64,000 nucleotides of DNA from Minisyncoccota bacterium. Its GTDB lineage: Bacteria > Patescibacteriota > Minisyncoccia > Phycocordibacterales > UBA5272. The notes beneath the pieces are model-generated. The model saw only the letters and a list, made by a program, of their open reading frames with translations. It was not told the origin of the DNA and ran no database searches. The position numbers were made by a program, and so were the translations under genes. Positions 1-64,000 of this stretch are shown one piece after another; positions within the stretch are counted from its first letter, which is position 1; each line of letters opens with the position of its first letter. The stretch lies in NCBI GenBank assembly GCA_031972295.1, contig DALYEZ010000002.1, positions 9,596 to 73,595 of the forward strand. Direction: 5' to 3'.

Positions 1-1385
1 AAGAGGCTCAAGCGATGATCTTTTTACTCGACTCAGACAAAACAGATCCTAGTTTAGAAGATATTCTCGCTTATGCAAAAGCAGAAACCCTTTCTGAGGC
101 GCGAGTTTTTTTAGAAAAAGAATTGTCACGTGAGAAAACACTTCTTGATTTGTATGAAAAAGTCGACAAACCACTCATTCCTTTGGTAGAGCAAATGGAA
201 AAGGTTGGTATCAAAATTGACGTACCGTATTTTGAAGCTCTTTCTGAAAAGTATCACGTAGAACTCGATGCGCTCGAGAAAGAAATCTGGAAACTTGCTG
301 GAAGAGAATTTCTCATTACTTCACCAAAACAACTCGGGGAAGTATTATATGACGAACTTCATCTAGGGGAAAAAATAAAAAAGACCGCCGGCGGTGCGCG
401 GAGTACAAACGCAGACATGTTGGAGTCTCTCAAAGAACACCATCCTATAATCCAAAAAATTCTTGATTATCGAGAAATTCAGAAACTTGTTTCTACGTAT
501 GTTGATCCGTTGCCAAAATTTGTAGACGCCGAAGATCGAGTCCATACCCATTATTTACATACAGGTGCTGCTACGGGACGCTTTGCATCTAAGGACCCGG
601 CTCTTCAGAACATTCCTGTCAAAACAGACCATGGCATGGCGATTCGAAAAGGGTTTGTGGCACAGGCTGGGCACACTCTTCTTTCTTGTGACTACTCACA
701 AATCGAACTTCGTGTCGCGGCTATCCTCTCAGGAGATGAGCACCTATTAGAAACATTTAAGAAAGGGGAGGATTCGCACGCATCTGTTGCCTCACGAGTA
801 TTTTCAGTGCCGATGGAAGAAGTTTCAAAAGATCAGCGTCGCATTGCTAAGGTTTTGAACTTTGGAATTTTGTACGGCATGGGTGTTAATGCGCTCAGGG
901 AAAATTTACAAAGTGATCGCAAGAGCGCGCAGGAGTTTTACGATGCTTACAAAGCAACATTTCCGACACTTATGGCATATCTTGAAGATGTGAAAGTTCA
1001 GGCTAGAAAAAATGGCTACACTGAAACCTTATTTGGTCGCCGTCGCCAATTAAAAATGCTTCATTCACCACTTCCTTTTATTCGAGCACAAGGCGAACGC
1101 ATGGCAATCAACGCTCCGATTCAAGGAACAAATGCAGACATTATGCGCATTGCTCTTATCGATATAACAGAAGCTCTCAAGAAAGAAAATCTTACTTCCC
1201 AAGTGCACCCAATTCTCCAAATTCACGACGAATTTATTTTTGAAGTTAAAAACGAATACATAGAAAGAGCAAAACAGGTCATTGTGCCTGTTATGGAGCA
1301 AGTTTTAGAAAAGCACAAAAAAGAAGCGAGCATTATTCCTATTTTAGTATCTTCTGACAGTGGGATTACCTGGGCTGATATTTAG
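1..1385 (+). CDS. polA: DNA polymerase I, C-terminal family-A polymerase domain (5' part lies outside the window)
   Basis: Translation carries pol A motifs: DYSQIELRVAAIL (motif A), RRIAKVLNFGILYGMG (motif B), QIHDEFIFEV (motif C). The ORF is open to the window edge. Confidence 0.9.
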   Translation, partial: EAQAMIFLLDSDKTDPSLEDILAYAKAETLSEARVFLEKELSREKTLLDLYEKVDKPLIPLVEQMEKVGIKIDVPYFEALSEKYHVELDALEKEIWKLAGREFLITSPKQLGEVLYDELHLGEKIKKTAGGARSTNADMLESLKEHHPIIQKILDYREIQKLVSTYVDPLPKFVDAEDRVHTHYLHTGAATGRFASKDPALQNIPVKTDHGMAIRKGFVAQAGHTLLSCDYSQIELRVAAILSGDEHLLETFKKGEDSHASVASRVFSVPMEEVSKDQRRIAKVLNFGILYGMGVNALRENLQSDRKSAQEFYDAYKATFPTLMAYLEDVKVQARKNGYTETLFGRRRQLKMLHSPLPFIRAQGERMAINAPIQGTNADIMRIALIDITEALKKENLTSQVHPILQIHDEFIFEVKNEYIERAKQVIVPVMEQVLEKHKKEASIIPILVSSDSGITWADI

Positions 1386-1392
1386 TTGTATA

Positions 1393-1884
1393 ATGCTTAT
1401 CATGAGTCAAGAGGGGCGAAGCGCGGAGAGAGCACACATTCATACCTACATACCAAGTCTGTTTATTATTGTCATGTCAGGATCTCTTATTATAGATGCC
1501 CTCTTTCCTAATCCAATCTATGCAACTATTTGGGCGTCAAAGATAGGATTTTTACTCTCCGTTGCCGGAAGTTTTCTTTTGTATGCTGCCCATGTAAGCT
1601 CAAAGAAGATACGGAGGGATGTAAACACGAAAGAAAATGGAGAAGTTAATTTTTTTGTTGGTCCATACGCGTATGTACGGCATCCGGGCTATCTCGGCAT
1701 GGTGTTAATTGGAACAGGTATGTCTTTCATATTCAACTCGACTACAATTCTTTTGAATACTGTTGTTTTCTATCTCATCGCGCGGATTATTGTGGTTCAA
1801 GAAGAAAAGCATTTACTTCATGAGGACTCTCATGTGAAAGAGGAGTATGGTAATTACACAAAGAAAGTAAATCGCTTTTTCTAG
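1393..1884 (+). CDS. isoprenylcysteine carboxyl methyltransferase (ICMT/PEMT) family membrane protein
   Basis: Multi-TM protein with VRHPGYLGMVLIGTG followed by a C-terminal EE..L...G..Y..Y signature. The ATG at 1393 lies after the polA stop overlap. Confidence 0.55.
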   Translation: MLIMSQEGRSAERAHIHTYIPSLFIIVMSGSLIIDALFPNPIYATIWASKIGFLLSVAGSFLLYAAHVSSKKIRRDVNTKENGEVNFFVGPYAYVRHPGYLGMVLIGTGMSFIFNSTTILLNTVVFYLIARIIVVQEEKHLLHEDSHVKEEYGNYTKKVNRFF

Positions 1885-1887
1885 CAT

Positions 1888-2577
1888 ATGCTTATTGTTA
1901 TCTCGGGGAGCGAAGAGTTGGCGCTTAATCAAAAGACAAAAGAAGTTTTGGAAAAGAGGGGATGGAATGATGGAGGTGTTTTGTATCACGACCTACCTTC
2001 TATAGATGCTTTGCAAGAATCTGCAGCATCGCAAGATCTTTTTGGTGACATGCCTGTGCATGTATTTCGTGAACTTGAAGACGATGTGTACGAATTTTTG
2101 TTCGAGAATATAGAGTTGTTTGCAAAATCTTCGAATGCGCTTATTGTCCAAGTTGCAAAAGTTTTAAAGAAACAAAAGGATATTTGTGCAAAAGCAGGTG
2201 TTGAGATTTTTGAAATAAAGAAAGCTGAAGCAAGAGAAATGCCGTCATTTGTGCTTGCGGATGCTTTTCTGCGGAGGGATAAAAAGGCAGCTTTCACGGC
2301 GCTTCATGATGAGCTTACAGCAAAGCCACCGGAAGAAGTTCATGGAGGTCTTTGGTATCAAATGAAAAACATGGCACTTATTCTCTCGGGCGCCACTGAA
2401 GAAGAGTCAGGATTACATCCATTTGTGTACAAGAAAATAAAATCTGCTAGTAAGGCATTTTCAAAAAAAGAGTGTGATGAAATTTTAAAAGAGCTTCTAG
2501 AAATAAACCACAAAGCACATCGTGGGGAAGTGGACTTTGAAATAGCACTTGAGCAGTTTGTGTTGAAACACACATAG
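1888..2577 (+). CDS. holA: DNA polymerase III delta subunit-like (short HolA)
   Basis: Size and C-terminal helical pattern (ALHDELTAK...GLWYQMKNM...ILKELLEINHKAHRGE) fit the delta-subunit family. Weak call, by similarity of pattern only. Confidence 0.4.
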   Translation: MLIVISGSEELALNQKTKEVLEKRGWNDGGVLYHDLPSIDALQESAASQDLFGDMPVHVFRELEDDVYEFLFENIELFAKSSNALIVQVAKVLKKQKDICAKAGVEIFEIKKAEAREMPSFVLADAFLRRDKKAAFTALHDELTAKPPEEVHGGLWYQMKNMALILSGATEEESGLHPFVYKKIKSASKAFSKKECDEILKELLEINHKAHRGEVDFEIALEQFVLKHT

Positions 2578-2624
2578 AGTACTGCTGGAAATTTACATAA
2601 AGATGTGTCATAATCGGCTCCAAT

Positions 2625-2697
2625 GCCCCTATAGCTCAGCTGGTAGAGCAACAGCCTTTTAAGCTGATGGTCGTAGGTTCGATTCCTACTGGGGGCA
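2625..2697 (+). tRNA. tRNA-Lys (anticodon UUU)
   Basis: GCCCCTA acceptor, D arm GCTCAGCTGGTAGAGC, anticodon loop CTTTTAA, T arm GTAGGTTCGATTCCTAC, 3' acceptor TGGGGGC + A; 73 nt. Confidence 0.85.
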
Positions 2698-2818
2698 CAA
2701 AATAAAAAAGAGCCTTAAACGACTCTTTTGTATTCGGAGCACGACGGCGCGAGTAATCGAGTGACTGTTTGCTATTTACCCATAAAAAGCATAGGCTTCA
2801 GACATAACAAATAAACAT

Positions 2819-3394
2819 ATGGGAAATTTTGATCGAGGTGGAAGACGAGAAGGTGGTTTTAAAGGAGGTAATGGTGGAGGCAAACCAGCTTTTCAAAAAA
2901 AGCCATGGGCTAACAATGATCGTGGTGGAGATGTGGCAATGCATAAAGCAACATGTAGTGAGTGTGGGAGAGCGTGCGAGGTTCCTTTCCGTCCATCAAA
3001 TGGCAAGCCGGTATTCTGTAAGGACTGTTTTGCTGGCAAAAGAGAACAAGAAAGCCGTGGAGCACGCCCTGAATTTGGAGACCGAGGACCAAAGAGAGAT
3101 TTTAATGATAAATTTGCACCGCGGTCTGAGTTCAAACCAGCTCCTGCAAACGATGAGGTAAAGAAACAACTAACAGATATTGGATACAAACTCGAACGAC
3201 TGCTTGCTTCAATGGATCGATTGGTGGATTCAGTAAAAAAAGAAGTGTCGGTTGCGAAACCTGCAGCTACAGTTGCTCCAAAAGTTGAAACAGTAAAAGC
3301 TCCTGCAAAAGTAGTTGCGAAGCAAGCTGCGAAAGTGGTGGTTGCAAAGAAAAAAGTTGCTGAAAAGAAAGTGGTAGCAAAAAAGAAGAAATAG
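2819..3394 (+). CDS. Gly/Arg-rich zinc-ribbon protein (CxxC-x17-CxxC, zf-trcl-like) with Lys/Ala-rich basic tail
   Basis: N-terminal RGG-like repeats (FDRGGRREGGFKGGNGGG), a C-SECGRACEVPFRPSNGKPVFCKDCF zinc ribbon, and a C-terminal AKKKV/KVVAKK histone-H1-like tail. Likely nucleic-acid binding. Confidence 0.5.
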   Translation: MGNFDRGGRREGGFKGGNGGGKPAFQKKPWANNDRGGDVAMHKATCSECGRACEVPFRPSNGKPVFCKDCFAGKREQESRGARPEFGDRGPKRDFNDKFAPRSEFKPAPANDEVKKQLTDIGYKLERLLASMDRLVDSVKKEVSVAKPAATVAPKVETVKAPAKVVAKQAAKVVVAKKKVAEKKVVAKKKK

Positions 3395-3458
3395 GTTTTA
3401 TCTACAATACATAAAAGCCTTCACGTGAGGGCTTTTATGTATTGGGGTATGATGTACT

Positions 3459-4205
3459 TTGCATATGTCGTATTTTGTATATATTCTTGAATGCGCCGAC
3501 ACATCTTTATATGTAGGCTCTACAAACGATTTGCAGAAAAGATTGAAAGAGCACAATGGCTCCAAAAATGGTGCGCATTACACAAAAATACGAAGACCTG
3601 TCGTTTTGCGTTATAGTGAAGAGCTTACAACATACGGAGAATCTCGAAGTCGCGAGGCAGAAATAAAAAGAATGAAACGAAAAGAAAAACTAGATTTAAT
3701 AAATACAAAAGGTGTTGGAAAAAATGATGCCTTTACGCACCCCGTTGTTCTTTTGCTCGACAATGTTCGCAGTGTGCAAAACGTCGCTTCACTTTTCCGC
3801 ATTGCTGATTGTGTTGGGGTACAGAAAATTATTTTAGGTGGGATTACTCCAGGTCCCCTTGATCGCTTCAATCGGCCACGAAAAGATTTTGCTAAGATTT
3901 CTCTCGGGGCAGAAAAAAGTGTTGGGTGGGAATCGGTAGAAAATATACCAACGATAATTAGAAAGTATAAAAAAGAGGGATATGCTGTTGTTGCACTTGA
4001 GCAGTCAGAAAAATCTATTCCGTATACAAAATATAAAATCACGCAGCCAACACTAGTTGTGGTTGGCACGGAAGTAGAAGGTGTTTCAAAAGAAGTTTTG
4101 AAGCTGTGCGAGTCACATCTTGAGATTCCGATGGTAGGGAAGAAGGAGTCGCTTAATGTTGCTGTCGCAACAAGTGTTCTTTTGTTTCAGTTGCGAGATA
4201 ATTAA
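3459..4205 (+). CDS. fusion protein: N-terminal GIY-YIG nuclease-like domain + C-terminal SpoU/TrmH (SPOUT) RNA 2'-O-methyltransferase domain
   Basis: The N-terminus YFVYILECADTSLYVGSTNDLQKRLKEHN...HYTKIRRPVVLRY matches the GIY-YIG (UPF0213/YhbQ-like) pattern. The C-terminus LLDNVRSVQNVASLFRIADCVG ... VVVGTEVEGVS ... EIPMVGKKESLNVAVATSVLLFQL carries the three SPOUT motifs. Confidence 0.6.
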   Translation: MHMSYFVYILECADTSLYVGSTNDLQKRLKEHNGSKNGAHYTKIRRPVVLRYSEELTTYGESRSREAEIKRMKRKEKLDLINTKGVGKNDAFTHPVVLLLDNVRSVQNVASLFRIADCVGVQKIILGGITPGPLDRFNRPRKDFAKISLGAEKSVGWESVENIPTIIRKYKKEGYAVVALEQSEKSIPYTKYKITQPTLVVVGTEVEGVSKEVLKLCESHLEIPMVGKKESLNVAVATSVLLFQLRDN

Positions 4206-4489
4206 GGTTGAGTAGTTGAGCTAAATCCTGGAACCTTTGGAAATTCCCCATACGTCTCAAAACTTTTATAGTCTTTTGTTGGACGAATAAATATTCCTTG
4301 GTTACTTCTTTCAAATCGTTGTACGCCACCTGTGACATACCATAAAAGCCAAGCGAGAACGAAGATAGTAACAACTCCCCAAAAGGAACTTGCGAAGTCG
4401 TGGAAGATGAAAAAGAGGGCAACGAAGGCGATGAGAATGAATAATGCAAATAAAGCCATATCTAATATTGTACCTGACAAACAGGGCAA
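4202..4489 (-). CDS. small two-TM membrane protein (hypothetical)
   Basis: 95-aa ORF with two clear hydrophobic helices. It overlaps the mutM 3' end by about 28 nt. No family recognised. Confidence 0.3.
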   Translation of the reverse strand: MPCLSGTILDMALFALFILIAFVALFFIFHDFASSFWGVVTIFVLAWLLWYVTGGVQRFERSNQGIFIRPTKDYKSFETYGEFPKVPGFSSTTQP

Positions 4490-5346
4490 AAGTGAGTACT
4501 ACGTGCACCAACGATAATTCGTTCAATAATCCCTTTGCATCCGCGACGCAAGCAAAATTTTCCTTTACGTTGATATACCTGATGATGCTTGTGAGAAACA
4601 CCAGCTTCACCGTGAATATTTCTGTAGTCTGATGTTGAGTCGCCACCAAATAGAAGTCCATCACGTAAAACTTTTTGAGTATTTTTAAATAGAACAGCGA
4701 AGAGTTTTTGCGGAATGTTTTGTACTCGAGATTCAGGATGAACTCTTGAAAGCCATAAGAGTTCGTCGGAATAGATGTTTCCAATGCCAGCAATGACGCT
4801 TTGATCTAATAAAACCTGCTTTATTTTTCCGCGAGGCTTGCTTTGCATTTGTCGAGCAAAAAGTATTGCGGTTGTATCTACATCGAGTGGCTCGGGCCCG
4901 AGGTGTGCAAGAAGTGGCGAGTGAGGAAGATGTTCAGTAACTTCAATTGAAATCTTGCCAAACTTCCGAGCATCACAAAAAACGAGTGATCGGCCATCTT
5001 TCAAAGTAAAGACAACATGAATAAAACGATTAAATGGATCGGCAAGCGCGCCCTTTTCTTCCGGTACAAATCCGAGTTTTGTTTTTCGGTATTTTCCAAC
5101 CATCAAATGTCCCGTCATCTTCATGTGCACAATAATTGTGTGTTTATTTGAAAGATGAATCAGAATATGTTTTCCACGGCGTGAGGCATTCTTTATAGTT
5201 GCGCCACGAACTATTTTCCGTACTTCTTTGTAGGAATTATTTCGAAACATTCTTTCCCAGTTGTGACAAACATCAAGAATGACCGCGCCCTTAAGTGTCT
5301 CGTTTATTCCATTTACTGTCGTTTGAACTTCCGGCAGTTCGGGCAT
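4462..5346 (-). CDS. mutM: formamidopyrimidine-DNA glycosylase (Fpg/MutM)
   Basis: Canonical MPELPEV N-terminus (catalytic Pro2/Glu3), H2TH region, and a C-terminal CxxC...CPVCQ zinc finger. Confidence 0.9.
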   Translation of the reverse strand: MPELPEVQTTVNGINETLKGAVILDVCHNWERMFRNNSYKEVRKIVRGATIKNASRRGKHILIHLSNKHTIIVHMKMTGHLMVGKYRKTKLGFVPEEKGALADPFNRFIHVVFTLKDGRSLVFCDARKFGKISIEVTEHLPHSPLLAHLGPEPLDVDTTAILFARQMQSKPRGKIKQVLLDQSVIAGIGNIYSDELLWLSRVHPESRVQNIPQKLFAVLFKNTQKVLRDGLLFGGDSTSDYRNIHGEAGVSHKHHQVYQRKGKFCLRRGCKGIIERIIVGARSTHFCPVCQVQY

Positions 5347-5347
5347 A

Positions 5348-5911
5348 CTATTTTGCTAAAAGTTTCAATGCGGTTTTGAGTTTATCGCCAGTTTCACCGT
5401 CGCCAACTTGATTGAGTAGGGGGCGAATGTCAGAAAGAGAATACCCAAGGCTTTGAAGCGCGTCGATAAGCTCACTGTGACTGCTTTGGTTTGCAAAAGA
5501 AACGTCTGCTTGGGCTGAGAGTTTGTCTTTGAGCTCAACAACAATTTTCTCGGCAGTTTTCTTTCCAATACCAGAAACTTTTGTGAGGTAGTGTACGTCG
5601 TTGTTTGCGATTGCAGTGCGTAGGTCGCGCACTGATCCGAGACCAATAATGCCAAGCGCCCCTCGTGGACCAACGCCAGATACAGAAATAAGTTCTTCAA
5701 AAAAAGCTTGCTCGTCTTTTGAAGCGAATCCAAAAAGCTCAAAGGCATCTTCGCGAACAACGGTGTAAATCCAAAGGGCAGCCTCTTTTCCTACAACAAG
5801 TGAGGCAAGTGCGTTTGGTGAAGGGAAAACTTTATAGCCCACACCCTGTACCAAGAGTATGCAACTCTTTTCTTCTTGTGTAAGCACAACACCTTCAAGA
5901 TATCCGATCAT
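5348..5911 (-). CDS. ruvA: Holliday junction branch-migration complex subunit RuvA
   Basis: MIGYLEG start, HhH motifs (ISVSGVGPRGAL, TKVSGIGKKTAEKIV), and a C-terminal RuvB-interaction domain. Confidence 0.85.
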   Translation of the reverse strand: MIGYLEGVVLTQEEKSCILLVQGVGYKVFPSPNALASLVVGKEAALWIYTVVREDAFELFGFASKDEQAFFEELISVSGVGPRGALGIIGLGSVRDLRTAIANNDVHYLTKVSGIGKKTAEKIVVELKDKLSAQADVSFANQSSHSELIDALQSLGYSLSDIRPLLNQVGDGETGDKLKTALKLLAK

Positions 5912-5961
5912 GTATGCGTATTGTAGCATTGACTCTCGGTACTCGTAAGGTAATATGGAGT

Positions 5962-6567
5962 ATGGAATATCCTCTCAAAAACAAGAGAATGCCTCACGGA
6001 CTTCTGATTGTTGTTGGGCCGTCTGGTGCTGGAAAAACAACCCTCATACACGAACTTCTCAAGCTCTATCCCTTTGCCTCAAAAATAGTTACCTACAAGA
6101 CTCGTAAAAAACGCGATACTGAAAGGCATATGGAGGATTACTATTTTTGTAGTGAAGAAGAGTACTTTATGTTGAAGGATAAAAATTTCTTTGCTGAGTC
6201 TGAATGTGTGCACGGTGAGTGGTCGGGGACGCCAAGACATGAGCTTTCTAATCTGGAGGAAGTTTTCAAAATAATAAGTGTTGATATTCGAGGCGCGATT
6301 ACTTTGAAAGAAAAATACAGCAACGTTCATATATTTTTCTTGCGGACACCTTCAATGCAGGTTCTTGAAAATCGTTTACGCAAGCGTGCTCAGAATGACG
6401 AGAAGACTCTTCAGACAAGATTGCACAATGCGCAGGTAGAGATACAGATGGCAGAGGCTTCACAAAAGATAGACCTCTTTTTAGTTAATGATGACTTCTT
6501 GGACATGTTCGATCGTGCTCGAAAATATATAGAAACAAAAATGATAGGGGATACGGTTGCGAATTAA
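5962..6567 (+). CDS. gmk: guanylate kinase
   Basis: P-loop GPSGAGKTT, TTR-like YKTRKKRDTE...DYYF, and EVHGEWSGTP (GMP-binding) pattern. Confidence 0.8.
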   Translation: MEYPLKNKRMPHGLLIVVGPSGAGKTTLIHELLKLYPFASKIVTYKTRKKRDTERHMEDYYFCSEEEYFMLKDKNFFAESECVHGEWSGTPRHELSNLEEVFKIISVDIRGAITLKEKYSNVHIFFLRTPSMQVLENRLRKRAQNDEKTLQTRLHNAQVEIQMAEASQKIDLFLVNDDFLDMFDRARKYIETKMIGDTVAN

Positions 6568-6600
6568 CGGTTTTATGGTACTATAAGCAAACTATATTTT

Positions 6601-6864
6601 ATGGCAATAACAACTGGAGCTAAAAAGGCAATTCGACAAGGTGAGCGCAAGCGCGTGATGAACCTTCGCCGACAGAAGATAATGAAGGAGTCTGTAAAGG
6701 AAGTTTCAAAGCTCGTCGTGGCTGGTAAAAAAGCTGATGCAGAAAAGAACCTTAAAAAGGCATACCAAGCACTCGATAAAGCAGCAAAACGAGGAGTAAT
6801 CAAAAAGAATACTGCTTCACGAAAGAAGTCTCGACTCGCAAAGGCTATTGCAAAGATTAAATAA
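6601..6864 (+). CDS. rpsT: 30S ribosomal protein S20
   Basis: 87-aa basic protein MAITTGAKKAIRQGERKR...ASRKKSRLAKAIAKIK, typical of bS20. Confidence 0.9.
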   Translation: MAITTGAKKAIRQGERKRVMNLRRQKIMKESVKEVSKLVVAGKKADAEKNLKKAYQALDKAAKRGVIKKNTASRKKSRLAKAIAKIK

Positions 6865-6865
6865 A

Positions 6866-6896
6866 TAAAAAACCTCCAGAAATGGAGGTTTTTTAT
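6866..6896 (+). terminator. rho-independent terminator after rpsT
   Basis: Hairpin CCTCCAGAAATGGAGG followed by TTTTTTATTT. Confidence 0.7.
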
Positions 6897-7384
6897 TTAA
6901 GTAGTTTTTTATCAAGTTCTTGGGTCGCTTTTTGAATTTCAAGCCCTTCCTTCCTAATAGAAAATGGCGGTATCTCTTCGTTCTTGAAAAATCTTGGCAC
7001 AACCAGGCGAAGATGTTCAATGAGTATATTGTCACCAGGGAGCATTTTCAAAATGAATTCATCCTCAGAAAGATTGTGCCATGTATTATGAATCATCTCA
7101 TCTCCATCTTTGAATATTTGGTCGGGGACTTGAGTAAGGAAAAAAGTAATTTCTTTTTCACCTGCAGTTACATTTCCTATACAAACAAGATTTTCTGTCA
7201 CAACCCCAAGTTCTTCAAACAATTCTCTTTTAGCTGCCGAGAGTACACTTTCACCTGGTTCCACTTTTCCACCATACCCATTCAAGTATCCCGCTAGTGG
7301 TTTACCTACAGGTTGCTCACCAAGGAGAATCAAAACTTCATCATTCTTTTTGCAAATCGGGAAAACAACAGTGAATTGCTTCAT
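6893..7384 (-). CDS. NUDIX hydrolase
   Basis: Nudix box GYGGKVEPGESVLSAAKRELFEELGV. Confidence 0.75.
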   Translation of the reverse strand: MKQFTVVFPICKKNDEVLILLGEQPVGKPLAGYLNGYGGKVEPGESVLSAAKRELFEELGVVTENLVCIGNVTAGEKEITFFLTQVPDQIFKDGDEMIHNTWHNLSEDEFILKMLPGDNILIEHLRLVVPRFFKNEEIPPFSIRKEGLEIQKATQELDKKLLK

Positions 7385-7413
7385 GGACTAAGTTTAGCAA
7401 GATTGGGAAATTT

Positions 7414-7485
7414 GTGCTCTCGGCAGGAATCGAACCTGCATTTCTCCCTTCGCAGGGGAGTGTCCTATCCATTGAACGACAAGAG
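7414..7485 (-). tRNA. tRNA-Arg (anticodon GCG)
   Basis: Reverse complement GCTCTTG-TC-GTTCAATGGATAGGAC-A-CTCCC-CTGCGAA-GGGAG-AAAT-GCAGGTTCGATTCCTGC-CGAGAGC-A. C35 is present and the D-loop is identical to that of the second Arg tRNA. Confidence 0.75.
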
Positions 7486-7536
7486 CATTTAGTGCCTTGT
7501 ATACTACGCAAAAAGGCGCATATTGTCCATATTTTC

Positions 7537-8001
7537 TTAGAATCCAAGAACATCCATCAACCTTTCGGCGAGCGGAATCTCAAGTTCTGTTTCAGGAATC
7601 TTTTTTGCGCGAAAAACTTGTCGAACCCAATCTTTGTCCACATTGCCAAGCGGAATGGTGAGGATAGGAAAAGCAACACGGTTTATGTCTAATAAAAGAA
7701 GTGTGCCGAGTGAGTTTTTTACAACAGAGAAGCTCTTGATATTTCGAAAAGGAAAGAGAAGATTATCGCGAGCAAGTCCGTCTTCGCGAATGTTGTATGT
7801 ATGAAGTGAGGGAGGGATGTTGGCATGAAGGGCTACAGCAAACGCGGCAATGAGAATAAATACCGCAAAGAAAAAGTTGCCAAAGTAAAAGGCAAGTAAT
7901 GCACCAAGCACTGCTATTGCACCCAAAATCCAAAACCAGTCAGCTGTTTTTGGCTTGTGCTCGTATTCCAGTGCTTGCCACGAAAGACTCTCTTGATCCA
8001 T
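7537..8001 (-). CDS. hypothetical membrane protein
   Basis: 154 aa with two adjacent TM helices after an N-terminal cytoplasmic segment. No family recognised. Confidence 0.4.
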   Translation of the reverse strand: MDQESLSWQALEYEHKPKTADWFWILGAIAVLGALLAFYFGNFFFAVFILIAAFAVALHANIPPSLHTYNIREDGLARDNLLFPFRNIKSFSVVKNSLGTLLLLDINRVAFPILTIPLGNVDKDWVRQVFRAKKIPETELEIPLAERLMDVLGF

Positions 8002-8065
8002 TCTTTATATTGTAACAGATGTGTATAACAAAAGAGAGTAAAAATGTGAAGGCAAGGTACAATGT

Positions 8066-8593
8066 TTGTATATGGAAAACACAAACCAAACAAAAGAGTC
8101 GTTATTAAAACATGCACACGGTCTTGAAGCGCAGCTCGTGCCATTTTTTGCAAAGTTCCCACATATCCCAGAAGGAGGACGTAAGGTTCTTGCGGATATC
8201 ATTCCGTGGCTCGCACTTATTTTTGGAATTCTCGGACTCATCGCACTTCTTGGTGCGGGTGGAATTATGACACTTCTCGCCATCCCAGCACTTCTTACGG
8301 GGAATGTTTGGATTATTACGACGTTTATCACAACTGCAATTGGACTTGTTGCAACTATTCTTCAGCTTCTTGCTTTCAATCCCCTTAAAGCGCGAATGAA
8401 GAAAGGATGGAATTATCTTTTCTACGGACTTTTACTAGGCGCACTTTCGACGATTGTTTCTGTTATTGGTGGCGCCCTTGCAGCGTCTATTTATTCTGGA
8501 GCCGGAGCAGTATCTTCTTTGATAAGTGGAGCTATTGGATTTATTATTGGAGGATGGCTTCTTTTTGAAGTTCGAGATCACTTTAAGGCATAA
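8066..8593 (+). CDS. hypothetical integral membrane protein
   Basis: 175 aa with about 4 TM helices, Gly-rich. Followed by a terminator. Confidence 0.45.
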   Translation: MYMENTNQTKESLLKHAHGLEAQLVPFFAKFPHIPEGGRKVLADIIPWLALIFGILGLIALLGAGGIMTLLAIPALLTGNVWIITTFITTAIGLVATILQLLAFNPLKARMKKGWNYLFYGLLLGALSTIVSVIGGALAASIYSGAGAVSSLISGAIGFIIGGWLLFEVRDHFKA

Positions 8594-8604
8594 TTTTTCT
8601 CTTT

Positions 8605-8633
8605 AAAAACACCGTCGAGAGACGGTGTTTTTA
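8605..8633 (+). terminator. rho-independent terminator
   Basis: CACCGTCGAGAGACGGTG hairpin + TTTTT. Confidence 0.65.
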
Positions 8634-8656
8634 GTATGTGTGTATAATTTACAGTA

Positions 8657-9157
8657 ATGAAAAAGGTTGTTGTGCATGACTTGATGCAAAAAAGTTATAC
8701 GTATGAGCTTGTCGAGAAAGCTGGCAAGAATTTTGATGTCCGTTTTCGACCAGATCTTACACCAAAAGATATGTTGACCCTTGGAGTATTTGGAGGAAAG
8801 TATATGACAGATTGCAAAAACGAGTTTCCTAAAAGCTGGTTTGCAAAAGCAAAATTAAGTCCTGAAAAATATGAAAAGAAATTAAATTTCTTTGGCGTGC
8901 GAGCAAGCCAGACTCTTTCTGAGTGGCAAAGAAAAGGCTGGATACATAAAGATGATCCAAGGGGGTGGTTTCAGTGGTATTGCCGTTATTACATGGGGCG
9001 AAGACATCAAGATGATGAAAGGCAAATAAAGAGATGGGTGAAGATGAGAAGACACATTGTATGGCTTCAGGGTGCGTGTCGTGTGGGGGATGTTACATGT
9101 CGTCCACGTCAGCGGCAGGCCTTGCTTCACTGGGCTTATGACAGTAGAAAATTGTAG
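8657..9157 (+). CDS. conserved hypothetical protein (Trp/Arg-rich C-terminal half)
   Basis: 166 aa with MLTLGVFGGKYMTDC ... GWFQWYCRYYMGRRH ... HWAYD. Looks like a conserved globular domain, but the family is not recognised. Confidence 0.45.
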   Translation: MKKVVVHDLMQKSYTYELVEKAGKNFDVRFRPDLTPKDMLTLGVFGGKYMTDCKNEFPKSWFAKAKLSPEKYEKKLNFFGVRASQTLSEWQRKGWIHKDDPRGWFQWYCRYYMGRRHQDDERQIKRWVKMRRHIVWLQGACRVGDVTCRPRQRQALLHWAYDSRKL

Positions 9158-9192
9158 AAAATTCTTGAGTTAAGAAAGTATATACTTGTTCT

Positions 9193-9597
9193 ATGAACAT
9201 AAATTATAAGTACACAACAATTATTTTTGGAGCTTTGTTTTTGGTAATACTCGGCGCTAGTTTCAAAGGAGATTTTAATAGAGTAATGATGGGTGATCGA
9301 TATGGTTCTCAAAAAATGCACCGGATGCCAGACGGTAGCATGATGGGGGACAATAAAAGCATGGATTCTATGATGATGGATATGACAAGTCGTATGAAAG
9401 GAAAAACAGGTGATGAACTTGACCGTATTTTTCTTGAAGACATGATAGCGCATCATGAGGGTGCAATTGATATGGCGAAAGAATTGCAAAAAGGCACCAA
9501 GCGTTCAGAATTACAAAAAATGGCAGAAGATATTATTCGTGTTCAGACTGGAGAAATAGAAATGATGCGAGGGTGGCTGAAGGAATGGTTTAAATAG
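9193..9597 (+). CDS. DUF305-family protein (Met-rich, membrane-anchored)
   Basis: N-terminal TM helix, a Met-rich linker (MPDGSMMGDNKSMDSMMMDM), and the DUF305 motif MIAHHEGAIDMAK. Followed by a terminator at 9612-9644. Confidence 0.6.
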   Translation: MNINYKYTTIIFGALFLVILGASFKGDFNRVMMGDRYGSQKMHRMPDGSMMGDNKSMDSMMMDMTSRMKGKTGDELDRIFLEDMIAHHEGAIDMAKELQKGTKRSELQKMAEDIIRVQTGEIEMMRGWLKEWFK

Positions 9598-9648
9598 ATA
9601 GATTATCAAAACAAAAGCACCAACTAAGGTGCTTTTGTTTTTTGCGGG

Positions 9649-9735
9649 CGGAGGAGGTGAGATTCGAACTCACGGTCCGCGTAAACGGACTCTTGTTTTC
9701 AAGACAAGTGCAATCGACCACTCTGCCACTCCTCC
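9649..9735 (-). tRNA. tRNA-Ser (anticodon UGA)
   Basis: Reverse complement GGAGGAGTGGCAGAGTGGTCGATTGCACTTGTCTTGAAAACAAG + long variable arm + GTGAGTTCGAATCTCAC-CTCCTCC-G. Confidence 0.85.
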
Positions 9736-9807
9736 AATATGTGATTGTTGCAATACTCTAACACAGTTTTTTCGAGATTTCTAGCCTGTGCGCCGCAAGG
9801 GACTTAC

Positions 9808-10254
9808 ATGATATATTTGGGGTATATGAAGTATCTTGCCATTGATTATGGAAAGAAAAAGATTGGTATCGCAACATCAGACGATGGGGGCGAGATGGCG
9901 TTTCCGTGTATGGTGATAGAAAATAATAAGATGCTTCTCACTGAGGTAAAACAATTATGTAAAGAGCTCAAAATTGGAGCGATTGTGATAGGCGAGTCAC
10001 TTGATCAAAATGGTAAACCAAATGCAATTGCAAAAGATGCTCGGGCATTTGCGGTTTTACTTGAAGATACACTCGACTTACCACTTTCATTTGAAAAAGA
10101 ATGGATGACAAGTGTGCATGCGCGCGCTATGCAGGAGGGAAAAGAAATTGTTGATGACTCCGCGGCCGCACTTATTTTGCAGCGCTATTTAGACAAGAAA
10201 AATAAAGTCGTGGCAAAAGACGATGAAGAGGCGGAGGAAGAAGAAGCTGAATAA
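9808..10254 (+). CDS. ruvX: Holliday-junction resolvase-like / pre-16S rRNA nuclease YqgF (RuvX)
   Basis: MKYLAIDYGKKKIGIATSD ... GAIVIGESLD ... KEWMTSVHA pattern of the RuvX/YqgF family, plus an acidic tail. Alternative start at 9826. Confidence 0.75.
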   Translation: MIYLGYMKYLAIDYGKKKIGIATSDDGGEMAFPCMVIENNKMLLTEVKQLCKELKIGAIVIGESLDQNGKPNAIAKDARAFAVLLEDTLDLPLSFEKEWMTSVHARAMQEGKEIVDDSAAALILQRYLDKKNKVVAKDDEEAEEEEAE

Positions 10255-10259
10255 AAATT

Positions 10260-10595
10260 ATGGAACACATTACAATAGATGATTTTGCAAAGGTAAAAAT
10301 CCAAGTCGGACTAATTCTTGGCGCCGAAATAATTGAGGAGAGTGAGAAGTTGTTGAAACTCACAGTTGATTTTGGAGAAGAAGGCCCACGACAGGTGCTT
10401 TCGGGCATACGTGCCTTTATGGCACTCGACGAACTTGTAGGGCGAAAGTATTTATTTGTGACAAACTTACAGCCTCGCATGATGGTGGGAATGGAAAGTC
10501 AGGCGATGATTTTAGGAAGTGGCGGCGGAGATGAGCCGTTCTCTCTTTTTGCACCCGTTAATGACGAAAGTCTGCCGGGGGCGCTCATCCGGTAG
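10260..10595 (+). CDS. tRNA-binding domain protein (CsaA/Myf-like)
   Basis: 111-aa OB-fold pattern shared with the MetRS C-terminus/CsaA: KVKIQVGLILGAEII...KLLKLTVDFGEEGPRQVLSGI...LVGRKYLFVTNLQPRMMVG. Confidence 0.65.
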   Translation: MEHITIDDFAKVKIQVGLILGAEIIEESEKLLKLTVDFGEEGPRQVLSGIRAFMALDELVGRKYLFVTNLQPRMMVGMESQAMILGSGGGDEPFSLFAPVNDESLPGALIR

Positions 10596-10598
10596 TGT

Positions 10599-11204
10599 AT
10601 GCTTTCTCGTCTCAAGGCTTGGTATGAAAGAATGGAAGAAAGGGTAAAGCGTGCCATGCATAGTAAGCATGCTTTCAGGACACTTTTTGTTGTTGCGTAC
10701 TTAGAAAACTTTTTCTCTCCGATTCCGGCTGATATTTTAGTCGCACCACTTGCGGTGCATCATCCAGATAAAAAATGGCGTATTGTGCTGCATGCTACAC
10801 TTGCCTCTGTGCTCGGATCTCTCACTGGCTACGCAATTGGGTATTTCTTGTTTCAATCTGTGGGAATGCCGATTGTGAATTGGTATGGTGGTGAAAATGC
10901 ATTTGCTTCATTTAAGGAGATATTTGATACATATGGCTTCGTAGCGCTTCTTGTGGTTGCATTTACACCACTTCCTGACAAAGTCTTTACTTTGCTTTCA
11001 GGTCTTGTGGCGACACCACTTATTCCTTTTATTCTTGCTATGGCGCTCGGGCGAATGTTTCGATTTGGGATTGTTGCGTATCTTGCCGCAACCTACGGGA
11101 GGGGGGCGTATTCATTTTTACGGAATAAGTTTGGCACTGTTACATTTATTTTTTCTGCCATCATAATTACAATAATCCTCTTTTATCATTTTGCGGTACA
11201 ATAA
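10599..11204 (+). CDS. YqaA/DedA-like membrane protein
   Basis: YLENFFSPIPADILVAPLAV...LGSLTGYAIGYF matches the YqaA (COG1238) signature; 4-5 TM helices. Confidence 0.55.
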   Translation: MLSRLKAWYERMEERVKRAMHSKHAFRTLFVVAYLENFFSPIPADILVAPLAVHHPDKKWRIVLHATLASVLGSLTGYAIGYFLFQSVGMPIVNWYGGENAFASFKEIFDTYGFVALLVVAFTPLPDKVFTLLSGLVATPLIPFILAMALGRMFRFGIVAYLAATYGRGAYSFLRNKFGTVTFIFSAIIITIILFYHFAVQ

Positions 11205-12240
11205 GAGTATGGTGTTTGGGTTATCTCCAAAAGCGCGTTTCTTGTGCATCGATATCCAATTTGATGAAATGTATTTTACTGTGGTTCGGAAGACAGGAGA
11301 CTTTTTTGAGATTGATTTTTCAGAAAAACTCCAAATGGAAAAGGGTATTTTTGAGGGATCAAGAGTGCGTACCCCTGGGAAGATAGCGGATGTGCTTCAG
11401 CAAATAAAGAAAAAGTTCGGAACACTTCCGGTGCTCGCAAGTGTTCCAGAGCATTTCTCGTATGCAACGCTTTTGCCAAGCGAGACGTACTCATCTTCTT
11501 CGGATATACGGAAAGCCTTACATACACTTATACCTACACCATCATATGTTTGGACAAGTGCGTTTCAAAAAAATAAGTCTTCCTACACAGCTCTTCAGTC
11601 TGCTGAAAAAGAGGTGTGTAATGCCCTCTACGCACTTGTTAAAAGTATAGGTTTTACTTCTATTGTCATATATCCACGAGCACTTGCCTTGTCTGAGCTT
11701 AATGGAATCAAAGATGCTGTTGTGTGTAATTTTAGTAAAAAACAAACTGCAGTTTTTTCTGTCTATAATTCACATACAATAGGATTTTCTCTTATTCCAT
11801 ACGGAACTGATCAGCTTACTGAAAAAATGCAGAGCAGATTTTCTTTGAAAGATGACGAGGTGTCTGAGGTTTTAAGTGCATATGGAACGGATGTTCTCCC
11901 AAGAAAAGAAGGGCACCTTGTTCATGGAATTATTCACACATTCCTTTCGCCTATTGTTGATGAGATTCAATCTCTTGAGTTGCGTCAATCTGAATATGGT
12001 CTGCAAGTGAGTAAAGAATTTTTTGTTACCGGAAGCCCTGCTCAATATAATGGTGTCGTTGAAGATATCTCTAGGATGACGAGAACGCAAGTACAGCCTT
12101 TAGATGTATGGGAGGGGGTTATTGATTTGAATGTCTATATTCCACATATTCATAAAAATGAGTCACATGAATACGCAGGTATTGCTGGACTCATGAATAT
12201 TCTTAAGAAGGGAACACGATATCAGCCGTTTGACCTGTAA
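11191..12240 (+). CDS. hypothetical protein, possibly a PilM/actin-like ATPase-fold protein
   Basis: 349 aa. Weak pattern resemblance to PilM (KIADVLQQIKKKFGTLPVLASVPEHFSYATLLP). Not securely assigned. Confidence 0.35.
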   Translation: MRYNKSMVFGLSPKARFLCIDIQFDEMYFTVVRKTGDFFEIDFSEKLQMEKGIFEGSRVRTPGKIADVLQQIKKKFGTLPVLASVPEHFSYATLLPSETYSSSSDIRKALHTLIPTPSYVWTSAFQKNKSSYTALQSAEKEVCNALYALVKSIGFTSIVIYPRALALSELNGIKDAVVCNFSKKQTAVFSVYNSHTIGFSLIPYGTDQLTEKMQSRFSLKDDEVSEVLSAYGTDVLPRKEGHLVHGIIHTFLSPIVDEIQSLELRQSEYGLQVSKEFFVTGSPAQYNGVVEDISRMTRTQVQPLDVWEGVIDLNVYIPHIHKNESHEYAGIAGLMNILKKGTRYQPFDL

Positions 12241-12276
12241 CGGTATTGGTTGCTAGAGTGAGCAGAGTTTATATAT

Positions 12277-12349
12277 CCTCCGATAGTTCAATGGATAGAA
12301 CGAGAGCCTTCTAAGCTCTTAATGCAGGTTCGATTCCTGCTCGGAGGAC
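12277..12349 (+). tRNA. tRNA-Arg (anticodon UCU)
   Basis: CCTCCGA-TA-GTTCAATGGATAGAAC-G-AGAGC-CTTCTAA-GCTCT-TAAT-GCAGGTTCGATTCCTGC-TCGGAGG-A. The D-arm is shared with the other Arg tRNA. Ends may be off by 1 nt. Confidence 0.8.
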
Positions 12350-12764
12350 ACGTTTAAGAACCATGGCTGATTATTAAACGTGTCCTCCGAAGGAAAGCCT
12401 TTGAGGGCTTTCCGTGCAGGAATCGAAAAGGTTCTCCCATATTTTTAAGAAGTTCTACTTCGAAAAAATGGGAAACCTGTACCGTTCCCGTAGGGAAAGA
12501 TTCCTTGAGATATCCTCTTTACTTTTTTACTAGTTGGACGTATTCTTTTATTGGAGCTGAACGTCTCTCACCGCTGAAATCTACTGCTAAAGCGGGATGA
12601 TAAAAGAGACTAGAGGGAGTGCTTAGGCATAGCCCAGACCAACAGCTAAGGTACTTGAATCATGGTACCGAAGCTTCGGGTAGTTCCCCAGTAGTATCTC
12701 GCTACGTAGAACGTGCGAAGGGGAGATGTATAGGTTGAAAACTACGGTAGGCTCCCTTTATTTT

Positions 12765-12800
12765 GTCCCGTTGGCCATGTGCCGACGGGATTTATTTTTT
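12765..12800 (+). terminator. rho-independent terminator closing the long non-coding region after tRNA-Arg(UCU)
   Basis: CCCGTTGGCCATGTGCCGACGGG hairpin + ATTTATTTTTT. Confidence 0.6.
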
Positions 12801-12815
12801 CCAAAAACAAACCCC

Positions 12816-13172
12816 TCATCCATGAGGGGTCGGAGTAAACACGACATCGTCTGGCATGTTTCTCCGCATAAGATCTTCAATACTTTGTTCTATATTGTGA
12901 ACGAGGAGCATTGCTTGGAGAAACGAAAGCAGTCGATATGCCGCATTGTATTTTTCTTGGTCGATAAGTTCTATTATTTTGTAAGCGAGATAGAGACAGT
13001 GGTTGAGTTGCCTTGTTTTGGTAAGGTCTGCGAAAGTGGCAAAAATGTCAGCTCGCTCATTTATAGCACCACGACCTTCTAATTTCTGTATGTAGAGCTC
13101 TGCAACCGACTTTATTTTCTGAGATTTCACAATACTCTCCTTGAGTTTGTGGTAACTAGTGAAATATACCAT
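12816..13172 (-). CDS. hypothetical small helical protein
   Basis: 118-aa ORF with an all-helical composition. Preferred over the overlapping + strand ORF 12726..13082, which has poorer composition. No family recognised. Confidence 0.35.
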   Translation of the reverse strand: MVYFTSYHKLKESIVKSQKIKSVAELYIQKLEGRGAINERADIFATFADLTKTRQLNHCLYLAYKIIELIDQEKYNAAYRLLSFLQAMLLVHNIEQSIEDLMRRNMPDDVVFTPTPHG

Positions 13173-13218
13173 CTTTTGGACTAATCAGCATATTTTGCTA
13201 GCCTGTAATTATAAGACT

Positions 13219-14079
13219 ATGAATATCCAGCCTATCTGTATTTACCATAAAGACTGCTCCGACGGCACTGCCGCTGCGACAGTATTTCTTCGTAAATTTC
13301 CAGAGGGCAAAACATTTCCTTTTGACCATGGCTATACAGCCGAAGATGCTGAAAAAGTTCTCTCTGTTTTAACACCAGATACTGTTGTGTATACTGTGGA
13401 CTGCACTCTTTTAGCAAAAGAGTGTTTGGAGAGGGGGAACAAAGTAATCTCACTTGATCACCATATTAGTCTTTACGAAGATATGATAGGGCTTGCAAAA
13501 ACACAAGCAAACTACACCTATATTTTTAATAACGATCTCTCAGGGGCAACACTTGCTTGGACACATTTTTTTCCAGATGAATCTATTCCATACTTTCTCA
13601 CTCTTGTACAAGACATTGATTTGTGGACTAAAAAGTTTGAAGATTCTCAATATTTTGTTAACTGGAGCGCCATGCAAAGAAATAAGCCAGAAGTGTTACT
13701 TGATCTTTTTACAAATGAAAACACTTTAGCTGTATGTCTAGAAAAGGGTAAATCAATTCAGGATCTTAACAATTACTATTTAAATGCGTATAAAGAAAAG
13801 GCAAAACCTCTTTACATAAAGTATGCCGAACACAAGATACCCACATACAACTCTACTTTTTTACAAAATGATATTGCGAGTATGTTAGCCGATAGGGACC
13901 TGGGGGTAGCGATAGCTTTTTCAATAAAAGAAAATAGTGTTCGAATGAGCGTTCGTTCGATAAGAGATTCAAAGGTATCTGCACTTGAAGTTGCAAAAAG
14001 TTTTGGTGGTGGCGGACACAGAAATGCAGCCGGTTGTGAGGTTGATTTTAGCACATTTACTCAGCTAATATATAAATGA
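13219..14079 (+). CDS. DHH-family phosphoesterase (NrnA-like nanoRNase / pAp phosphatase)
   Basis: DHH motifs HKDCSDGTAAA, VISLDHHIS, and a DHHA1 C-terminal FGGGGHRNAAG. Confidence 0.7.
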   Translation: MNIQPICIYHKDCSDGTAAATVFLRKFPEGKTFPFDHGYTAEDAEKVLSVLTPDTVVYTVDCTLLAKECLERGNKVISLDHHISLYEDMIGLAKTQANYTYIFNNDLSGATLAWTHFFPDESIPYFLTLVQDIDLWTKKFEDSQYFVNWSAMQRNKPEVLLDLFTNENTLAVCLEKGKSIQDLNNYYLNAYKEKAKPLYIKYAEHKIPTYNSTFLQNDIASMLADRDLGVAIAFSIKENSVRMSVRSIRDSKVSALEVAKSFGGGGHRNAAGCEVDFSTFTQLIYK

Positions 14080-14086
14080 AAACAAA

Positions 14087-14404
14087 ATGAATTTAGAAAA
14101 ACCATTTCAAGGTGAAAATCTTGTACAAGAGGGAACGGTTGAGTATTCTCGTCTACACCATCCTGTGCTTTGGGAGATGATAGATTCTGTGTGCAGTATT
14201 TCTGATTGCAAGGGGTCAGTCTTAGAAGTGTTGGCTATGGAAACATACCAATCACTACCCTTTGATACAGGTGTTGTATTTAAAGAGTGGCAGGAAGATG
14301 GTGTTTTTGAAGAAAAAACAAAATATTTACAAGAAGTAATTAAGGGATTTTTAAATAATCCGACAAAAGAAAATGTGCGTTTAATTACTAAAGCTTTAGG
14401 GTAA
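14087..14404 (+). CDS. hypothetical protein
   Basis: 105-aa ORF in an operon-like position after the DHH gene. No family recognised. Confidence 0.4.
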   Translation: MNLEKPFQGENLVQEGTVEYSRLHHPVLWEMIDSVCSISDCKGSVLEVLAMETYQSLPFDTGVVFKEWQEDGVFEEKTKYLQEVIKGFLNNPTKENVRLITKALG

Positions 14405-14421
14405 TATTTGAACTGTAGGTG

Positions 14422-14494
14422 TGGGCGGTGAGGGATTTGAACCCCCGACCTTTTCGGTGTAAACGAATTGCTCTACCAACTGAGCTAACCGCCC
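14422..14494 (-). tRNA. tRNA-Val (anticodon UAC)
   Basis: Reverse complement GGGCGGT-TA-GCTCAGTTGGTAGAGC-A-ATTCG-TTTACAC-CGAAA-AGGTC-GGGGGTTCAAATCCCTC-ACCGCCC-A. Confidence 0.85.
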
Positions 14495-14550
14495 GTTCGG
14501 AATACAGTAACGTATTTTACTCTTTTACGCAATTGTACGATACTACCTCT

Positions 14551-15219
14551 ATGAATTTGTCAAAAACCATTGGGATAATTATGGACGGCAATAGACGCTT
14601 TGCAAAGCAAAAAGGCTTGGCTACGAAAGAAGGGCACGAAGCTGGTGCGCGTAAACTTAAAGAAGTTCTTGAATGGATCAAACCTACTTCTATAGAGAAT
14701 GTTATTTGTTACGCATTTTCAACAGAGAATTGGAAACGTTCGGAAGAAGAGGTTCAGGGACTTATGAACTTGGTTGCAAAAATTTTGGCAGATAAAGAGC
14801 TACTTTCTGGCGGGTATGCTCTCTCAGTGATTGGAGAAAAAGAAAAGTTACCAATGACTGTCCGGACTGCAATTTCTTTTGCTGAAAACACAACAAAACA
14901 TTTTGATAAAAAACTTTTCATCGCACTTTCTTATGGTGGACGGGCAGAACTTGTACGCGCCTGCAACAATCTCGTAGAAAAAGGCAAAACATCTATAACT
15001 GAAGAAGATATTCAAAGCGAACTCTATACAAAAGACATTCCTGATCCAGATCTTATTATCCGCACCGGTGGTCGTCACTCGCTTTCTAACTTTCTTGTTT
15101 GGCAATCTGCCTACGCAGAACTATATGTAACAGACACATTATGGCCAGATCTAACCAAAGAAGAGTTGTTGGGCTTATTTGAACGATTCTCCGTCGCAAC
15201 TCGCAAGATGGGTGCATAA
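14551..15219 (+). CDS. uppS: di-trans,poly-cis-undecaprenyl-diphosphate synthase
   Basis: GIIMDGNRRFAKQKG, ENWKRS, IIRTGGRHSLSNFLVWQSAYAELY. The N-terminal 44 codons of the listed ORF are the antisense of tRNA-Val and are excluded. Confidence 0.85.
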   Translation: MNLSKTIGIIMDGNRRFAKQKGLATKEGHEAGARKLKEVLEWIKPTSIENVICYAFSTENWKRSEEEVQGLMNLVAKILADKELLSGGYALSVIGEKEKLPMTVRTAISFAENTTKHFDKKLFIALSYGGRAELVRACNNLVEKGKTSITEEDIQSELYTKDIPDPDLIIRTGGRHSLSNFLVWQSAYAELYVTDTLWPDLTKEELLGLFERFSVATRKMGA

Positions 15220-15235
15220 AGGCTATAGTGTCCCT

Positions 15236-16006
15236 ATGAAGAAAGTGGCTATCAAAAAACTATACGAAGACGAGCATGTGGTGGTGATTTCAAAACCAGC
15301 CGGGCTTATGGTGCATCCAGATGGACGAAGTCGGGAAACGACTGTTGTTAGTTGGGTGAAAAGAAATTATCCAGAAATAAAGGATATTGGGGAGGTATTT
15401 CATTTTGAAGAAGGTAAAAAGAAAAAGGAAATTGCACGTCCAGGCATTGTGCATCGTTTGGATAAAGACACTTCAGGGGTGCTGCTCATTTGTAAAACAG
15501 AAGAAGGGTTTCGAAAATTAAAAGCGCAATTTAAAAATCATACTGTTAAGAAGGTCTATCGAGCGCTCGTGTGGGGACACATCAAACAAGACACGGGAAT
15601 TATTGATGCGCCGATTGCCCGAAGCAAAAGCGACTTCCGTGCACGTACGGTGCCGAATCATTTTGATGAAGACTCCCGAGGTACTGAACGAGAAGCTATT
15701 ACGCGCTACAAAGTGCTTGGGAAATTCTTTTTAGGAAATAAAGATAAAAAAATGCCAGTAACTTATGTGGAGCTTTTGCCGCTTACTGGGCGTACCCATC
15801 AGCTCCGTGTTCACTGTAAGACCATGCGTCACCCCATGATCGACGATAAGCTCTATGGACCAGAGGATAAGTCAGAAGTTCTTGGGAGAACAGCTCTCCA
15901 CGCCTTCCGGCTTACCTTTGTTTCTCCAAAAGCAGGGCTACAAACGGTAGAATGTCCGCTTCCGGAAGACTTCACAAAAACCCTTGCGAAGCTTACGAAA
16001 GTGTGA
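15236..16006 (+). CDS. RluA-family 23S rRNA/tRNA pseudouridine synthase
   Basis: Catalytic HRLDKDTSGVLLI motif with the usual downstream conserved blocks. The ORF track start at 15179 is a TTG; ATG 15236 is preferred. Confidence 0.8.
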   Translation: MKKVAIKKLYEDEHVVVISKPAGLMVHPDGRSRETTVVSWVKRNYPEIKDIGEVFHFEEGKKKKEIARPGIVHRLDKDTSGVLLICKTEEGFRKLKAQFKNHTVKKVYRALVWGHIKQDTGIIDAPIARSKSDFRARTVPNHFDEDSRGTEREAITRYKVLGKFFLGNKDKKMPVTYVELLPLTGRTHQLRVHCKTMRHPMIDDKLYGPEDKSEVLGRTALHAFRLTFVSPKAGLQTVECPLPEDFTKTLAKLTKV

Positions 16007-16020
16007 TATTTTCTATACTC

Positions 16021-16449
16021 ATGAAGACATCTATTCAACTTTCACCAGTGGATATCGAAGCGCGCAAGAAACTTGAGTTTAGCTCAGGTGACACAGTGCG
16101 CGTGTGGACAAAAATTGCTGACGAAAAAAACAAAGGAAAATTCCGTCTCCAGGCGTTTGAAGGAATGGTACTTGCTCGTAAACACGGCACTCAAGCAGGA
16201 GCTACTTTCACTGTTCGAAAGGTAGCAAGTGGTGTAGGTGTTGAACGTATCTTCCCACTCTTTTCTCCAATGGTTGATTCTATTGAACTCACTAAGAAAG
16301 CTCAGGCTCGTCGATCAAAACTCTACTATGTTCGAGACAAAGCGGTAAAAGATATTCGTCGCAAGATGAAATCGCAAGTTGTTCGAAAGGTAAAATCTGG
16401 TACAACAACTGCAGAAATTGCCGAGACAGCAGTAGAAGCAGAAGAATAA
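16021..16449 (+). CDS. rplS: 50S ribosomal protein L19
   Basis: FSSGDTVRVWTKI...GKFRLQAFEGMV...FTVRKVASGVGVERIFPL, typical bL19, with a C-terminal extension. Confidence 0.9.
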   Translation: MKTSIQLSPVDIEARKKLEFSSGDTVRVWTKIADEKNKGKFRLQAFEGMVLARKHGTQAGATFTVRKVASGVGVERIFPLFSPMVDSIELTKKAQARRSKLYYVRDKAVKDIRRKMKSQVVRKVKSGTTTAEIAETAVEAEE

Positions 16450-16454
16450 TAAAA

Positions 16455-16486
16455 ACAAAAGCCACAGCAATGTGGTTTTTGTTTTG
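16455..16486 (+). terminator. rho-independent terminator after rplS
   Basis: AAAGCCACAGCAATGTGGTTT hairpin + TTTGTTTT. Confidence 0.55.
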
Positions 16487-16501
16487 TGGTATTATTTAGG
16501 T

Positions 16502-16759
16502 ATGAATTTAGAAGGAGCAAAGGATTACCATGGAGTGTTTCCTGAAAATACATTCAGAACACACATTGGTTCCAGTGAGATTATCAAAACCCTTGAAGGG
16601 CTTATCCAAAACAAGAGAGCTCAATTATCGAGTGAAGAATTAGCTCTCTTTGAGCAGGCAATAAAACAAGCAAATGATGAATTAGGTGAAAGGCTTCGCG
16701 CAAATGATATAACCGCACAGCAAAAGTACCAGTTGCGAATTCGCGAGCTTTGCGAATAA
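16502..16759 (+). CDS. hypothetical protein
   Basis: About 85-aa helical ORF (MNLEGAKDYHG...). No family recognised. Confidence 0.3.
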   Translation: MNLEGAKDYHGVFPENTFRTHIGSSEIIKTLEGLIQNKRAQLSSEELALFEQAIKQANDELGERLRANDITAQQKYQLRIRELCE

Positions 16760-16816
16760 GTTCTTTCTTGTCTCACCTGAGTTTTTGAGCTAGAATGCAC
16801 CCACAGTTAAATATAT

Positions 16817-16900
16817 GCTCAGGTGGCGAAACTGGTAGACGCACTACCTTGAGGTGGTAGCGCCCGCAAGGGCATGGAAGTTCAAGTCTTCTCCTGAGCA
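16817..16900 (+). tRNA. tRNA-Leu (anticodon GAG)
   Basis: GCTCAGG acceptor, anticodon stem-loop CTACC-TTGAGGT-GGTAG, long variable arm, T arm GGAAGTTCAAGTCTTCTCC; 84 nt. Confidence 0.85.
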
Positions 16901-17258
16901 CAAAAGCCTTTAAAAATCTCCGACTACTCGGAGATTTTAGCTTTTGTGCAGCGGAGCGCGACTGGCGCGAGCTGGGTGAGAAATGTGTCGAAACACATTT
17001 CGCAAGACCTTTTCAGGTTGCAGCGAGTGAACAACGAAGCGAAATCGAAAAGGTGTACAGATTCTGTAAGAATCGAGGAAATTTTCGGAGCGACGGCGAG
17101 AAAATATCTGTGACCAAATGTTAAGAAAACCCTTTTAGGTCGCGAGCATTTTCAGCAGAAAATGACTTGTGACCAAAACGTAAACAATTCCCGCTTTTAG
17201 GCTTTTGTGTTAGCATACAAAAACGAATAAAGAAGGGTTTAGCCTTTGTATTCAGGAT

Positions 17259-17331
17259 GGTGTCTATGGTGTAACGGTTAACACAGAGGCTTGTGGAGCC
17301 TTTAATTCGGGTTCGATTCCCGATAGACACC
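17259..17331 (+). tRNA. tRNA-His (anticodon GUG) with encoded G-1
   Basis: G-GTGTCTA...anticodon loop TTGTGGA...GGGTTCGATTCCCGATAGACAC-C. G-1 opposite C73 is diagnostic of His. Confidence 0.85.
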
Positions 17332-17528
17332 CAAAAATGAACGAAGTGATTTTTTTGGCGTGTCTAAACAAACAAATAGTTTTGTTTGTGTTTAGGAATT
17401 GAAAAGTCTGAATATATCGCACGGAACGTAGTGAGTACGATTTGAAGACTATACTGTTCCTGTAAGGAAAGATTCCCGATAGACACCCAAGTTAGTTTTC
17501 TGCTTCAAAAAATGTTTTACTGCTACTA

Positions 17529-18362
17529 GTGAAGAAATTCTTATGGCATTATAAACGAGCAAAGCGCGACGGATACGGACTACTTTTTTTGTGGCGAGCA
17601 TTTTTGCATTTCACACACATCTCCTCTTTCATTATTTTTGAGCGCAAAGGTGTAAAACTGTATTGCCACAACGATCCGTTTTCTTTTTGGCTATGGAATC
17701 ACAAAGATGAACTTCGTGAGGACGAACTTTTTTTTGAACGGTTTCTGCGGGAAGGGGATACAGTGATTGATGCTGGAGCAAACATTGGGCTACTTACGCT
17801 TCGTGCGGCAAAAATAGTTGGAGTGCGAGGTAAGGTAATCTCGATAGAGCCTCACCCAGAAACATTTCGTTGGCTTAAGAAAAACACACTTTTGAACCGA
17901 TTTTTAAACATACAATTTTTTAATATTGCCGTCGGACATAAACAACAACTTGTTTCATTTACTGATTTTAAAATTAAAGACATAAACAAAATATCAGAAA
18001 AAGAGGGAACACTTAAACTCCCATTAACGACTCTAGACACGTTGTGTAGTGATGTGTCACGCTGCATGCTTCTTAAAATTGACGTAGAGGGATTTGAATT
18101 ACCAGCACTCTTTGGCGCCGAGGAACTTCTTAAAAAAACTGATGTTGTTATGTTTGAAAGTTCGCCGCGGAATTTCGCTCTTCAGAATTATTCTCTGCAA
18201 GACATTTTTAGGTATCTGGAATTGCAAGGCTTTTCCGTGTTCAAAATACGTCCTGATTTCACAACAGAACACACGGCATCAAACTATGAGACCGTTGTAA
18301 AATATGAAAATCTCTTTGCTACCAAAGATCTAGTTTTTTTAGAAAAAAGACTTAATGGGTAA
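17529..18362 (+). CDS. FkbM-family methyltransferase
   Basis: GDTVIDAGANIGLLTL ... SIEPHPETF ... LLKIDVEGFELPALFGA matches the FkbM (TIGR01444) pattern. Confidence 0.65.
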   Translation: MKKFLWHYKRAKRDGYGLLFLWRAFLHFTHISSFIIFERKGVKLYCHNDPFSFWLWNHKDELREDELFFERFLREGDTVIDAGANIGLLTLRAAKIVGVRGKVISIEPHPETFRWLKKNTLLNRFLNIQFFNIAVGHKQQLVSFTDFKIKDINKISEKEGTLKLPLTTLDTLCSDVSRCMLLKIDVEGFELPALFGAEELLKKTDVVMFESSPRNFALQNYSLQDIFRYLELQGFSVFKIRPDFTTEHTASNYETVVKYENLFATKDLVFLEKRLNG

Positions 18363-18379
18363 GATGGTATAATAAAAGT

Positions 18380-19168
18380 ATGAGAAATTTAATCATAGGC
18401 ATAACACTTGCTTTAATCGCGATTGTAATCGGAATCGGAATGTCGACAGGGAAATTAAAAATCCCCGGAATGGACGTTTCGGATACCCAGACACCTGTAA
18501 CTTCTACAAGCACACAGATTTCAGCTATCTCGGAGAAAAAAGTTGATGAGCAAAAAGGAAAGGTTCTTTACACACTTGTAACTCCAGTGATTACAGATGC
18601 CCTTATCCTGCAAAAAAATATTGATGACTATGTTGATGGATTTAAGAAAGGTATTGTAAAAGCTGCCGAAGAAATTGATTTTGAAGGAGCATCAAGTAAT
18701 TACTCACTCAATATAAGTTATGAAGTCATTCGTAATGACGAAAAGATAATTGCAATCAGAATGTCAGCATCCGAGTATACTGGTGGAGCTCACGGAAATC
18801 CAAGTTTCGCATTCTTTATGTATGACGTAGGGGCGAAGCGGATGATTGGAGAAGAAGAAGTGTTTGTGAATAAAAAAGATCTCACACTTCTGAATCTTGT
18901 TGCAAACGCGCTTATCAAAAAACCACAGTATAGTTTTGAAGACGGAGGAGTAACAAAAAGTATGTTTTTTGATGTTGATCAAAACAGACCGACTTTCATA
19001 GCAAATCTAAGCACGGGTGGAAATATTGCTCTTTCTAAAAATGGTGTTTTGTTTAAGTATGGAGCATATGCAATTGGTCCATATGTACTCGGGGAACCAG
19101 AGATAGAAATGCCACTTGCTCAAATTGAAGTGTTTCTTACATCTTACGCCAAAACTTTTTTCAAATAA
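18380..19168 (+). CDS. DUF4163/DUF3298-domain membrane-anchored protein (RsiV-like fold)
   Basis: N-terminal TM helix, then SEYTGGAHGNPSF, the hallmark of DUF3298. Confidence 0.55.
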   Translation: MRNLIIGITLALIAIVIGIGMSTGKLKIPGMDVSDTQTPVTSTSTQISAISEKKVDEQKGKVLYTLVTPVITDALILQKNIDDYVDGFKKGIVKAAEEIDFEGASSNYSLNISYEVIRNDEKIIAIRMSASEYTGGAHGNPSFAFFMYDVGAKRMIGEEEVFVNKKDLTLLNLVANALIKKPQYSFEDGGVTKSMFFDVDQNRPTFIANLSTGGNIALSKNGVLFKYGAYAIGPYVLGEPEIEMPLAQIEVFLTSYAKTFFK

Positions 19169-19171
19169 TTT

Positions 19172-19936
19172 GTGACGTTTCTCCAAGCGCTGATACTTGG
19201 CATAGTCGAAGGTTTCACTGAATTTTTGCCGGTGTCTTCTACCGCACATCTTTTACTTGCAGAAAAGGTAATGGGGCTCGTACTTGATGAAAGAATGGTT
19301 ACGTTTACTATTGCAGTGCAACTCGGGTCTATTGCAGCTGCGGCGATACTGTATGCCCGACAGTTTTTATCTGTTCGAAAAGTATCTGTTCTTATACTTG
19401 CCTTACTACCAACGATCATTGTTGGGGTTTTTGTATATCCGTACATAAAGACACTTTTTACTCACGTACTTCTTATTATTCCGTGGACGCTTATTATTGG
19501 TGGAATTTTAATGCTTGTTGGGGAACGCAAATATTCAAAAAAAGGATCTGTAGAAGAACGAGAACTTACCTTCAAAGAAAAACTGATTCTTGGTTGCGCT
19601 CAAATCATTGCCCTTGTTCCAGGGGTATCACGTTCCGCAGCAATGATTGTTACAGGTCTTTTTGCTCGTTTTCCGCGTAGGGCAGTAACTTCGTTTACAT
19701 TTATTTTAGCCGTACCGACTATGTTTTCAGCAACGGTGTATGACGTGTACAAATCACATATTCCATCTGAGTCTATTTTGAGTATTCCATTTGTAACTGG
19801 TTTTGTAACAGCGTTTTTAGTTGCTCTTGTATCTATTCGACTCATGTTGTTTTTGGTTCGCACCTATACTTTTGTGCCTTTTGCTTGGTACCGTATTTTT
19901 CTTGGCCTCTCAATCGCTCTCTTTGTATACCTGTAG
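19172..19936 (+). CDS. uppP: undecaprenyl-diphosphatase
   Basis: ILGIVEGFTEFLPVSSTAHL, PGVSRSAAMI, 7-8 TM helices. GTG start. Confidence 0.85.
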   Translation: MTFLQALILGIVEGFTEFLPVSSTAHLLLAEKVMGLVLDERMVTFTIAVQLGSIAAAAILYARQFLSVRKVSVLILALLPTIIVGVFVYPYIKTLFTHVLLIIPWTLIIGGILMLVGERKYSKKGSVEERELTFKEKLILGCAQIIALVPGVSRSAAMIVTGLFARFPRRAVTSFTFILAVPTMFSATVYDVYKSHIPSESILSIPFVTGFVTAFLVALVSIRLMLFLVRTYTFVPFAWYRIFLGLSIALFVYL

Positions 19937-19962
19937 GAATTCTGTATACTTACTGTATATAT

Positions 19963-20667
19963 ATGAAAGCATTTCTTCGTACATACGGACTCATTCTAGT
20001 AGTTATTCTTGGTATCATAATTGGAGGATATTGGTACCTACAAAATCGTACCTTGCAAGGTATTGCGGAATTAGACGCTACGCAGGTTGCGGAATTGGTA
20101 AAGGTTGTTGGAAAACATGTGGTACTCCCAGAGCCTCTTGATGTAAGTAAGGTGCAAGTTGCTGGAGTGCAAGATGCTGAGAAATTAATGCAGGTGAGTC
20201 AGTTTTTTAAAGACGCTCAAAATGGCGATCAACTTCTTATCTTCCCAACAAAACTTGTCCTTTTCCGACCATCAGAAAACAAAATCGTAAACATCAGTGC
20301 TCCGAGCGGTGTACAGGATACTTCAGAAAGTGTTCCTGATATCACGAAAATAAATACAGGAGAGCAGCCTACGGAACAAAAAGTTGTTTCAAGAACACTT
20401 ACTGTTGAAATCAGAAACGGAAGTGGAAAAACAGGTCTCGCGGGAGTTGTAAAAGGAAAATTTGCAACATTCCCACAACTAAGTGTTTCAAAGACAGGCA
20501 ATGCGGCTAAGGACTCATACGAAACAACAGTGATTGTAAATAAAGAAAACTTTATGCTTCCTGATATTTCTACTGCAATCAAAGGATCTTCTCAAGCAAA
20601 TCTTCCTGAAGGAGAAAAAGAAACAACAGCTGATATTTTGATTATTCTCGGTAAAGATGCTCAATAA
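19963..20667 (+). CDS. LytR_C (LytR/CpsA/Psr C-terminal) domain membrane-anchored protein
   Basis: N-terminal TM helix, then C-terminal TVEIRNGSGKTGLAG...ADILIILGKD. Confidence 0.55.
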   Translation: MKAFLRTYGLILVVILGIIIGGYWYLQNRTLQGIAELDATQVAELVKVVGKHVVLPEPLDVSKVQVAGVQDAEKLMQVSQFFKDAQNGDQLLIFPTKLVLFRPSENKIVNISAPSGVQDTSESVPDITKINTGEQPTEQKVVSRTLTVEIRNGSGKTGLAGVVKGKFATFPQLSVSKTGNAAKDSYETTVIVNKENFMLPDISTAIKGSSQANLPEGEKETTADILIILGKDAQ

Positions 20668-20673
20668 TTCTGT

Positions 20674-22038
20674 ATGCGAGAAAATTCCTCGCCGTGGATT
20701 TATCAATTGAATCATGAACGTCCGACTCAAAAAATTACAGAGGACGTGGTAACAGATGTTGTTATTGTGGGTGGTGGCATTGCTGGTATTGCAACCGCGT
20801 TTTTCATACTCAAATATACCAACAAAAAAGTTGTACTTTGTGAGCGTTCAAAAATAGGTCATGGTGCAACAGGGCACAATGCCGGGCAAATCGTAAGTTA
20901 CTTCGAGCGACCATTTAAAGATTTAGTGAGTGAATTTGGCCTTGCGCTTGCCATAGAAGGACAGAGAGATGTCGAAAATGCTTGGCAACTTTTAGATGAG
21001 ATGTATACAGACGCATCGCTTAATGTACCGGTGTCGCGCTTTGAGGGACACATGGGGATACGAACAAAAGAACAACTTATTTCGTATCTCGAAGATATGA
21101 AGCTCCGCGTACAAGGAGGTTTAAGTAAGGAGAACATGCGGATCGCAATCGAGCTCAGCGATGTGTATCAAGATGTTTTGAAAGACTATAAAAATTTATA
21201 CGAGTTTGTTCCTCATGTCGAAATTCTCGAGCTCTTAGAAACAGAAAATAAAGATTTTATTGCAAGCCTGTCGTTTTCAAAAGGGGTTACTAACAGCGCG
21301 CTTTTTGTACAGGAAATGGCCCTTTACCTACTAGAAACACATAAAGAAAGATTTTCTCTTTTTGAACACACAAATGTTTCAAAGGTTGTATTACATGGAA
21401 CAGGGGTAGTGCTTGATACTGGTTTGCATACCATTTCTGCAGAAAAGATACTGCTTTGCACAAATGGCTTTGAAAGCTTCTCTATCTTTAGTAAAGAGGG
21501 TTTAGAACTAAACAAAAAATTCCATGCACGGGTGTATAGCCAGATTGCATATATGTCTGGCTATACCGAAAATCTCACACATCCACCAACAGCGATAAGT
21601 TATCTGGAAGGGGATGTTCCTGGTGCAGAAGCTGAGTATAACTACCTTACTCGAAGACCATTTGAGATTGAGAAAGACATAAAGCACAATCTCGTATGTG
21701 TAGGCGGGCCGACATCTCCGCTCTATAACGAAGTCACGTACACTGAAAGTGACGAATACCCAGAGCACGCTATAGAAGAACTAGATACTTTTTTACGTTC
21801 TACCTATAAACACGTAGAAAATAAAAGCCCAGAATATAAATTTACATGGCATGGACTCATGGGATATACCAAAAATTATGTACGCATGATTGGTCCGGAC
21901 CCAGGTCATCCAGAACTTTTGTATAATCTAGGGTGTAATGGTATCGGCATCTTGCCATCTATATGTGGGGGGAAAAAAATAAGCGACATGCTTGCGGGGA
22001 AAAAGATGGAACCCTCAATATTCGATATTCATGATTAA
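20674..22038 (+). CDS. FAD-dependent oxidoreductase (DAO-like)
   Basis: N-terminal Rossmann VVIVGGGIAGIATAF and a C-terminal LGCNGIGI. Confidence 0.65.
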   Translation: MRENSSPWIYQLNHERPTQKITEDVVTDVVIVGGGIAGIATAFFILKYTNKKVVLCERSKIGHGATGHNAGQIVSYFERPFKDLVSEFGLALAIEGQRDVENAWQLLDEMYTDASLNVPVSRFEGHMGIRTKEQLISYLEDMKLRVQGGLSKENMRIAIELSDVYQDVLKDYKNLYEFVPHVEILELLETENKDFIASLSFSKGVTNSALFVQEMALYLLETHKERFSLFEHTNVSKVVLHGTGVVLDTGLHTISAEKILLCTNGFESFSIFSKEGLELNKKFHARVYSQIAYMSGYTENLTHPPTAISYLEGDVPGAEAEYNYLTRRPFEIEKDIKHNLVCVGGPTSPLYNEVTYTESDEYPEHAIEELDTFLRSTYKHVENKSPEYKFTWHGLMGYTKNYVRMIGPDPGHPELLYNLGCNGIGILPSICGGKKISDMLAGKKMEPSIFDIHD

Positions 22039-22044
22039 ATATCT

Positions 22045-22785
22045 ATGTCATTTTTCGCAGTAATTTTTCAAAGCGAAAACGCGATTTTGTTAGCCGCCCT
22101 TCTTTTTATTTTTTTCGGCAGGTCCTTTTTTAGAATTTTTTTACCAAAGCGTATTTATTTTATCCGTCATGGAGAAACTATTCTTAATAAGGCACATATC
22201 CGCCAGGATAGCATTGGGGGATTAAGTGATGAGGGAAAAAAACAGGCACAAGAAACAGGAATACGTCTTTCAAAAATGCACATACAGCATATGTACATAA
22301 GTCCATATGAGCGAACTGCTGAAACTGCGGGAATTATAAATAATTTTGTTCACACACCTTTCACACTCACACCACTGCTCGCTGAGCGTCGAAACCCATC
22401 GGAAATTATTGGCAAAAAGTATGACGACCTTGCGGTAGAGAAGATAGTGAATCAAATTGATCTTAGTAATCACGACGCAGAGTATCGATATTCAGATGAA
22501 GAAAATTTTGCCGATTTGCAAAATCGTGCAAAAAAGCTTCTCAAGTATCTTGCCTTCCGCCCATACACAACAATCCTATGTGTCACACATGGTATTTTTC
22601 TTAAAATGGTTTTGGCACACATTGTCTATGGCGAAAAGCTTACTCCTCTTATCCATGCGACACTCACATATTTAACCACCGTTGATAATGCAGGTATTAC
22701 ATTAGTGAAATACAACCCATGGAATGCATTTCTTGGTAAAAAAACGTGGAGCATTGTTGTTTTTAATGACACGACGCAGATTTAG
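22045..22785 (+). CDS. histidine phosphatase family protein (phosphoglycerate-mutase-like)
   Basis: IYFIRHGET (catalytic RHG) and a distal CVTHG histidine. Confidence 0.6.
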   Translation: MSFFAVIFQSENAILLAALLFIFFGRSFFRIFLPKRIYFIRHGETILNKAHIRQDSIGGLSDEGKKQAQETGIRLSKMHIQHMYISPYERTAETAGIINNFVHTPFTLTPLLAERRNPSEIIGKKYDDLAVEKIVNQIDLSNHDAEYRYSDEENFADLQNRAKKLLKYLAFRPYTTILCVTHGIFLKMVLAHIVYGEKLTPLIHATLTYLTTVDNAGITLVKYNPWNAFLGKKTWSIVVFNDTTQI

Positions 22786-22851
22786 ATCCTTGTAATAGTG
22801 TGTAGATAGTGTATTAAACATCTCTGGTTTCTAAAATTTTTGATATAGTAA

Positions 22852-24606
22852 ATGTATATGAAACCAGTTATTCCTCTCACACTCATTGCTTTTTGTTTGA
22901 CTTTGGTTGTAGGGACACTCACATCTCCGTTTAATACGACGGTTCAAGTGGGAGCGGTTGCCTTTTCGACTGACAGCGGAACACGAGAAATTGCTCGTGA
23001 TGGCGCACTTGCTAATGTTATTTCTTTTAAACAATCGACCATACAAACAAAGGAGGGTGATCGAGTGAAAGTAATTTTGACTTCTTCGGGACCAATTCAG
23101 GAAACCACTAGAGTAAAAGTAAAAATAATAGGAGGTACAGCAAAAAATGGTGTCGACTATCGCTTGTCTCCCGCACAAACAATTACCTTTTACAAAGGTG
23201 GATTACGTGAGAAATCTTTTTTAATCCCAACCTTAACAGACAAGATTAATGAGCAATCAGAAACCATTATCCTTTCTTTGTATTCCTCAACAGATCAATC
23301 TCTTGATAAAAAGACAACGATTAATATTGGTAATGGTGCTGTTTCTCCAACAACGCCACCAAGTACGGGTGCAAGTGCTGTAGCGCAGCAAGTTAATCTG
23401 AACGCTATCCCTACAGACACATCTTTAGACACAAACGGCTGGCCAAAATATCTAAAGGTTCCTGCGACATGTGCTAAGCCAATCGCTGGAAAGAGATATA
23501 TTTTTGAACCTCGCTTTGGCCGACACCCAACAGATAATTTTTCAGATAAATTTGTTGCCCCACTTCTTACTTCTGGTTTTGGTGGTAGTAGTGGAGAATT
23601 TGTTATAAACAAAACTTCTGATGAAGTATTTGCAATTCCTTTCTATGCACCATATCTTGCGAGTGTCAGTGAAACAGTAAAGCTAAAAGCTGATATGGCC
23701 CGACTCGGAGATATTGCTATGGGCAATGCTACGCAGTATTGGGCACCGCATGCTGCTTATGGAAATGAGATACAGATGAGCATTTCAAAGTGTCCAGGGG
23801 GCGAAAATCCTATTGTAAGCACAGGTGCAGGAGGGTATGGCACATTAGTCACTGGCATCACTGTTGATGGAGAAAAAACACGAACAGCAAACGGCGGTAA
23901 TTTAAACCAGGGTGGTTATTATTTTTTAAACATCTCCGGACCGTGTGAACGAGATTTTTCGGATCCAACCTATACTACTGGCATATACGCACGAAATGGA
24001 AAACCTTTATGTGCGAGCATTACACAATCATATGGTTCCTATAGTGCTACATCTATCCCACCGTACACTGGCCCAGCTCTTTCTAAAGGTCCATACCCAA
24101 TAAACTATAATTATAAAATAGTGTCTGCGAGTGCACCTAATAGCTATCCAGGTAACGAGGCAATGCGATGGCGATGTTTTGATGTTACAGGAAAGGGTCC
24201 TGAAATGCGTTATGAAATAACAAGTAGGGGATGGACAGAGCCAAATAAACCCTCCTACTCAAATTATGTTTGTGCAGCTTATGGAAGCACAGAATCTCGC
24301 CCAGCTTCTTTTGAGGATGTGCCAGTCTATAGGGTTTGTGCCAAACATTCAGTGGGATATACTCGGACTTCTCGCGTGAGTCTATTTAGTATTCCACTTC
24401 AGCACATAGACACTTGTCAGTTTGATACAGTAAAAGGTGTGTATTATTGGAAAACAACAACTGCATCAAACAGTACGCTCCAACTTCTCGACCAAGCAAC
24501 TCCAATAGGTGCGTTTAACTTCACCACTGCCTGGAACAGCACTCCAGGAACTGTTGAGTACAAAGACGCAAGTGGAACACTCATCAAGTCAGAACGTTTC
24601 CATTAA
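22852..24606 (+). CDS. secreted Cys-rich protein with Calx-beta-like domain
   Basis: Signal/TM N-terminus. Residues 60-160 fit the Calx-beta pattern (VKIIGGTAKNGVDYRL...ETIILSL). About 16 Cys in the C-terminal 400 aa. Confidence 0.45.
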   Translation: MYMKPVIPLTLIAFCLTLVVGTLTSPFNTTVQVGAVAFSTDSGTREIARDGALANVISFKQSTIQTKEGDRVKVILTSSGPIQETTRVKVKIIGGTAKNGVDYRLSPAQTITFYKGGLREKSFLIPTLTDKINEQSETIILSLYSSTDQSLDKKTTINIGNGAVSPTTPPSTGASAVAQQVNLNAIPTDTSLDTNGWPKYLKVPATCAKPIAGKRYIFEPRFGRHPTDNFSDKFVAPLLTSGFGGSSGEFVINKTSDEVFAIPFYAPYLASVSETVKLKADMARLGDIAMGNATQYWAPHAAYGNEIQMSISKCPGGENPIVSTGAGGYGTLVTGITVDGEKTRTANGGNLNQGGYYFLNISGPCERDFSDPTYTTGIYARNGKPLCASITQSYGSYSATSIPPYTGPALSKGPYPINYNYKIVSASAPNSYPGNEAMRWRCFDVTGKGPEMRYEITSRGWTEPNKPSYSNYVCAAYGSTESRPASFEDVPVYRVCAKHSVGYTRTSRVSLFSIPLQHIDTCQFDTVKGVYYWKTTTASNSTLQLLDQATPIGAFNFTTAWNSTPGTVEYKDASGTLIKSERFH

Positions 24607-24646
24607 TTTTTTCAGTTACAGATAAAAAGTTTGATACACTGTATTC

Positions 24647-26239
24647 ATGCGTGATCATTTCTCTTCATTCGAATATGAAGATTCTAAAAAGGTGCGAGAA
24701 AAGTACAGCACTGATGCGAGTATCTTTAAAGTGGAACCAGAAGGAGTGCTTTTCCCAAAGTCAGCCATTGATATTTCAAGAATTATAAAAACTCTGTTCG
24801 AACAGAATGAGCAAACATCACTTACGGTGCGTGCTGCTGGTACATGTATGTCAGGCGGACCACTCAACGAAGGTTTAATTGTTGATATTACCAAGTACAT
24901 GAATGCAGTTATTGGTTTGGACCTAAAGCATAAAACTATAACAGTGGAGAGTGGGGCAATGTACAAAGATGTTGAAGAAGCATCCGCGATGCACGGACTC
25001 ATGTTCCCGCCATATACATCATCAAAAGACGTTTGTGTGATTGGGGGAATGATTGGTAACAATGCATCAGGCGAACTTTCAGTACGTTATGGTGCAACTA
25101 TCGATTGGGTCCATAGCCTTGATGTTGTTTTAGCCGACGGAAATCTCTATACGTTCAAAGAACTCACTAAAGATGAGTGGTTTGAAAAACAAAAGCAAGA
25201 AACTTTTGAAGGTAAAATATACAGAAAAGTTGCTCACATGCTCGATGCCTGCCATTTTTTATTTGAGACGAATGTTCCAAAAGTTTCAAAGAACGCGGCT
25301 GGTTACCAGCTTTGGAAAATTTATAATCCAAAGACAAATACGTATAATCTTTCTCGGCTGTTTGTAGCCGCTCAAGGCACGCTTGGCATTATTGCTAATG
25401 CAACTTTGAAACTTACCGAGACGCCTCGGCATCGTCGTTTGGTTGTATGTCCTCTCACTGATCTTTCTGTGCTTGGTAACGTGCTCCACGCGCTTAAAGC
25501 AGCAAGTCCAGAAAGTATTGAAACATACGATACGCATACATATACACTTGCAAAAACATACCATCAAAAAGAAGCCGAGCTTGTGTCTTTTGTTTCTGAT
25601 CATGCGCTCCTGACGCTTTTTGTTCAAGTAGCTGAAGATACTGATGAGGGTACCCACACTAAACAAAATGAAATCGTAGAGATTCTCCGCTTACACAAGC
25701 TCACCCCATATATTCCAGAAAATCAAGAAACAGTTGAAGCTTTTTTTACTATTCGTCGAGCAAGTTTTCGAATGTTGATGGCTTTAAAAAGTTCACAAAG
25801 TCGTGTTGCACCCTGTATTGAAGACACTATCGTCCCTGTGGAACGTTACGGAGAATTTCTCACTCAACTCAAACCTATTTTAGATGATTACATACTCACC
25901 TATACCTATGCGGGGCACATTGGTGATGGCAGTATTCGTTTAATACCGTTGGCAGATTTTTCTGATCCAAAAACTCCAGAGATGCTCATGGAACTTTCAC
26001 ACCGTGTCTATGACCTTGTAATCGAGCTCGGTGGCTCAATTAGTGTCGACCACAACGACGGACTTCTCCGAACGCACTACTTGGAAAAACAATACGGTAA
26101 AGAATTAGTGGAAATATTTAAAGATATAAAAACTTTTTTTGATCCTCAGAATATTTTTAATCCAGGTAAGAAAGTACCGACTGAGAAACAGGGGACAGAG
26201 TTGTACGCAAAAAAGCATATACATAAGAAAAACGGATAG
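24647..26239 (+). CDS. FAD-linked oxidase (FAD_binding_4; GlcD/D-lactate dehydrogenase family)
   Basis: FAD-binding PCMP-like region (VRAAGTCMSGG...LIVDI) and a C-terminal DPQNIFNPGK typical of the family. Confidence 0.7.
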   Translation: MRDHFSSFEYEDSKKVREKYSTDASIFKVEPEGVLFPKSAIDISRIIKTLFEQNEQTSLTVRAAGTCMSGGPLNEGLIVDITKYMNAVIGLDLKHKTITVESGAMYKDVEEASAMHGLMFPPYTSSKDVCVIGGMIGNNASGELSVRYGATIDWVHSLDVVLADGNLYTFKELTKDEWFEKQKQETFEGKIYRKVAHMLDACHFLFETNVPKVSKNAAGYQLWKIYNPKTNTYNLSRLFVAAQGTLGIIANATLKLTETPRHRRLVVCPLTDLSVLGNVLHALKAASPESIETYDTHTYTLAKTYHQKEAELVSFVSDHALLTLFVQVAEDTDEGTHTKQNEIVEILRLHKLTPYIPENQETVEAFFTIRRASFRMLMALKSSQSRVAPCIEDTIVPVERYGEFLTQLKPILDDYILTYTYAGHIGDGSIRLIPLADFSDPKTPEMLMELSHRVYDLVIELGGSISVDHNDGLLRTHYLEKQYGKELVEIFKDIKTFFDPQNIFNPGKKVPTEKQGTELYAKKHIHKKNG

Positions 26240-26356
26240 GTACTTGACTTACTATGTATAAATGTGGTTTAAAGTTAAAAGCTCTTTAAACAAAGTTTAT
26301 TAGTTTGCCATAGCTTTAAGTGTTTATCTTTGAACTTTTAAAGCTATGGCAAACTA
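26239..26356 (+). promoter_or_regulatory. conserved upstream block (GTACTTGAC...TATAAATGTG) + 19-bp perfect-stem hairpin leader; a homologous copy sits at 30438..30554
   Basis: Direct comparison of the two copies; see findings. Confidence 0.5.
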
Positions 26357-26399
26357 GAGATCACAACGATCAAAGGCGACTAGCATAAGGAGCAACGCC

Positions 26400-26990
26400 A
26401 TGTCCAAAGACATGACCCTGCAACAAATCGACAAAGCAGTAGGAAACTACCGGGCAATGCTGGTGAAGCATACCGACAGCTTTCCAGCCGATGCTGTTCA
26501 ATCAGTACTTGGAGATCGCAACTTCGCTGCAGAGCAGTTCAGACTCTTCCGTGCGCGAGTCGAGGCTTGCTCAGGCATCATCATCCGCGACTTCACCGTT
26601 GACCTCAATCTCGTGGGCATGCGAGCAATCAGTGCGACTGGTTGCGTGAAGCATGTGAATGAGCACGTAGCGGAAACCATGCCCCGCGCAACTGTCTCTG
26701 AGGGCAAGTTGTATTTCTTCCAAATCGGTCGTGCCACACCGGCTGATAAAGTGGAAGCTGGGTACGCCAAACGCGGACTGATCCCCGTTGATCCACACAC
26801 GCTGTGTGCCTTCAATGCAGCCAACCAAGAATTTGCCGATACCCACCACAACGGCACCCAATGGAAAGATGAGAACGCCAACATCTGCCGTATGGGTTTC
26901 GGTAGGTGGAGCGGCATGCGCCGCGTGTACGTCGGCCGGAACGGCTATGGCTGGGACGACGGCTGGTGGTTCGCCGGTGTCAGCAAGTAA
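26400..26990 (+). CDS. orphan hypothetical protein, compositionally foreign (GC about 54% vs about 40% in flanks)
   Basis: Strong RBS AAGGAG 7 nt before the ATG. C/G-ending codon bias. Antisense ORFs 26498..26917 and 26571..26861 are GC artefacts. Followed by terminators at 27003-27027 and 27093-27122. Confidence 0.5.
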   Translation: MSKDMTLQQIDKAVGNYRAMLVKHTDSFPADAVQSVLGDRNFAAEQFRLFRARVEACSGIIIRDFTVDLNLVGMRAISATGCVKHVNEHVAETMPRATVSEGKLYFFQIGRATPADKVEAGYAKRGLIPVDPHTLCAFNAANQEFADTHHNGTQWKDENANICRMGFGRWSGMRRVYVGRNGYGWDDGWWFAGVSK

Positions 26991-27159
26991 GCTCTTTGGA
27001 CTGAGGCCTCAGGACTTTTGTTCCTTAGGCCTTTGTCAAAAAAAGTTGGAAGAATAGCTATAAACTTCCATACCTCCGCTGCGTCTTGCAACGGAGTTTT
27101 TATTTTTGTAGTCACACAGTACCCATCAAACCGTTACAAGAGGTATATACTATATTAAT

Positions 27160-27957
27160 ATGGACACAACCGAAAAAAACAAACAATTCTTATTTAAGAT
27201 GGGTGGATGGCTTTTAGTGGTTCTCACCATACTTGCACTTGCAGGAGTTATCTCGCTTGCAAAGGGATGGCGATTCATTGGAGCTGGGCTTAATGCAACA
27301 AACATTATTTCAGTGAGCGCTGAGGCGTCACTTGATGCAAAGCCAACAGGTGGAACGATTTCTTTCACGCAACGTAATGATGCAAAGACAGCAAAAGAAG
27401 CAGAAGACTTACGAAATGTTGTTGTGGCAAAAGCACTCGCTGCAATCAAAAAGATTGGTATTGAAGACAAAGACATAAACACAACCTCAATCAATCGAAG
27501 TGAAAAGTATGACTACAACACTCGTCCATGTTCAGGTGGTTACTGTCCAAGCACGCCAACAGTTGTTGGGTATGACGCATACCAGAGCGTAACTATTAAA
27601 GTTCGTAATACTGAAAATCTTTCTAAAGTGATTGACGCGCTTCGTGATGCTGGGGTTACACAAGTAGATGGCCCACAACTTGGTTTCCAAGATGAAGAAC
27701 TCGAGACGCTTCAAGCACAAGCTCGAAAAGAAGCTATTAAGAAGGCTCGTGCAAAAGCAGATGTTCTTGCTGATCAGCTCGGTGTAGAAATTGTTCGAGT
27801 GGTTTCTTTCTCTGAGGGTGGTGATCGAGGATATATGCCATATATGGCAATGAAGGCAATGGATAGTGTGGGAGGAGAAGCAGCTGCGCCAGCAGTACTT
27901 CCTATTGGTGACTCAAAAATCTCTTCTTCGGTGACTATTACCTACGAGATAAAGTAA
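27160..27957 (+). CDS. SIMPL/DUF541 (BP26-like) periplasmic protein
   Basis: N-terminal TM helix, then KALAAIKKIGIEDKDINTTSI...YDAYQSVTIKV...VDGPQLGF, characteristic of SIMPL. Confidence 0.65.
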   Translation: MDTTEKNKQFLFKMGGWLLVVLTILALAGVISLAKGWRFIGAGLNATNIISVSAEASLDAKPTGGTISFTQRNDAKTAKEAEDLRNVVVAKALAAIKKIGIEDKDINTTSINRSEKYDYNTRPCSGGYCPSTPTVVGYDAYQSVTIKVRNTENLSKVIDALRDAGVTQVDGPQLGFQDEELETLQAQARKEAIKKARAKADVLADQLGVEIVRVVSFSEGGDRGYMPYMAMKAMDSVGGEAAAPAVLPIGDSKISSSVTITYEIK

Positions 27958-27980
27958 TTTTTCTTTAAAAGCGTTTTTAC

Positions 27981-28010
27981 AAAGACCCCTTTCAAAAAAG
28001 GGGTCTTTGC
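27981..28010 (+). terminator. terminator hairpin
   Basis: AAAGACCCCTTTCAAAAAAGGGGTCTTT. Confidence 0.55.
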
Positions 28011-28025
28011 GTTAGGATAGGGGGT

Positions 28026-29465
28026 ATGTGGAAAACAAAAATAGGTAGTATTTTACTTGTCGTAGCCGCTTTCGGTGTGGGCTGGTTTGTAGCCGGAAGT
28101 GAACCAAAGCTTGCTTCGTTTATAGAAGGGAGTTCCTTAAAGGGTGCATTTCCAACTTCAACAGTTGCGAGTTTGCGACAGACGTATCCGTTTCGTCTCG
28201 GACTTGATTTAGCTGGTGGATCGCGACTTGTCTTTCGAGCTGATGTCTCTAAAACAGAGCCAGGTGAAGTAAGTGAGGCGATGGCATCACTTCGAGACGT
28301 AATCGAACGACGTATTAATATTCTTGGAGTTTCAGAACCAGTTGTTACAACAGAAAAATCTTTTACTGGAAATGAATACCGTCTCGTTGTTGAACTTCCT
28401 GGAGTAACAAATCTTGATGAGGCAGCGCGTGTGATTGGAGAGACACCGCTTCTTGAATTTAAGACTGTTCGTCCTGACGGTCCAGAAAAAGACAAAATTA
28501 TTAAGGCTCGAAAGGACTTTGCAGACTCAATGGCAAATGGCCAGGGGCAAGTTGTTATTACTCCTGAATCTCAAATGGATCCAGACTTTGTCGACACTCC
28601 TTTAGGTGGAGGGCAGCTTTCTAAAGCAATGCTTCAGTTTGACCCAACAACTCGTAAACCAATCATCTCGCTCCAGTTTAATGATGAAGGTGCAAAACTT
28701 TTTGAGCAAATCACTGAAGCAAATGTTGGCAAGCCCGTTGCTATTTTCCTCGACGGCGCAGCGCTTTCTATTCCAACCGTACAGCAAAAAATTACTGGCG
28801 GACAGGCAGTTATTACAGGCGAGTTTACTCCAGCTGAAGCACGAGAGCTTGTTGGTCGTTTGAATTCAGGTGCGCTTCCATTGAAAGTTGAACTTATTGG
28901 CTCTCAAGTAGTAGGAGCAACTCTTGGAATTGACTCCGTAGAAAAAGGTGTAAAAGCGGCTTCGTATGGATTCCTTCTTATCGCTATTTTCCTTATTCTT
29001 TGGTATCGCCTTCCGGGAGTTTTGGCAGTTGTTGCACTTTCAGCATATGTAGTGCTCATGCTTGCGTTCTTTAAACTTATTCCTGTAGTGCTCACCGCTG
29101 CCGGTATTGCAGGCTTCATTATTTCGATGGGACTCGCGGTGGATGCGAATGTTCTTATCTTTGAACGTATGAAAGAAGAAATGCGAACAGGTAAAAATAT
29201 TAAAGAAGCAGTTGCGCTTGGAATTTCTCGCGCATGGTCTTCTATTCGAGATTCAAATATCGCATCGCTCATTTCAGCTACAATTCTTTTCTGGCTTGGA
29301 TCATCGGTAGTTAAAGGATTTGCACTTACTCTCGGGCTTGGAGTACTCACGAGTCTTTTCACGGCGATTGTGATTACTCGCATTTTCCTTCTTGCTGTTT
29401 CTGGCAAGCAAAATGGTCGCATCGCTCGCTTCCTCTTTGCGAATGGGTTTAGCAAAGGAAACTAA
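28026..29465 (+). CDS. secD: protein translocase subunit SecD
   Basis: Periplasmic domain followed by a 6-TM C-terminus (LIAIFLILWYR...GIAGFIISMGLAVDANVLIFERM). Confidence 0.85.
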   Translation: MWKTKIGSILLVVAAFGVGWFVAGSEPKLASFIEGSSLKGAFPTSTVASLRQTYPFRLGLDLAGGSRLVFRADVSKTEPGEVSEAMASLRDVIERRINILGVSEPVVTTEKSFTGNEYRLVVELPGVTNLDEAARVIGETPLLEFKTVRPDGPEKDKIIKARKDFADSMANGQGQVVITPESQMDPDFVDTPLGGGQLSKAMLQFDPTTRKPIISLQFNDEGAKLFEQITEANVGKPVAIFLDGAALSIPTVQQKITGGQAVITGEFTPAEARELVGRLNSGALPLKVELIGSQVVGATLGIDSVEKGVKAASYGFLLIAIFLILWYRLPGVLAVVALSAYVVLMLAFFKLIPVVLTAAGIAGFIISMGLAVDANVLIFERMKEEMRTGKNIKEAVALGISRAWSSIRDSNIASLISATILFWLGSSVVKGFALTLGLGVLTSLFTAIVITRIFLLAVSGKQNGRIARFLFANGFSKGN

Positions 29466-29479
29466 TCGTATAAAATAGT

Positions 29480-30376
29480 ATGTTTATCATCAAAAATAAA
29501 ATTTTCTTTCTCACATTCTCAGCCCTTCTTGTTGCGGCATCACTTGGAGTACTTGTAACCCTTGGTTTAAAGCCAGGTATTGAGTTTAAGGGTGGGGCAA
29601 TTGTGGTAGCGCAATATACAAATGCTGTGCCAGAACTTGAGCAGATTAAAAACCAAGCAAAAAATCTTGGACTTGGCGACGTGACTGTTCAGGCATCAGG
29701 TGAAAAAGAAGTGATTGTAAAAACACGAACTCTGGTAGAGAGTGATCGACCTGTCCTTTCACAGACGTTGAGTATTGCTGGAGCTTTTCCGTATACTGAA
29801 AAGAGCTTCAGTGCCATTGGACCTTCGATTAGTAAAGAGCTTACAACAAAATCAATTCTTGCAGTGATTCTTGTATCGCTCGCAATTATTATCTTCATCA
29901 CTTTTGCTTTCCGAAGAGTTTCAAAGCCAGTGGCTTCATGGAAATATGGACTCATTACTATTGCAACACTTTTGCATGACATCATTGTTCCTGCAGGGCT
30001 CTATGCATATTTGGGCTATGCATATGGTGCAGAAGTGGACACACTTTTTGTTGTAGCACTCCTTACTATTCTCGGTATTTCTATCTCAGATACAATTGTA
30101 ATCTTTGACCGTATTCGAGAAAACTTGAGTAAGAAAATCTCACAGAGTTTTGAAGAAGTGGTGGGGACGAGTCTCTCGCAGAGTTTTGTGCGGTCTATGA
30201 GTACATCTCTTACGGTAATCATCGTACTTTTAGCGCTCTTCTTCTTTGGCCCAGAGCCGACAAAGTGGTTTGCGCTCACTCTTGTGACAGGAATGATTGT
30301 GGGAACATATTCATCAATTTTCGTGGCATCTCCTTTACTTACCTTGGTTGAAAAGTGGCAAACGGCTAAGAAATAA
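29480..30376 (+). CDS. secF: protein translocase subunit SecF
   Basis: Immediately after secD. IKNKIFFLTFS... 6 TM helices, VIFDRIREN. Confidence 0.85.
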   Translation: MFIIKNKIFFLTFSALLVAASLGVLVTLGLKPGIEFKGGAIVVAQYTNAVPELEQIKNQAKNLGLGDVTVQASGEKEVIVKTRTLVESDRPVLSQTLSIAGAFPYTEKSFSAIGPSISKELTTKSILAVILVSLAIIIFITFAFRRVSKPVASWKYGLITIATLLHDIIVPAGLYAYLGYAYGAEVDTLFVVALLTILGISISDTIVIFDRIRENLSKKISQSFEEVVGTSLSQSFVRSMSTSLTVIIVLLALFFFGPEPTKWFALTLVTGMIVGTYSSIFVASPLLTLVEKWQTAKK

Positions 30377-30437
30377 AGCTTTCTCTCACTCAAATAAAAA
30401 TCTCTTACCAAAATAAGAGATTTTTATTTGAGTGAAT

Positions 30438-30554
30438 GTACTTTGACACATAATATAAATATGTGAGATAGTGCATAAAGTCAAGGTTCTTTATCAAAGT
30501 CTGTCACAGCCTTAAGTGTTTACAAATGTTGAATATTTAAAGTTGTGTCAGACT
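30438..30554 (+). promoter_or_regulatory. second copy of the conserved upstream block + covarying hairpin leader
   Basis: GTACTTTGACACATAATATAAATATGTG, then arms AGTCTGTCACAGCCTTAA / TTAAAGTTGTGTCAGACT around a GTGTTTA...TGAA loop. Confidence 0.5.
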
Positions 30555-30580
30555 AAATTTCTAAAACGATGGAGAAGACC

Positions 30581-31072
30581 ATGCTTAAGCGACATACAGA
30601 GCAAGATGTCATTACAATCGAACGTTCCGAACCTTTCAGCCCATCTACTTTTGAGGGCCGTGACTTGTCTATCGGTGAGCAAGACGAACGGTCGCTGGTA
30701 CTTTCTGAAGTGGATCGGAGAATGATCTTTCCTCTGGGAATAGTGAGCCTCGCTGAAAGGTCTGCTAGGGGGGAAGATGTGCTAAAACGGCTCAAATCCA
30801 AAAAGCACATTCGTCTAGACGCCAAGATTGGGGAGGTACTCTGGAAAGACTACGCGCTCAATAAGGAGAACAGTATCCTTGAGTGGTTACGTCTAAAGAA
30901 ATTGATCAGATTTCTCCCTTTTATGGGAACTGTCCTGGAGGATCTGAATGGTCGTCGATTGGTATTCTGTTTGTTTTGGTGGGAAGCGGAATGGTCTAGT
31001 TCCTTTCGGTTTCTGGAAGACCAATGGAGCACCTTACAGCCACCGGTCTGCTTATTTGTGTCCAAGAGCTAG
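30581..31072 (+). CDS. orphan hypothetical protein downstream of leader copy 2
   Basis: GGAG 6 nt upstream of ATG 30581 (alternative ATG at 30569). GC about 46%. Terminator AACTCCGATGCGTCGCATCGGAGTTTT at 31107-31135. Coding status less certain than for the 26400 ORF. Confidence 0.35.
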   Translation: MLKRHTEQDVITIERSEPFSPSTFEGRDLSIGEQDERSLVLSEVDRRMIFPLGIVSLAERSARGEDVLKRLKSKKHIRLDAKIGEVLWKDYALNKENSILEWLRLKKLIRFLPFMGTVLEDLNGRRLVFCLFWWEAEWSSSFRFLEDQWSTLQPPVCLFVSKS

Positions 31073-31224
31073 CATCTGAAAAGGCAGAATAAGCTTCTTG
31101 GTTTAAAACTCCGATGCGTCGCATCGGAGTTTTAATTGCCGTTTGGGCCTTCTTGTTGTATACTGACCCACATTAAACAAGCCTCTGTATGGGGGCTTTG
31201 TTTTTACAACACACACAATAATTT

Positions 31225-33372
31225 ATGGAAGCACGAGAATATCCCCTAGAGAAAGTACGCAATTTCGGTATTATTGCGCACATCGACGCCGGAAAAACGA
31301 CAACGTCTGAGCGTGTTCTCTATTACACTGGACAATCACACAAGATTGGTGAAGTTCATGATGGCGAGACAACAACCGACTGGATGGTACAAGAGCGAGA
31401 GCGAGGTATCACCATTACTGCCGCGGCTATTACCTGTTTCTGGAATCCAACCTACATGCCTGAAAAGGATGTAAGTAAGAAAGTTCGATTCAACGTGATC
31501 GACACCCCAGGACACATCGACTTTACTATTGAAGTAAAGCGTTCACTTCGCGTACTCGACGGTGCGGTGGTGGTATTCGACGGTGTAGCCGGTGTAGAGC
31601 CACAATCAGAAACAAACTGGCGTTATGCTGATGAGGGAAATGTTCCACGTGTGTGTTATATCAACAAACTCGACCGAATGGGCGCGTCATTCGACAAGTC
31701 CTTCCAAAGTATTCTTGACCGTTTGACTAAGAAAGCCGTGCGAATGCAAATTCCAATCGGAACAGAAGAAAACTTTTCTGCCATTATCGACTTGGTAAAA
31801 ATGAAGGCGTACAAGTTTGAAGGGGAAATGGGAAAGCAGATTGTAGAAATGGAAATTCCTGCTGAATATCTAGAGCAAGCAACAAAGCTTCGTGGAGAAA
31901 TGATCGAACGTATTGTAGAAATTGATGAAAACATGATGACTGCGTACCTCGATGGTAAGTCATTTACTGTTGAAGAATTGAAAGCAGCAGCGCGAAAAGC
32001 GGTTATTGCAAACGAACTCTTCCCAGTACTTTGTGGGTCATCACTCAAAAACAAAGGTGTACAGCTCGTGCTCGACGCGGTAGTAGACTACCTGCCATCA
32101 CCACTTGATATTCCAAAACCAAAAGGTATTGATCCAGTAACAGGCGATGCAATTGAACGAGAAGTTTCAGATACAGCACCTCTTTCTGCACTTGCGTTCA
32201 AACTCCAATCTGACCCATTCGTAGGGCAGCTTACATTCGTACGTGTGTACTCAGGAATCCTTGAATCAGGAAGCTACATTTTCAACTCAACTAAAGACAA
32301 GAAAGAACGTATTGGGCGAATCATGCTTATGCAGGCAGACAAGCGTGAAGAAGTAAAACAACTCCATGCTGGAGAAATCGGTGCGGTAGTTGGTCTTAAA
32401 GACACTATTACTTCAGACACACTCTGTGATGAAAATAATCCTATTATTCTCGAACGAATTGTTATTCCAGAATCTGTAATCTCAATGCGAATTGAGCCAA
32501 AGACAAAGGCTGACCAAGAAAAAATGGGTATGGCACTTTCTCGTCTGGTAAGTGAAGACCCAACACTCCGTGTATCTACTGATCCAGAAACACTTGAAAC
32601 TATCATTGCTGGTATGGGTGAACTTCACCTCGATATTATTATCGACCGAATGAAGCGCGAATTTAATGTAGAGGCAAACACAGGTAAACCGCAAGTTGCA
32701 TACAAAGAAACAATTCAAGGATCATCTGAAGCAGAAGGAAAGCACGTGAAGCAGTCAGGAGGACGTGGACAATACGGACATGTACGTATTCGTATGAAGC
32801 CGCTTGATAGAACTGTGAAGGTTGAAGATCTTCCAAAGAACGTAAAACGATCTGAAGGATTTGAATTCATTAACAGTATTAAGGGTGGTGCTATTCCTCA
32901 AGAATTTATTCCAGCTGTAGAAAAAGGATTTAAAGAAGCTATGGACCGTGGTGTTTCAGCTGGATACAAAATGACAGACGTTTCAATCGAGCTCTACGAC
33001 GGATCATTCCACGAAGTCGACTCATCAGAAATTGCCTTCAAACTTGCCGCTATTGAAGCGTTTAAAGAAGCTGCTCGCCGTGCGAAGCCAGTAATTCTCG
33101 AACCAATGATGCGAGTAGAAGTAGTAATTCCTGATAAGTTCTATGGTGACATCACCGGAAACCTTTCTTCAAAACGAGGACAGATTGAAGGTATGGAAGA
33201 CCGAGGACTTAACAAAGCTATCAAGGCTTTGGTCCCACTCTCAGAAATGTTCGGCTATGCCACATCACTCCGTTCAATGACAGAAGGACGAGGAAACTTC
33301 ACTATGGAATTTGCTCAGTACGATGTAGTGCCTTCAAGCATTGCAGCGACTATTGCAGAACAGAAGAAGTAA
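31225..33372 (+). CDS. fusA: elongation factor G
   Basis: [23 protein letters not shown]-domain motifs, full-length five-domain EF-G. Confidence 0.95.
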
Positions 33373-33394
33373 TTTCTTTTCTCTCTATAATTAA

Positions 33395-33428
33395 ACAAAA
33401 CCCCACAAATTGTGGGGTTTTGTTTTTA
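33395..33428 (+). terminator. rho-independent terminator after fusA
   Basis: AAAACCCCACAAATTGTGGGGTTTT + TGTTTTT. Confidence 0.7.
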
Positions 33429-33439
33429 AATAAAGAATA

Positions 33440-33468
33440 TTGACATCTTTTAAAAATAATAGTACATT
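33440..33468 (+). promoter_or_regulatory. candidate sigma70-type promoter (TTGACA-N17-TACATT)
   Basis: Read directly from sequence. Precedes the structured region. Confidence 0.35.
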
Positions 33469-33469
33469 C

Positions 33470-33735
33470 TTTATCAATCCTCGATTGGGCGTCATGTGTT
33501 TCACTAGGTAACTGTTATCTGGTTAAAACACACAATCGAGAGCGTAGGTTACCCGTTCGCGCCAAAGCGGGGCCCGTAGGTGTTCGACGGGTAGCTGCCC
33601 CTTGAACACCGAAGCGAGGCATTCAGATTTGTTTGCCCAGGGAAGTGACCTCATATGTACAGTGCAGCGCTGTCTGAGGCGTTAACGCCGCTCACAAAAA
33701 ACAATGTGAGCGGCTATTCTTTTGCCTTTTTATAT
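33470..33735 (+). ncRNA. candidate structured ncRNA of unknown family, bounded by promoter and intrinsic terminator
   Basis: No ORF in the ORF track. Nested hairpins: CTCGATTG...CAATCGAG, CCCGTAGGTGTTCGACGGG, and a 10-bp stem GCCGCTCACA/TGTGAGCGGC + T-run at 33687-33731. Locally GC-richer than flanks. Confidence 0.3.
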
Positions 33736-33862
33736 ACAGTGTGGTATCGTACTTCGACAGGTTACTATCCGTCCATTTATGCCTTTTCCTATCTTTTAGG
33801 GGCAGACATACATAGGGCGTGATATAGAATCTGTTTATAAAAAATAAATACACATAGTTTCT

Positions 33863-34048
33863 ATGGCAAAAACGTCAGTTATTGCGCGTGCCAACAAGAA
33901 ACCTAAGTTTGCTGTACGAGCAGTTAATCGCTGCTTTAAGTGCGGTCGGAAACGAGGGTATATGCGTGCGTTTGGCATCTGTCGACATTGCTTCCGCGAT
34001 CTCGCGAACGAAGGAATGATCCCAGGTATCAAAAAGTCATCATGGTAA
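33863..34048 (+). CDS. rpsZ: 30S ribosomal protein S14 type Z (zinc-binding)
   Basis: 61 aa with [22 protein letters not shown]. Confidence 0.9.
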
Positions 34049-34054
34049 AAGCGT

Positions 34055-34441
34055 ATGGATCAAATTAGTAATTTCTTAAATCAACTTAAACTTGCAGGGC
34101 GAGCTCATAAAGAGTTCATTCTCGTGCCGTTTTCGAAAGTGAAACTTGCAATTGCAAAGACACTACAGAAAGAAGGGTATGTAGCAGGTGTAGAAAAAGC
34201 GGAGGTTAAAGGCCATCCGTATATTCGAGTAAACATTCTTTACACCGGTAAAGATGCTCGAATCAACGATATCGAACGGGTATCACGGCTATCACAGCGA
34301 GTGTACTCTCCAGTTAAAAAACTTCGTCCGTACAAATATGGTAAAGGTATGACCGTTCTTACGACTCCAAAGGGTGTTATGAGCGATACTGAAGCCAAGA
34401 AAGAAATGGTCGGCGGCGAAGTATTATTTAGAATTTGGTAA
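34055..34441 (+). CDS. rpsH: 30S ribosomal protein S8
   Basis: DQISNFLNQLKLA...VLTTPKGVMSDTEAKKEMVGGEVLF. Confidence 0.9.
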   Translation: MDQISNFLNQLKLAGRAHKEFILVPFSKVKLAIAKTLQKEGYVAGVEKAEVKGHPYIRVNILYTGKDARINDIERVSRLSQRVYSPVKKLRPYKYGKGMTVLTTPKGVMSDTEAKKEMVGGEVLFRIW

Positions 34442-34451
34442 TACAATATAT

Positions 34452-34985
34452 ATGAGTAGAGTAGGAAAACAAATTCTTGAAATCCCAAATGGCGTAACAG
34501 TAACTATTACTGCAAGTAATGTTGTTGTGAAAGGACCAAAGGCAGAACTTACACGTCCTGTTATTGAAGCTATTGAAATTAAACAAGAAGGAAATACGGT
34601 TACATTTACACCGCGCCGCAATGACAAATTCACAAAGTCACTTTGGGGAACATATGCATCAGAAGTGAAGGCAATGCTCCAGGGTGTTATTACTCCATTT
34701 GAAAAAAAACTTCTCATTGAAGGAGTTGGATTTAAGTGGGAAGTAAAAGGAAAGGAGCTTCACATGGCACTTGGATTTTCACACCCAGTGGTGATGAATA
34801 TTCCTGAAGGTGTTACTGTTACTGCAGACAAGCAGTCACTGACAATTGCAGGTGCAGATAAAGAGGCGGTTGGACTCTTTGCAAATAAAGTTCGTGGACA
34901 TAAGAAACCTGAGCCGTACAAAGGAAAAGGTATTCGATATAGCACGGAAACAATCTTACGTAAGCAAGGTAAGAAAACAGCATAG
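34452..34985 (+). CDS. rplF: 50S ribosomal protein L6
   Basis: MSRVGKQILEIPNGVTV...two-domain uL6. Confidence 0.9.
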   Translation: MSRVGKQILEIPNGVTVTITASNVVVKGPKAELTRPVIEAIEIKQEGNTVTFTPRRNDKFTKSLWGTYASEVKAMLQGVITPFEKKLLIEGVGFKWEVKGKELHMALGFSHPVVMNIPEGVTVTADKQSLTIAGADKEAVGLFANKVRGHKKPEPYKGKGIRYSTETILRKQGKKTA

Positions 34986-34988
34986 TAT

Positions 34989-35339
34989 ATGAAAGAAACA
35001 AAGAAAAAAGTTCTCAAACGAGCACGACGTCACGCACGAATTCGAACAGAAATCGTGGGTACTGAGGCACGTCCACGACTTTCTGTTTTTCGTTCAAATA
35101 AATTTATCTACGCACAAGTTATTGATGATGCAAAAGGGGTAACACTCGCTGCGGCATCAGATGCAGGTCTTGATAAAGGAACAAAAGTAGAAAAAGCAAA
35201 AGCGGTAGGAAAGCTCGTTGCAGAAGCTGCAAAAAAGGCAAAAATTACTAAAGTAGTATTTGATCGAGGAGGATTCTTGTACAAAGGTCGTGTGCAAGCA
35301 CTCGCAGATGGCGCCCGAGAGGGAGGTTTGGAATTCTAA
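34989..35339 (+). CDS. rplR: 50S ribosomal protein L18
   Basis: [18 protein letters not shown]...[27 protein letters not shown]. Confidence 0.9.
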
Positions 35340-35344
35340 AAAAT

Positions 35345-36139
35345 ATGACTGAACAAACAACACAAACAACAGAAGGTGGAGCTCCAGTAGTTCCTGTAGC
35401 ACAAACAGCAGCACCTCGTCCTCCAATGGGTGGTTTTAGAGGAGCTCCTCGTCCAGGTGGTGCAGGCGGAACACGCCCTCCATTCCGACGTGGCGGCTTT
35501 TCAGGCGGTCCTCGTCGTCCAGGCGGTCCAGTAACTGCCGGTGGCCCACAAGGTCAAGGTGGTGCGCGTGGCGGCTTTAGATCAGGTGGCCCAGGTGGTC
35601 GCCCAGGTCAAGGTGGAGGAAGAAGCGGTGGAGGTCGTTTTCAAGAACGTCGCCCTTCAGAATTTGAGCAAAAGATGATTGATATTCGTCGTGTAACTCG
35701 TGTAGTTGCCGGTGGTCGTCGATTTAGTTTCTCAGTATCGCTTGTTGCTGGTGATCGCAATGGTCGCGTTGGATTTGGTATGGGAAAAGCTACCGACACA
35801 TCACTTGCTATCGAAAAAGCATTCAAGCAGGCTCGTAAGAACATGCTCACACTCCGTCTTACAAAGACAAAATCTATTCGACATGACCTTTCAGCAAAAT
35901 TTGGTAGCGCTTCAGTTACGATGATGCCAAACAAAGGTCGAGGTCTTATTGCGGGAAGTTCGGCTCGTGTTGTGCTTGCGTTTGCTGGTGTAAAAGATGT
36001 AACTGCAAAGTATCACTCTGGCACCAAGAACAAAATTAACAACGCAAAAGCTGCAATTGCCGCTCTTTCGCAAATTGCATACAGACATGGTGAAGCACCA
36101 GTGCGTAAGGTAGAATTAAAGACAGAAGGAGAGCAATAA
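35345..36139 (+). CDS. rpsE: 30S ribosomal protein S5 with an approximately 100-aa N-terminal Gly/Arg/Pro-rich extension
   Basis: Core uS5 from IDIRRVTRVVAGGRRFSFS...GMGKA...TLRL. The extension runs GGFRGAPRPGGAGGTRPPFRRGGFSGGPRRPGG.... Confidence 0.9.
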   Translation: MTEQTTQTTEGGAPVVPVAQTAAPRPPMGGFRGAPRPGGAGGTRPPFRRGGFSGGPRRPGGPVTAGGPQGQGGARGGFRSGGPGGRPGQGGGRSGGGRFQERRPSEFEQKMIDIRRVTRVVAGGRRFSFSVSLVAGDRNGRVGFGMGKATDTSLAIEKAFKQARKNMLTLRLTKTKSIRHDLSAKFGSASVTMMPNKGRGLIAGSSARVVLAFAGVKDVTAKYHSGTKNKINNAKAAIAALSQIAYRHGEAPVRKVELKTEGEQ

Positions 36140-36146
36140 AAATAGT

Positions 36147-36587
36147 ATGGAAAAAAATACATTAAAACGCGCACACGCAAACAAAGCCCACACGCAAGTT
36201 GGTCGTGGTGGAAAGCGTGGAAAGACTTCAGGTCGTGGTGGCAAAGGTCAAACTGCTCGTGCAGGTAACAAACGTCGCCCAGCACTTCGCGATGCAATCA
36301 AAAAATTGCCAAAGTTGCGAGGACGTGGAATGAATACATTCAAGTCTATTCAGATAAAACCAGTTGTGGTGACACTTACTCAGATTGATGCAGTTGTATC
36401 AAATGGTGCAGAGATCACACGAAACTCACTCTTTGAAATGGGAATCGTTTCAAAAGTAAAAGGAAAAGTTCCGGGTGTTAAAATTCTTAGTACAGGAACA
36501 ATCTCAAAGAAGGTAACGGTAAAGGGTATCCCTATGTCGAAATCTGCAAAAGAGGCGATTGAGAAAGCTGGTGGTACCGTACAATAA
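36147..36587 (+). CDS. rplO: 50S ribosomal protein L15 (no L30 gene between rpsE and rplO)
   Basis: GRGGKRGKTSGRGGKGQTARAG N-terminus. Confidence 0.9.
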   Translation: MEKNTLKRAHANKAHTQVGRGGKRGKTSGRGGKGQTARAGNKRRPALRDAIKKLPKLRGRGMNTFKSIQIKPVVVTLTQIDAVVSNGAEITRNSLFEMGIVSKVKGKVPGVKILSTGTISKKVTVKGIPMSKSAKEAIEKAGGTVQ

Positions 36588-36589
36588 TT

Positions 36590-37855
36590 ATGTTCGCAAA
36601 ATTACAATTCTTATTCACGGATCCTGGAATACGAGCACGGCTCCTTTTCGTGATCGGAGCATTTGTTGTATTTCGAGTTCTCGCTGCTATACCAATGCCA
36701 GGGATTGATGCTTTCCAATTACAACAGTTCTTGGAAAACAATCAGTTCTTCGGACTACTCAATATCCTTTCAGGAAGTGGACTTTCAACACTCTCTTTGG
36801 TGATGCTTGGTGTTGGTCCGTACATTACTGCGTCGATTATCTTCCAGCTTGCAACTGTTATTGTGCCAAAGCTTAAAGAGCTTCAGCAAGAAGGTGGCGA
36901 AGAGGGACGAAGAAAGATTACACAGTGGGGTCGGATTGTTACATTTCCACTTGCACTTATCCAAGGCTTCTCGCTTCTTCTTATTCTTGCACAACAAGGG
37001 GTTATTGACCCACTTTCAGGATTTAGTTTGGTGCTCGCGCTCCTTACGGTTGCGGCGGGAACATACCTTCTTATGTGGATTGGAGAAATGGTAAGTGAAA
37101 GAGGAATCGGAAACGGACTATCACTCATTATCTTTGCAGGTATCGTGGCGGTATTGCCACAACAAATAGCGCAGTACTTCTTTGCTTTCGATGCGTCGCA
37201 GGTTCCAACCTTGATTGCGTTTGTTGCCGTAGGGATCATTACTATCCTTGGTGTTGTGTACTTTACCGAAGCGGAACGACCTATTGCGGTGCAGTATGCG
37301 CGCCAGGCTCGTGGTGGAGCAACATATGGAAGTACGCAAACATATCTTCCTATTCGTGTGACACTTGCTGGAGTAATGCCTATTATCTTCGCACTTACGT
37401 TGTTCACCTTCCCGCAATTATTCGCTACCTTGTTAGCTACTTCTACAAACGGAATACTTGCAAGTATTGCAAGCGGTATCACAACATTCTTCCAAAACCA
37501 ATGGCTCTATGGTGGAGCATACTTCCTTCTTGTATTCTTCTTCACATTCTTCTACACAGCGGTTGTATTTGAACCGGAAAAAGTATCAGAGAATTTGCAG
37601 AAGGGAGGAGGCTTTATCCCAGGCATTCGTCCAGGTAAGCCAACAACAGAATATATTGGAGATGTCGTAAGTCGTGTGACCTTCGTGGGTGCGTTATTCT
37701 TTGCAATCATTGCTGTGCTCCCTGTTATCCTTACGGCAATTACTGGCAACCAATCTCTCGCTCTTGGCGGAACAGCACTTCTTATCGTGGTGTCAGTTGT
37801 TATTGACCTCATAAAAAAGGTTGATGCGCAGCTTTCACTTCGAGAGTATCTGTAA
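36590..37855 (+). CDS. secY: protein translocase subunit SecY
   Basis: 10-TM protein in the canonical spc-operon position. GIMPYITASII plug/TM2 region. Confidence 0.95.
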   Translation: MFAKLQFLFTDPGIRARLLFVIGAFVVFRVLAAIPMPGIDAFQLQQFLENNQFFGLLNILSGSGLSTLSLVMLGVGPYITASIIFQLATVIVPKLKELQQEGGEEGRRKITQWGRIVTFPLALIQGFSLLLILAQQGVIDPLSGFSLVLALLTVAAGTYLLMWIGEMVSERGIGNGLSLIIFAGIVAVLPQQIAQYFFAFDASQVPTLIAFVAVGIITILGVVYFTEAERPIAVQYARQARGGATYGSTQTYLPIRVTLAGVMPIIFALTLFTFPQLFATLLATSTNGILASIASGITTFFQNQWLYGGAYFLLVFFFTFFYTAVVFEPEKVSENLQKGGGFIPGIRPGKPTTEYIGDVVSRVTFVGALFFAIIAVLPVILTAITGNQSLALGGTALLIVVSVVIDLIKKVDAQLSLREYL

Positions 37856-37922
37856 TTCCTCTTCGAAACCAAAACATAAAACCCCGTTCAAACGGGGTTT
37901 TATTGTGTGGTATAGTTTAGAA

Positions 37923-38519
37923 GTGAATCCGCAGACTTTTGTTTTCATAGGCCGGTCTGGATGTGGTAAGGGTACCCAAGCACAGCTTCTACAGCAAAAG
38001 CTACGTGAGAAGACCCCTGAGACACCTATTTTTTATCTCGAAACAGGCGAGCGGTTTCGGGATTATATTAAATCCGACACCTACTCGTCTAACATCTCAA
38101 AACAGATTGCGGAGCAGGGGGGAATACAACCAGAATTTTTAGCAGTATGGAATTGGGCATCGCTTTTTGTAGAGAAAATGAAAGGCGACGAACATTTGGT
38201 TCTCGATGGTACTCCACGAAAACTTAACGAAGCAGCAGTGCTCGATTCAGCAATGAAATTTTACAAACGTGAAAAGCCATTCGTTGTTTTTTTGGATGTT
38301 TCAAAAGAATTTTCAATAGCCCGCTTTAAAGATCGTGGACGTTCAGACGACAAGAGTTTGCAAGCCATAGAAGAGCGTATGCGATGGTATGAAGAAGACG
38401 TTGTTCCAGCAATACGGTATTTTTGGCAGAATGAAGATTACACCCTTCTTCATATAAACGGCGAACAAACTATTGAGCAAGTACATGCAGACATCATGTC
38501 TCAGATAAAAATACTTTAG
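37923..38519 (+). CDS. adk: adenylate kinase
   Basis: P-loop FIGRSGCGKGTQ and an NMP-binding region. Likely GTG start at 37923 (or 37905), after a hairpin AAAACCCCGTTCAAACGGGGTTTT at 37878-37902 between secY and adk. Confidence 0.8.
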   Translation: MNPQTFVFIGRSGCGKGTQAQLLQQKLREKTPETPIFYLETGERFRDYIKSDTYSSNISKQIAEQGGIQPEFLAVWNWASLFVEKMKGDEHLVLDGTPRKLNEAAVLDSAMKFYKREKPFVVFLDVSKEFSIARFKDRGRSDDKSLQAIEERMRWYEEDVVPAIRYFWQNEDYTLLHINGEQTIEQVHADIMSQIKIL

Positions 38520-38521
38520 AT

Positions 38522-39286
38522 ATGGTGAAGCTAAAAACAGCAAAGGAAATAGAAATTTTAAAAGAGGGAGGCAAACGACTCTCATTGATACTCGATGAGC
38601 TTGAAAAAATGGTCGCGCCTGGCGTGACAACCAAAGAGCTTGATACTGCTTGCGAGAAAATGATGCGTGCTCACGGTGGTGTGCCGGTATTGAAAGGGTA
38701 TCAGCCTCATGGTTCAGACATCCCTTTTCCTGCGTCGTTGTGTACTTCTGTAAACACTGTTGTCGTACACGGTGTGCCAAATAATTACGTCTTGAAAGAA
38801 GGAGATATTGTCGGACTCGATACTTGTTTTGGATATCAGGGGATGATTACAGACTCTGCGCGTACTGTTGCGGTAGGAAAAATATCAAAGCAGGATAAAA
38901 AACTCCTGGACGTTACCAAAGAGGCAATGTATGCAGGTATTGATATTGCGCGTCCAGGAAAGACAACACATGATATTGGTAAAGTAGTTGAGAAAGTTTT
39001 AAATGAGCATGGCTACGGAACACCAACTATTTTAGGTGGACATGGTGTGGGTTATAAGGTTCATGAAGATCCATATGTTCCAAACTACGATATGGGTAAG
39101 GGCGGTACAAAATTGGTTCCAGGAATGGTTATCACTGTTGAGCCAATGCTCATTGCAGGGGGGACTGATGATGTCTATACGGATGGAAAAGATGGTTACA
39201 GCGTCTATACTAAAGATGGAAGCAATAGTGCGCACTTTGAACACACAATTGTCATTACAGAAAAAGGGCCTGAGATTTTAACGTAA
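38522..39286 (+). CDS. map: methionine aminopeptidase type I
   Basis: Metal ligands in VVHGVPN, GDIVGLD, HGVGYKVHE, and EPM. Confidence 0.9.
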   Translation: MVKLKTAKEIEILKEGGKRLSLILDELEKMVAPGVTTKELDTACEKMMRAHGGVPVLKGYQPHGSDIPFPASLCTSVNTVVVHGVPNNYVLKEGDIVGLDTCFGYQGMITDSARTVAVGKISKQDKKLLDVTKEAMYAGIDIARPGKTTHDIGKVVEKVLNEHGYGTPTILGGHGVGYKVHEDPYVPNYDMGKGGTKLVPGMVITVEPMLIAGGTDDVYTDGKDGYSVYTKDGSNSAHFEHTIVITEKGPEILT

Positions 39287-39289
39287 TCT

Positions 39290-39502
39290 ATGAACTCTTA
39301 CGCTGCTGCTACAAATCTTTCGAGTACAGTCCTTATGTGGGTATTTGCTCTTGCGTGTGTCGGTGTCGCTTTCGTGTCTATTCTTTTGTGGTATCACTGG
39401 ATACGCTACGGCATGAAAGATCCTAAAATTTCTTTTGCCCAGATAGTGTATTTTCTTGGACTATTTATACTTGTCTTCATTACCCTCACACTTCTTCTAT
39501 GA
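39290..39502 (+). CDS. small membrane protein (hypothetical)
   Basis: 70 aa with two TM helices. Overlaps the next ORF start by 4 nt. Confidence 0.35.
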   Translation: MNSYAAATNLSSTVLMWVFALACVGVAFVSILLWYHWIRYGMKDPKISFAQIVYFLGLFILVFITLTLLL

Positions 39503-40047
39503 TGTTAGATGACAACGAAACAATTATTTTATATATTCGCAAGCATTGGATTTTGTTTGTTGTGCACATTTTCCCAACGATTCTTCTTGCGATACTTCCC
39601 GTGCTATTTCCAACACTTCTTGATTTTTTTCTACCGCAAAAATTAGAGCGTTTTCAAAATGCCGGCTGGGCACTGTATTTTATGTGGCTGATTGTTTTGT
39701 GGGTATGGGGATTTTTACAATGGACGGAATACTACTTGGATGTATGGGTTCTCACCAGTAGAAAAATAATCAATGCAGATCAAATAGCTCTTTTTAATAG
39801 ACACATGGCAACCCTTGAACTAGAGAAGATTCAAGATATTAGCCTCGAGGTGAACGGATTTATTGACACCATGTTTGGTTTTGGCACCATTCGTGTACAA
39901 ACAGCAGGAGAAACAAGAGAGTTTTTTCTCAAACATGCCTATCATCCGGAAGATGCGAAACAAGCAATTTTAGACGCTCAGCATCGTTTGCGGGAAGACC
40001 TTTTAAAGCGTCAAAGTACCTATATCCGTGACGGAATAGGGTACTAG
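39499..40047 (+). CDS. membrane-flanked bacterial PH-domain (DUF304/bPH_2, YdbS-like) protein
   Basis: Two N-terminal TM helices, then WVLTSRKIIN...TIRVQTAGETREF. Confidence 0.5.
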   Translation: MMLDDNETIILYIRKHWILFVVHIFPTILLAILPVLFPTLLDFFLPQKLERFQNAGWALYFMWLIVLWVWGFLQWTEYYLDVWVLTSRKIINADQIALFNRHMATLELEKIQDISLEVNGFIDTMFGFGTIRVQTAGETREFFLKHAYHPEDAKQAILDAQHRLREDLLKRQSTYIRDGIGY

Positions 40048-40128
40048 GTAGAGAGAGGAGTCTTGTTAGGGTAATGTTGTCAAAAGTCTTGTTTTATAGT
40101 ATTCTAGGCGGACTGTCGAAAAATATTT

Positions 40129-40566
40129 ATGCCAACAATTAACCAGCTCACAAAGCGACCAAGAAACAAAACCGCGCGCAGATCGCGTTCGGTCGCATTG
40201 AGTAAGGGGTTCAACCACCTGAAGAATAAGCCGGTATACTACCCATCGCCATTTAAAAGCGGTGTGTGTACCAAGGTGTCAACCACTACTCCAAAGAAAC
40301 CAAACTCTGCTGTTCGAAAAATTGCCCGTGTACGACTTAAAAACGGAATGGAAGTAACTGCGTACATTCCAGGTATTGGACACAAACTCCAAGAGCACTC
40401 AGTAGTGATGCTTCGAGGTGGTCGTGTAAAAGACTTGGCCGGTGTTCGTTACCATATTGTTCGTGGCCGGTTAGACGCCACACCAGTGGAGAATCGAAAA
40501 CAAGGTCGTTCATTATATGGTGCGAAGAAGCCAAAGAAAGGCGCCGCAGCTCCTAAGAAGAAATAA
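40129..40566 (+). CDS. rpsL: 30S ribosomal protein S12 (with an approximately 15-aa insertion and Lys-rich tail)
   Basis: PTINQL...[25 protein letters not shown]...[24 protein letters not shown]. Confidence 0.9.
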
Positions 40567-40571
40567 ATACT

Positions 40572-41039
40572 ATGCGAAGAAAAGTAACAAATCGAAATAT
40601 AGTAACTCCTGAGTCGACATACAACTCATACGAAGTTGCAAAACTCATTAACTACATCATGGAGCGTGGCAAGAAAAATGCTGCTCGAAAGATTGTATAT
40701 GATGCTATGGATCTTATTAAGGAGATGGAAGGTAAAGAGCCGATGGACGTTTTCACTGAGGCCATCAAAAACACCTCACCGCTTATGGAAGTGCGTTCTC
40801 GACGTGTTGGTGGTGCAAACTACCAGGTTCCTCGAGAAGTGCGCCCAGAACGCCGTCTCATGCTTTCTATGCGATGGATTAAGGAGGCCGCTGCGTCTAA
40901 AAAAGGCGAGGCAATGCATAAGAAGCTTGCAAAAGAGCTCATTGCTGCAAGTAAGAACGAAGGTACTGCTGTAAAGAAACGAGAAGACACACACAAAATG
41001 GCAGAAGCCAACAAGGCGTTTGCACACTTTGCTTGGTAA
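40572..41039 (+). CDS. rpsG: 30S ribosomal protein S7
   Basis: MRRKVTNRNIV...GKKNAARKIVYDA.... Confidence 0.9.
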   Translation: MRRKVTNRNIVTPESTYNSYEVAKLINYIMERGKKNAARKIVYDAMDLIKEMEGKEPMDVFTEAIKNTSPLMEVRSRRVGGANYQVPREVRPERRLMLSMRWIKEAAASKKGEAMHKKLAKELIAASKNEGTAVKKREDTHKMAEANKAFAHFAW

Positions 41040-41054
41040 TCTTGAAGATACAAA

Positions 41055-41090
41055 TAAAAAAGCGTCCCGAATGGACGCTTTTTTATTTGT
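41055..41090. terminator. bidirectional terminator between rpsG (+) and efp (-)
   Basis: AAAAAAGCGTCCGAATGGACGCTTTTTT. Confidence 0.7.
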
Positions 41091-41098
41091 TTAAGTTT

Positions 41099-41683
41099 TT
41101 ATACTCGTTCGACGTACTCTCCTGTCTCAGTATTCACGCGGATAGTCTCTCCAGCTTCGATGAAGAGGGGAGCAGCAATCTGAGCACCTGTTTCAATAGT
41201 TACAAACTTATTACCACCCGATGCAGTATTGCCTTTAATTGCTGGTGGTGCATCTGTAATTTTGAAATCCATTTTCACAGGAAGGGCAACACCAATGATT
41301 GTTTCTTCATCATCATATTCAAATACTTTCACATCAACCTCAGTGTTTTCTTTGAGGAACTTAACACTCTCGCCAATCACTTCAGCTGAGATCTCATAAC
41401 GGTCACTTGGGTTCTTTGGATCGCAGAACCACAATGTTCCTTTGCGAGCATCCTTGTACATGAACTTCGCTAGTTTTTTGGTAATATCCGCTTCTTCTAC
41501 CTTCTCAGCCGCATGGAACGACACGGGAATTACGCGTCCAGTAAGTAGGTTTCGGAGCTTTGTTTGGTTCTGGGGCTTGCGTTGCTGTGTACGTGCAACG
41601 TGGTATTCAAGGACTTCGTAAGGTTCCTCATTGTAAACAATGTATTTTCGTGGGCGAATTTCGCTGTATTCAAGTAATGCCAT
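41099..41683 (-). CDS. efp: elongation factor P
   Basis: MALLEYSEIRPRKYIVYNEEPYEVLEYHVARTQQRKPQNQTKLRNLLTG; three OB domains. Confidence 0.9.
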   Translation of the reverse strand: MALLEYSEIRPRKYIVYNEEPYEVLEYHVARTQQRKPQNQTKLRNLLTGRVIPVSFHAAEKVEEADITKKLAKFMYKDARKGTLWFCDPKNPSDRYEISAEVIGESVKFLKENTEVDVKVFEYDDEETIIGVALPVKMDFKITDAPPAIKGNTASGGNKFVTIETGAQIAAPLFIEAGETIRVNTETGEYVERV

Positions 41684-41728
41684 AGTTAGGACAGTATATA
41701 TAATAAAGGCTATTTAGGAAACCCCTCA

Positions 41729-41756
41729 AGAAAAGCCCCACATTTGTGGGGCTTTT
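41729..41756 (-). terminator. terminator after recA
   Basis: AAAAGCCCCACATTTGTGGGGCTTTT. Confidence 0.6.
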
Positions 41757-41767
41757 CTTGTTGATAT

Positions 41768-42829
41768 TTATTCCGGACTCTCGTCTTCGTCTGATGACCC
41801 ACCACTTGAAACAGGAACAGGATCCTCTTGTAATTTCTTTCTGATTTCTTTGAGAAGCTGGTCGCCAACCTTCTTATTTTCTCGTAAGAACACTCGGGTT
41901 GCATCATATCCACGTCCAAGCTTTATGTCTCCATATGAATACGAAACACCGCTTTTTGATACAAGTCCGAATCTTTCACCAAGGGCAATCATTTCACCTT
42001 CCTGCGAAATACCTTCGTTATACATAATGTCGAACTCTGTTGTTCGGAATGGGGCAGCAACTTTGTTCTTCACCACTTTTACTTTCGTGCGAGCGCCAAC
42101 AACTTCATCACCTTTCTTTATCTGTGCGGTTCGTCGAATATCAATACGCACTGAGGTGTAGAATTTAAGAGCCTTTCCTCCCGGAGTTGTTTCTGGATTA
42201 CCAAACATCACACCAATCTGCATACGAATTTGGTTGATGAAGATAATAACTGTTTTTGACCGTGCGGCAATTGCGGTGAGTTTACGAAGCGCTTGAGACA
42301 TAAGTCGTGCTTGTTTACCAACATGTTGTGCACCCATATCACCTTCAATTTCATCACGTGGGGTAAGTGCGGCAACAGAGTCAATAACGAGCACGTCAAT
42401 TTTTCCTGAACGTACAAGTGACTCAGTAATTTCAAGAGCTTGCTCACCGTTGTCTGGTTGAGAGATGAGAAGTTCGTTTATGTTTACACCAAGCTTTTTT
42501 GCGTACTCTGGATCCATAGCGTGCTCTGCGTCGATGAAAGCACAAATACCGCCAAGCTTTTGCGCTTCTGCAATCACATGAAGAGTCAGTGTTGTTTTTC
42601 CTGAAGACTCTGGTCCAAAGATTTCAATGATTCGTCCGCGAGGGAAACCGCCTACACCGAGTGCATAGTCTAAGCCTACTGAGCCGGACGGAATAACACC
42701 AATATTTACTTTCGGTGTGTTGCCAAGCTTCATGATAGCTCCTTCACCAAATTTTGTTTGAATCTCTTTAAGCGTACTTTCAAGTCCGGTCATCGTTTCT
42801 TTTTTCGGTTTTTGTTCTTTTTTCTTCAT
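41768..42829 (-). CDS. recA: recombinase RecA
   Basis: Walker [10 protein letters not shown] and the L1/L2 loops. Confidence 0.95.
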
Positions 42830-42833
42830 ATGT

Positions 42834-43178
42834 CTATTCTACAGAAAGTCGTATGTGTTTCTCTATTGTTTTATTAAATCTATCTTTTGCCTCTATCTCT
42901 ATTATAGTATATGGCGGAAATACTGCTACCTCTGTTCCAAAATCACCCTCTGGCGAACGAGTGATTTGGTTTCCTTGTACAAATAGGGCCTCAACTCGCT
43001 TTGTTGTACCTTCTACACGCACTACTCCAGAAGGTACGTGCATACCATCTTGTATAGTAAGGAGTGTTACAACAGGGGGGAAGATTACGCCCCGGAACGC
43101 AAAAATACCAAAAGCAAGAACCAAAATAATCGCAACTACGTAGACAAACTGTTTTACTTTTGAGCGACTACTTTTCAT
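42834..43178 (-). CDS. hypothetical membrane-anchored protein
   Basis: 114 aa with an N-terminal TM helix. Lies immediately upstream (same strand) of recA. Confidence 0.4.
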
Positions 43179-43190
43179 GAGTGAGTACCT

Positions 43191-45548
43191 TTAAGTATTA
43201 GTTTGAGTATCTTCGTCAGTTAATCCAAAACCACCTGTCGATCCATTTCGTTCAAGTACCGTTCGAGGCTTCGCACCATCTTGTGGACCTACAACCCCAC
43301 GCTCTTCAAGGATGTCTATGAGTCGTGCCGCGCGTGAATATCCAACCTTGAGTCTTCTTTGGAGGTATGATGTTGAAGCTTTCCCTGAAGATACAACAAT
43401 GTCTTTTGCTTGTTCGTAGAGATCATCGTCAGAATCTCCGCCATTATCGCCTGAAGACATGTCAGTGCTGTTTCCGGTAACGCTTATTGGTGCGCCATCA
43501 GAAATGATAATCTCATCAGGGATCATTTCTCGATGCGCTTGTTTCAGGTAGGCAACAACACGTTTAATTTCATCAGTAGAGATAAATGCCGACTGTACGC
43601 GTTCTATCTTTGCACTCTCGGCCGAAGAAAAGAGCATGTCACCTGCACCAAGAAGTTTCTCAGCACCTGCACCGTCAAGGATGGTTCGGGAGTCAATCTG
43701 TGAAGCAACCTTGAGTGCGATTCGTGAAGGTACATTTGCTTTGATAAGCCCTGTAATTACTTTCACCTCAGGTCGTTGAGTAGAGAGAATAAGGTGAATA
43801 CCGACAGCACGACTTTTCTGGGCGAGGCGAACAATTGCAGCTTCGAGTTCTTTTGGATACGTCATCATAATGTCAGCGAGTTCGTCGATAACAATAACGA
43901 TATATGGCATCTTACTTGGTGCTTCATTTTCAGGAAGTTTACCTTTGGCTATTTTTTCCATCCCGGGCAAATAAATTTTTTGATGATATGCCTTTATGTC
44001 TTGTTCGTGGAATTTTTCAAGTAGGTCGTATCGTCGTTCCATTTCTTGCACGGCCCAATTGAGTGTTTGAATTGTTTTCTTTGCGGTTGTGATTACTGGG
44101 GTATAGAGGTGGGGAATATTATTATAGAAAGTAAGTTCAACTTTCTTTGGGTCAACCATGATGAGTTTCATGTCATACGGTGAGTTGCGGAAAAGAAGTG
44201 ACTGAATAATCGCATGCATAGTTACAGATTTTCCAGACCCCGTGGTACCCGCAATCAAAAGGTGAGGCATCTTTGCTAAGTTTGCAAAAAGCGGTTTACC
44301 AGAAATTCCTTTACCAAGGGCAAACATGAGGGGGTTGGGATTTTTCTGAAAATCATCGTGTGTGAGAAGTGAGCCAAGTCCAACCGTTGACTTACTTTCA
44401 TTCGGAATCTCAATACCTACGAGTGACTTTCCAGGAATAGGGGCTTCAACACGAATACTCTCAACCGCGAGGTCAAGTGCAAGTTCATTTTGGAGTCCAA
44501 CAATTCGTGAAAGTTTTACACCTTGTGCTGGTTTTAAAGCATAGCGAGTAACCGATGGTCCGATGGAAATCTCATCCATTTCTACGGTGATACCAAAGTT
44601 CTGAAGTGTTCGTTTGATGATAGCAGCATTTTGCTTCACATCACCGGTAGATGCCCGCCCCTTGTCTTTTTCTAAAAGACTGAGTGGTGGTGGCGTAAAC
44701 TCTGTCAAAGGGACAAATTGCACGCGCTCTTCTTTTTTAGGTTCGGGAGCAATTCTCTCGACGGACCGGTTCTCTAAAGGTAAAGGACGAACTTCTTTTG
44801 GAGTCTCTTTCCCTAAAAGTGAATCTCGGAGAGACAAGGAAACACTGTCTTTTTTTATTGGTTCTTCAGCTACTGTTTCTAGCCCCAACTCTACCTCTTC
44901 AATTTCTAAAACCTCTTCCTTACTCATTAGTAACGATAATTTTACTGTAATGTATCGGTACGCCTGCTTTAGTTTATTGAAGACATAAAGAATTCCAGAT
45001 TCAAATACAGTGTCTTTGAATAAACTGAGGGTGGTAACTAAAAAGACAGCTCCAATAATAACGGTACCTGGAACTTGTCCCATAAGGTCGTGGGCTGTTC
45101 TTAGTAGCCAAACCCCGAATGTTCCACCTGTTTGTGAGGGGTTTAAAGGAAGTGCTGTTGAAAGAGTGAGAAGTGATGCGAGAGAGATTGTCCCGAGGAA
45201 ATAAGTGCTTATAGATATCTCAGGTCTTTTTGATTTCCAAAAATAATAGGAGAGTCCGAAGAGGATTACGGGTACCAAAATAGCACCTATTCCTGAGTAC
45301 ATTCTAGCGAGCGTAAATACTTCATTTCCTATTCTCCCACCTTCACCAAAAAGTGAATAAGAGAGCATAATAGCAAGCACAAAACAGGAAAGGGATATGA
45401 GTTTAAAAATCGTTTCTTTTTCCGGAATAGGGGGGAGGAGAAGATCACCCCCTTTCTCTTTTTTCTTTGATGACGCCATAGATGCTATATATTCTAACAC
45501 CTCTTTATCTCTCATGCTTAAGAGATATTTATTCTTTACAAAAGACAT
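43191..45548 (-). CDS. ftsK: DNA translocase FtsK/SpoIIIE
   Basis: N-terminal 4-TM domain, a linker, Walker A LIAGTTGSGKS, and a C-terminal winged-helix gamma domain. The start is uncertain (internal Met candidates at 45548, 45515, 45482); the ORF track extends to 45650. Confidence 0.85.
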   Translation of the reverse strand: MSFVKNKYLLSMRDKEVLEYIASMASSKKKEKGGDLLLPPIPEKETIFKLISLSCFVLAIMLSYSLFGEGGRIGNEVFTLARMYSGIGAILVPVILFGLSYYFWKSKRPEISISTYFLGTISLASLLTLSTALPLNPSQTGGTFGVWLLRTAHDLMGQVPGTVIIGAVFLVTTLSLFKDTVFESGILYVFNKLKQAYRYITVKLSLLMSKEEVLEIEEVELGLETVAEEPIKKDSVSLSLRDSLLGKETPKEVRPLPLENRSVERIAPEPKKEERVQFVPLTEFTPPPLSLLEKDKGRASTGDVKQNAAIIKRTLQNFGITVEMDEISIGPSVTRYALKPAQGVKLSRIVGLQNELALDLAVESIRVEAPIPGKSLVGIEIPNESKSTVGLGSLLTHDDFQKNPNPLMFALGKGISGKPLFANLAKMPHLLIAGTTGSGKSVTMHAIIQSLLFRNSPYDMKLIMVDPKKVELTFYNNIPHLYTPVITTAKKTIQTLNWAVQEMERRYDLLEKFHEQDIKAYHQKIYLPGMEKIAKGKLPENEAPSKMPYIVIVIDELADIMMTYPKELEAAIVRLAQKSRAVGIHLILSTQRPEVKVITGLIKANVPSRIALKVASQIDSRTILDGAGAEKLLGAGDMLFSSAESAKIERVQSAFISTDEIKRVVAYLKQAHREMIPDEIIISDGAPISVTGNSTDMSSGDNGGDSDDDLYEQAKDIVVSSGKASTSYLQRRLKVGYSRAARLIDILEERGVVGPQDGAKPRTVLERNGSTGGFGLTDEDTQTNT

Positions 45549-45604
45549 TGCAAAAGACTTGACTAAATTGTTATATATCCGTACTATAGAAATATTAAAG
45601 ACGT

Positions 45605-46333
45605 ATGAAAGACGCATATCCTGAAGGAGACAAAGTTGCGGCTCAAACAAAAGACAGAGCTCAGAAGATAGTTGCTGCTTTATATCTCCTCACTGATCAC
45701 ATAGACACCGAAAATCCTATCCGGACAGAGATACGGACAAGTGCGGCGCTCCTACTAAAATCAGTAGTTCTTGGGTTAAAAATAGAAGATCTCAAATCAA
45801 GCATAGCTGCCTTTCTCGCCGTGGCCGTTCTCACAAAAGAGATTAGTCATGAAAATGCCTCTATTCTTGAGCAGCAATTGGCGACACTTAAGAATCAGTA
45901 TGTTTCGAATACGGAACCCCTTCTCTCACATATCTTCATTCAGGAAAAGGACATGATTCTTGCTGAAAACAAAGAGACAGGTGATTTTCAAGGGAGCTCA
46001 TTTTTACGGAGAGAAGAATTAAGACCAGCGTCCTTGACTCAAGAACCAAGAGGAGCGGAGCGCGAAAAGGACACCTTCACTGGTCAAAAAAATAAATCAT
46101 CAGAGACATCAAGAGTAGACCCTTCTCAAGCTAAAAAGGACGAAAAGAAAGCCCGCCGACTCCGTGTCCTAGAGCATCTCTCAAAGACTGAATTAAAAAC
46201 AATAAAAGATGTTTCAAAATTTTTTACCGACTGTAGTGAAAAGACAATTCAACGGGAGTTAAATGATTTAGTGGAGGAGAAGACAATTGTGCGGGTAGGG
46301 GACAGACGCTGGAGTACATATAAGCTTGCTTAG
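45605..46333 (+). CDS. hypothetical protein with C-terminal winged-HTH (DeoR-like) DNA-binding domain
   Basis: C-terminus RRLRVLEHLSKTELKTIKDVSKFFTDCSEKTIQRELNDLVEEKTIVRVG. The N-terminal two-thirds are unassigned. Confidence 0.4.
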   Translation: MKDAYPEGDKVAAQTKDRAQKIVAALYLLTDHIDTENPIRTEIRTSAALLLKSVVLGLKIEDLKSSIAAFLAVAVLTKEISHENASILEQQLATLKNQYVSNTEPLLSHIFIQEKDMILAENKETGDFQGSSFLRREELRPASLTQEPRGAEREKDTFTGQKNKSSETSRVDPSQAKKDEKKARRLRVLEHLSKTELKTIKDVSKFFTDCSEKTIQRELNDLVEEKTIVRVGDRRWSTYKLA

Positions 46334-46800
46334 TATTGTACGGAGTCACATTTTGACCATATCTCCGTTACAGTAGTGCAAGGCCACATATGTGGGTATT
46401 TCGTATTTTACACCTATGTATAGGTATGAGATACTACTATCTAGTCGCCTTGCGTGCGTTTTTTGTGTAGTTTATGGGTTTCAAGACCCACTTACTATTA
46501 TAGAAAACGCAGAGGAGATTGATTGTTCGAGGAATGAAACACGAACGAAAGAATGCGATCATTGAAAACTAAATAGGTACTTTTCTTAGGAAAAATTATC
46601 ACGTATTTTTTCGTTCGTGCTTCGTTTAGGAAGCCGAACATAAGTAATGTGAATTGTGAGTCGAATCACATAGCACATTCGCCCGTCTTCCATCCTACTT
46701 TCTGCCGATAGATACTATATATAGTGTCGACGAAAAGTAGGGTGGGGGAAAGGCCCACCTTAATTCGAATTCTTACTTAATTTACAAAGTAAACATAATT

Positions 46801-49800
46801 ATGCGTACTTCTCTAACGGTAGGCTTAGTTGCAGCTTTTGCACTCGTTGTTTCAACAACAGGCGCTCAAGCAGCACTAAATCTTCCAACAATGCAGTGCT
46901 CTTACTCATTCTCTACGAGCATGGGTCTAGGAGCACGAGGTGCATCAGTTATGGACCTTCAAAAGGTTCTTAACATGTACCCAGAGACCCGAGTTGCTGT
47001 AACAGGCGCCGGATCTGCTGGAATGGAAACTTCATACTACGGTCCTGCAACAATGGCCGCAGTAAAAAAGTTCCAAGCTATCAATTCAATCTCACCAGTA
47101 TCAGGTTACACAGGACCGCTCACACGAGCAGTTCTTAACCAGGTATGTTCAGGTACAGGAGTTAGTCTCCCAGTAGGTTGTACAACAACTTCTGGATTCA
47201 GTCCGGTAACTGGTGTTGCATGTAACACAGGTGTTTCTACTACTTTCCCAGCAGGCTGTACTTCAGCTCTAGGATTTAGTTCAATCACAGGTCTTGCATG
47301 TAATGGTGGTGTAATTTCACAAACTGGCCCAATCGTAGCTTCAATCGCTGCGACAAACCCAGCTTCTGGAGTTATCGTTGCAGGTCAGGCTACTGCTGAT
47401 CTTTTCCACTTTACACTTTCAGGTAACGGAGTTGTTAACTCTCTTACTTTGAAGCGTTCTGGAATTTCTGATCAGAATACACTTTCAAATGTGTATCTCT
47501 ATGAAGGAGCAGCTCGTCTTACAGACGGATACTCATTCAACAGTACTGGTGATATCACGATCAATAACCTCAACCTTACAGTAAATGGTTCAAAGACCCT
47601 TTCTGTACGAGCTGACGTTTACTCGTTGACTCCATCAGGACAGACTGTGGCAGTTTGGCTTACAGGTCTTACATCTGGCGCAACTGTTTCAAATGTAAAC
47701 CTTTCAGGAAACACATTTGCAGTAGCGAGTGGATCAACACTTGCAACAGCTAGTTTCTCAGCGAATACAGCGGCTGGTACTACTGTAAATGCGGGCACAA
47801 GTGCGTTCTCTTTCTTCTCAGCACCACTTCAAGTTAATACTCGAACAGTGTGGATGAAAGCGGCAAACTTCCGTATGATCGGTTCTGCTCCTACAGACGC
47901 AATCGCAAACATTAAAATGTTTGTTGATGGCGTTGACTCAGGTGCTACAGGAACTGTATGGGCATCAAATGGTACAAACTATGTATCATTTGACTTCATG
48001 GCAATGCCTAAGTCACTTACAACAGGTTCACATATCATCGAAGTTCGAGGTAATGTTGAAAAAGGTTCAAACCGAACAGTTCAATTTTCTATCCAGAATG
48101 CTTCAGACTTGATGCTTATGGATCCTCAGGTTGGTGTTAACATTGCGGTTACTGGAACTATTCCAAACAGTGGTCCAACAGTAACAATCAACACCGGTTC
48201 TCTTACAATCAACAATGACCCTGCTTTCCAAGCGATGACAAACATCACTGGAGGTGCGTCAAACGTTGCTATTGCTCGATACAAGCTTCATGCTTACGGT
48301 GAAGATGTAAAGATTCAGACTCTTACAGTTTCTCCTGTTCTCGGAGGCTCATTAGCTCCAACAGCGGGTACTCTTGACGATGTAACTCTTTACTTCAATG
48401 GATCACAGGTTGGAACACAGCAAGATCTTGCGTCTAGTACTCTTGCTTACACATTGGGTTCACAATTAATTGTTCCTGCAGGTGTAGATAGCTTCCTTGA
48501 AGTTCGAGCAAACATTCGAACATCAGGTGGTGCAAACTATACAGCTGGTACAATCCGTGCGGATCTAGTTGTTGGCTCATCTAATGCACAAGGTCAGAGC
48601 TCATTCAATACAGTAAGTACTCCAGCAGTAACAGGTAACACTCTTACTATTCAAACTGGACTCCTTAATGTTGCGAAGAACCCTGGTTATGCGAACCAAA
48701 GTGTGACTCCAAACACAGCAAATGTGAAAATTGGATCATTCGTGTTCCAGAACCAGAGTTCATCTGAAGGAGTTCGTGTAACATCTCTTTCAGTTGCTCT
48801 TGGATTTACAGGTTCACAGGTTGTTACAAACCTCGCTGCACTTCGAACATCTGAGACATCTGGATCAGGTTCAACACCTGTTCAGCCACAAGCTACGAAT
48901 ACTTTCTCTGTAGACTTTACTCTTGCACCAGGTGCAACAAAGATTATTGATATCTTTGCTGACACAGGTTCAATCACAACAGGTACTGTAATTGCGACTC
49001 TTACAACTACATCTATCGGTTCACAAAGTAATGTTACTCAGACAGTTTCTTCTATTGCTGGCCAGACAATTACAGTTGCTGCCGGTACTGTTACTAACCC
49101 TCCTACACTTGTAACTGCGTCTGCAACACAGGCACAGTACATTGCTGCTGGAAACGGTGGTGCAGCTGACGGAACAAAGGCTACATTCAACTTCGTATCA
49201 ACTGGTGGTGCGGCAACAATCACTGAACTCAAGTTCACTGTGACTGCTAGTCTCACTGCAACTGGTACAGTTTCTTCAATCAAGGTTGGAAACGTAACAG
49301 CTCCAGTAGTTGGTGGTGTTGCATACCTCACAGGTCTTAGTCTCCCTGTTTCAAACAGTGGATCAGGACTTACTCAGGATGTATTCATCTCTTACTCAGA
49401 AGTTGGTACAAATGGTATTGTCTCTGCGACAACATCATCAGTTGCTCTTACCGAAGTTAAATACACTTCAGGTGGAACAACAACAACATTCAATCCTTCA
49501 GTTTCGGCTCCTACTATGACACTCGTTGGTTCAAAACCAACACTTACTGTAAATACAGCAACTGTGTCTGGTTTGAATCTCGCAGCTGAAAACAAGATTG
49601 GTGAAGTAACTATTGCTGCTGATGCGAAGGGAAATGTTAAGATCAATGACATTCAGTTCGCAGTTGGTGCTTCAAACTTCACAACACTTCCAACCTTCAC
49701 ATTAGCTCGTATTGCCGATGGTAGTACAACTATTGCAGGTTCAAGTTGTGGACAGGGTACAGCCTCATCATCTTCTCAGACAATTTTCTGTGAATTTGGT

Positions 49801-50112
49801 ACAACAGGTAACACCTTCACTACAACAACTGGAACTACAAATGTTGAATCAAACACTGACTACGATGGTTACACTATCGCAGCAGGCACATCGAAGACAT
49901 TCAGTTTGTACGCTACTGTAGCTGCTGGAAATGCAGGAACAGGTTCAGCGACAATCTCAACTTCGGTTAATGCCGCAGGATTCAACTGGGATGATACTTC
50001 ATACGCAGTGTTCAATGCTGATGGATCAAATGCAAACCCTGCGAATGGAACAAATCTTACAGGTACACTTATCTACAACTTCCCTACAGGCGCTTACACA
50101 GTTCGACAGTAA
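46801..50112 (+). CDS. large secreted cell-surface protein: signal peptide, PG_binding_1-like domain, 2x Cys-knot mini-repeats, then a long Thr/Ser/Gly/Ala/Val-rich Ig-like region
   Basis: Signal peptide VGLVAAFALVVSTTGAQA; PG-binding domain MDLQKVLNMYP...AAVKKFQAI...GYTGPLTRAVL; repeats GCTTTSGFSPVTGVACN / GCTSALGFSSITGLACN; 1103 aa. Terminator at 50185-50217. Confidence 0.6.
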   Translation: MRTSLTVGLVAAFALVVSTTGAQAALNLPTMQCSYSFSTSMGLGARGASVMDLQKVLNMYPETRVAVTGAGSAGMETSYYGPATMAAVKKFQAINSISPVSGYTGPLTRAVLNQVCSGTGVSLPVGCTTTSGFSPVTGVACNTGVSTTFPAGCTSALGFSSITGLACNGGVISQTGPIVASIAATNPASGVIVAGQATADLFHFTLSGNGVVNSLTLKRSGISDQNTLSNVYLYEGAARLTDGYSFNSTGDITINNLNLTVNGSKTLSVRADVYSLTPSGQTVAVWLTGLTSGATVSNVNLSGNTFAVASGSTLATASFSANTAAGTTVNAGTSAFSFFSAPLQVNTRTVWMKAANFRMIGSAPTDAIANIKMFVDGVDSGATGTVWASNGTNYVSFDFMAMPKSLTTGSHIIEVRGNVEKGSNRTVQFSIQNASDLMLMDPQVGVNIAVTGTIPNSGPTVTINTGSLTINNDPAFQAMTNITGGASNVAIARYKLHAYGEDVKIQTLTVSPVLGGSLAPTAGTLDDVTLYFNGSQVGTQQDLASSTLAYTLGSQLIVPAGVDSFLEVRANIRTSGGANYTAGTIRADLVVGSSNAQGQSSFNTVSTPAVTGNTLTIQTGLLNVAKNPGYANQSVTPNTANVKIGSFVFQNQSSSEGVRVTSLSVALGFTGSQVVTNLAALRTSETSGSGSTPVQPQATNTFSVDFTLAPGATKIIDIFADTGSITTGTVIATLTTTSIGSQSNVTQTVSSIAGQTITVAAGTVTNPPTLVTASATQAQYIAAGNGGAADGTKATFNFVSTGGAATITELKFTVTASLTATGTVSSIKVGNVTAPVVGGVAYLTGLSLPVSNSGSGLTQDVFISYSEVGTNGIVSATTSSVALTEVKYTSGGTTTTFNPSVSAPTMTLVGSKPTLTVNTATVSGLNLAAENKIGEVTIAADAKGNVKINDIQFAVGASNFTTLPTFTLARIADGSTTIAGSSCGQGTASSSSQTIFCEFGTTGNTFTTTTGTTNVESNTDYDGYTIAAGTSKTFSLYATVAAGNAGTGSATISTSVNAAGFNWDDTSYAVFNADGSNANPANGTNLTGTLIYNFPTGAYTVRQ

Positions 50113-50311
50113 TCTTTTGATTACCTAAGATTGTTGATTCCTTAAGGAATTATAGATAGAGTCTGGTTGACTTAAATCACCACAAAAACACCCTCTTCGG
50201 AGGGTGTTTTTGTTTTGCTCAAATATCGGAATAGTAAAAATCTTACAAGTTTAATATTTTACCAAGCAAGAGTGCTATACTGACCTTAGTCACATATAAA
50301 TTAATAAAACC

Positions 50312-50776
50312 ATGAACAACAACATAAAAGTTTTTAGCACCGTCGTAGTCGTAGTTCTATTAGTACTCGCTGTATATTTTTTCATTAAAAAAGATAAAAT
50401 GATGCCTGAAGAGGGAAATAATACTCCAACAGCGACAACTACTGATACAACTGTCGGATATTCTCCAGAGGCACCAGGGTACACTCCGGCTCAGGCAATT
50501 GCATACGCGGATGCCTTGAAAAAGTATGCAGACAAAAGACTGCAGATTACTCCAACATGTCAGGTTACACCAAATAAGGTTACGTATAAAAACGGTACAA
50601 CTATCATGATCGACAACCGTTCTGATAAGGCAAAATCTATTAAAGTCGGCTCTACATTTAATGTTCCAGCATACGGTTTCAAAATCGTGACCCTCTCATC
50701 AGCAACTTTACCAGCTACATACCTCATTGACTGCGACAAACAGCAAAATGCAGGAACCATTATCCTTCAAAAATAG
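50312..50776 (+). CDS. hypothetical membrane-anchored protein
   Basis: N-terminal TM helix, then a Thr-rich linker and a small beta-rich domain. Confidence 0.4.
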   Translation: MNNNIKVFSTVVVVVLLVLAVYFFIKKDKMMPEEGNNTPTATTTDTTVGYSPEAPGYTPAQAIAYADALKKYADKRLQITPTCQVTPNKVTYKNGTTIMIDNRSDKAKSIKVGSTFNVPAYGFKIVTLSSATLPATYLIDCDKQQNAGTIILQK

Positions 50777-50899
50777 TTCCCATCTTTGTAGTCTAAATAC
50801 AAAAAGTCCCCAGAAGGGGGCTTTTGTATTTTATTTACTTAGAGTAGAGTTCCTGATGCCTGACTTTTTTGGTATAGTGATGAGGTTCCAAAAGGGTAT

Positions 50900-50972
50900 G
50901 CATCTATAGCTCAACGGTTAGAGCACACGGCTTATATCCGTGCGGTTGCAGGTTCGAGTCCTGCTAGATGCA
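50900..50972 (+). tRNA. tRNA-Ile (anticodon UAU)
   Basis: GCATCTA-TA-GCTCAACGGTTAGAGC-A-CACGG-CTTATAT-CCGTG-CGGTT-GCAGGTTCGAGTCCTGC-TAGATGC-A. Anticodon loop C-U-UAU-A-U. Confidence 0.75.
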
Positions 50973-51032
50973 CAAAGGAGTGACACGGTCTTGACTCTCA
51001 CGTTACGTGATGGTTTATGCTATTTTATGTGT

Positions 51033-51797
51033 ATGTCATACACAGTAAAACAACTTGCTCTCCTTGCGTCTATAAGCATTCGCACACTCCATTTCTACGA
51101 CGAAATAGGCCTTCTTAAGCCTGCACTCGTGAAGGGAAACGGTTATCGTGTATATGAGGAAAATGAACTGTTAAAATTACAGCAGATACTTTTCTTTCGG
51201 GAGCTTGAGTTTTCTCTTGAAGAAATACAGATGATTGTGGATGATCCTAAATTCAATATGCTTGATGCCTTGCAGGACCACCGCAAAAGCATTGCAATAA
51301 AGAAAAGGCGTCTGGATGGACTGCTTAAAACTATAGACAAGACAATCAGCAAAGTACAACATAAAAAAAATATGAAAGACGAAGAATTATACGGATCTTT
51401 TACGAAAGAAGAGATGGAAAAATATCAAGAAGAAGCTCGAAAAAAATGGGGCCACACTGATGCATTTAAACAATCTCAAGAACGAGTAAAGAAAATGGGT
51501 AAAGATGGTTTGAATGAGGTGTTGAAGGAAAGCGGAAAGCTAACTGAAGAAATCGCTTCATGTATGAAAAGTGGTGAGCATCCAGAGAGTGAGAAGGTTC
51601 AGATACTTATCGCTCAGCACTACGAAGGCTTACGAGCATTCTATGAGCCTAATCTGGAAATGTATCGTGGTCTAGGAAATATGTATGTTGCTGATGAACG
51701 ATTCAAGGCAACGTATGAAAAAATTGCCGAAGGATTGGCGCAGTTTATGCGCGATGCGATGATATATTATTGCAATGTAAAGGAAGGAAAAAAATAA
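51033..51797 (+). CDS. MerR-family transcriptional regulator with TipAS-like C-terminal domain
   Basis: MerR HTH YTVKQLALLASISIRTLHFYDEIGLLKP...GYRVYEENELLKLQQILFFRELEFSLEEI; helical C-terminal effector domain. Upstream codons of the listed ORF overlap the tRNA and are excluded. Confidence 0.7.
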   Translation: MSYTVKQLALLASISIRTLHFYDEIGLLKPALVKGNGYRVYEENELLKLQQILFFRELEFSLEEIQMIVDDPKFNMLDALQDHRKSIAIKKRRLDGLLKTIDKTISKVQHKKNMKDEELYGSFTKEEMEKYQEEARKKWGHTDAFKQSQERVKKMGKDGLNEVLKESGKLTEEIASCMKSGEHPESEKVQILIAQHYEGLRAFYEPNLEMYRGLGNMYVADERFKATYEKIAEGLAQFMRDAMIYYCNVKEGKK

Positions 51798-51831
51798 AGC
51801 CCCGAACGTGATACACGTCCGGGACTATGGC

Positions 51832-52161
51832 TCATGCCGCAATTCGCTCGGATATTCCGAGCTCGAGACGGCAGATAATGTCGATACCTCCGAATTCTCC
51901 CTTAGTGTAGGTCCAGGTTCCGTACCCGATCACAATTACATCGGAACAGAGGAAGGACTCGAAGTAGTTTCTTTGCACCGAGAGTTCCCAGATCGGAAGT
52001 TTTGTTTCTCGTTCAGTTCCGATCCAGCGGACCCTGATGATTCGACCCACCTCGTTTTCAAACGTGTAAGTCAGATTTTCATCGATTTCCACCTTCTTGC
52101 CGTCGAAAAAAATACCACTGTCCGGCTCTGGGCCAGACTTGATTTTAGTGATAGTTGCCAC
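51832..52161 (-). CDS. hypothetical protein
   Basis: 109-aa ORF with more protein-like composition than the overlapping + strand ORF 51808..52179. Unassigned. Confidence 0.3.
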   Translation of the reverse strand: MATITKIKSGPEPDSGIFFDGKKVEIDENLTYTFENEVGRIIRVRWIGTERETKLPIWELSVQRNYFESFLCSDVIVIGYGTWTYTKGEFGGIDIICRLELGISERIAA

Positions 52162-52330
52162 ACTCCCTCCCAGGTATGATAGAACAACAGCCCATCCAGC
52201 TGCTTATATATACTGCTATACTAGCTCATTTTAGTCAATAGGGGAAGGGAAAAGGGCTCTTTATTAAGATTCGCTTGTTTTCTTTGATACTATATAAAGA
52301 TAATATTATTAAATCCATAGTCATTAATTC

Positions 52331-55300
52331 ATGTCATATCATCAATCGTATAGAACCATTCAGGCAATGTTTCCGTTGAGGGTAGTGGTTTTAGTAGTAA
52401 TCTTTTCTCTAACTTTCTCACCACTCACTCCTCTTTTAGCCCAAGAGGTTTCAGATTCTACTAGTATCTCTGTAGGAGAAACAAGTTCACAAGTACCCCT
52501 TCCTGTTGATACCGAAATGGCCACGTCTCACGAGTCCCTGCAGGCTATTCTCCCAGAAATTAATCCAGATATAGAGCAAACTACAGATTCTGAAGTAGTT
52601 GTTGATGAATTATCTAAAGACGGTACTGAAAAAGAAACCACCTTGCAACCTTCTGCTGGTAATTCTGCGACTGCCTCACTTGCTTCGAATAGTGACTCAG
52701 GAAAAGTAATTAGGCCTAACATTGACCAATCGACAGGGGCTCTTATTTATGACTATCCAATGGAAACTCCAAATGGATTTAACCAGCAAAATCCGAATTT
52801 AAAACTCACATATAATTCTCAGGATGTAAAAAATGATTCAGTATTTGGTTACGGATGGAATGTTTCAATTCCATATATTGAAAGAGTTAATAAACATGGG
52901 GTCAATGACTTTTATTCTGGAGACGGTATTGATTTTGCTTCATCTGTGTTTGGTGAATTAGTTCAAAAAACCACTACAACATATGTGCCAAAATCAGCAT
53001 CTGATATTGTTTTGATTTCTTTTGTAAATAATGTGTGGACATACATAGATAAAGAGGGTACTACATACGTGTATGGATTAACTTCTGCTGGACGTCAGGA
53101 TGACCCCTCCAACTCAGCACATATCTACAAGTGGATGCTTACTTCAGTAACTGATTCGAATGGAAACAGTATTAGCTATACGTACACTAAGGATCAAGGA
53201 CAAATTTACCCTGACACAGTTAATTATGGGGGGATATATCAGATTGCTTTTGTAAAGGTTGTACGTGGAGAAACCATTGAATCGTATAAGCCAGGCTTTT
53301 TAGTTGCAACTACAGAGATAATTAATGAAATACAGTTAAAGGTCTCTGGAGTATTGAAAAAAAAATATGCTTTTACATATACGCAGGGAGACAATGCGAG
53401 TCGATCAATTTTAAACTCAGCGCAAATCTCCGTATATGATTCTTCAAATAATTTAGCAGTGCAGCCCACTACAACCTTTAGTTACTCAATTCGTTCGACA
53501 CCAAACTGGAACACCTCATCCAATATCACGTTTCCTCCAGGTACGAATCTCCTCAATGGGCATTCCATAGCAGTTGATTTTAATGGTGATGGATATACTG
53601 ATATTCTTACTTCTTTCGCAGATCCGAATTCAATTACCACTCAGGTAGCATATATAAATAATGGTGATGGAACATGGGCAACATCAACCGCATATACACC
53701 ACCGGTAATTTTTTATTACGACAGCGGGGCTGGTTTGAGTAAAGGCTACACTACACTTGATCTTAATGGAGATCAGCTCCCAGAGCTTTTTAGGTCGGTG
53801 ATGGAATGTAATGGTGTGGTTTGTGGGAATAGTTCAGTTATTTATATCAACACAGGAAGTGGTTGGGTATCAAGTACAGATACTATCCCAGTAGGTCTTC
53901 TTTATCTTGGGAGCCCAATAGCAGACATGGCTGATTTTAATGGTGACGGTTTAGTAGATATTTATTCTTCGGCAAGAAATTTCAATGGAAATAATTTTCC
54001 TAGAAAAGTATATCTTAATAATGGTGATGGTACCTGGCTTGATGACACCGCAGCGTGGACATTTCCTTACAGTTCAGGTTCAAGGTCTATCTATACCGAT
54101 CTTAATGGGGATGGGATAAGTGATATTATCTTTGATAATTGGTATTACACAGGGGGTGCTTGTAATTGCACAACATATAACCCAAATAATAGGGCATATA
54201 TTGGAGATGGTAAGGGGGCATATGTGGCCTCAATAAGCTATATCTCACCATACTCATATAGTTCATATCCAGCGGGTCAACCGAGTCCTGGCTATGACTG
54301 GGGTAACAGAGTATTTGATATAAATAATGATGGACTTGTCGATCTTGTGTATGGAACTAACCCTTCAGGAGTTGGAACTGTAAGAAGTTCTACTTATGTT
54401 AATACAAGTAATATTTGGTCCTTAGATATCCCATCGTTGGTATTACCGTCATCTATTTTGAAATTTAGTGATAACGGAAATTTTACAATTGGAAATCCAT
54501 TAGATATGGACGCTGATGGCATTCAGGAAATTTATTATCAAACAACTATTTTTAAAAACCAGAGCGCAAAGCATACCGATCTTCTTTCTACTATTACTAT
54601 GCCAAGTGGAGGTACGGTGGCTATTGCATATCAATCAAGTGGTAAATATAAAGATTTAAATGGAAACCTTTTGAACGCACAACTTCCATTTGCTGTGCAA
54701 ACAGTGCGGTCAATAACAACTACAGATCCAGTCGCTAGTGTTGTAGGCACTTCAAGCTACACCTATTCGGGCGGTGTATATTACTATGCCACGCCTTCTG
54801 ATCGAAAGTTTGCTGGTTTTGAAAAAGTATCAGAATCTAGACCAGACGGAAGTGTTGTCGTAAACTACTATCATCAAGGCAACGGAACAAATAACAGTAA
54901 TTATGAATACAATGATAGTGTGGGAAAAATTGGTTATGTATATCGCACCGATATTGTAAATAGTTCTGGAACTATCCAAGCTCGATCAACGACTAAGTAT
55001 AATTCAATCAATACAGTAACGGGGGCATATTATGTATATCCGACTCAAACAGTTGATGAAATGAACGGAAAGAATACTGCTACCGCGTACATCTATGACA
55101 CAACAACAGGGAATCTTTCGAGTAGTCTTGAATATGGAAAGGTTGTGGTGACCGACCCACTTACTTTCACCGATGCTGGTTTGGATATTAAGTCGACTGA
55201 GTATACTTATGCCACAGATGCATCGTCAACAACTTACAAAGTTTCTAGTAAAGCAACATATGATCAGGTGGGTACCAAGGTAAACGAGACTAAATATTAT

Positions 55301-58300
55301 TACGATATGTTAGCGTTTGGTTCATTGGCGGTCGGCAATAATACCAAAGTCTCACAACTGAAGACGGGAAGTACGTTTATTGATAGTGTCCAAAAAACGT
55401 ACAACAGTTATGGGCACATTACCTCAAGTACTGATGCTCGAAATAAAACAACGCAATTGGGATATGATACAAACAATTTGTATATCGCAACCGTTACTAA
55501 TCCTTTATTGCAAGTGATGAGGTATGTATATGAGTACAATACAGGTAAACCGACGGAGGTTATTGATCAAAATGGATTCACATACCGAACTTCATACGAT
55601 GGTCTTGGGAGAGTTCTGAGTGAAACAATACCTGACGCGTATGGCACGAGTGTTACAAAAACCCTCTATACGTACACAGACATTCCAAATGCGGTATCCG
55701 TACAAAAAACAGATTATCTCAATGATCATAATGGAGTCGAAACATATCAGTATTTCGATGGCCTTAATCGGCTTGTGCAAGAAAGAAAAGAGGCTGAAGT
55801 GGCAGGGACGTTTAATGTTCGGGATATAAGATATAACAATATTGCTTTAGTGGAAAGTGAATCATTGCCGTATGTTGCCACAGGGGCAGGAAAAACAAGT
55901 CCAACAAAAAATGCAGCACTCTACACTACGAACACATATGATCCATTGCAACGAGTTACTGCTATTACAAATAGTATTGGTGTTACGAGTAATATTTATA
56001 ATGATTGGAAGACCACCGTCACAGATCCGAATGGCAAAGTAAAAAAGTATTATAAAGATGCTTACAATAATTTGGTAAAAGTTGATGAAGTAAATGGTAG
56101 TGCAACTTATTCGACAAATTACACTTGGAATCTAAATAATAAACTCACAAATATCACTGATGCACTTGGAAATGTTCGTAACTTCACATACGACGGACTC
56201 GGACAACGTCTGACTGCCGAAGATTTGCACAATCCCGCGGACACATCTTTTGGTACTTGGACGTACGTTTATGATCTAGCGGGTAATCTTACTCAAACAC
56301 ATAATCCAGAAAATAAAATCGTACATTATACATACGATGATATTAATCGCGTAAAAACAGAAAATTATATTAATGAGACAGGAATAGAAATAGCATACGA
56401 TTACGATACGTGTCCTAATGGAGTAGGAAAACTTTGTACCGTGACACAATCAACATCAAAAGTTGTGTTTGAATATACCCCATCGGGATTAGTAAGTAAG
56501 GAAAACAGAGAAATTCATAAATCTCTTTTCTCAACCTCATTCTTGTATGACAGACAGGGAAACGTTGTACAGAGCGTGAGTCCGGATCAGGATACATTCT
56601 ATCGTAACTATAACAACGCAGGACTTCTTGAAAAAATACAATATGGTCAAGCGGGAATGAAGTCAATGATGCGTACCATTGTTGATGATTTAGATTACTC
56701 ACCGGTAGGTCAAATTACTTACCAGAAAAACGGTAATAGTACAGAGACTGTGAATACCTATGATTCTAGTAAGTTGTATCGTCTTACAAACAAAATTACT
56801 ACAACTTTGAATAACTCTCCAAGTGGACATAAAAGAGTAAACGCACTGGTAGTAGGAGGTGGTGGTGGTGTAAGTGGTGGCACTGGCGGTGGCGGTGCAG
56901 GTGGATATCAAGCAAGTACTACCTTAGCAGTACTTGCTCAAGCTTATCCTATTACAGTAGGGGCAGGCGGATCTGGATTTAATAATGGTGGGAACTCGAT
57001 CTTCAGCACTCTTACTGCCTTAGGTGGCGGGGCAGCTTCCGACGGCTTCAGTTCTGGTCAAAATGGAGGTTCTGGTGGCGGTGGTTACGGACAGTTTGTT
57101 CCGCAAGGTAATGGTGGTGCTGGAAATGTAGGGCAAGGAAATAGTGGTGGAAATGGATTTGGTATGGGGAGCGCAACTACAGCAGGAGGCGGTGGCGGTG
57201 CATCAACTGCAGGAACTAATGCTTCTTCAGGACAAGGAGGAAATGGGGGAAATGGTGTAGTTAATTCTATTTCAGGATCTTCTGTTGTTTATGCAGGAGG
57301 TGGGGCAGGCAGGGCTATCATAGGTATAAACGGAATTCCTGGAACAGGTGGTGGAGGAGCTGTTGGAAGTAACGGTATAGACGGATTGGGAGGCGGTGGC
57401 GGTGGACAAGTCGCAGGAGTTGATACTAAGGGTGGATCTGGTGTTGTTATTATTGCATACCGTACAGATGGAAGTGATGGGGTACTAAATACTTCTACAG
57501 GAGGTGTAAAGACAACGTCTGGTGCGTACACTATACATACCTTTACAGGTAATGGAATTTTTACAGTAAATCCTCCATCAAATGGCAGTGCTCGTATCCA
57601 AGATATCAGTTACACCTACGACAATAATGGCAACATTACACAGATAGTAGACGCTTCAGATACAGCAGGAGCGAAAACGGTTACGTACACATATGATGAC
57701 CTTAATAGAATGCTTTCAGCTACGGCTACTAATGTTGCTTCTGGACAAAGTGGATATACGTACAACTACACGTATGATGCGATTGGAAATATCACAAATG
57801 GCCCTGTGGGAGCGTATGTTTACAACGGTATAAGTGCCTCTAATTGGGCAAATCCTCATGCTGCAACTTCAATTGCTGGAACTATTCTTACGTATGATAA
57901 AAGTGGCAACATGCTTTCTGATGAGGTGCTTACAAATACGTGGAACTACAAGCAGCAACTTGTGCAAGTAGAGAAAGATAAAAATACTTTTGAGTACACC
58001 TATGATCATGAAGGAAATCGTCTGCGAGTAATGAGTGATGGAGAAGATACATATTATCCAAATAAGTTCTACAGCGTTGACGTATCTGATAAAAGAACAA
58101 AAAATGTTTTTGCGGGCGACCAACTAGTTGCAACTATTGAAACGAGCACTTCGGCTAATAACATATTTTATAACCACACCGACCACCTTGGTTCTGTGAA
58201 TGTGGTGACTGATGCATCTGGTACTCAAACAAATCTTCTCGACTACTTCCCATACGGATCAAAAAGAATTGAAAGTGGTACTAACGTTGGGGAGAGAGAA

Positions 58301-59083
58301 TTCATCGGACAAATATTTGATGATGAAAGTGGTTTAAGTTATCTGAATGCACGGTATTACGATGGGAATCGAGGACGGTTTATTAGTCAGGATCCATTGC
58401 ATTGGGACATGTCCCAGGAGTATCTCGTAGATCCGCAGCAGATGAATAGTTACAGCTATGGAAGAGGTAATCCACTCAAATATATTGACCCTAATGGAAA
58501 GAAAGTAGAGTTAGTTGTTCGTCCCGTATTCACAAAATATGATGGGCATCTTTTCTACCATATTACCCCTGAGAATCCCGATCAAATTAATGTAAATGGA
58601 GTTCCTGCTGGAACTAAAGAATTTAGTATAGGGGGTTACAATAGGGGGGGATTTCTTGGTATTGGCAATAAATTAACACCTGAGATTGGTTACGAGGGAG
58701 GACAAGCTTCAAACACAGATCTACCTTATCTTCTTGGTCAGAAAGAAGCAACAGCAAGAATTACCATCATGTCTCCAGAAGGGCAATCTGATACTGATTT
58801 TATAAATGCTTTAGGCACATCTGCGAATAATGTTAATAAAGAAAGCTATTTCACTTTCGGTCAAAGATTAAAATTTGGAAACGCAAATTCTAACAATTTT
58901 GCTCATGAAATTGGGTCTCAGGTTGGAGTGGGGGATCAAGTTACAGAATTTAGCAGTCTTATGACAAATAAAATTTATATTCCAGGTGGTGATAGAGGTT
59001 TACCGACAAACTCATTGCGTCAGATGATTAGACAAGGAATTGACCAAACAGGTAAGCAAATCAGTAAATTGTTCAAAAACTAA
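52331..59083 (+). CDS. giant secreted polymorphic toxin: SpvB-like domain + FG-GAP/VCBS-type repeats + RHS/YD repeats + RHS repeat-associated core + variable C-terminal domain
   Basis: Signal peptide. SpvB block NPNLKLTYNSQDVKNDSVFGYGWNVSIPYIERV...DFYSGDGIDFASSVFGELV. Six DxNGDG-type repeats (DFNGDGYTDIL, DLNGDQLPELF, DFNGDGLVDIY, DLNGDGISDII, DINNDGLVDLV, DMDADGIQEIY). More than 15 YD repeats (YTYDxxGN). RHS core ...NARYYDGNRGRFISQDPL...DPNGK, followed by an approximately 195-aa non-repetitive C-terminus. Confidence 0.85.
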   Translation: MSYHQSYRTIQAMFPLRVVVLVVIFSLTFSPLTPLLAQEVSDSTSISVGETSSQVPLPVDTEMATSHESLQAILPEINPDIEQTTDSEVVVDELSKDGTEKETTLQPSAGNSATASLASNSDSGKVIRPNIDQSTGALIYDYPMETPNGFNQQNPNLKLTYNSQDVKNDSVFGYGWNVSIPYIERVNKHGVNDFYSGDGIDFASSVFGELVQKTTTTYVPKSASDIVLISFVNNVWTYIDKEGTTYVYGLTSAGRQDDPSNSAHIYKWMLTSVTDSNGNSISYTYTKDQGQIYPDTVNYGGIYQIAFVKVVRGETIESYKPGFLVATTEIINEIQLKVSGVLKKKYAFTYTQGDNASRSILNSAQISVYDSSNNLAVQPTTTFSYSIRSTPNWNTSSNITFPPGTNLLNGHSIAVDFNGDGYTDILTSFADPNSITTQVAYINNGDGTWATSTAYTPPVIFYYDSGAGLSKGYTTLDLNGDQLPELFRSVMECNGVVCGNSSVIYINTGSGWVSSTDTIPVGLLYLGSPIADMADFNGDGLVDIYSSARNFNGNNFPRKVYLNNGDGTWLDDTAAWTFPYSSGSRSIYTDLNGDGISDIIFDNWYYTGGACNCTTYNPNNRAYIGDGKGAYVASISYISPYSYSSYPAGQPSPGYDWGNRVFDINNDGLVDLVYGTNPSGVGTVRSSTYVNTSNIWSLDIPSLVLPSSILKFSDNGNFTIGNPLDMDADGIQEIYYQTTIFKNQSAKHTDLLSTITMPSGGTVAIAYQSSGKYKDLNGNLLNAQLPFAVQTVRSITTTDPVASVVGTSSYTYSGGVYYYATPSDRKFAGFEKVSESRPDGSVVVNYYHQGNGTNNSNYEYNDSVGKIGYVYRTDIVNSSGTIQARSTTKYNSINTVTGAYYVYPTQTVDEMNGKNTATAYIYDTTTGNLSSSLEYGKVVVTDPLTFTDAGLDIKSTEYTYATDASSTTYKVSSKATYDQVGTKVNETKYYYDMLAFGSLAVGNNTKVSQLKTGSTFIDSVQKTYNSYGHITSSTDARNKTTQLGYDTNNLYIATVTNPLLQVMRYVYEYNTGKPTEVIDQNGFTYRTSYDGLGRVLSETIPDAYGTSVTKTLYTYTDIPNAVSVQKTDYLNDHNGVETYQYFDGLNRLVQERKEAEVAGTFNVRDIRYNNIALVESESLPYVATGAGKTSPTKNAALYTTNTYDPLQRVTAITNSIGVTSNIYNDWKTTVTDPNGKVKKYYKDAYNNLVKVDEVNGSATYSTNYTWNLNNKLTNITDALGNVRNFTYDGLGQRLTAEDLHNPADTSFGTWTYVYDLAGNLTQTHNPENKIVHYTYDDINRVKTENYINETGIEIAYDYDTCPNGVGKLCTVTQSTSKVVFEYTPSGLVSKENREIHKSLFSTSFLYDRQGNVVQSVSPDQDTFYRNYNNAGLLEKIQYGQAGMKSMMRTIVDDLDYSPVGQITYQKNGNSTETVNTYDSSKLYRLTNKITTTLNNSPSGHKRVNALVVGGGGGVSGGTGGGGAGGYQASTTLAVLAQAYPITVGAGGSGFNNGGNSIFSTLTALGGGAASDGFSSGQNGGSGGGGYGQFVPQGNGGAGNVGQGNSGGNGFGMGSATTAGGGGGASTAGTNASSGQGGNGGNGVVNSISGSSVVYAGGGAGRAIIGINGIPGTGGGGAVGSNGIDGLGGGGGGQVAGVDTKGGSGVVIIAYRTDGSDGVLNTSTGGVKTTSGAYTIHTFTGNGIFTVNPPSNGSARIQDISYTYDNNGNITQIVDASDTAGAKTVTYTYDDLNRMLSATATNVASGQSGYTYNYTYDAIGNITNGPVGAYVYNGISASNWANPHAATSIAGTILTYDKSGNMLSDEVLTNTWNYKQQLVQVEKDKNTFEYTYDHEGNRLRVMSDGEDTYYPNKFYSVDVSDKRTKNVFAGDQLVATIETSTSANNIFYNHTDHLGSVNVVTDASGTQTNLLDYFPYGSKRIESGTNVGEREFIGQIFDDESGLSYLNARYYDGNRGRFISQDPLHWDMSQEYLVDPQQMNSYSYGRGNPLKYIDPNGKKVELVVRPVFTKYDGHLFYHITPENPDQINVNGVPAGTKEFSIGGYNRGGFLGIGNKLTPEIGYEGGQASNTDLPYLLGQKEATARITIMSPEGQSDTDFINALGTSANNVNKESYFTFGQRLKFGNANSNNFAHEIGSQVGVGDQVTEFSSLMTNKIYIPGGDRGLPTNSLRQMIRQGIDQTGKQISKLFKN

Positions 59084-59091
59084 AAATAAAT

Positions 59092-59382
59092 ATGAGAAGT
59101 AGTAACTATATTAAGCAGTTTGCAATCATATATGGCTCACTTGTTGTAGCATTAATTCCCTATGCTATTTATAAACTCTTTGAGATGCAAGATTATCCAG
59201 GATCACTAAATGAAACTTTGGAAGGAGCTCTACTGATACTATGTTTTCAAATAATTGAAGCACTAATTTTAGTTGGAATTACAAAATTCGTTGAGGTCAG
59301 TTTTAAGCAGGTCATTTCAATGAAGTATTTATTTTTAATTCCTCTAGTTCTACAATTATTTTTACTGTATCTAGTTATTTAA
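59092..59382 (+). CDS. small membrane protein, candidate cognate immunity protein of the RHS toxin
   Basis: 96 aa with 3 TM helices. Starts 9 nt after the toxin stop. Assigned by position only. Confidence 0.4.
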   Translation: MRSSNYIKQFAIIYGSLVVALIPYAIYKLFEMQDYPGSLNETLEGALLILCFQIIEALILVGITKFVEVSFKQVISMKYLFLIPLVLQLFLLYLVI

Positions 59383-59594
59383 AGTCGGCGCTTTTCTTGA
59401 GTTAAAAACAAGCGGGATCTTTCTCTTTGGAATTAGTTACAAGAAAATTTCTTTCAGAAAATAAGGAATCTCGCCCTACTGGCGCTGTACACCTTTTCTA
59501 TTTTCTCAAAGCAGAGCTTCTCTAAAATAAAGAAAAGGTTTTTCGATTCCCCCACGAAAATGCTCCCAGCATTTTCTCACTCCACAAAAATACA

Positions 59595-59625
59595 AAAAAC
59601 TCTCATCGCGAGAGTTTTTTGTATT
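59595..59625 (-). terminator. terminator for tmRNA (hairpin AAAAAACTCTCATCGCGAGAGTTTTTT)
   Basis: Read on the minus strand: hairpin then U-run immediately 3' of the tmRNA end. Confidence 0.6.
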
Positions 59626-59629
59626 TTTG

Positions 59630-60050
59630 TGGAGATGGGGGGAATCGAACCCCCGTGCATAGAAATCTAGGATGTGTAGGTCTACAATGCGTAGCGGCAT
59701 TCTTGCCTTCTCGAAGGAAGGCTAACAATGAGACGTGGTGAACGACGCAAGAATCGTCTCATCGGTCACTGCGTATTTAAATCTGAAAGTGCAGTGAGGC
59801 TTTCAGATCGAGTGTACGATGTATAATCGTTACCTTTCTACGATACACGAGCGTATAAAGGAACGCTTGGCAGAAGTCTGCAGAGCAGAGTCTTACGCAA
59901 GAGCAAAAGCACGAGCCTCACTTGCGTAAGGTGATGCGATTGCTGTGTAGCTTTTAGCTGCACTACTTTTTTGTATACTGAGTACGAGGAAATATACTTC
60001 TCGGCACTGCGTACACACAAGATAAACCATGTCGATGCCAGGTCATCCCC
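59630..60050 (-). ncRNA. ssrA: tmRNA (SsrA), standard one-piece
   Basis: The minus-strand 5' end GGGGATGACCTGGCATCGACATGG matches the tmRNA consensus GGGGnUGAnnnnGGnUUCGACnnGG. The 3' end ACGGGGGTTCGATTCCCCCCATCTCC-A is a tRNA-like T arm + acceptor with the G3:U pair. It sits immediately downstream of smpB on the same strand. Putative tag frame ends ...EARAFALA-TAA. Confidence 0.8.
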
Positions 60051-60052
60051 AT

Positions 60053-60505
60053 TTATTCTTCAAAGCCTTGGTGAACAATCCGACGCATACGAAGTTTGTC
60101 GTCTTTGGTGCGGAGATCTTCACGCTTGTCAGCTTTTTGTTTTTGTCTACAAAGAGCAAGCTCCACCTTTACGTGGTTCTTTGAATTATACAACGAAAGT
60201 GCGATGAGTGTCAACTGAGTTTGGGATATTTTGCCCACCATTCTGACGATTTCTGATTTCTTTAAGAGAAGTTTTCGTGTGCGATAGGGGTCGTAGTCGC
60301 TCGGAGTATTGGCTTGCTGATAGGGGGGAATGAATGCGCCAACTAAAAAGACTTCACCTCCACGAATAATTGCTTTTGCTGCCTCAAGCGAGCCCTGCCC
60401 ACCTTTGATAGATTTTACTTCATAGCCAAAAAGCTTGATGCCCGCCTCGACGGTTTCCTCAATAAAATACTGGATATGTGCTTTTTTATTTGAAATAAGA
60501 GCCAT
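60053..60505 (-). CDS. smpB: SsrA-binding protein SmpB
   Basis: YEVKSIKGGQGSL...GEVFLVGAFIPPYQ...RTRKLLLKKSEI...GKISQTQLTLIALSLY...VKVELALCRQKQKADKRED. Confidence 0.9.
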   Translation of the reverse strand: MALISNKKAHIQYFIEETVEAGIKLFGYEVKSIKGGQGSLEAAKAIIRGGEVFLVGAFIPPYQQANTPSDYDPYRTRKLLLKKSEIVRMVGKISQTQLTLIALSLYNSKNHVKVELALCRQKQKADKREDLRTKDDKLRMRRIVHQGFEE

Positions 60506-60514
60506 AAGGTTCCT

Positions 60515-62497
60515 GTGCGTAATCTCGTCTTTTCTGCTATTCTACCATTATTATTCATGAAAAATACTCAAAAAGATAATCGGGTTCCACCACTTTCAAA
60601 GCTACCAAAATTACCAAAAGGTAAAAAGGGCATTTCTTTTGTCAGCACTATTCTTTGGATACTCTTTGGTTTTTTTGTCGTTATTCAGCTCTACTCATTT
60701 TTAAGTGGTCGTACAAAAAACCCTACACAGGAAATCACACTTTCTGAGCTCGCAAGCTCAACCATTGCAGGAATGGTGCAATCAATAACAGTAGAGGAGA
60801 GTGACCTGACCATCGTGCAAATTTCAGGTACGACAACAGTCACAACAACTGCAAAGAAAGAAAAGGACGCTGCGCTTACCGACACACTCCGCAATTATGG
60901 TGTTACCAGTGAAGCATTGGCAAAAGTGAATATTACTATTAAAGAACCATCTGGCGTGTGGGGATTTTTAGGTGGTGCATTTAATATTTTTCTCATTGCG
61001 ATATTGCCGCTTATCATCATTATGTGGTTTTTGTCGCGGCAAGTGAAAGGCGCTGGAATGCAAGCATTTACTTTTGGACAAACAAAAGCACGTATTATTG
61101 AGCCGACGGATGAAAACCAAAGAGTTGTATTTGCTGACATTGCAGGCAACAAAGAAGCTAAACAAGAATTGCAGGAGGTTGTTGATTTTCTCAAAAATCC
61201 AAAAAAGTTTTTAGACATTGGCGCAAAGATTCCTAAAGGTGTGATGTTAACAGGAGCACCAGGAACAGGAAAAACACTCATGGCACGTGCTGTGGCAGGA
61301 GAAGCTCGGGTACCATTCTTCCATCTTTCTGGATCTGAGTTTGTGGAAATGTTTGTCGGTGTTGGTGCAAGCCGAGTGCGAGATTTGTTTGCCTTAGCAA
61401 AAGAAAAGTCTCCAGCAATTATTTTCATTGATGAAATTGACGCAGTGGGGCGAGTGCGTGGAAGTGGAACAGGTGGCGGGAATGATGAACGTGAGCAAAC
61501 ACTCAATCAGATTTTAGTTGAGATGGATGGATTTGAGCCATCAGAAAAAGTGATTGTAATCGCAGCGACCAACAGACCAGATGTGCTCGACCCAGCTCTT
61601 CTTCGTCCGGGCAGATTTGATAGGCGAGTGACCATTGATCTTCCTGACCGTGCTGATCGATTAGCAATTCTTCAAGTACACGCACGTAAAAAACCGTTTG
61701 CAGAAGATGTAAACCTGAGCGTAATTGCAGAGCGAACTCCAGGATTCTCTGGTGCTGATTTGGCATCACTTATGAATGAGGCAGCTATTTTAGCTGCACG
61801 CGAAGATCGAAAAACAATCGGACAATTTGATGTGGTGCGATCAATCGAGAAGGTGATGCTTGGACCTGAGCGAAAGAGTCATGTGTTATCTGTTGAAGAA
61901 AAAAAGAAAACCGCATACCATGAGGCGGGACATGCACTCCTTGCGTCTGTTTTAGAATATGCCGATCCGGTACACAAGGTTTCAATCATTGCTCGTGGCT
62001 CTGCAGGTGGGTACACACTCAAACTTCCTATTGAAGAAAAGCGTTTGCCGACTAAGAAAGAGTTTCTCGATGATATCGTAGTTGCCCTCGGTGGGTATGT
62101 GGCAGAAGAAATGATCTACGGGGATATTTCAACCGGGCCTTCAAATGATCTTCAGGTTTCAACAGCGCTTGCACGAGACATGGTTACGAAATATGGAATG
62201 TCTGAAAAGTTTGGACCAGTTGCACTCGAAGGTGCGGGGGGACGTGCAACCTATGGACGCGGAATAAATGATAGAGAGTATTCTGAGAAAGTGGGAAGCG
62301 AGATAGATTCTGAAGTTGGACGAATTATGAATGAGGCAAAGAAAAGGGCATTCGATGCAATCACGCAGCATAAGAAACTCCTTGAAGATATTACAAAGAC
62401 GCTTACTGAAAAGGAGACACTCGAACAAGATGAGTTTAATGAAATTTTGATTCGCAACGGTATCGCACCTAAAAAGAAGAAAGAAGATATCCTCTAG
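60515..62497 (+). CDS. ftsH: ATP-dependent zinc metalloprotease FtsH
   Basis: Two N-terminal TM helices, AAA Walker [13 protein letters not shown], and the HEAGHAL zinc motif. Confidence 0.95.
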
Positions 62498-62503
62498 TTT
62501 AAA

Positions 62504-62536
62504 ATAAAAGCACCCCGAGAGGGTGCTTTTATTTTA
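62504..62536. terminator. bidirectional terminator between ftsH (+) and pyrH (-)
   Basis: AAAAGCACCCCGAGAGGGTGCTTTT + TATTTT. Confidence 0.65.
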
Positions 62537-63232
62537 GAGTGTATTTGGATAAATCACTGTCCCTACAAATGGTTGCTCATCAATGTATGCGCGAATGTTT
62601 TCTAAATCGTTTCCGTTTAAAATAGCAACTTCCATTCCTATTTTCTCACACTCTTTCGCAGCAACGGGGTCAAATGGGGAAGAAAGCCCTGGGTCCCATT
62701 CAGAGGGAATCAGTTTTCGAAATTCTTTCCATTCAATTTTTTCTATCTTTTTTGCTTCAGGATTTTTGCGTGGGTCGTCTGTGTAAACGTAATCAATATT
62801 TGAAAGATTGATAAGTTTTGGAATAGAAAGATTTTTTGCAATGAGCACCGCATCATAGTCGGTACTACATCCTGGCCGCCAGCCGGCACCAATGAGCACC
62901 GACTCTTTCCAGTCAATATCGTCATGTGGACTGGTCACAATTCGTGGGTGTGCCTCGTGTACAAAAACAGATCGCAAAAGGTGTGCATTTAAACGAGTGC
63001 TATGGATTCCGAGCCAGTCCATATCGTCTTTGGTAAGTGGTGTGATTTCATTTGCGGCATTTTGATACTTGCGCGCCGTTTTTCCACCGCCTGCAATCAA
63101 TACAAAACGAAATCCTCGACTAACGTAGTCGAGGATCAAGGTTTTGAATTGAGTGAGAAAAACGGTATCGATATCGTTCGGAACGATCATGGAGCCTCCG
63201 ACAGAAATAATGATTGTTTTTTCTTGTGGCAT
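62534..63232 (-). CDS. pyrH: UMP kinase (amino-acid kinase family)
   Basis: IIISVGGSMI, LIAGGGKTARKY, GAGWRPGCSTDYDA patterns of uridylate kinase. Confidence 0.8.
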   Translation of the reverse strand: MPQEKTIIISVGGSMIVPNDIDTVFLTQFKTLILDYVSRGFRFVLIAGGGKTARKYQNAANEITPLTKDDMDWLGIHSTRLNAHLLRSVFVHEAHPRIVTSPHDDIDWKESVLIGAGWRPGCSTDYDAVLIAKNLSIPKLINLSNIDYVYTDDPRKNPEAKKIEKIEWKEFRKLIPSEWDPGLSSPFDPVAAKECEKIGMEVAILNGNDLENIRAYIDEQPFVGTVIYPNTL

Positions 63233-63394
63233 GTCCTTAGTATACGGAGTGAGGAGGATTTATGCTACGTAGTCAGATCATATTTTTATGGTGTGATACC
63301 CCTGAAAACTGGGCATTTCTAGGGGTAGTGCTTAGTCAAAAATAGCTAGATATTGTAAGGGTGCTAGCCAGACTATTGTCCACAAGGAAAGCTC

Positions 63395-63422
63395 TTGACT
63401 TATCTTTATCTTCGAGTATACT
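63395..63422 (+). promoter_or_regulatory. candidate rRNA operon promoter TTGACT-N16-TATACT
   Basis: Near-consensus hexamers about 185 nt upstream of the 16S 5' end. Confidence 0.4.
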
Positions 63423-63605
63423 GCCTTTACTCCTTAGGTGGAGCTTTTCATTTGGAAACAAAAGAGAAGCGCCATTTTGAGTCGAGTGCGTTGTTTGACA
63501 AATACATATCAAAAACAAGAAATGTAATATACGTTCTTTAAACCCGAACGTAGTATTACAAAAACAAAAAGTATATTTTATTTTTTGCCTCGATTTATTT
63601 CAAAA

Positions 63606-64000
<395 letters not shown>

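Follow-up and report, generated by a model that had tools for sequence, protein, structure and literature searches.

A conserved structured module matched to the 3' end of the preceding tRNA or tmRNA gene in Paceibacteria

The tRNA-His locus and the module behind it

The window (the whole stretch of DNA analysed here, 64 kb) is a segment of a bacterial chromosome on which 8 tRNA genes, a tmRNA gene and the first part of a 16S gene lie. Its relatives place it in the Paceibacteria (CPR). Its genes are of the housekeeping kind: uppS, an rluD-like gene and rplS, then tRNA-Leu and tRNA-His, an FkbM methyltransferase gene, a PdaC-like gene, uppP and others. The CCA of tRNA-His is not part of the gene sequence. 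A 20-mer at the end of this gene, GATTCCCGATAGACACCCAA, occurs at 17315-17334 and again at 17471-17490, and the two copies are identical at 20/20 positions. With up to 3 mismatches allowed, the same two GATTCCCGATAGACACCCA(A) matches were the only ones found in 64 kb, where shuffled sequences led us to expect 0.01. The repeat reported by the initial annotation is thus real, and its reading as a non-random, tRNA-linked duplication holds.

Copy 2 starts 156 nt after the start of copy 1, so that 136 nt of DNA lie between them (17335-17470). No long ORF was found in this spacer, and a candidate for a tpr-like small ORF, a 21-codon ATG frame at 17338, is not kept in relatives. A decayed second tRNA-His gene was also considered and rejected, as alignment of the DNA upstream of copy 2 found no tRNA likeness beyond the repeat itself. 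The initial annotation had taken the spacer to encode nothing. Rather, the spacer and copy 2 together are a conserved structured module of ~137 nt (17355-17491), whose spacer part holds the complement of the repeat. The features of the locus, all on the + strand, are as follows.

17260-17332, + strand: tRNA-His(GTG), with an encoded G-1 at 17259 (ARAGORN; Rfam tRNA, 64.2 bits)
17315-17334, + strand: repeat copy 1, made up of GATT (last 4 T-loop nt), CCCGA (T-stem 3' strand), TAGACAC (acceptor 3' strand), the discriminator C73 and CAA of the trailer
17335-17354, + strand: trailer, the loop of a long hairpin between A5 and the acceptor 3' strand plus trailer
17355-17366, + strand: A5, TTGGcGTGTCTA, complementary to TAGACAC-CCAA (acceptor 3' strand, discriminator and trailer) over 11 bp with one bulge
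17368-17389, + strand: hairpin 1 (hp1), a 9-bp stem with a 4-nt loop, set precisely where the acceptor and T-stem parts of the complement meet
17392-17400, + strand: B5, TTAGGAATT, a complement of GATTCCCGA with some decay (relatives have TCGGGAATC)
17401-17470, + strand: module interior, with a GAAAAG junction, hairpin 2 (hp2, 17407-17448), the junction CTATACTG, hairpin 3 (hp3, 17457-17469) and an A
17471-17490, + strand: repeat copy 2, the 3' closing strand, with B3 (17471-17479), A3 (17480-17486), C and CAA

Folding thus places within the spacer an inverted copy of the tRNA-His end that is split by a hairpin into A5 (TTGGcGTGTCTA, 17355-17366) and B5 (TTAGGAATT, 17392-17400). B5 pairs with GATTCC, and its target comprises the T-stem 3' strand and 4 nt of the T-loop. 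Two stacked helices, B and A, have copy 2 as their unbroken 3' strand, in the arrangement that the 3' strand of T-stem and acceptor takes in a tRNA. The His module of the window is slightly decayed, with 7/8 positions of A5 and 8/9 of B5 matched. Compared with the module of one related locus (L029), the interior shows compensatory changes from GTCT/AGAC to GGTT/AACC and from CCT/AGG to CCC/GGG.

No known RNA family accounts for the module. Neither the window region nor the best-preserved modules gave an Rfam match to them at gathering or permissive thresholds; the only Rfam families found at threshold were tRNA, tmRNA and rRNA, and the modules were left uncovered even when the E-value was permissive. 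ARAGORN and Rfam RF00005 likewise recognised no tRNA cloverleaf in them. A hammerhead-like three-way junction was rejected on inspection, the strand order of the junction (4-7-1) and its sequences being unfit, and no Rfam ribozyme matched. Our search of the literature did not find an earlier description of these CPR elements.

A family behind tRNA and tmRNA genes

We built a covariance model from the module alignment and ran it over 266 kb (the window and related loci). Strong matches lay solely directly 3' of tRNA-like genes. The window holds three strong module copies and one weak one in its 64 kb; those other than the His module are listed here.

12379-12519, + strand: module behind tRNA-Arg(TCT) (gene 12277-12349), 113.8 bits
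12382-12390, + strand: A5 of the Arg module, GTCCTCCGA
12392-12413, + strand: hairpin 1 of the Arg module
12416-12424, + strand: B5 of the Arg module, GCAGGAATC
12431-12476, + strand: hairpin 2 of the Arg module
12485-12497, + strand: hairpin 3 of the Arg module
12499-12505, + strand: remnant of copy 2 in the Arg module, GATTCCT
59450-59589, - strand: module behind the tmRNA gene (59629-60050, - strand), 87.3 bits
59586-59628, - strand: terminator hairpin (hp0) of the tmRNA module
59580-59585, - strand: A5 of the tmRNA module, GTGGAG
59556-59576, - strand: hairpin 1 of the tmRNA module
59545-59553, - strand: B5 of the tmRNA module, GGGGGAATC
59492-59538, - strand: hairpin 2 of the tmRNA module
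59472-59484, - strand: hairpin 3 of the tmRNA module
59460-59470, - strand: remnant of copy 2 in the tmRNA module
16967-17095, + strand: tentatively, a weak, decayed module-like sequence (…AATCGAAAAGGTGTACAGATTCTGTAAGAATCGAGG…) in the tRNA-Leu trailer, 21.9 bits, E ~0.004-0.02

In related Paceibacteria, modules were found behind tRNA-Ser(TGA) (L018 and L038 only) and tRNA-Val(TAC) (L029 only), and an Arg-type module in L003, the Arg module being confined to that locus and the window. Within Paceibacteria the modules form a lineage-specific family, found behind tRNA-His, tRNA-Arg(TCT), tRNA-Ser(TGA), tRNA-Val(TAC) and tmRNA, and possibly tRNA-Leu.

Each module is matched to its own gene. In the Arg module, A5 (GTCCTCCGA) and B5 (GCAGGAATC) jointly complement the end of tRNA-Arg, while B5 of the tmRNA module (GGGGGAATC) fits the T-arm of the tmRNA. 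A complement of the cognate 3' end was present in 13 of 82 cognate trailers as against 9 of 1228 non-cognate tests. B5 tracks the T-loop from gene to gene, with GAUU:AAUC in His and Arg, GAAU:AUUC in Ser, AAAU:AUUU in Val and CCCCC:GGGGG in tmRNA. Preserved modules are, moreover, closed by a direct copy of the cognate tRNA end (G-ATCTCACCTCCTC in the Ser module of L038, ~15/18 nt in the Val module of L029 and GATTCCTGCTC in the Arg module of L003), so that the direct repeat first noticed at tRNA-His is a property of the family.

The interiors follow another pattern. Identity between interiors reaches 92% for the window Arg module and the His module of L009, 92% for the window tmRNA module and the Arg module of L003, and 88% for the Val and His modules of L029 and L003, respectively. 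The Arg modules of the window and of its close relative L003 have interiors that are just 72% identical, with A5-hp1-B5 identical. These sequence comparisons show interiors being swapped between paralogues. Many copies are decayed or truncated, for instance in L002/L030, the Val module of L029 and the Leu trailer of the window.

To follow the tRNA-His site itself we used ~25 related loci, gathered by a 19-mer scan of public genomes and metagenomes and by retrieval via rplS homologues. Three of them (L001, L028 and L036) have no module, and ~60 nt after the tRNA their sequence is homologous to the right flank of copy 2 in the window. One module with a perfect copy 2, and hence two perfect repeat copies, is found in L018; copy 2 is decayed in L008 (2 mismatches), L009 (4), L003, L029 and L007 (identical to L014 and L016). 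Two modules stand in tandem in L038/L039, where three perfect cores are spaced by 150 and 165 nt in another genomic context with truB downstream, and also in L008, where a window-type module is followed by one of the L007 type. Empty (L001, L028, L036) and occupied sites (L018, L008, L038/L039) thus exist among relatives, in the comparison that the initial annotation had proposed, and its fallback of a simple local duplication, to be preferred if relatives lacked the repeat and the spacer were unique, does not apply, since the spacer is not unique. A terminator hairpin (hp0), intrinsic and often bidirectional, lies between the tRNA and A5 in many relatives. The modules and the variable region that adjoins them fall at assembly breaks in many metagenomes.

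The proposal that the repeat is an attL/attR scar supposes that a tyrosine-integrase island once occupied tRNA-His and that its interior was later deleted. The perfect copy of the tRNA 3' end, which runs from the T-loop to a few nt beyond the gene, does resemble att identity blocks, and the stretch from tRNA-His to the FkbM gene is hypervariable, with different small cargo genes in relatives. Yet at least 8 genomes share this interior, with its sequence, length and base-pairing preserved, and it includes the complement of the core; independent deletions would not yield identical junctions. The absence of an integrase from the window, already remarked by the initial annotation, was borne out by Pfam searches of 50 window ORFs, which together with the called genes of the ~25 related loci gave no integrase, transposase or site-specific recombinase. 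Nor did viral, phage and plasmid collections offer a candidate attP: the 19-mer core is absent from IMG/VR, and the module has no blastn match in GenBank phages or PLSDB plasmids. The IMG/VR matches to the spacer motif (L011-L013) lie within coding sequence and are due to chance, as are those to a degenerate motif (L041-L049), which have neither a model match nor a tRNA, and one metagenome match (L010). Finally, the same architecture recurs behind the Arg, Ser, Val and tmRNA genes with its strands re-matched to each, which argues that it is not the deletion remnant of an island. We therefore disfavour the scar and consider it very unlikely.

Folding, covariation and pairing partners

The structure of the module is supported by covariation. 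Nine instances, folded separately by minimum free energy, gave one common architecture with z-scores of -4 to -8. The length of the modules stays within 134-143 nt, and RNAalifold recovered hp1 and stem B from an 11-sequence alignment. In hp1, 99% of cells are paired, double compensatory changes occur in 7 of 9 pairs across 11 modules, and each of its five sequence versions is fully paired. For the full proposed structure (A, hp1, B and hp3), 85.7% of cells pair, compared with 73.4% in shuffles (0/500 as high) and 33-50% in slid controls; 17 pairs show double changes (9.6 in shuffles). The covariation score of 0.411 compares with 0.189 for shuffles and no more than 0.173 for slid controls. Covariation in the interior extends to the outer stem of hp2 and to hp3, and the junction nucleotides G-AAA, GUAC and A are invariant. 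The weakest helix is stem A with copy 2, which is 67% paired. These figures come from ~13 distinct module sequences in all, many of them close kin.

This evidence also bears on the simplest account, a chance match or a neutral local duplication. The slight decay of A5 and B5 in the window His module would agree with such an origin. However, it is refuted by the shuffle expectation of 0.01, by cognate matching, by covariation and by the covariance-model matches to an architecture that recurs in many genomes and behind five kinds of gene, and we regard it as extremely improbable.

Strand evidence modestly favours an RNA on the tRNA strand. In 11 of 13 modules (sign test, p ~0.01) the tRNA-sense strand folds at lower energy, its folds contain 36 G.U pairs where those of the other strand contain 23, and covariance-model scores are 87-127 bits on the sense strand and at most 20 on the antisense strand.

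In nearly all instances, 7-8 of 8 positions of A5 and 9 of 9 of B5 match copy 1, the real gene end, while the match of A5 to the acceptor part of copy 2 falls to 1-3/8 in L003, L029 and the window Arg module. That part of copy 2 is decayed in L003, L029, L014 and the Arg and tmRNA modules of the window, where A5 still perfectly complements the real tRNA end; the closed tRNA-like fold is thus not maintained everywhere. Two registers are possible for A5 and B5, with an upstream or a downstream partner, and the real site of action of A5 may be copy 1 or the DNA itself. Together with copy 1, A5 forms an inverted repeat that extends into the locus-specific trailer (10-14 bp in His, 14 in Ser, 19 in Arg and 27 in tmRNA), and the terminator is nested within the stem of A5 and copy 1. 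What A5 complements is the genomic trailer (CCCAC, CCCAA, ACAC…) and not a mature CCA end, which rejects a retroelement-type primer-binding site on mature tRNA. T-box-like sensing of a tRNA 3' end was likewise rejected, since 19 nt of a folded tRNA would have to pair and the downstream genes vary by locus.

A purely DNA-level signal has to be weighed here, in which direct, inverted and direct copies form hairpins or cruciforms that serve termination, replication or recombination, or arise as by-products of snap-back repair near highly transcribed tRNA genes. It would explain why perfect palindromes run from the acceptor strand through unconstrained trailer and terminator (27 bp in tmRNA, 19 bp in tRNA-Arg) and why A5 fits the genomic trailer, and the two strands do fold almost equally well. 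It accounts poorly for G.U pairs and lower energies that point to one strand, for an interior whose conserved unpaired junction nucleotides and covarying hairpins are typical of folded RNAs, and for hp1, which splits the inverted copy at the acceptor/T-stem junction in every family member. We consider this reading quite unlikely.

Interpretation and comparison with known systems

We hypothesize, at a probability of roughly one half, that the modules are RttR-like structured RNA elements of the tRNA trailer, matched to the tRNA end, whose copy number is altered by recombination between direct repeats. A structured element of ~137 nt would lie within the trailer, closed on its 3' side by copy 2. 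A5-hp1-B5 would pair with this downstream copy or with the real tRNA end to give a coaxial helix like that of acceptor and T-stem, whose continuous 3' strand would make it a mimic of a tRNA minihelix. The element would act as RNA, on the tRNA-sense strand, through read-through from the tRNA promoter; given the terminator that lies between tRNA and A5 in many relatives, the module would be transcribed by read-through only. RNase P and RNase Z might then handle the tRNA-like helix. The direct repeats of 19-20 nt would be the sites of a recombination, unequal or intramolecular, that adds and removes modules. Recombination of this kind would take modules out precisely, which explains the empty sites, and the tandem arrays fit unequal exchange. 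Against this hypothesis count the terminator, the decay of the acceptor part of copy 2 in several instances, the small and closely related set of sequences and the modest strand test, together with the sporadic spread of modules over tRNAs and genomes with stems that are always matched, for which vertical descent and loss are a poor explanation.

It is as the main rival that the suggestion of a miniature tRNA-targeting element in the initial annotation survives, close to one of two live readings. The modules would then be a miniature, non-autonomous family of mobile DNA (MITE- or CIME-like) that inserts at the 3' ends of tRNA and tmRNA genes by means of an enzyme encoded elsewhere; the direct repeat may be a target duplication or a crossover core, and A5-hp1-B5 may recognise the target, for example as a folded single-stranded DNA that mimics the duplex or by guide-like pairing. 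Boundaries of presence and absence fall exactly at the repeat (L028 compared with the window or L018, and L007 with L008), modules have accreted in tandem in L038/L039, L018 and L008, and the distribution of Arg, Ser and Val modules is sporadic. An identity of 88-92% among interiors from different genes and genomes and the numerous decayed or truncated copies also agree with mobility. So does the left edge of the repeat in the T-loop, reportedly the classical crossover position of tRNA-targeting integrases. On the other hand, neither the 64-kb window nor the related loci encode a recombinase or transposase, and no copy was seen away from tRNA-like genes or on phage, plasmid or viral contigs. 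Element ends vary with each tRNA, unlike the terminal repeats bound by a transposase, and no mechanism is known by which ~19 nt of internal complement would be rewritten to suit a new target. From copy 1 to A5 the sequence is variable and looks like a host trailer or terminator. Several dispersed copies per genome, as in a MITE, are present (three strong and one weak in 64 kb); constant terminal inverted repeats and varied insertion sites are not, given that the strands differ by tRNA and that all copies lie 3' of tRNA-like genes. On balance we regard the mobile family as doubtful.

A more speculative view, which we hold to be rather unlikely, is that the modules represent a new class of target-matched element in which hp1, hp2 and hp3 form a scaffold for two exchangeable, guide-like segments. 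Such an element could be mobile and non-autonomous, homing to the ends of tRNA genes by base pairing (as folded single-stranded DNA or guided by RNA), or else an RNA that captures the 3' half of the cognate tRNA in trans or in cis and so forms a pre-tRNA-like complex for RNase Z or RNase P. If the guide-like view were correct, the modules would provide a new programmable scaffold for the recognition of RNA or DNA, and the capturing RNA would be the equivalent in nature of the '5'-half-tRNA guide' systems that have been engineered.

Whichever reading applies, the five tRNA-like partners with their re-matched stems amount to a natural covariation experiment, and the purpose of the pairing, be it processing, decoy, regulation or mobility, can be tested. 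For island-prediction tools, the modules mean that a directly repeated tRNA 3' end in a CPR genome should not be read as an integration scar.

Several known systems share parts of this design. In the att repeats of islands (Williams 2002, 2003), a direct repeat of a tRNA or tmRNA 3' end starts in the T-loop, and tandem arrays build up at one gene. The modules share the direct repeat that starts in the T-loop, the tandem arrays and the use of tmRNA as well as tRNAs; they differ in having no integrase, no cargo and no element that bears an attP, and in that the DNA between their repeats is a folded module with the complement of the core.

Integron attC sites and the attP(+) of CTX phage are recombination sites folded from a single strand. 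The modules resemble them in that two inverted, target-like copies ~80-100 nt apart can fold into a duplex of the target, on which the protruding hp1 could mark the strand. Unlike attC and CTX attP, they have no R/L box consensus and no cassette ORFs, no association of the IntI or Xer type was seen, and the inverted copies both lie on one side of the supposed insertion.

The predicted coaxial helix, in which A5-hp1-B5 plays the part of a 5' half and the 3' strand is identical to a tRNA end, also recalls mascRNA and the guide-RNA complexes cleaved by tRNase Z or RNase P. The 5'-half-tRNA guides for tRNase Z use a geometry like that of acceptor and T-arm (PMC9141469), and the leader-trailer interaction of MALAT1 has the same geometry (PMC8457004). 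The module differs in lacking a T-loop and D and anticodon arms, and its 9-bp T-stem opens into a junction with two hairpins.

The closest known analogue is RttR of Escherichia coli, whose design the Paceibacteria module shares. In E. coli K-12 (NC_000913.3), the last 19 nt of tRNA-Tyr recur three times after tyrV, at a spacing of exactly 178 nt, with one more copy between tyrT and tyrV. Of these units the first is annotated as the sRNA RttR; its annotation, with remarks on transcript processing and the stringent response, is given in bioRxiv 10.1101/2024.07.17.603846, which describes its role as still unclear. By folding, the tRNA-end copy of each E. coli unit pairs with an internal complement (GGGGAAGGAU:AUCCUUCCCC) and closes a three-hairpin junction. 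In both systems, then, units lie in a tRNA trailer on the tRNA strand, finish with ~19 nt that repeat the end of the preceding tRNA from the T-loop onwards, use this copy and an internal complement to close a multi-hairpin junction, and occur in tandem (three after tyrV, two in L038/L039 and in L008). They share no similarity in sequence or to an Rfam model, and the Paceibacteria module is accordingly an analogue and not a homologue. A hairpin at the acceptor/T-stem junction divides its complement, which spans the whole acceptor and trailer, whereas the E. coli complement is continuous and covers the T-stem and part of the acceptor. The Paceibacteria unit is 137-166 nt long as compared with 178 and has no tpr-like ORF. 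E. coli has one locus and one tRNA, whereas the Paceibacteria modules are dispersed over at least 4 tRNAs and tmRNA, with re-matched stems and shared interiors. For decades the repeats at tyrT and RttR have stood alone as a curiosity; that a distant phylum with reduced genomes has a structurally analogous family at several genes suggests that trailer elements matched to tRNA ends form a general class.

The tRNA-Leu/tRNA-His/FkbM interval

The interval running from tRNA-Leu through tRNA-His to the FkbM methyltransferase gene is a hypervariable spot within a core region that is otherwise syntenic. In the window, the spacer between tRNA-Leu and tRNA-His spans 16902-17259. The counterpart intervals in related loci from public genomes and metagenomes range from 42 nt (L002, L028 and L030) to more than 1 kb, and can carry inserted genes such as an epimerase (L018) or ORF109 (L029). 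The small cargo genes between tRNA-His and FkbM also differ by relative. L014 has HAD_2 there, L018 a UCP032817-like gene together with a methyltransferase, and L004 a pair of ORFs, while L002, L003 and L029 carry membrane ORFs. The leader of the FkbM gene (window 17530-17640; TTCTTATGGCATTATAAACGAGC…TTTTTGTGGCGAGCATTTTTGCA) is kept in L001, L002, L004, L014, L028, L030 and L036 irrespective of what lies upstream, and could be a promoter or a cis-regulatory element.

The tRNA-Leu/tRNA-His locus is also an assembly-break hot spot. More than 12 independent metagenome contigs bearing rplS terminate within or shortly past tRNA-Leu, 100-250 nt beyond rplS (contigs ending at tRNA-Leu: L015, L017, L019-L027 and L031-L035). 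These breaks are consistent with strain-level heterogeneity at the locus.

Distinct from the module family, a second dispersed repeat was found in tRNA trailers and spacers (motif …GGAGCGCGAC(T)GGCGCGAGC… / …GGTCGCGAGCATTTTC-GCAGAAAAT-A-TGTGACCAAAAC…; family D7 in the direct-repeat search). It occurs at:
Window ~2735-2775, after tRNA-Lys
Window 16946-17200
Window 17585-17604
L003 (related locus) ~1000-1075
L014 (related locus) 7670-7760
L030 (related locus) ~2760-2900

Other members of the module family and other window features

Modules of the same family, and two further ORFs of the window, are as follows:
Window 12379-12519, plus strand: full module behind tRNA-Arg(TCT)
Window 59450-59589, minus strand: full module behind the tmRNA gene
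L003 5160-5200, minus strand: Arg-type module, tRNA-Arg body absent upstream
Window 3459-4205, plus strand: ORF with an N-terminal GIY-YIG nuclease domain and a SpoU-type RNA methyltransferase domain, an unusual fusion
Window 52331-59083, plus strand: giant ORF (2250 aa), convergent with the tmRNA module

In the tRNA-Arg(TCT) and tmRNA modules of the window, the pairing strands have been re-matched to their respective upstream genes and the second copies have decayed. The Arg-type module of L003 is preceded by only a remnant, …TTGGCGG followed by ACACGTTTAA, beside apparent coding sequence; the tRNA 3′ end is a rearrangement breakpoint at this locus. Downstream of the window Arg module, ~280 nt (12520-12800) contain several GC-rich hairpin-like stretches and close with a terminator-like hairpin (…GTCCCGTTGGCCATGTGCCGACGGGATTTATTTTT). 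No convincing ORF and no Rfam match were found in 12520-12800, which may be another non-coding RNA.

Comparison with the E. coli RttR/tyrT repeats

We examined the RttR/tyrT units of Escherichia coli K-12 (NC_000913.3, 1286000-1287600; L040). Every 178-nt unit contains an internal 10-nt complement of the tRNA-Tyr end, GGGGAAGGAT, which closes the predicted fold of that unit. The RttR/tyrT repeats and the CPR modules are alike in having an internal tRNA-end complement that closes the predicted fold.

Follow-up and report, generated by a model that had tools for sequence, protein, structure and literature searches.

Evidence for a covarying RNA stem in the 5′ leaders of a DGR variable-protein gene and a neighbouring cassette in Patescibacteria

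Introduction

Leaders that are processed by RNase III, with unmasking of a ribosome-binding site, are known from Escherichia coli adhE and from the stems of phage lambda N and T7 early mRNAs. Structured elements also accompany DGR targets. Homing of the Bordetella phage DGR is known to require the IMH and a downstream hairpin, both located at the VR 3′ end, rather than elements at the 5′ end of the gene. DGR variable proteins are especially common in Patescibacteria and, to our knowledge, constitute the only known system of targeted protein hypermutation in prokaryotes. We know of next to nothing on the control of their expression, and of almost no characterised non-coding RNAs in Patescibacteria.

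Here, we describe a structured leader that precedes two small genes, ORF1 and ORF2, in the 64-kb stretch of DNA that was analysed (the window). In both copies, an extended −10 promoter close to consensus is followed by a CUCUUU-type block, a hairpin of 24 bp, a Shine–Dalgarno (SD) sequence and the start codon. A covarying leader before one large DGR target family offers a concrete and testable handle on expression control, and adds a sizeable structured-RNA candidate for Patescibacteria.

Results

Two copies of a hairpin leader

The basal hairpin of copy 1, P1, lies at 26301–26356 on the plus strand, as placed by the sequence, a repeat search and a covariance model. Its arms, TAGTTTGCCATAGCTTTAA (26301–26319) and TTAAAGCTATGGCAAACTA (26338–26356), form the perfect 19-bp repeat given in the original prediction, and the repeat search extends the stem to 24 nt (92% complementary) around an 8-nt apical loop. 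A CATAGC/GCTATG box occupies 26309–26314 and 26343–26348 of this stem. Copy 2 (30498–30554, plus strand; sequence and covariance model) carries the corresponding CACAGC/GUUGUG box at 30505–30510 and 30542–30547. The earlier count for its stem (15 Watson–Crick pairs, one G·U pair and two mismatches) agrees with the sequence, the mismatches being U·U and C·A, and two T–A to C–G changes, both fully compensatory, distinguish it from copy 1. The spacing in copy 1 had been misread: the 43 nt said to precede the ribosome-binding site already contain it (AAGGAG, 26387–26392).

A covariance model of the stem identified just two sites in 64 kb, copy 1 at 61.9 bits (E ∼1e-13) and copy 2 at 53.6 bits (E ∼1e-11), with generic terminators of at most 27 bits as the next-best matches. 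Because the model picks exactly both sites, the two copies do not arise by chance. Searches for extra copies found none: the window contains two, and 22 related loci (designated by L numbers below) contain one for each family gene, the runner-up sites at 59579–59635 and 30384–30437 being ordinary terminators. Three further stretches are homologous between the copies, namely the CUCUUU-type block, which follows closely on the predicted start of transcription, the spacer from SD to ATG, and the terminators. A small linker hairpin is present in the folds of copy 1, L020, L009 and L006; in copy 1 it is GAUC-ACAAC-GAUC (26359–26371, plus strand), and in relatives it has another sequence at the equivalent position. 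Neighbouring genes in the window encode an FAD oxidase, SIMPL, SecD/F and EF-G.

Promoters and transcription

The block upstream of the hairpin was originally described as conserved; it is indeed homologous in both copies, and its nature, which had gone unseen, is that of an ordinary sigma-70-type promoter. In copy 1 this promoter, read from the sequence, spans 26244–26273 (plus strand) and comprises a −35 element TTGACT (26244–26249), an 18-nt spacer, the extended −10 motif TGG (26265–26267) and a −10 element TTTAAA (26268–26273), with a predicted start at ∼26280. For copy 2, a promoter scan returned TTGACA-N18-(TGA)-GATAGT at 30443–30472 (plus strand; 10 of 12 matches, with TG), and the start is predicted at ∼30479. 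The layout TTGACw-N17/18-TGn-hexamer recurs in nearly all family loci read, with L036 lacking the TG, and at every locus a strong promoter precedes the stem by ∼20 nt. Judged from these promoters, both hairpins would be transcribed from the predicted start sites, each as part of the 5′ leader of a small gene cassette. The earlier reading was to fail if no additional copies existed anywhere and the hairpin lay upstream of the transcription start; relatives do carry further copies, and transcription is predicted to begin ahead of the stem. A second promoter in the loop (TTGAAy-N18) was rejected, as its −10 hexamers match poorly and lack conservation.

The downstream genes

ORF1 (196 aa; 26400–26990, plus strand) is a DGR variable protein with a C-type-lectin fold, the defining DGR features being found in its homologues. 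Both downstream genes had been taken for orphans; ORF1 is not one, as its family in Patescibacteria numbers at least 195 proteins and has a hypervariable C-terminus. The AF2 model of ORF1 has a pLDDT of 95.3, and its top Foldseek matches are CTLDs, though weak; the matches include C-type-lectin, TvpA and Mtd folds. In six related loci (L005, L009, L010, L013, L015/L016 and L018) RT and Avd adjoin the family gene, which leads a VP-TR-avd-RT cassette. The VR/TR pair could be read directly in L005, and in L009 the VR differs from its own TR at 17 of 28 TR-A positions and at none of the 71 non-A positions. The ORF1 VR (∼26886–26987), compared with the L009 TR, differs at 19 of the 28 adenines and at nine of the other 71 positions, and bears the adenine-mutagenesis signature. 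Searches of the window by tblastn, blastn and repeat detection found no RT, Avd or TR.

ORF2 (30581–31072, plus strand) probably starts at ATG 30581, giving the deposited 163-aa protein; an alternative ATG lies at 30569. Database searches with ORF2 match only ORF2 itself, its single-sequence AF2 model (pLDDT 33) is unusable, and it contains no VR-like 3′ end. We rejected ORF2 as a diverged member of the ORF1 family, with BLASTP, hhalign (probability 0.2%), tblastn and a six-frame HMM search all negative. Kinship between the two proteins is hinted at only by a collinear NGTQWKD/MGTVLED stretch, by the -VSK that ends both, and by their homologous leaders and terminators. The terminators are a terminator-like CUCCG...CGGAG hairpin with a U run after ORF1 (27073–27105, plus strand) and a perfect 16-bp hairpin with a U run after ORF2 (31103–31137, plus strand).

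Covariation and strand of the P1 helix

We assessed P1 across 14 distinct leaders and 25 pairs. In this alignment, which is registered on the stem and so favours structure, 92.9% of cells are paired and 18 of the 25 pairs show double (compensatory) changes. The pairing level was matched by none of 500 shuffles, a count that is not a probability because the sequences are related. Slid controls were 30–45% paired, and the structure set two columns out of register was 38.7% paired. These values bear out the original claim that the pairing is conserved and not the arm sequence.

G·U pairs exceed A·C combinations by 45:4 when counted by cells and by 13:4 when counted by columns, and the L013 stem includes a run of five consecutive G·U pairs. 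An excess of this kind points to the sense-strand RNA. Together with the constant position of the promoter, it agrees with the RNA stem-loop that had been proposed for the 5′ leader, and we are highly confident that the element is a sense-strand leader RNA. One G·U pair is present in 13 of the 14 sequences and one U·G pair in 11, and a 6-bp CAYAGC/GCURUG box is almost invariant, so that sequence-specific recognition may also contribute.

The length of the helix is steady and its spacing is not: all 15 leaders with P1 hold ∼20–30 stacked pairs, whatever the sequence, with an arm-to-arm distance of 8 to ∼200 nt and a conserved-box spacing of 39, 42, 46, 51, 61, 84, 91, 98 or 194–205 nt, depending on the leader. 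Four family members (L010, L011, L012 and L017) have no P1 at all, and P1 is therefore not essential to the gene family.

A large inner domain in relatives

In four close relatives, the ‘loop’ of P1 is a conserved multi-helix domain of ∼170 nt (P2–P5) with covariation of its own, amounting, in four sequences only, to 96.3% pairing and 17 pairs with double changes. The fold of L009 has a z-score of −6.6, and the junction strands CACAURCACGC, UGCUxCGCUCG and CUGCGCRAGGCAUGUUCAUAC are invariant. L038 and L003 are partial-deletion forms, short and long leader forms are interleaved in the protein tree, and P1 persists in the distant L005, L013, L015 and L036, whose apical parts are very different. 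The window hairpins appear to be the P1 base of a larger structured RNA, from which the ∼170-nt domain was lost while P1 was kept. Long, partly deleted and minimal leaders make up a natural deletion series, which indicates that the basal double-stranded stem is under the most persistent selection.

The role of the inner domain could redefine that of P1. The full-length form of ∼230 nt (P1 with P2–P5) might represent a new class of large RNA dedicated to Patescibacteria DGR variable-protein genes, although we think this rather unlikely. Were it so, the full-length RNA might act as a riboswitch-like or ribozyme sensor, or else as a platform binding a retroelement protein; in either case the expression of a hypermutated receptor gene would be tied to a signal, and the window hairpins would be natural minimal derivatives that mark the indispensable part. 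A small peptide encoded in the inner domain was rejected, with short ATG frames not conserved among L009, L019, L021 and L022. All 12 IMG/VR matches to an inner-domain 16-mer were unrelated coding sequence, and scanning IMG/VR at the protein level gave no match.

Predicted masking of the Shine–Dalgarno sequence

Folding of the leaders predicts an outer helix, P0, with P1 located inside its loop. In copy 1 the 5′ strand, GCUCUUUA (26281–26288, plus strand), is complementary to the SD, falls at what is predicted to be the transcript's 5′ end and is paired in MFE folds with the SD region UAAGGAGC (26386–26393, plus strand; sequence, folds and accessibility). In copy 2 the strands are GGUUCUUUAUC (30485–30495, plus strand; folds, duplex prediction and accessibility) and 30566–30578 (plus strand; folds and duplex prediction), the latter covering the SD GGAG at 30571–30574. 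The MFE folds of copy 1, copy 2, L006, L020 and L009 all combine P0 with P1, and the whole copy 1 leader folds with −46.8 kcal/mol.

Accessibility, computed for the two window copies, supports this arrangement. The copy 1 SD is unpaired 0.4% of the time in the full leader (P 0.004) against 59% when the 5′ part is removed, and the copy 2 SD 1.3% (P 0.013) against 34%. None of 100 shuffled 5′ segments lowered SD accessibility this far. Across relatives, the P0 5′ block is conserved as GCUCUUU or GUUCUUU, and in members without P1 the anti-SD lies directly beside the SD. P0 shows one clear compensatory change, a U–A pair read from the L019 leader sequence, and such thin covariation is expected as the SD has little freedom to vary; the best predicted duplex of L019 excludes the SD. 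In five of the more distant leaders (L005, L013, L036, L003 and L019), shuffled sequences give a P0 duplex at least as good as the actual one. An upstream reading frame in the conserved GATGACGCCATG spacer was rejected, its stop not being conserved. On the strength of these folding models, we consider it somewhat probable that the 5′-terminal block masks the SD.

Discussion

A model for the leader

The best overall explanation, which we advance tentatively, is that the window hairpins are the P1 helix of a structured cis-acting leader RNA that combines SD masking with cleavage by a dsRNA-directed factor. A strong extended −10 promoter would start the transcript ∼20 nt ahead of P1, and its first 8–11 nt (GCUCUUUA or GGUUCUUUAUC) would pair with the SD, so that the ribosome-binding site is masked by the outer helix P0 while P1 is held within the P0 loop. 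P1, with at least 20 bp of dsRNA, its box and its two G·U pairs, may then be where a factor specific for dsRNA enters, RNase III being the likeliest candidate. A cut in P1 would part the mRNA body from the 5′ anti-SD and unmask the SD, or mRNA stability may be set otherwise. P1 has the length of an RNase III substrate (about two turns, ∼20 bp or more of dsRNA), and a scan of the 64-kb window for rnc signature motifs found none. RNase III as the acting factor is possible but doubtful, and the cleavage step is one that we infer.

Alternative explanations

An uncut P1 could instead serve as a rigid insert that keeps the anti-SD and SD close, with the paired 5′ end shielding the transcript from 5′-end-dependent decay, such that translation is constitutively low and the mRNA highly stable. 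The MFE architecture of P0 and P1, an SD that is almost wholly paired in the ensemble and a 5′ end predicted to be paired are all compatible with such a passive role. It leaves unexplained, however, the upkeep of ∼20–30 bp, the invariant box and the conserved G·U pairs, and the P1-less members, in which anti-SD and SD are adjacent, manage without the insert. We consider it rather unlikely.

Somewhat less likely is that the working part (a sensor, protein-binder or ribozyme) is the ∼170-nt apical domain, and that the window hairpins are its decaying or functionless leftovers. The high conservation of that domain, with its invariant junctions and covarying helices, and the existence of deletion intermediates would fit. 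Yet P1 is still 24 bp and near-perfect in four short-loop lineages, and persists in the distant loci under different apical content. The window copies, moreover, differ by compensatory changes, which implies selection on P1 after, or independent of, loss of the domain.

The leader might also mark or regulate its target for the retroelement, through Avd or RT binding, coupling to homing or coordination with TR RNA. So far it has turned up nowhere but before genes of the DGR target family and before one cassette close by, and in six related loci the family gene heads the DGR cassette. Against this, the homing elements that are known sit at the VR 3′ end and not 5′ of the gene, the leader is kept where no DGR is adjacent (the window, L036, L003 and L004) and before ORF2 with its VR-less 3′ end, and the DGR-linked L010 is without P1. 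Such a role is improbable.

That the repeat acts as DNA (a palindromic operator, a cruciform, MITE TIRs or an attC-like site) is very improbable: it scores on the minus strand too (52.2 bits for copy 1 and 28.8 bits for copy 2), internal deletions with the ends kept resemble MITE formation and the family gene occurs in varied genomic neighbourhoods, but half-site spacing that is not fixed (8 to ∼200 nt) is incompatible with a dimeric operator, the excess of G·U and the five-pair G·U run would be mismatches in DNA or on the other strand, two copies per 64 kb at a constant promoter–SD position, with no dispersed copies and no flanking target-site duplication seen by eye, do not suit a transposon, and a hairpin 5′ of its gene, downstream of its own promoter, with arm ends GTTTGCC/GGCAAAC that misfit the cores, no GTTRRRY core and no integrase, does not suit attC.

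Relation to known RNA systems

The leader makes up a new RNA family, the general kind of which is already known. At the gathering threshold, Rfam 15 models match only rRNA, tmRNA and tRNAs in the window, in line with the original view that no described family is involved. E-value scans of the leader itself returned only eukaryotic miRNA-precursor models, at no more than 30 bits against thresholds of at least 45, and for the long form (L009 and eight loci) nothing lay over the element. A riboswitch aptamer was rejected for the window copies, which are a continuous helix with a mere 8-nt apical loop, as was a switching P1, the helix being very stable at 20–30 bp with no alternative pairing of its strands found. 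The stems are A/U-rich (GC 0.31–0.33), are followed by AGAGAUC or AAAUUUC and are absent from the terminator scan, which excludes a terminator or attenuator. P1 is not the IMH or target hairpin of a DGR, as it lies 44 nt upstream of the start codon and precedes the VR by ∼530 nt.

The RT-1 to RT-19 motifs are orphan structured RNAs identified by comparative genomics (Weinberg et al. 2017, PMC5737381). They share with the leader a conserved, covarying non-coding RNA in a retroelement neighbourhood, but they adjoin RT genes, and the Rfam models, RT motifs included, do not match here. The IMH and hairpin of Bordetella phage BPP-1 mtd are likewise tied to a DGR target gene. Those elements are 3′ of the VR, have short GC-rich stems and act at the level of DNA or cDNA integration, whereas the window element is 5′ of the gene, 20–30 bp long and A/U-rich, with RNA-type wobble.

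Processing stems and intervening sequences of rRNA resemble the leader in having a 20–30-bp basal helix around a domain that is sporadic among close relatives; here, in contrast, the context is an mRNA leader, and excision is not in evidence. SD-sequestering leaders (r-protein leaders, thermometers and riboswitch platforms) are similar in that a U-rich or CUCUUU anti-SD is predicted to pair with AAGGAG. They differ from the present case, where anti-SD and SD are at least 100 nt apart with a very stable hairpin between them, and where the window copies have no evident temperature-labile design or ligand pocket.

RNase III-processed leaders likewise have a long, near-perfect dsRNA stem and a ribosome-binding site occluded by upstream sequence (as predicted here), in an arrangement where a cut would part the occluding strand from the mRNA body. 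There is no sequence kinship with them, and cleavage here is something we infer; the leader is set apart by its conserved 6-bp box, its fixed G·U pairs and, in relatives, a large cap domain.

Two leader hairpins and their cassettes

Direct reading of both copies bore out the two elements, with the sequences described in the original prediction. Copy 1, in the leader of ORF1 (26400..26990, plus strand), is a perfect 19-bp inverted repeat (arms 26301-26319 and 26338-26356), for which a repeat search gave a stem extendable to 24 nt with 92% complementarity and an 8-nt loop. Copy 2 (30498-30554), in the leader of ORF2 (30581..31072, plus strand), has 15 Watson-Crick pairs, one G.U and two mismatches, and differs from copy 1 by two double changes (T-A to C-G). 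A covariance model had been proposed as a check; with filters off, the stem model found these as the sole two sites in the whole window (61.9 and 53.6 bits for copies 1 and 2, respectively), with runner-up scores of at most 27 bits at the terminator after tmRNA and the secF terminator, and the stem also occurs in the leaders of relatives.

Directly 3' of secF is a terminator-like, perfect 22-bp A/U-rich hairpin with a 6-nt loop (30386-30435), which stops a few bases short of the copy 2 promoter. A long, perfect, symmetric hairpin between A and U runs (59579-59635) borders the tmRNA gene (59627-60050, minus strand) at its 3' end and looks like a bidirectional terminator. A 2250-aa ORF (52331-59083) and, further upstream, a 78-nt tandem coding repeat of 71% identity (47163-47312) suggest large repetitive surface-type proteins.

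The homology claimed between the copies held for the hairpin and upstream block, and its extent proved wider than claimed, spanning the promoter (TTGACw, 18-nt spacer, TGn and -10 hexamer in both), a CUCUUU-type block directly 3' of the predicted start site, the hairpin, the spacer from the Shine-Dalgarno site (SD) to ATG, and the terminators after ORF1 (27073-27105) and ORF2 (31103-31137). These terminator hairpins are homologous (CUCCG.UGCGUC..GCA.CGGAGUUUU), and sequence and profile comparison detected no relation between the coding regions; the cassettes are therefore paralogous at both ends, with the ORF2 body either replaced or extremely diverged. The structure model of ORF2 was unusable.

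Conservation of the stem in relatives

We read the region upstream of the ORF1 family gene in 20 distinct loci of Patescibacteria relatives (labelled L003, L005 and so on). A near-consensus -35 is present in all and a TGn extended -10 in nearly all, and thus the 'conserved upstream block' is indeed conserved, its identity being a strong promoter. The SD-to-start spacer (26393-26402 and 30575-30583 in the window) is conserved at the DNA level in all family loci, the proteins being just ~40% identical; it reads GAUGACGCC-AUG, or GCAACGCC-AUG in the window clade. A uORF reading of this spacer was rejected, as it is not conserved.

The stem, P1, occupies the window-equivalent position in 15 leaders of the 20 loci; it is absent from four more distant members (L010, L011, L012 and L017), and L004 is cut off upstream, with just the 3' arm visible. 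The arm sequences vary widely (e.g. GUUUGCCAUAGCUUUAA, AGUCUGUCACAGCCUUAA, UAAUAGUCACAGCGAUAU, ACAGUCACAGCGG, UUCACCACAGCCAAAG and UCUACCCCAGCUU), and all pair ungapped around a conserved 6-bp box, CAYAGC/GCURUG. In an alignment of 14 complete stems (58 columns), whose pairing figures carry the caveats that it is registered on the stem and that the sequences are related, 92.9% of cells hold standard pairs and 18 of 25 pairs show both-sided changes (45 cells). None of 500 shuffles matched any pairing or change measure; sliding the partner by 1-3 columns lowered pairing to 30-45%, and a control structure two columns out of register was 38.7% paired. What is conserved is a structure with variable arms, as originally proposed.

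The non-Watson-Crick cells comprise 45 G.U and 4 A.C (13 versus 4 per column), with one G.U in 13 of the 14 sequences, one U.G in 11, and five consecutive G.U/U.G pairs mid-stem in L013. In duplex DNA these wobble pairs would all be mismatched, and in antisense RNA they would become A.C mismatches. A fixed-geometry operator is ruled out by the box-to-box distance, which ranges from 39 to 205 nt among leaders. Together with the lack of dispersed copies in covariance-model searches of the window and 22 related loci, and a promoter ~20 nt upstream of the stem, this argues for a structure formed by the sense transcript, supporting the predicted RNA stem-loop in the 5' leader.

A long form and its probable reduction

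In L009, L019, L021 and L022 (59-63% protein identity), P1 encloses 170-200 nt. This domain comprises P2 (CUCAAAAC/GUUUUGAG), hairpins P3 and P4 with stems almost completely rewritten between sequences, P5 (CAURC/GYAUG), invariant junction strands and lineage-specific extra hairpins. RNAalifold recovered the architecture; with P5 added, 96.3% of cells are paired across the four sequences, with double changes at 17 pairs (though n=4), and the L009 fold has z = -6.6. An optional extra hairpin lies between P1 and P2 in L009 (2778-2800) and L019 (about 285-305), reading GGCGAGGGG-ACC-CCUUGCC or GGUGAGGGG-ACC-CCUCACC, whereas L021 and L022 have different insertions, on the 3' side; the domain therefore appears to tolerate lineage-specific expansion segments.

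Two leaders are partial deletions: L038 retains the 5' portion as far as the P2 5' strand and nothing more, and L003 the P1a region alone. Short and long forms are interleaved on a rough neighbour-joining protein tree. Read most simply, these forms make the long form ancestral in the clade, with several deletions of its interior that each left P1 with a small-loop cap, the window copies being such capped stems. This retention suggests an independent role for P1.

Predicted masking of the Shine-Dalgarno site

In minimum free energy folds of the leaders, the 5'-most nucleotides of the predicted transcript pair with the SD region, forming an outer helix, P0: GCUCUUUA (26281-26288) with UAAGGAGC (26386-26393) in copy 1, and GGUUCUUUAUC (30485-30495) with 30566-30578 in copy 2. 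The probability of an unpaired SD rises from 0.004 to 0.59 (copy 1) and from 0.013 to 0.34 (copy 2) when the 5' part is removed, and none of 100 shuffled 5' segments gave equally low accessibility. Support for P0 is weak across distant members. Family members lacking P1 keep a GUUCUUU block near the SD, and thus P1, both bare and with an apical domain, resembles a module that entered the loop of a more ancient SD-masking helix.

P1 measures at least about 20 bp in every lineage having it, and from this retention we propose that it may be an entry site for a double-stranded RNA enzyme, most likely RNase III. A cut in P1 would separate the anti-SD strand from the rest of the mRNA and so expose the SD; alternatively, it could set mRNA stability. 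The mechanism is only partly established, the adhE, lambda N and T7 leaders serving as the analogy for the proposed RNase III step. An rnc signature was absent from the 64 kb, which has little bearing on the remaining genome.

ORF1 is a retroelement variable protein

Neither ORF matched Pfam or PHROGs. The description of both as orphans stood for ORF2, for which database searches found only itself, and failed for ORF1, which has 12 relatives by single-sequence search and at least 195 by profile search, all unnamed proteins from Patescibacteria MAGs or metagenomes. In the last ~35 residues of the family, hypervariable positions are set in a fixed scaffold (C..F..W...R.V.V....W.DGWWF.AGV.K). In L005 (2035-4489), the gene 3' end recurs as a template repeat (TR) that lies ~420 nt downstream and differs at adenines, followed by a minus-strand gene for the accessory protein Avd and a reverse transcriptase (RT); the same layout follows the family gene in L009 (3001-5433), L010, L013, L015/L016 and L018. 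The L009 variable region (VR) differs from its own TR at 17/28 adenine positions and 0/71 others. The AlphaFold model of ORF1 (pLDDT 95) matches C-type-lectin-like folds, among them those of TvpA and Mtd, variable proteins of diversity-generating retroelements (DGRs). ORF1 is therefore a DGR variable protein.

The ORF1 VR (26886-26987) differs from the heterologous L009 TR at 19/28 adenine positions and 9/71 others, an adenine bias that marks it as diversified by a related template. No TR, RT or Avd was found within the 64-kb window, which makes ORF1 a DGR target that is either remote or orphaned.

The order variable protein, TR, opposite-strand avd and RT is unusual and common to these Patescibacteria DGRs; a TR transcript continuing 3' would therefore run antisense to avd. 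In L022, a stretch on the downstream side of the family gene (1834-1920) gives a sub-threshold match to the ribosomal protein L10 leader (36.5 bits; gathering score 44), and in the related L004 the L10/L12 genes come after the family gene.

Comparison with known RNAs

As predicted, the leader is not a described riboswitch, thermometer or attenuator: Rfam gave no match to the window leaders, nor anything resembling the relatives' long form. A more novel possibility, which we consider unlikely, would make the long form a dedicated sensor or a platform binding a retroelement protein. The literature yielded nothing relevant on leader RNAs or riboswitches of DGR targets, or on structured RNAs of Patescibacteria. 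The hairpin known from DGR targets sits on the 3' side of the VR and is distinct from the 5'-leader P1. The RT-associated motifs of Weinberg et al. (PMC5737381) adjoin RT genes and are within the Rfam models, which gave no match to the leader RNA. We class the leader as a new RNA family of an already known type, that of structured cis-acting 5' leaders, and the window hairpins as its minimal derivative.

Follow-up and report, generated by a model that had tools for sequence, protein, structure and literature searches.

Diversity-generating retroelements (DGRs) are reverse-transcriptase systems that rewrite the tip of a binding protein. The DGR reverse transcriptase (RT), together with Avd, copies the RNA of a template repeat (TR) into cDNA with misincorporation opposite adenines, and the cDNA overwrites the 3'-terminal variable region (VR) of the target gene; the constant end of the VR (IMH) and a downstream hairpin guide this step. 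Diversity-generating retroelements and variable proteins of CPR and DPANN genomes were reportedly the subject of a 2017 study by Paul et al. in Nat Microbiol. DGRs of the CPR form the 'CPR set' of Wu et al. 2018 (PMC5758913) and clade 2 of Roux et al. 2021 (PMC8144416).

The gene studied here occupies 26400-26990 of a 64-kb stretch of DNA (the window). Its family resembles the CPR/DPANN elements in host group, in having relatives with a target, TR, Avd and RT layout, in adenine-specific VR/TR differences with an AAC-rich TR, and in a C-terminal VR in a small protein without known domains; unlike them, the window copy has no nearby cassette. In Treponema denticola (TvpA) and Legionella pneumophila, one RT/TR cassette serves several targets in trans, some of them distant, and each target has its own IMH and downstream inverted repeat, as the window gene does (PMC5758913, PMC3240598). 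Those targets are, however, lipoproteins or surface proteins of ordinary bacteria with recognised CLec- or FGE-type VR classes, whereas the window protein belongs to a family of ~200-aa proteins, has no evident signal peptide or Pfam domain and comes from a reduced CPR genome; service in trans is presumed for it and documented only in a related MAG.

The Mtd DGR of Bordetella phage BPP-1 likewise has a VR at the 3' end of its target, a GC-rich constant IMH that is not identical to the IMH* of the TR, and a homing-promoting hairpin downstream (PMC3240598). The window gene, by contrast, is not phage-borne (a scan of IMG/VR for relatives on viral contigs found none, and its neighbours are housekeeping genes) and has no detectable sequence similarity to Mtd; the IMH/IMH* discriminator in its family is a single G or C after GCAA plus divergent downstream sequence. 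DGR variable proteins of C-type-lectin fold with solved structures include AvpA (PMC5006420) and TaqVP (PMC6328139). The window protein may resemble them, with its VR in the last predicted strands of a domain whose best matches, although weak, are CLec, but it matches no PDB chain in sequence and carries an additional N-terminal three-helix region.

We conclude, with a probability of about 0.8, that the window ORF is a DGR target gene of a large, unnamed, Patescibacteria-restricted family and is probably diversified in trans now, or was until recently. Its identity as a DGR variable-protein gene was missed by an earlier note, which saw in it a foreign orphan gene from a higher-GC donor.

Base composition and family of the gene

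The ATG-started ORF at 26400-26990 (+ strand) encodes 196 aa, with the translation previously quoted. By exact count its GC content is 0.555 as opposed to 0.414 for the window, the highest peak across the 64 kb and ~4.7 standard deviations away from the mean of sliding 591-bp windows (mean, 0.414; standard deviation, 0.030). Thus, the local anomaly estimated by hand in the earlier note persists in an exact profile, as does the reported rise along the ORF, from 0.495 over the first 99 nt to 0.656 over the last 96 nt (GC3, 0.844). Third codon positions are indeed rich in C and G: GC1, GC2 and GC3 are 0.589, 0.442 and 0.635, respectively, whereas GC3 spans 0.24-0.42 in all other long real genes of the window except 30569-31072 (0.52), and 0.24-0.26 in its ribosomal-protein genes, with which a comparison had been suggested. 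A test for atypical composition was accordingly positive (GC, +14 points; GC3, 0.635 versus ~0.33).

Outside the VR, pairwise differences at codon positions 1, 2 and 3 are 0.17, 0.12 and 0.40, respectively, a coding-type pattern indicative of purifying selection on this part of the gene. That the stretch is no gene at all but a chance ORF or a structured RNA rich in GC, a view for which GC richness alone would speak, is vanishingly improbable against this divergence, hundreds of protein homologs, a confident fold prediction and the lack of any Rfam family at 26400-26990. The earlier view of the ORF as a true protein gene is therefore upheld, as is the dismissal of overlapping ORFs in other frames as compositional artefacts: the longest open alternative frame has 148 codons, compared with 122 +/- 25 in codon-shuffled versions.

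No recognised family could be assigned to the protein, in agreement with the earlier note. Searches of Pfam, PHROGs, NCBIfam and PADLOC with the window protein gave no match, Pfam returned only scattered chance matches on 46 family members, and a profile search against PDB sequences yielded nothing under E=0.4. The term "orphan" nevertheless does not apply, because 930 cluster representatives across Patescibacteria match at E<=1e-3, 519 of them at E<=1e-10; these are distant relatives, listed besides 12 close representatives. The family members are unnamed proteins of ~200 aa without Pfam assignment, and their hosts are Patescibacteria (CPR). Profile searches recover them with E-values of 1e-50 to 1e-90; the window protein scores E=1e-87 against the family profile, which by sequence homology makes it a member. 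With ~930 representative clusters, a confident predicted fold and no Pfam entry, the family merits a definition.

In four relatives (L005, L012, L014 and L015), the layout is target-TR-(Avd)-RT, and VR/TR mismatches fall at TR adenines in 15/17, 13/13, 16/16 and 13/16 cases, respectively. A cognate TR accompanies these and about 31 more members, most of them with an RT; for 35 of 67 family genes from GTDB genomes, a TR lies close by at +300 to +440 and its mismatches are A-specific. Since relatives lie immediately upstream of TR, Avd and RT, and nearly all of their differences from the TR are at adenines, the family consists of DGR variable proteins and is a DGR target family.

The AF2 model of the window protein (pLDDT, 94.7) predicts a three-helix N-terminal region (residues 7-58) and an alpha/beta domain (60-196), with the VR modelled as the last strands of the latter. 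C-type-lectin domains were the best, albeit weak, structural matches to this domain in the PDB; the known DGR CLec structures were not among the Foldseek matches. Judged by eye, the charged, non-hydrophobic N-terminus appears to lack a signal peptide.

Variable region and flanking elements

Features of the target gene and its flanks (positions within the window)
Feature	Position	Strand	Basis or remark
Inverted repeat, 24-nt arms, 92% complementary, 8-nt loop	26301..26356	.	Between FAD-oxidase and target genes
Conserved motif GCTATGGCAAACT	26343..26355	+	44 nt ahead of ATG; moves with the gene to other contexts
Shine-Dalgarno AAGGAG	26387..26392	+	7 nt before ATG; read from sequence
Target CDS, 196 aa	26400..26990	+	Homology, codon-position selection, predicted fold
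VR	26883..26963	+	Homologous to family template repeats; adenine-mutagenesis signature
Constant 3' end of VR (IMH-like), TGGTGGTTCGCCGGTGTCAGCAAGTAA	26964..26990	+	Recipient form (GCAA then G); includes the stop codon
Hairpin 1 (AGGCCTCAGGA / TCCTTAGGCCT)	27004..27032	+	3' of VR, 14 nt past the stop codon
Hairpin 2 (TTGGAAG ... CTTCCA)	27046..27071	+	7 pairs; kept with the gene in other contexts
Terminator-like GC stem (CTCCG...CGGAG), then T-run	27074..27109	+	End of conserved module

The window gene carries the VR signature, the recipient form of the IMH and the hairpins. In the last ~80 nt ahead of the constant TGGTGGTTC…GCAAG end, codon positions 1 and 2 vary and position 3 is fixed, the signature of mutagenesis at AAY codons. 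Among five close relatives, variability at positions 1, 2 and 3 is 0.32, 0.38 and 0.07 in the VR, as opposed to 0.17, 0.12 and 0.40 upstream, and this inversion is significant (Fisher p=8e-7 for position 3 and 6e-5 for positions 1 and 2). Columns at adenines of the L005 TR vary among the relatives in 86% of cases (L005 excluded), compared with 20-28% at T, G and C. The TRs compared with the window VR all come from other genomes; mismatches to such foreign TRs occur at 15/26 adenines versus 5/63 other bases in one comparison (p=1.4e-6) and, for the TR of L053, at 19/28 adenines versus 7/53 other positions (p=1.9e-6). At third positions, the window gene and its relatives diverge by 47-52% upstream of the VR and by 4-15% inside it, the pattern that repeated overwriting of VRs from conserved TRs should produce.

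The base following GCAA is G in 27 of 28 VRs and C in 24 of 28 TRs. Cassette-less genes, the window gene included, have G at this position in 28 of 29 cases, and the window gene ends in ...GCAAGTAA, an IMH at the VR end that is distinct from the IMH* of TRs. All recorded copies of the window gene are identical, with no VR variants among them, and two metagenome scans revealed no strain variants.

Upstream, both arms of the inverted repeat are found in the syntenic L006 with 2 mismatches; the repeat may terminate the upstream gene or act as an operator or promoter element. The motif GCTATGGCAAACT is identical in L004, L006 and L010, 44-46 nt before the ATG, with near-matches in L090 and L059, and is probably a promoter or 5'-UTR element; a sigma-70 promoter scan around the window gene made no call. 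L090 and L049 have a 53-nt identical block upstream of the gene in common, and relatives keep the arrangement (A)AGGAG, ~7 nt, ATG.

Downstream, hairpin 1 is kept in six loci (the window, L004, L006, L009, L010 and the complete DGR L053) with one compensatory pair change (C-G in the window, U-A in the others), and its position is that of the retrohoming-promoting inverted repeat in DGR targets. Because only 34% of DGRs have a downstream hairpin or inverted repeat (Wu et al., PMC5758913), we regard it as a supportive rather than obligatory DGR trait. Hairpin 2 shows one compensatory change in L010 (A-U to C-G). A simple terminator scan made no call around the window gene; it passed over the GC stem because the loop exceeds the length that the scan allows.

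Missing cassette and probable service in trans

No TR was found within the window, and tblastn and RT HMM searches for RT and Avd found nothing in the window, L106 or L109. RT, Avd and TR are absent from the window and ~15 kb past its ends (~78 kb in total), and a complete local DGR cassette is thereby ruled out. The same three elements were searched for in all loci of the subfamily, and none was found.

A remote target is a recognised DGR arrangement (PMC5758913). With no RT, Avd or TR nearby, the window gene is therefore probably serviced in trans. The window would hold only the recipient half of the system, that is, the gene with its VR, recipient IMH and hairpins, and a cassette elsewhere in the genome would diversify the VR in trans or have done so until recently. 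We infer that such a cassette is present elsewhere in the source genome and active now. The product is predicted to be a hypervariable ligand-binding protein, with binding as its presumed function. The gene described earlier as a "foreign orphan" can thus be understood as the receiving part of hypermutation machinery in a CPR bacterium with a reduced genome.

The Taylorbacteria MAG JARIGY01 contains a cassette-less paralog (L090) that is 57% identical to the cassette's own target, differs from it in its flanks and has no TR within 814 nt. Its differences from the L049 TR fall at TR adenines in 13 of 13 cases, with 0/73 at non-A positions, a pattern that demonstrates diversification of the paralog in trans and sets a direct precedent for the window gene. 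Where >=2.5 kb of sequence follows the gene, 19 of 67 family members lack a cassette. Standard DGR finders anchor on the RT and search nearby (Roux et al. 2021, PMC8144416), and cassette-less targets therefore escape detection. Given these 19 genes and the one serviced in trans, CPR DGRs may diversify more loci than have been catalogued, which would be at odds with the 'single target' picture drawn by Wu et al. 2018 (PMC5758913).

Origin of the GC excess and competing explanations

In 23 complete cassettes, GC3 is 0.66 in the target and 0.42 in the RT at a host GC of 0.43, and the GC-rich target and the AT-rich, host-like RT lie ~0.8 kb apart. RT GC3 tracks host GC closely (r=0.92), whereas target GC3 barely does (r=0.30). 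In 53 family genes the excess ends precisely where the CDS begins and ends; where the CPR host is itself GC-rich (0.54-0.59), gene and host have the same GC. Homologs throughout the CPR with normal composition had been named in advance as evidence against a foreign origin. CPR-wide homologs do exist, but most of them share the anomaly. The odd composition is a trait of the whole family and not a sign of recent import.

A higher-GC donor in its simple form, as earlier proposed, is unsupported because the GC-rich target adjoins a host-like RT, because the excess is bounded by the CDS, because the gene shares its locus with the diverged sister genome L006 and is GC-rich in both, and because no integrase, transposase or other mobility gene flanks it. 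In L006, the gene follows the same FAD-oxidase gene (80% amino acid identity), and third-position divergence from the window is 0.48 for the gene and 0.52 for the neighbouring host gene, which suggests long residence without amelioration. Two expectations for a foreign islet, absence from a related locus and a composition common to neighbours, are thus contradicted, the former by L006 and the latter by the host-like RT and the CDS-bounded excess. Import from a high-GC outside donor in the recent past is unlikely. In its strictest form, a true orphan acquired from a high-GC non-CPR source, it is highly improbable: the strong local GC and GC3 anomaly and the lack of a named family would fit, but family matches come almost entirely from Patescibacteria MAGs, two loci labelled Gammaproteobacteria (L026 and L042) have a CPR-like host GC of 0.37-0.41, matches in high-GC phyla are bare pattern matches without the gene, and both the syntenic ortholog in L006 and the host-like RT of complete cassettes speak against it.

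A weaker donor idea, the swapping of target modules among CPR lineages, survives, since the histories of target and RT show no more than a loose link. According to this weakened version of the earlier proposal, a ~0.8-kb module, running from the upstream motif to the terminator, circulates in Patescibacteria apart from the resident RT, and the window copy was imported from a pool whose composition is determined in GC-richer lineages. This is possible, although we doubt it. The module occurs with conserved flanks in at least three genomic contexts, distances between targets correlate weakly with those between RTs (Mantel r=0.35; Spearman, 0.10), the L041 and L046 targets are 9% apart while their RTs are 26% apart, and the poor tracking of host GC by targets and the agreement of gene and host GC in GC-rich CPR hosts point the same way. 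The shared locus in L006, with similar divergence of gene and neighbour, argues against import, as do the absence of mobility genes, of visible target-site duplications and of relatives on IMG/VR viral contigs; moreover, a pool residing mostly in hosts of ~0.43 GC would drift AT-ward unless its GC were maintained. The window gene could instead be a fossil whose genome lost the RT/TR cassette, leaving a fixed protein with a historical VR signature. That no cassette lies within ~78 kb, that no VR variants are on record, and that GC3 is the lowest of the subfamily (0.635 versus 0.70-0.75), as if amelioration had begun, would agree with this, and a decayed copy does exist in L003 (GC, 0.437 versus 0.405 for the host; IMH lost and N-terminal region disrupted). 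We nevertheless consider a fossil unlikely, because the intact ORF under purifying selection, the recipient IMH, the hairpins with their compensatory changes and the low third-position divergence of the VR would all erode in an unserviced gene, as in L003; a cassette-less copy is, in addition, demonstrably serviced in trans in a related MAG. A recipient gene probably serviced in trans remains our preferred reading.

The extreme 3' end (GC, 66%; GC3, 84%) reflects the AAC-codon design of the TR combined with adenine loss through mutagenesis. The gene-wide excess of C- and G-ending codons would be upheld by a force specific to the gene, either selection or biased repair, by the passing of target modules between CPR lineages, or by both. 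A bolder proposal, which we put forward as speculation and think improbable as a whole, is that Patescibacteria targets are self-contained ~0.8-kb modules of promoter motif, gene, VR, IMH, hairpins and terminator, whose C-ending, GC-rich codon usage follows neither the host nor the RT next to them, and that can be relocated or exchanged between genomes. Any resident cassette could serve them in trans, because family members hardly differ in their TR/IMH sequence. Their composition would be kept by a force connected with retrohoming or with the lifestyle of the module, candidates being GC-biased repair, continual reseeding and selection on how stable DNA or RNA is near the homing site. If true, this would add to DGR biology a rule not described before. 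Irrespective of its cause, a CDS-bounded excess of GC and GC3 decoupled from the host counsels caution in reading atypical GC of DGR components as recent transfer and, if it generalises, hints at a constraint on DGR targets that has gone unrecognised.

Other candidate causes were rejected or weakened. A direct footprint of adenine mutagenesis does not explain the gene-wide excess: outside the VR, both A3 and T3 are depleted (family means, 0.16 and 0.20; window gene, 0.21 each; host, 0.31 and 0.38) and C3 rises. Host-typical translational selection is discounted by the low GC3 of the window's ribosomal-protein genes. The notion that DGR function requires GC richness is weakened by L059, L065 and L024, which have active-looking VR/TR pairs at a gene GC of 0.40-0.46.

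Local GC peak and coding status of the ORF

The ORF lies exactly where the earlier note had placed it, with the same strand, start codon and length. Exact computation bore out the local GC anomaly: the GC content of the ORF is 0.555, compared with 0.414 for the 64-kb window, making it the top peak among all 591-bp windows (mean, 0.414; standard deviation, 0.030), about 4.7 standard deviations out. GC1, GC2 and GC3 are 0.589, 0.442 and 0.635, respectively. The dominance of C/G-ending codons held up in the proposed comparison with ribosomal-protein genes (GC3 of 0.24 to 0.26); other real genes of the window range from 0.24 to 0.42. GC content increases along the ORF, being 0.495 over its first 99 nt and 0.656 (GC3, 0.844) over its last 96 nt, in accord with a hand count of more than 60% towards the end. 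The longest alternative-frame ORF has 148 codons, within reach of the 122 ± 25 codons in codon-shuffled controls. Thus, the overlapping ORFs are a chance product of a GC3-rich gene, the artefacts they had been taken for.

Features of the ORF, its surroundings and the rest of the window
Feature	Position	Strand	Remarks
Inverted repeat	26301-26356		24-nt arms; just 5' of the gene
Motif GCTATGGCAAACT	26343-26355		in right arm of inverted repeat
ORF under study	26400..26990	+	ATG start; 196 aa
Hairpin 1	27004-27032		14 nt past stop codon; conserved
Hairpin 2	27046-27071		3' of hairpin 1
Terminator-like stem and T-run	27074-27109		3' of hairpin 2
Second compositional outlier	30569-31072	+	167-aa ORF; GC 0.47, GC3 0.52
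GC peak	35261-35850		GC 0.53; within ribosomal protein S5 gene
GC peak	56841-57430		GC 0.52; inside 2250-aa ORF 52331-59083
tmRNA gene	59627-60050	-	Rfam; beside smpB
16S rRNA gene, first 369 nt	63599-64000	+	Rfam; cut by window end

The second outlier matches nothing in Pfam, is annotated at NCBI with a length of 163 aa and has no known relation to the family described below. Of the next GC peaks, the one in the S5 gene is driven by GC1 and GC2 (amino-acid composition) and not by GC3. Rfam also identified seven tRNA genes in the window, and the 16S fragment could yield the taxonomy of the organism.

A family of DGR variable proteins

In line with the earlier note, which recognized no family, the protein had no match in Pfam, NCBIfam, PHROG or PADLOC, and no solved structure was detectable by sequence. 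The gene is no orphan, though. A word-indexed search returned 12 relatives with 42 to 67% identity, and when 1.84 billion cluster representatives were searched exhaustively with HMMER, 930 matched at E ≤ 1e-3 and 519 reached E ≤ 1e-10; almost all were full-length and of about 200 aa. Named members are "hypothetical proteins" of Candidatus Paceibacteria and Nomurabacteria, and a DNA scan with one genome per species found the family almost wholly in metagenome-assembled genomes (MAGs) of Patescibacteria (CPR). Two family genes were found on contigs of 0.37 to 0.41 GC labelled "uncultured Gammaproteobacteria" (L026 and L042); these are probably mis-binned or mislabelled CPR contigs.

In diversity-generating retroelements (DGRs), adenines of a template repeat (TR) are mutagenized in reverse transcription, and the variable region (VR) of the target gene takes up the cDNA. 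Of the 12 relatives found first, L005 is the most distant; it adjoins genes for the accessory protein (bAvd) and a reverse transcriptase (RT; RVT_1). A copy of its last 111 nt lies 306 nt downstream with 85% identity, and 15 of the 17 mismatches fall at adenines of the downstream copy. Three long contigs (L012, L014 and L015) carry, in order, target, TR, small ORF or Avd, and RT, with 13 of 13, 16 of 16 and 13 of 16 mismatches at TR adenines, respectively. In GTDB genomes, 35 of 67 family genes are followed, 300 to 440 nt past the stop codon, by a local TR with adenine-specific mismatches, and usually by an RT at +670 to +900. Because these loci have TRs with adenine-specific mismatches, the family is, judged by its sequences, one of DGR variable proteins. 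Other layouts, supposedly rare in CPR, also occurred: two targets with one common TR (L019), two targets with no TR in 5.6 kb (L032), and a TR without a target in about 7 kb upstream (L075 and L088, with an RT detected in L075 only). Across hosts, 39 TRs (L005 to L105) are near-identical in nucleotides, most columns having at least 90% support, while target proteins are only about 40% identical. At the nucleotide level, the TR is far more tightly constrained than the gene that receives its copies.

The window gene bears the signature of a recipient. Among it and its closest relatives (L004, L006, L009 and L010), pairwise differences upstream of the VR were 0.17, 0.12 and 0.40 at codon positions 1, 2 and 3, which reads as normal purifying selection. 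Together with the lack of an Rfam family at the ORF, this agrees with the earlier view that the region is not a structured RNA. Over the 27 codons that precede TGGTGGTTC, the values were 0.32, 0.38 and 0.07, the product expected of AAY-codon mutagenesis (Fisher P = 8e-7 for position 3 and 6e-5 for positions 1 and 2). Columns at L005 TR adenines were variable in 86% of cases among the five genes (L005 excluded), as opposed to 20 to 28% at T, G and C. The window VR mismatched TRs of other genomes at 15 of 26 adenines and 5 of 63 other positions (P = 1.4e-6); for the TR of the complete DGR nearest to its subfamily, L053, the counts were 19 of 28 and 7 of 53 (P = 1.9e-6). Third positions differed between the window gene and each relative by 47 to 52% upstream but only 4 to 15% within the VR, as would be expected if the VRs of these lineages kept being overwritten from a conserved TR.

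The base after the common ...GCAA is G in 27 of 28 VRs and C in 24 of 28 TRs; the window VR ends in the recipient form, GCAAGTAA. Across six loci, hairpins 1 and 2 have each undergone one compensatory double change; both, and the terminator-like stem as well, are present in L053. DGR homing is known to be enhanced by a GC-rich inverted repeat 3' of the constant VR end (IMH; PMC3240598, PMC5758913). On the 5' side, GCTATGGCAAACT recurs 44 to 46 nt ahead of the start codon in subfamily members that occupy other loci, and two paralogues in one MAG (L090 and L049) have a common identical 53-nt upstream block with a similar motif, which may be a family-specific promoter or operator. Overall, we give a probability of about 0.8 that the window gene is a detached DGR variable-protein gene; its membership of the family is more certain still.

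An AlphaFold2 model built from a 53-sequence alignment was very confident (pLDDT, 94.7; pTM, 0.86). It comprises three N-terminal helices (residues 7 to 58) and an alpha/beta domain (60 to 196) whose last strands are the VR. Foldseek found no significant match in the PDB. The best-aligned structures, none significant, were mostly C-type-lectin domains, with rhodocetin first (E = 0.075), followed by BDCA2, LOX-1, CLEC5A, DCIR and langerin (target-length-normalized TM, 0.41 to 0.46). Characterized DGR variable proteins belong to this fold class (PMC5006420, PMC6328139). Since the N-terminus is charged and helical, no signal peptide was seen by eye. The product is likely a hypervariable ligand-binding protein.

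A target without a cassette nearby

No TR-like repeat, RT or Avd was found in the 64-kb window (tblastn and HMMs for the proteins), in the next 8 kb to the left on its contig, or in 6.6 kb to the right, taken from a sister assembly of 99.95% identity. Cassettes were likewise absent beside the four closest relatives where flank exists (5.7 kb downstream for L004), and neither TR nor RT was found at 19 of 67 family genes whose available downstream sequence is 2.5 kb or more.

Such genes may be served from elsewhere or may have lost their cassette. In the Taylorbacteria MAG JARIGY01, the L049 contig carries a target and a TR, and L090 carries a paralogue (57% protein identity) whose flanks are unrelated and which has no TR within 814 nt. 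Between the L090 VR and the L049 TR there are 13 differences, every one at a TR adenine, and 0 at the 73 non-adenine positions; cassette-less copies can, on this comparison of two contigs from one metagenomic bin, apparently be serviced in trans. A decayed copy is exemplified by L003 (10001-10705), with a TTG start, a 26-residue deletion in its N-terminal region, no GCAAG IMH end and a GC content of 0.437 against 0.405 for the host; it looks like an orphaned, ameliorated target. If the window gene had likewise lost its cassette, its VR signature would be historical. We consider this the less likely reading, for the window copy shows none of the IMH loss, N-terminal disruption or GC fall of L003, and the L090 differences all lie at adenines of a TR on a separate contig. 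Because of these two observations we prefer service in trans: the window gene has probably been diversified in this way, and that the service is current or recent is rather favored.

VR polymorphism of the window gene is not on record, and two metagenome scans for strain variants gave no match. Records of the exact protein are confined to the source contig of the window (DALYDE010000002.1 of NCBI assembly GCA_031973375.1), SRR6410602 and one similar place. The species also occurs in SRR4000971 and SRR4000976, in pieces about 24 kb upstream and short of the target locus. The SRR6410602 sequence, a 10.2-kb Logan contig, stops 78 nt past the stop codon of the target; a break beside a hypervariable region is expected if the population is heterogeneous there, and is only suggestive.

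Paul et al. (2017) reportedly described DGRs in CPR bacteria. DGRs are well documented in these bacteria (PMC5758913, PMC8144416). Treponema is among the lineages in which remote targets are known (PMC5758913). Wu et al. found single targets in CPR and remote targets only elsewhere (PMC5758913), and Roux et al. were unable to detect remote ones (PMC8144416). Compared with these studies, cassette-less, trans-serviced targets in CPR appear to be undescribed.

Origin of the GC excess

At all loci chosen by protein similarity except L003 (+3 points), the gene is 13 to 22 GC points above its surroundings. Mean GC was 0.566 for 67 genes and 0.429 for their hosts, with 72% of genes more than 0.10 above the host, although 58 of these genes came from a contig scan with a GC-rich DNA pattern and are composition-selected. 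In a meta-profile of 53 genes, the excess was −0.07 to +0.04 in the flanks and +0.07 to +0.21 in gene deciles; GC3 was 0.61 to 0.69 in the gene body and about 0.78 in VR deciles. Thus, the excess is confined to the coding sequence and recurs in the family; GC-rich composition is a family trait. The earlier note had set homologs throughout CPR with normal composition against its reading; homologs do occur across CPR, but most of them are GC-rich too.

We rejected the excess as a property of the whole cassette. In 23 complete cassettes, mean GC3 was 0.66 for targets and 0.42 for RTs (host GC, 0.43), the target exceeding the RT in 20 (paired P = 8e-6); the correlation with host GC was 0.92 for RT GC3 and 0.30 for target GC3. 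A footprint of adenine mutagenesis was also rejected as the direct cause outside the VR: third positions there (A, 0.16; C, 0.38; G, 0.26; T, 0.20) are depleted in both A and T and enriched in C relative to the host (0.31, 0.155, 0.154 and 0.38, respectively). Inside the VR, A3 falls to 0.04 and C3 reaches 0.50 to 0.56, as expected of AAC-derived codons, which accounts for the high GC near the gene end.

The earlier note's observation is confirmed, and its interpretation is partly supported: the ORF is a genuine coding sequence with a composition strange for the host, but a recent arrival from a high-GC donor outside CPR is very unlikely given a family trait found almost entirely in Patescibacteria, host-like RTs and a resident locus. 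In L006, the target lies 3' of the same FAD-oxidase gene (80% amino-acid identity) as in the window. Third-position divergence between the two loci is 0.52 for the oxidase and 0.48 for the target; GC3 is 0.33 for the window oxidase gene and 0.63 to 0.70 for the two targets. This argues for long residence, with third positions maybe near saturation and allelic replacement possible. CPR genomes may plausibly exchange target modules, because target and RT divergence show only loose coupling (Mantel r = 0.35; Spearman, 0.10) and the module, with conserved flanks, occurs in at least three genomic contexts. The gene-wide excess may reflect either a gene-specific maintaining force or module exchange from GC-richer CPR lineages. 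Wu et al. took atypical GC only as evidence of whole-DGR transfer (PMC5758913); compared with that work, a CDS-bounded excess of target GC and GC3 over host and adjacent RT appears to be undescribed. In one pair (L041 and L046), target proteins are 9% and adjacent RTs 26% different, with RT GC3 of 0.51 and 0.34, which suggests that the target was recently exchanged or replaced independently of the RT.
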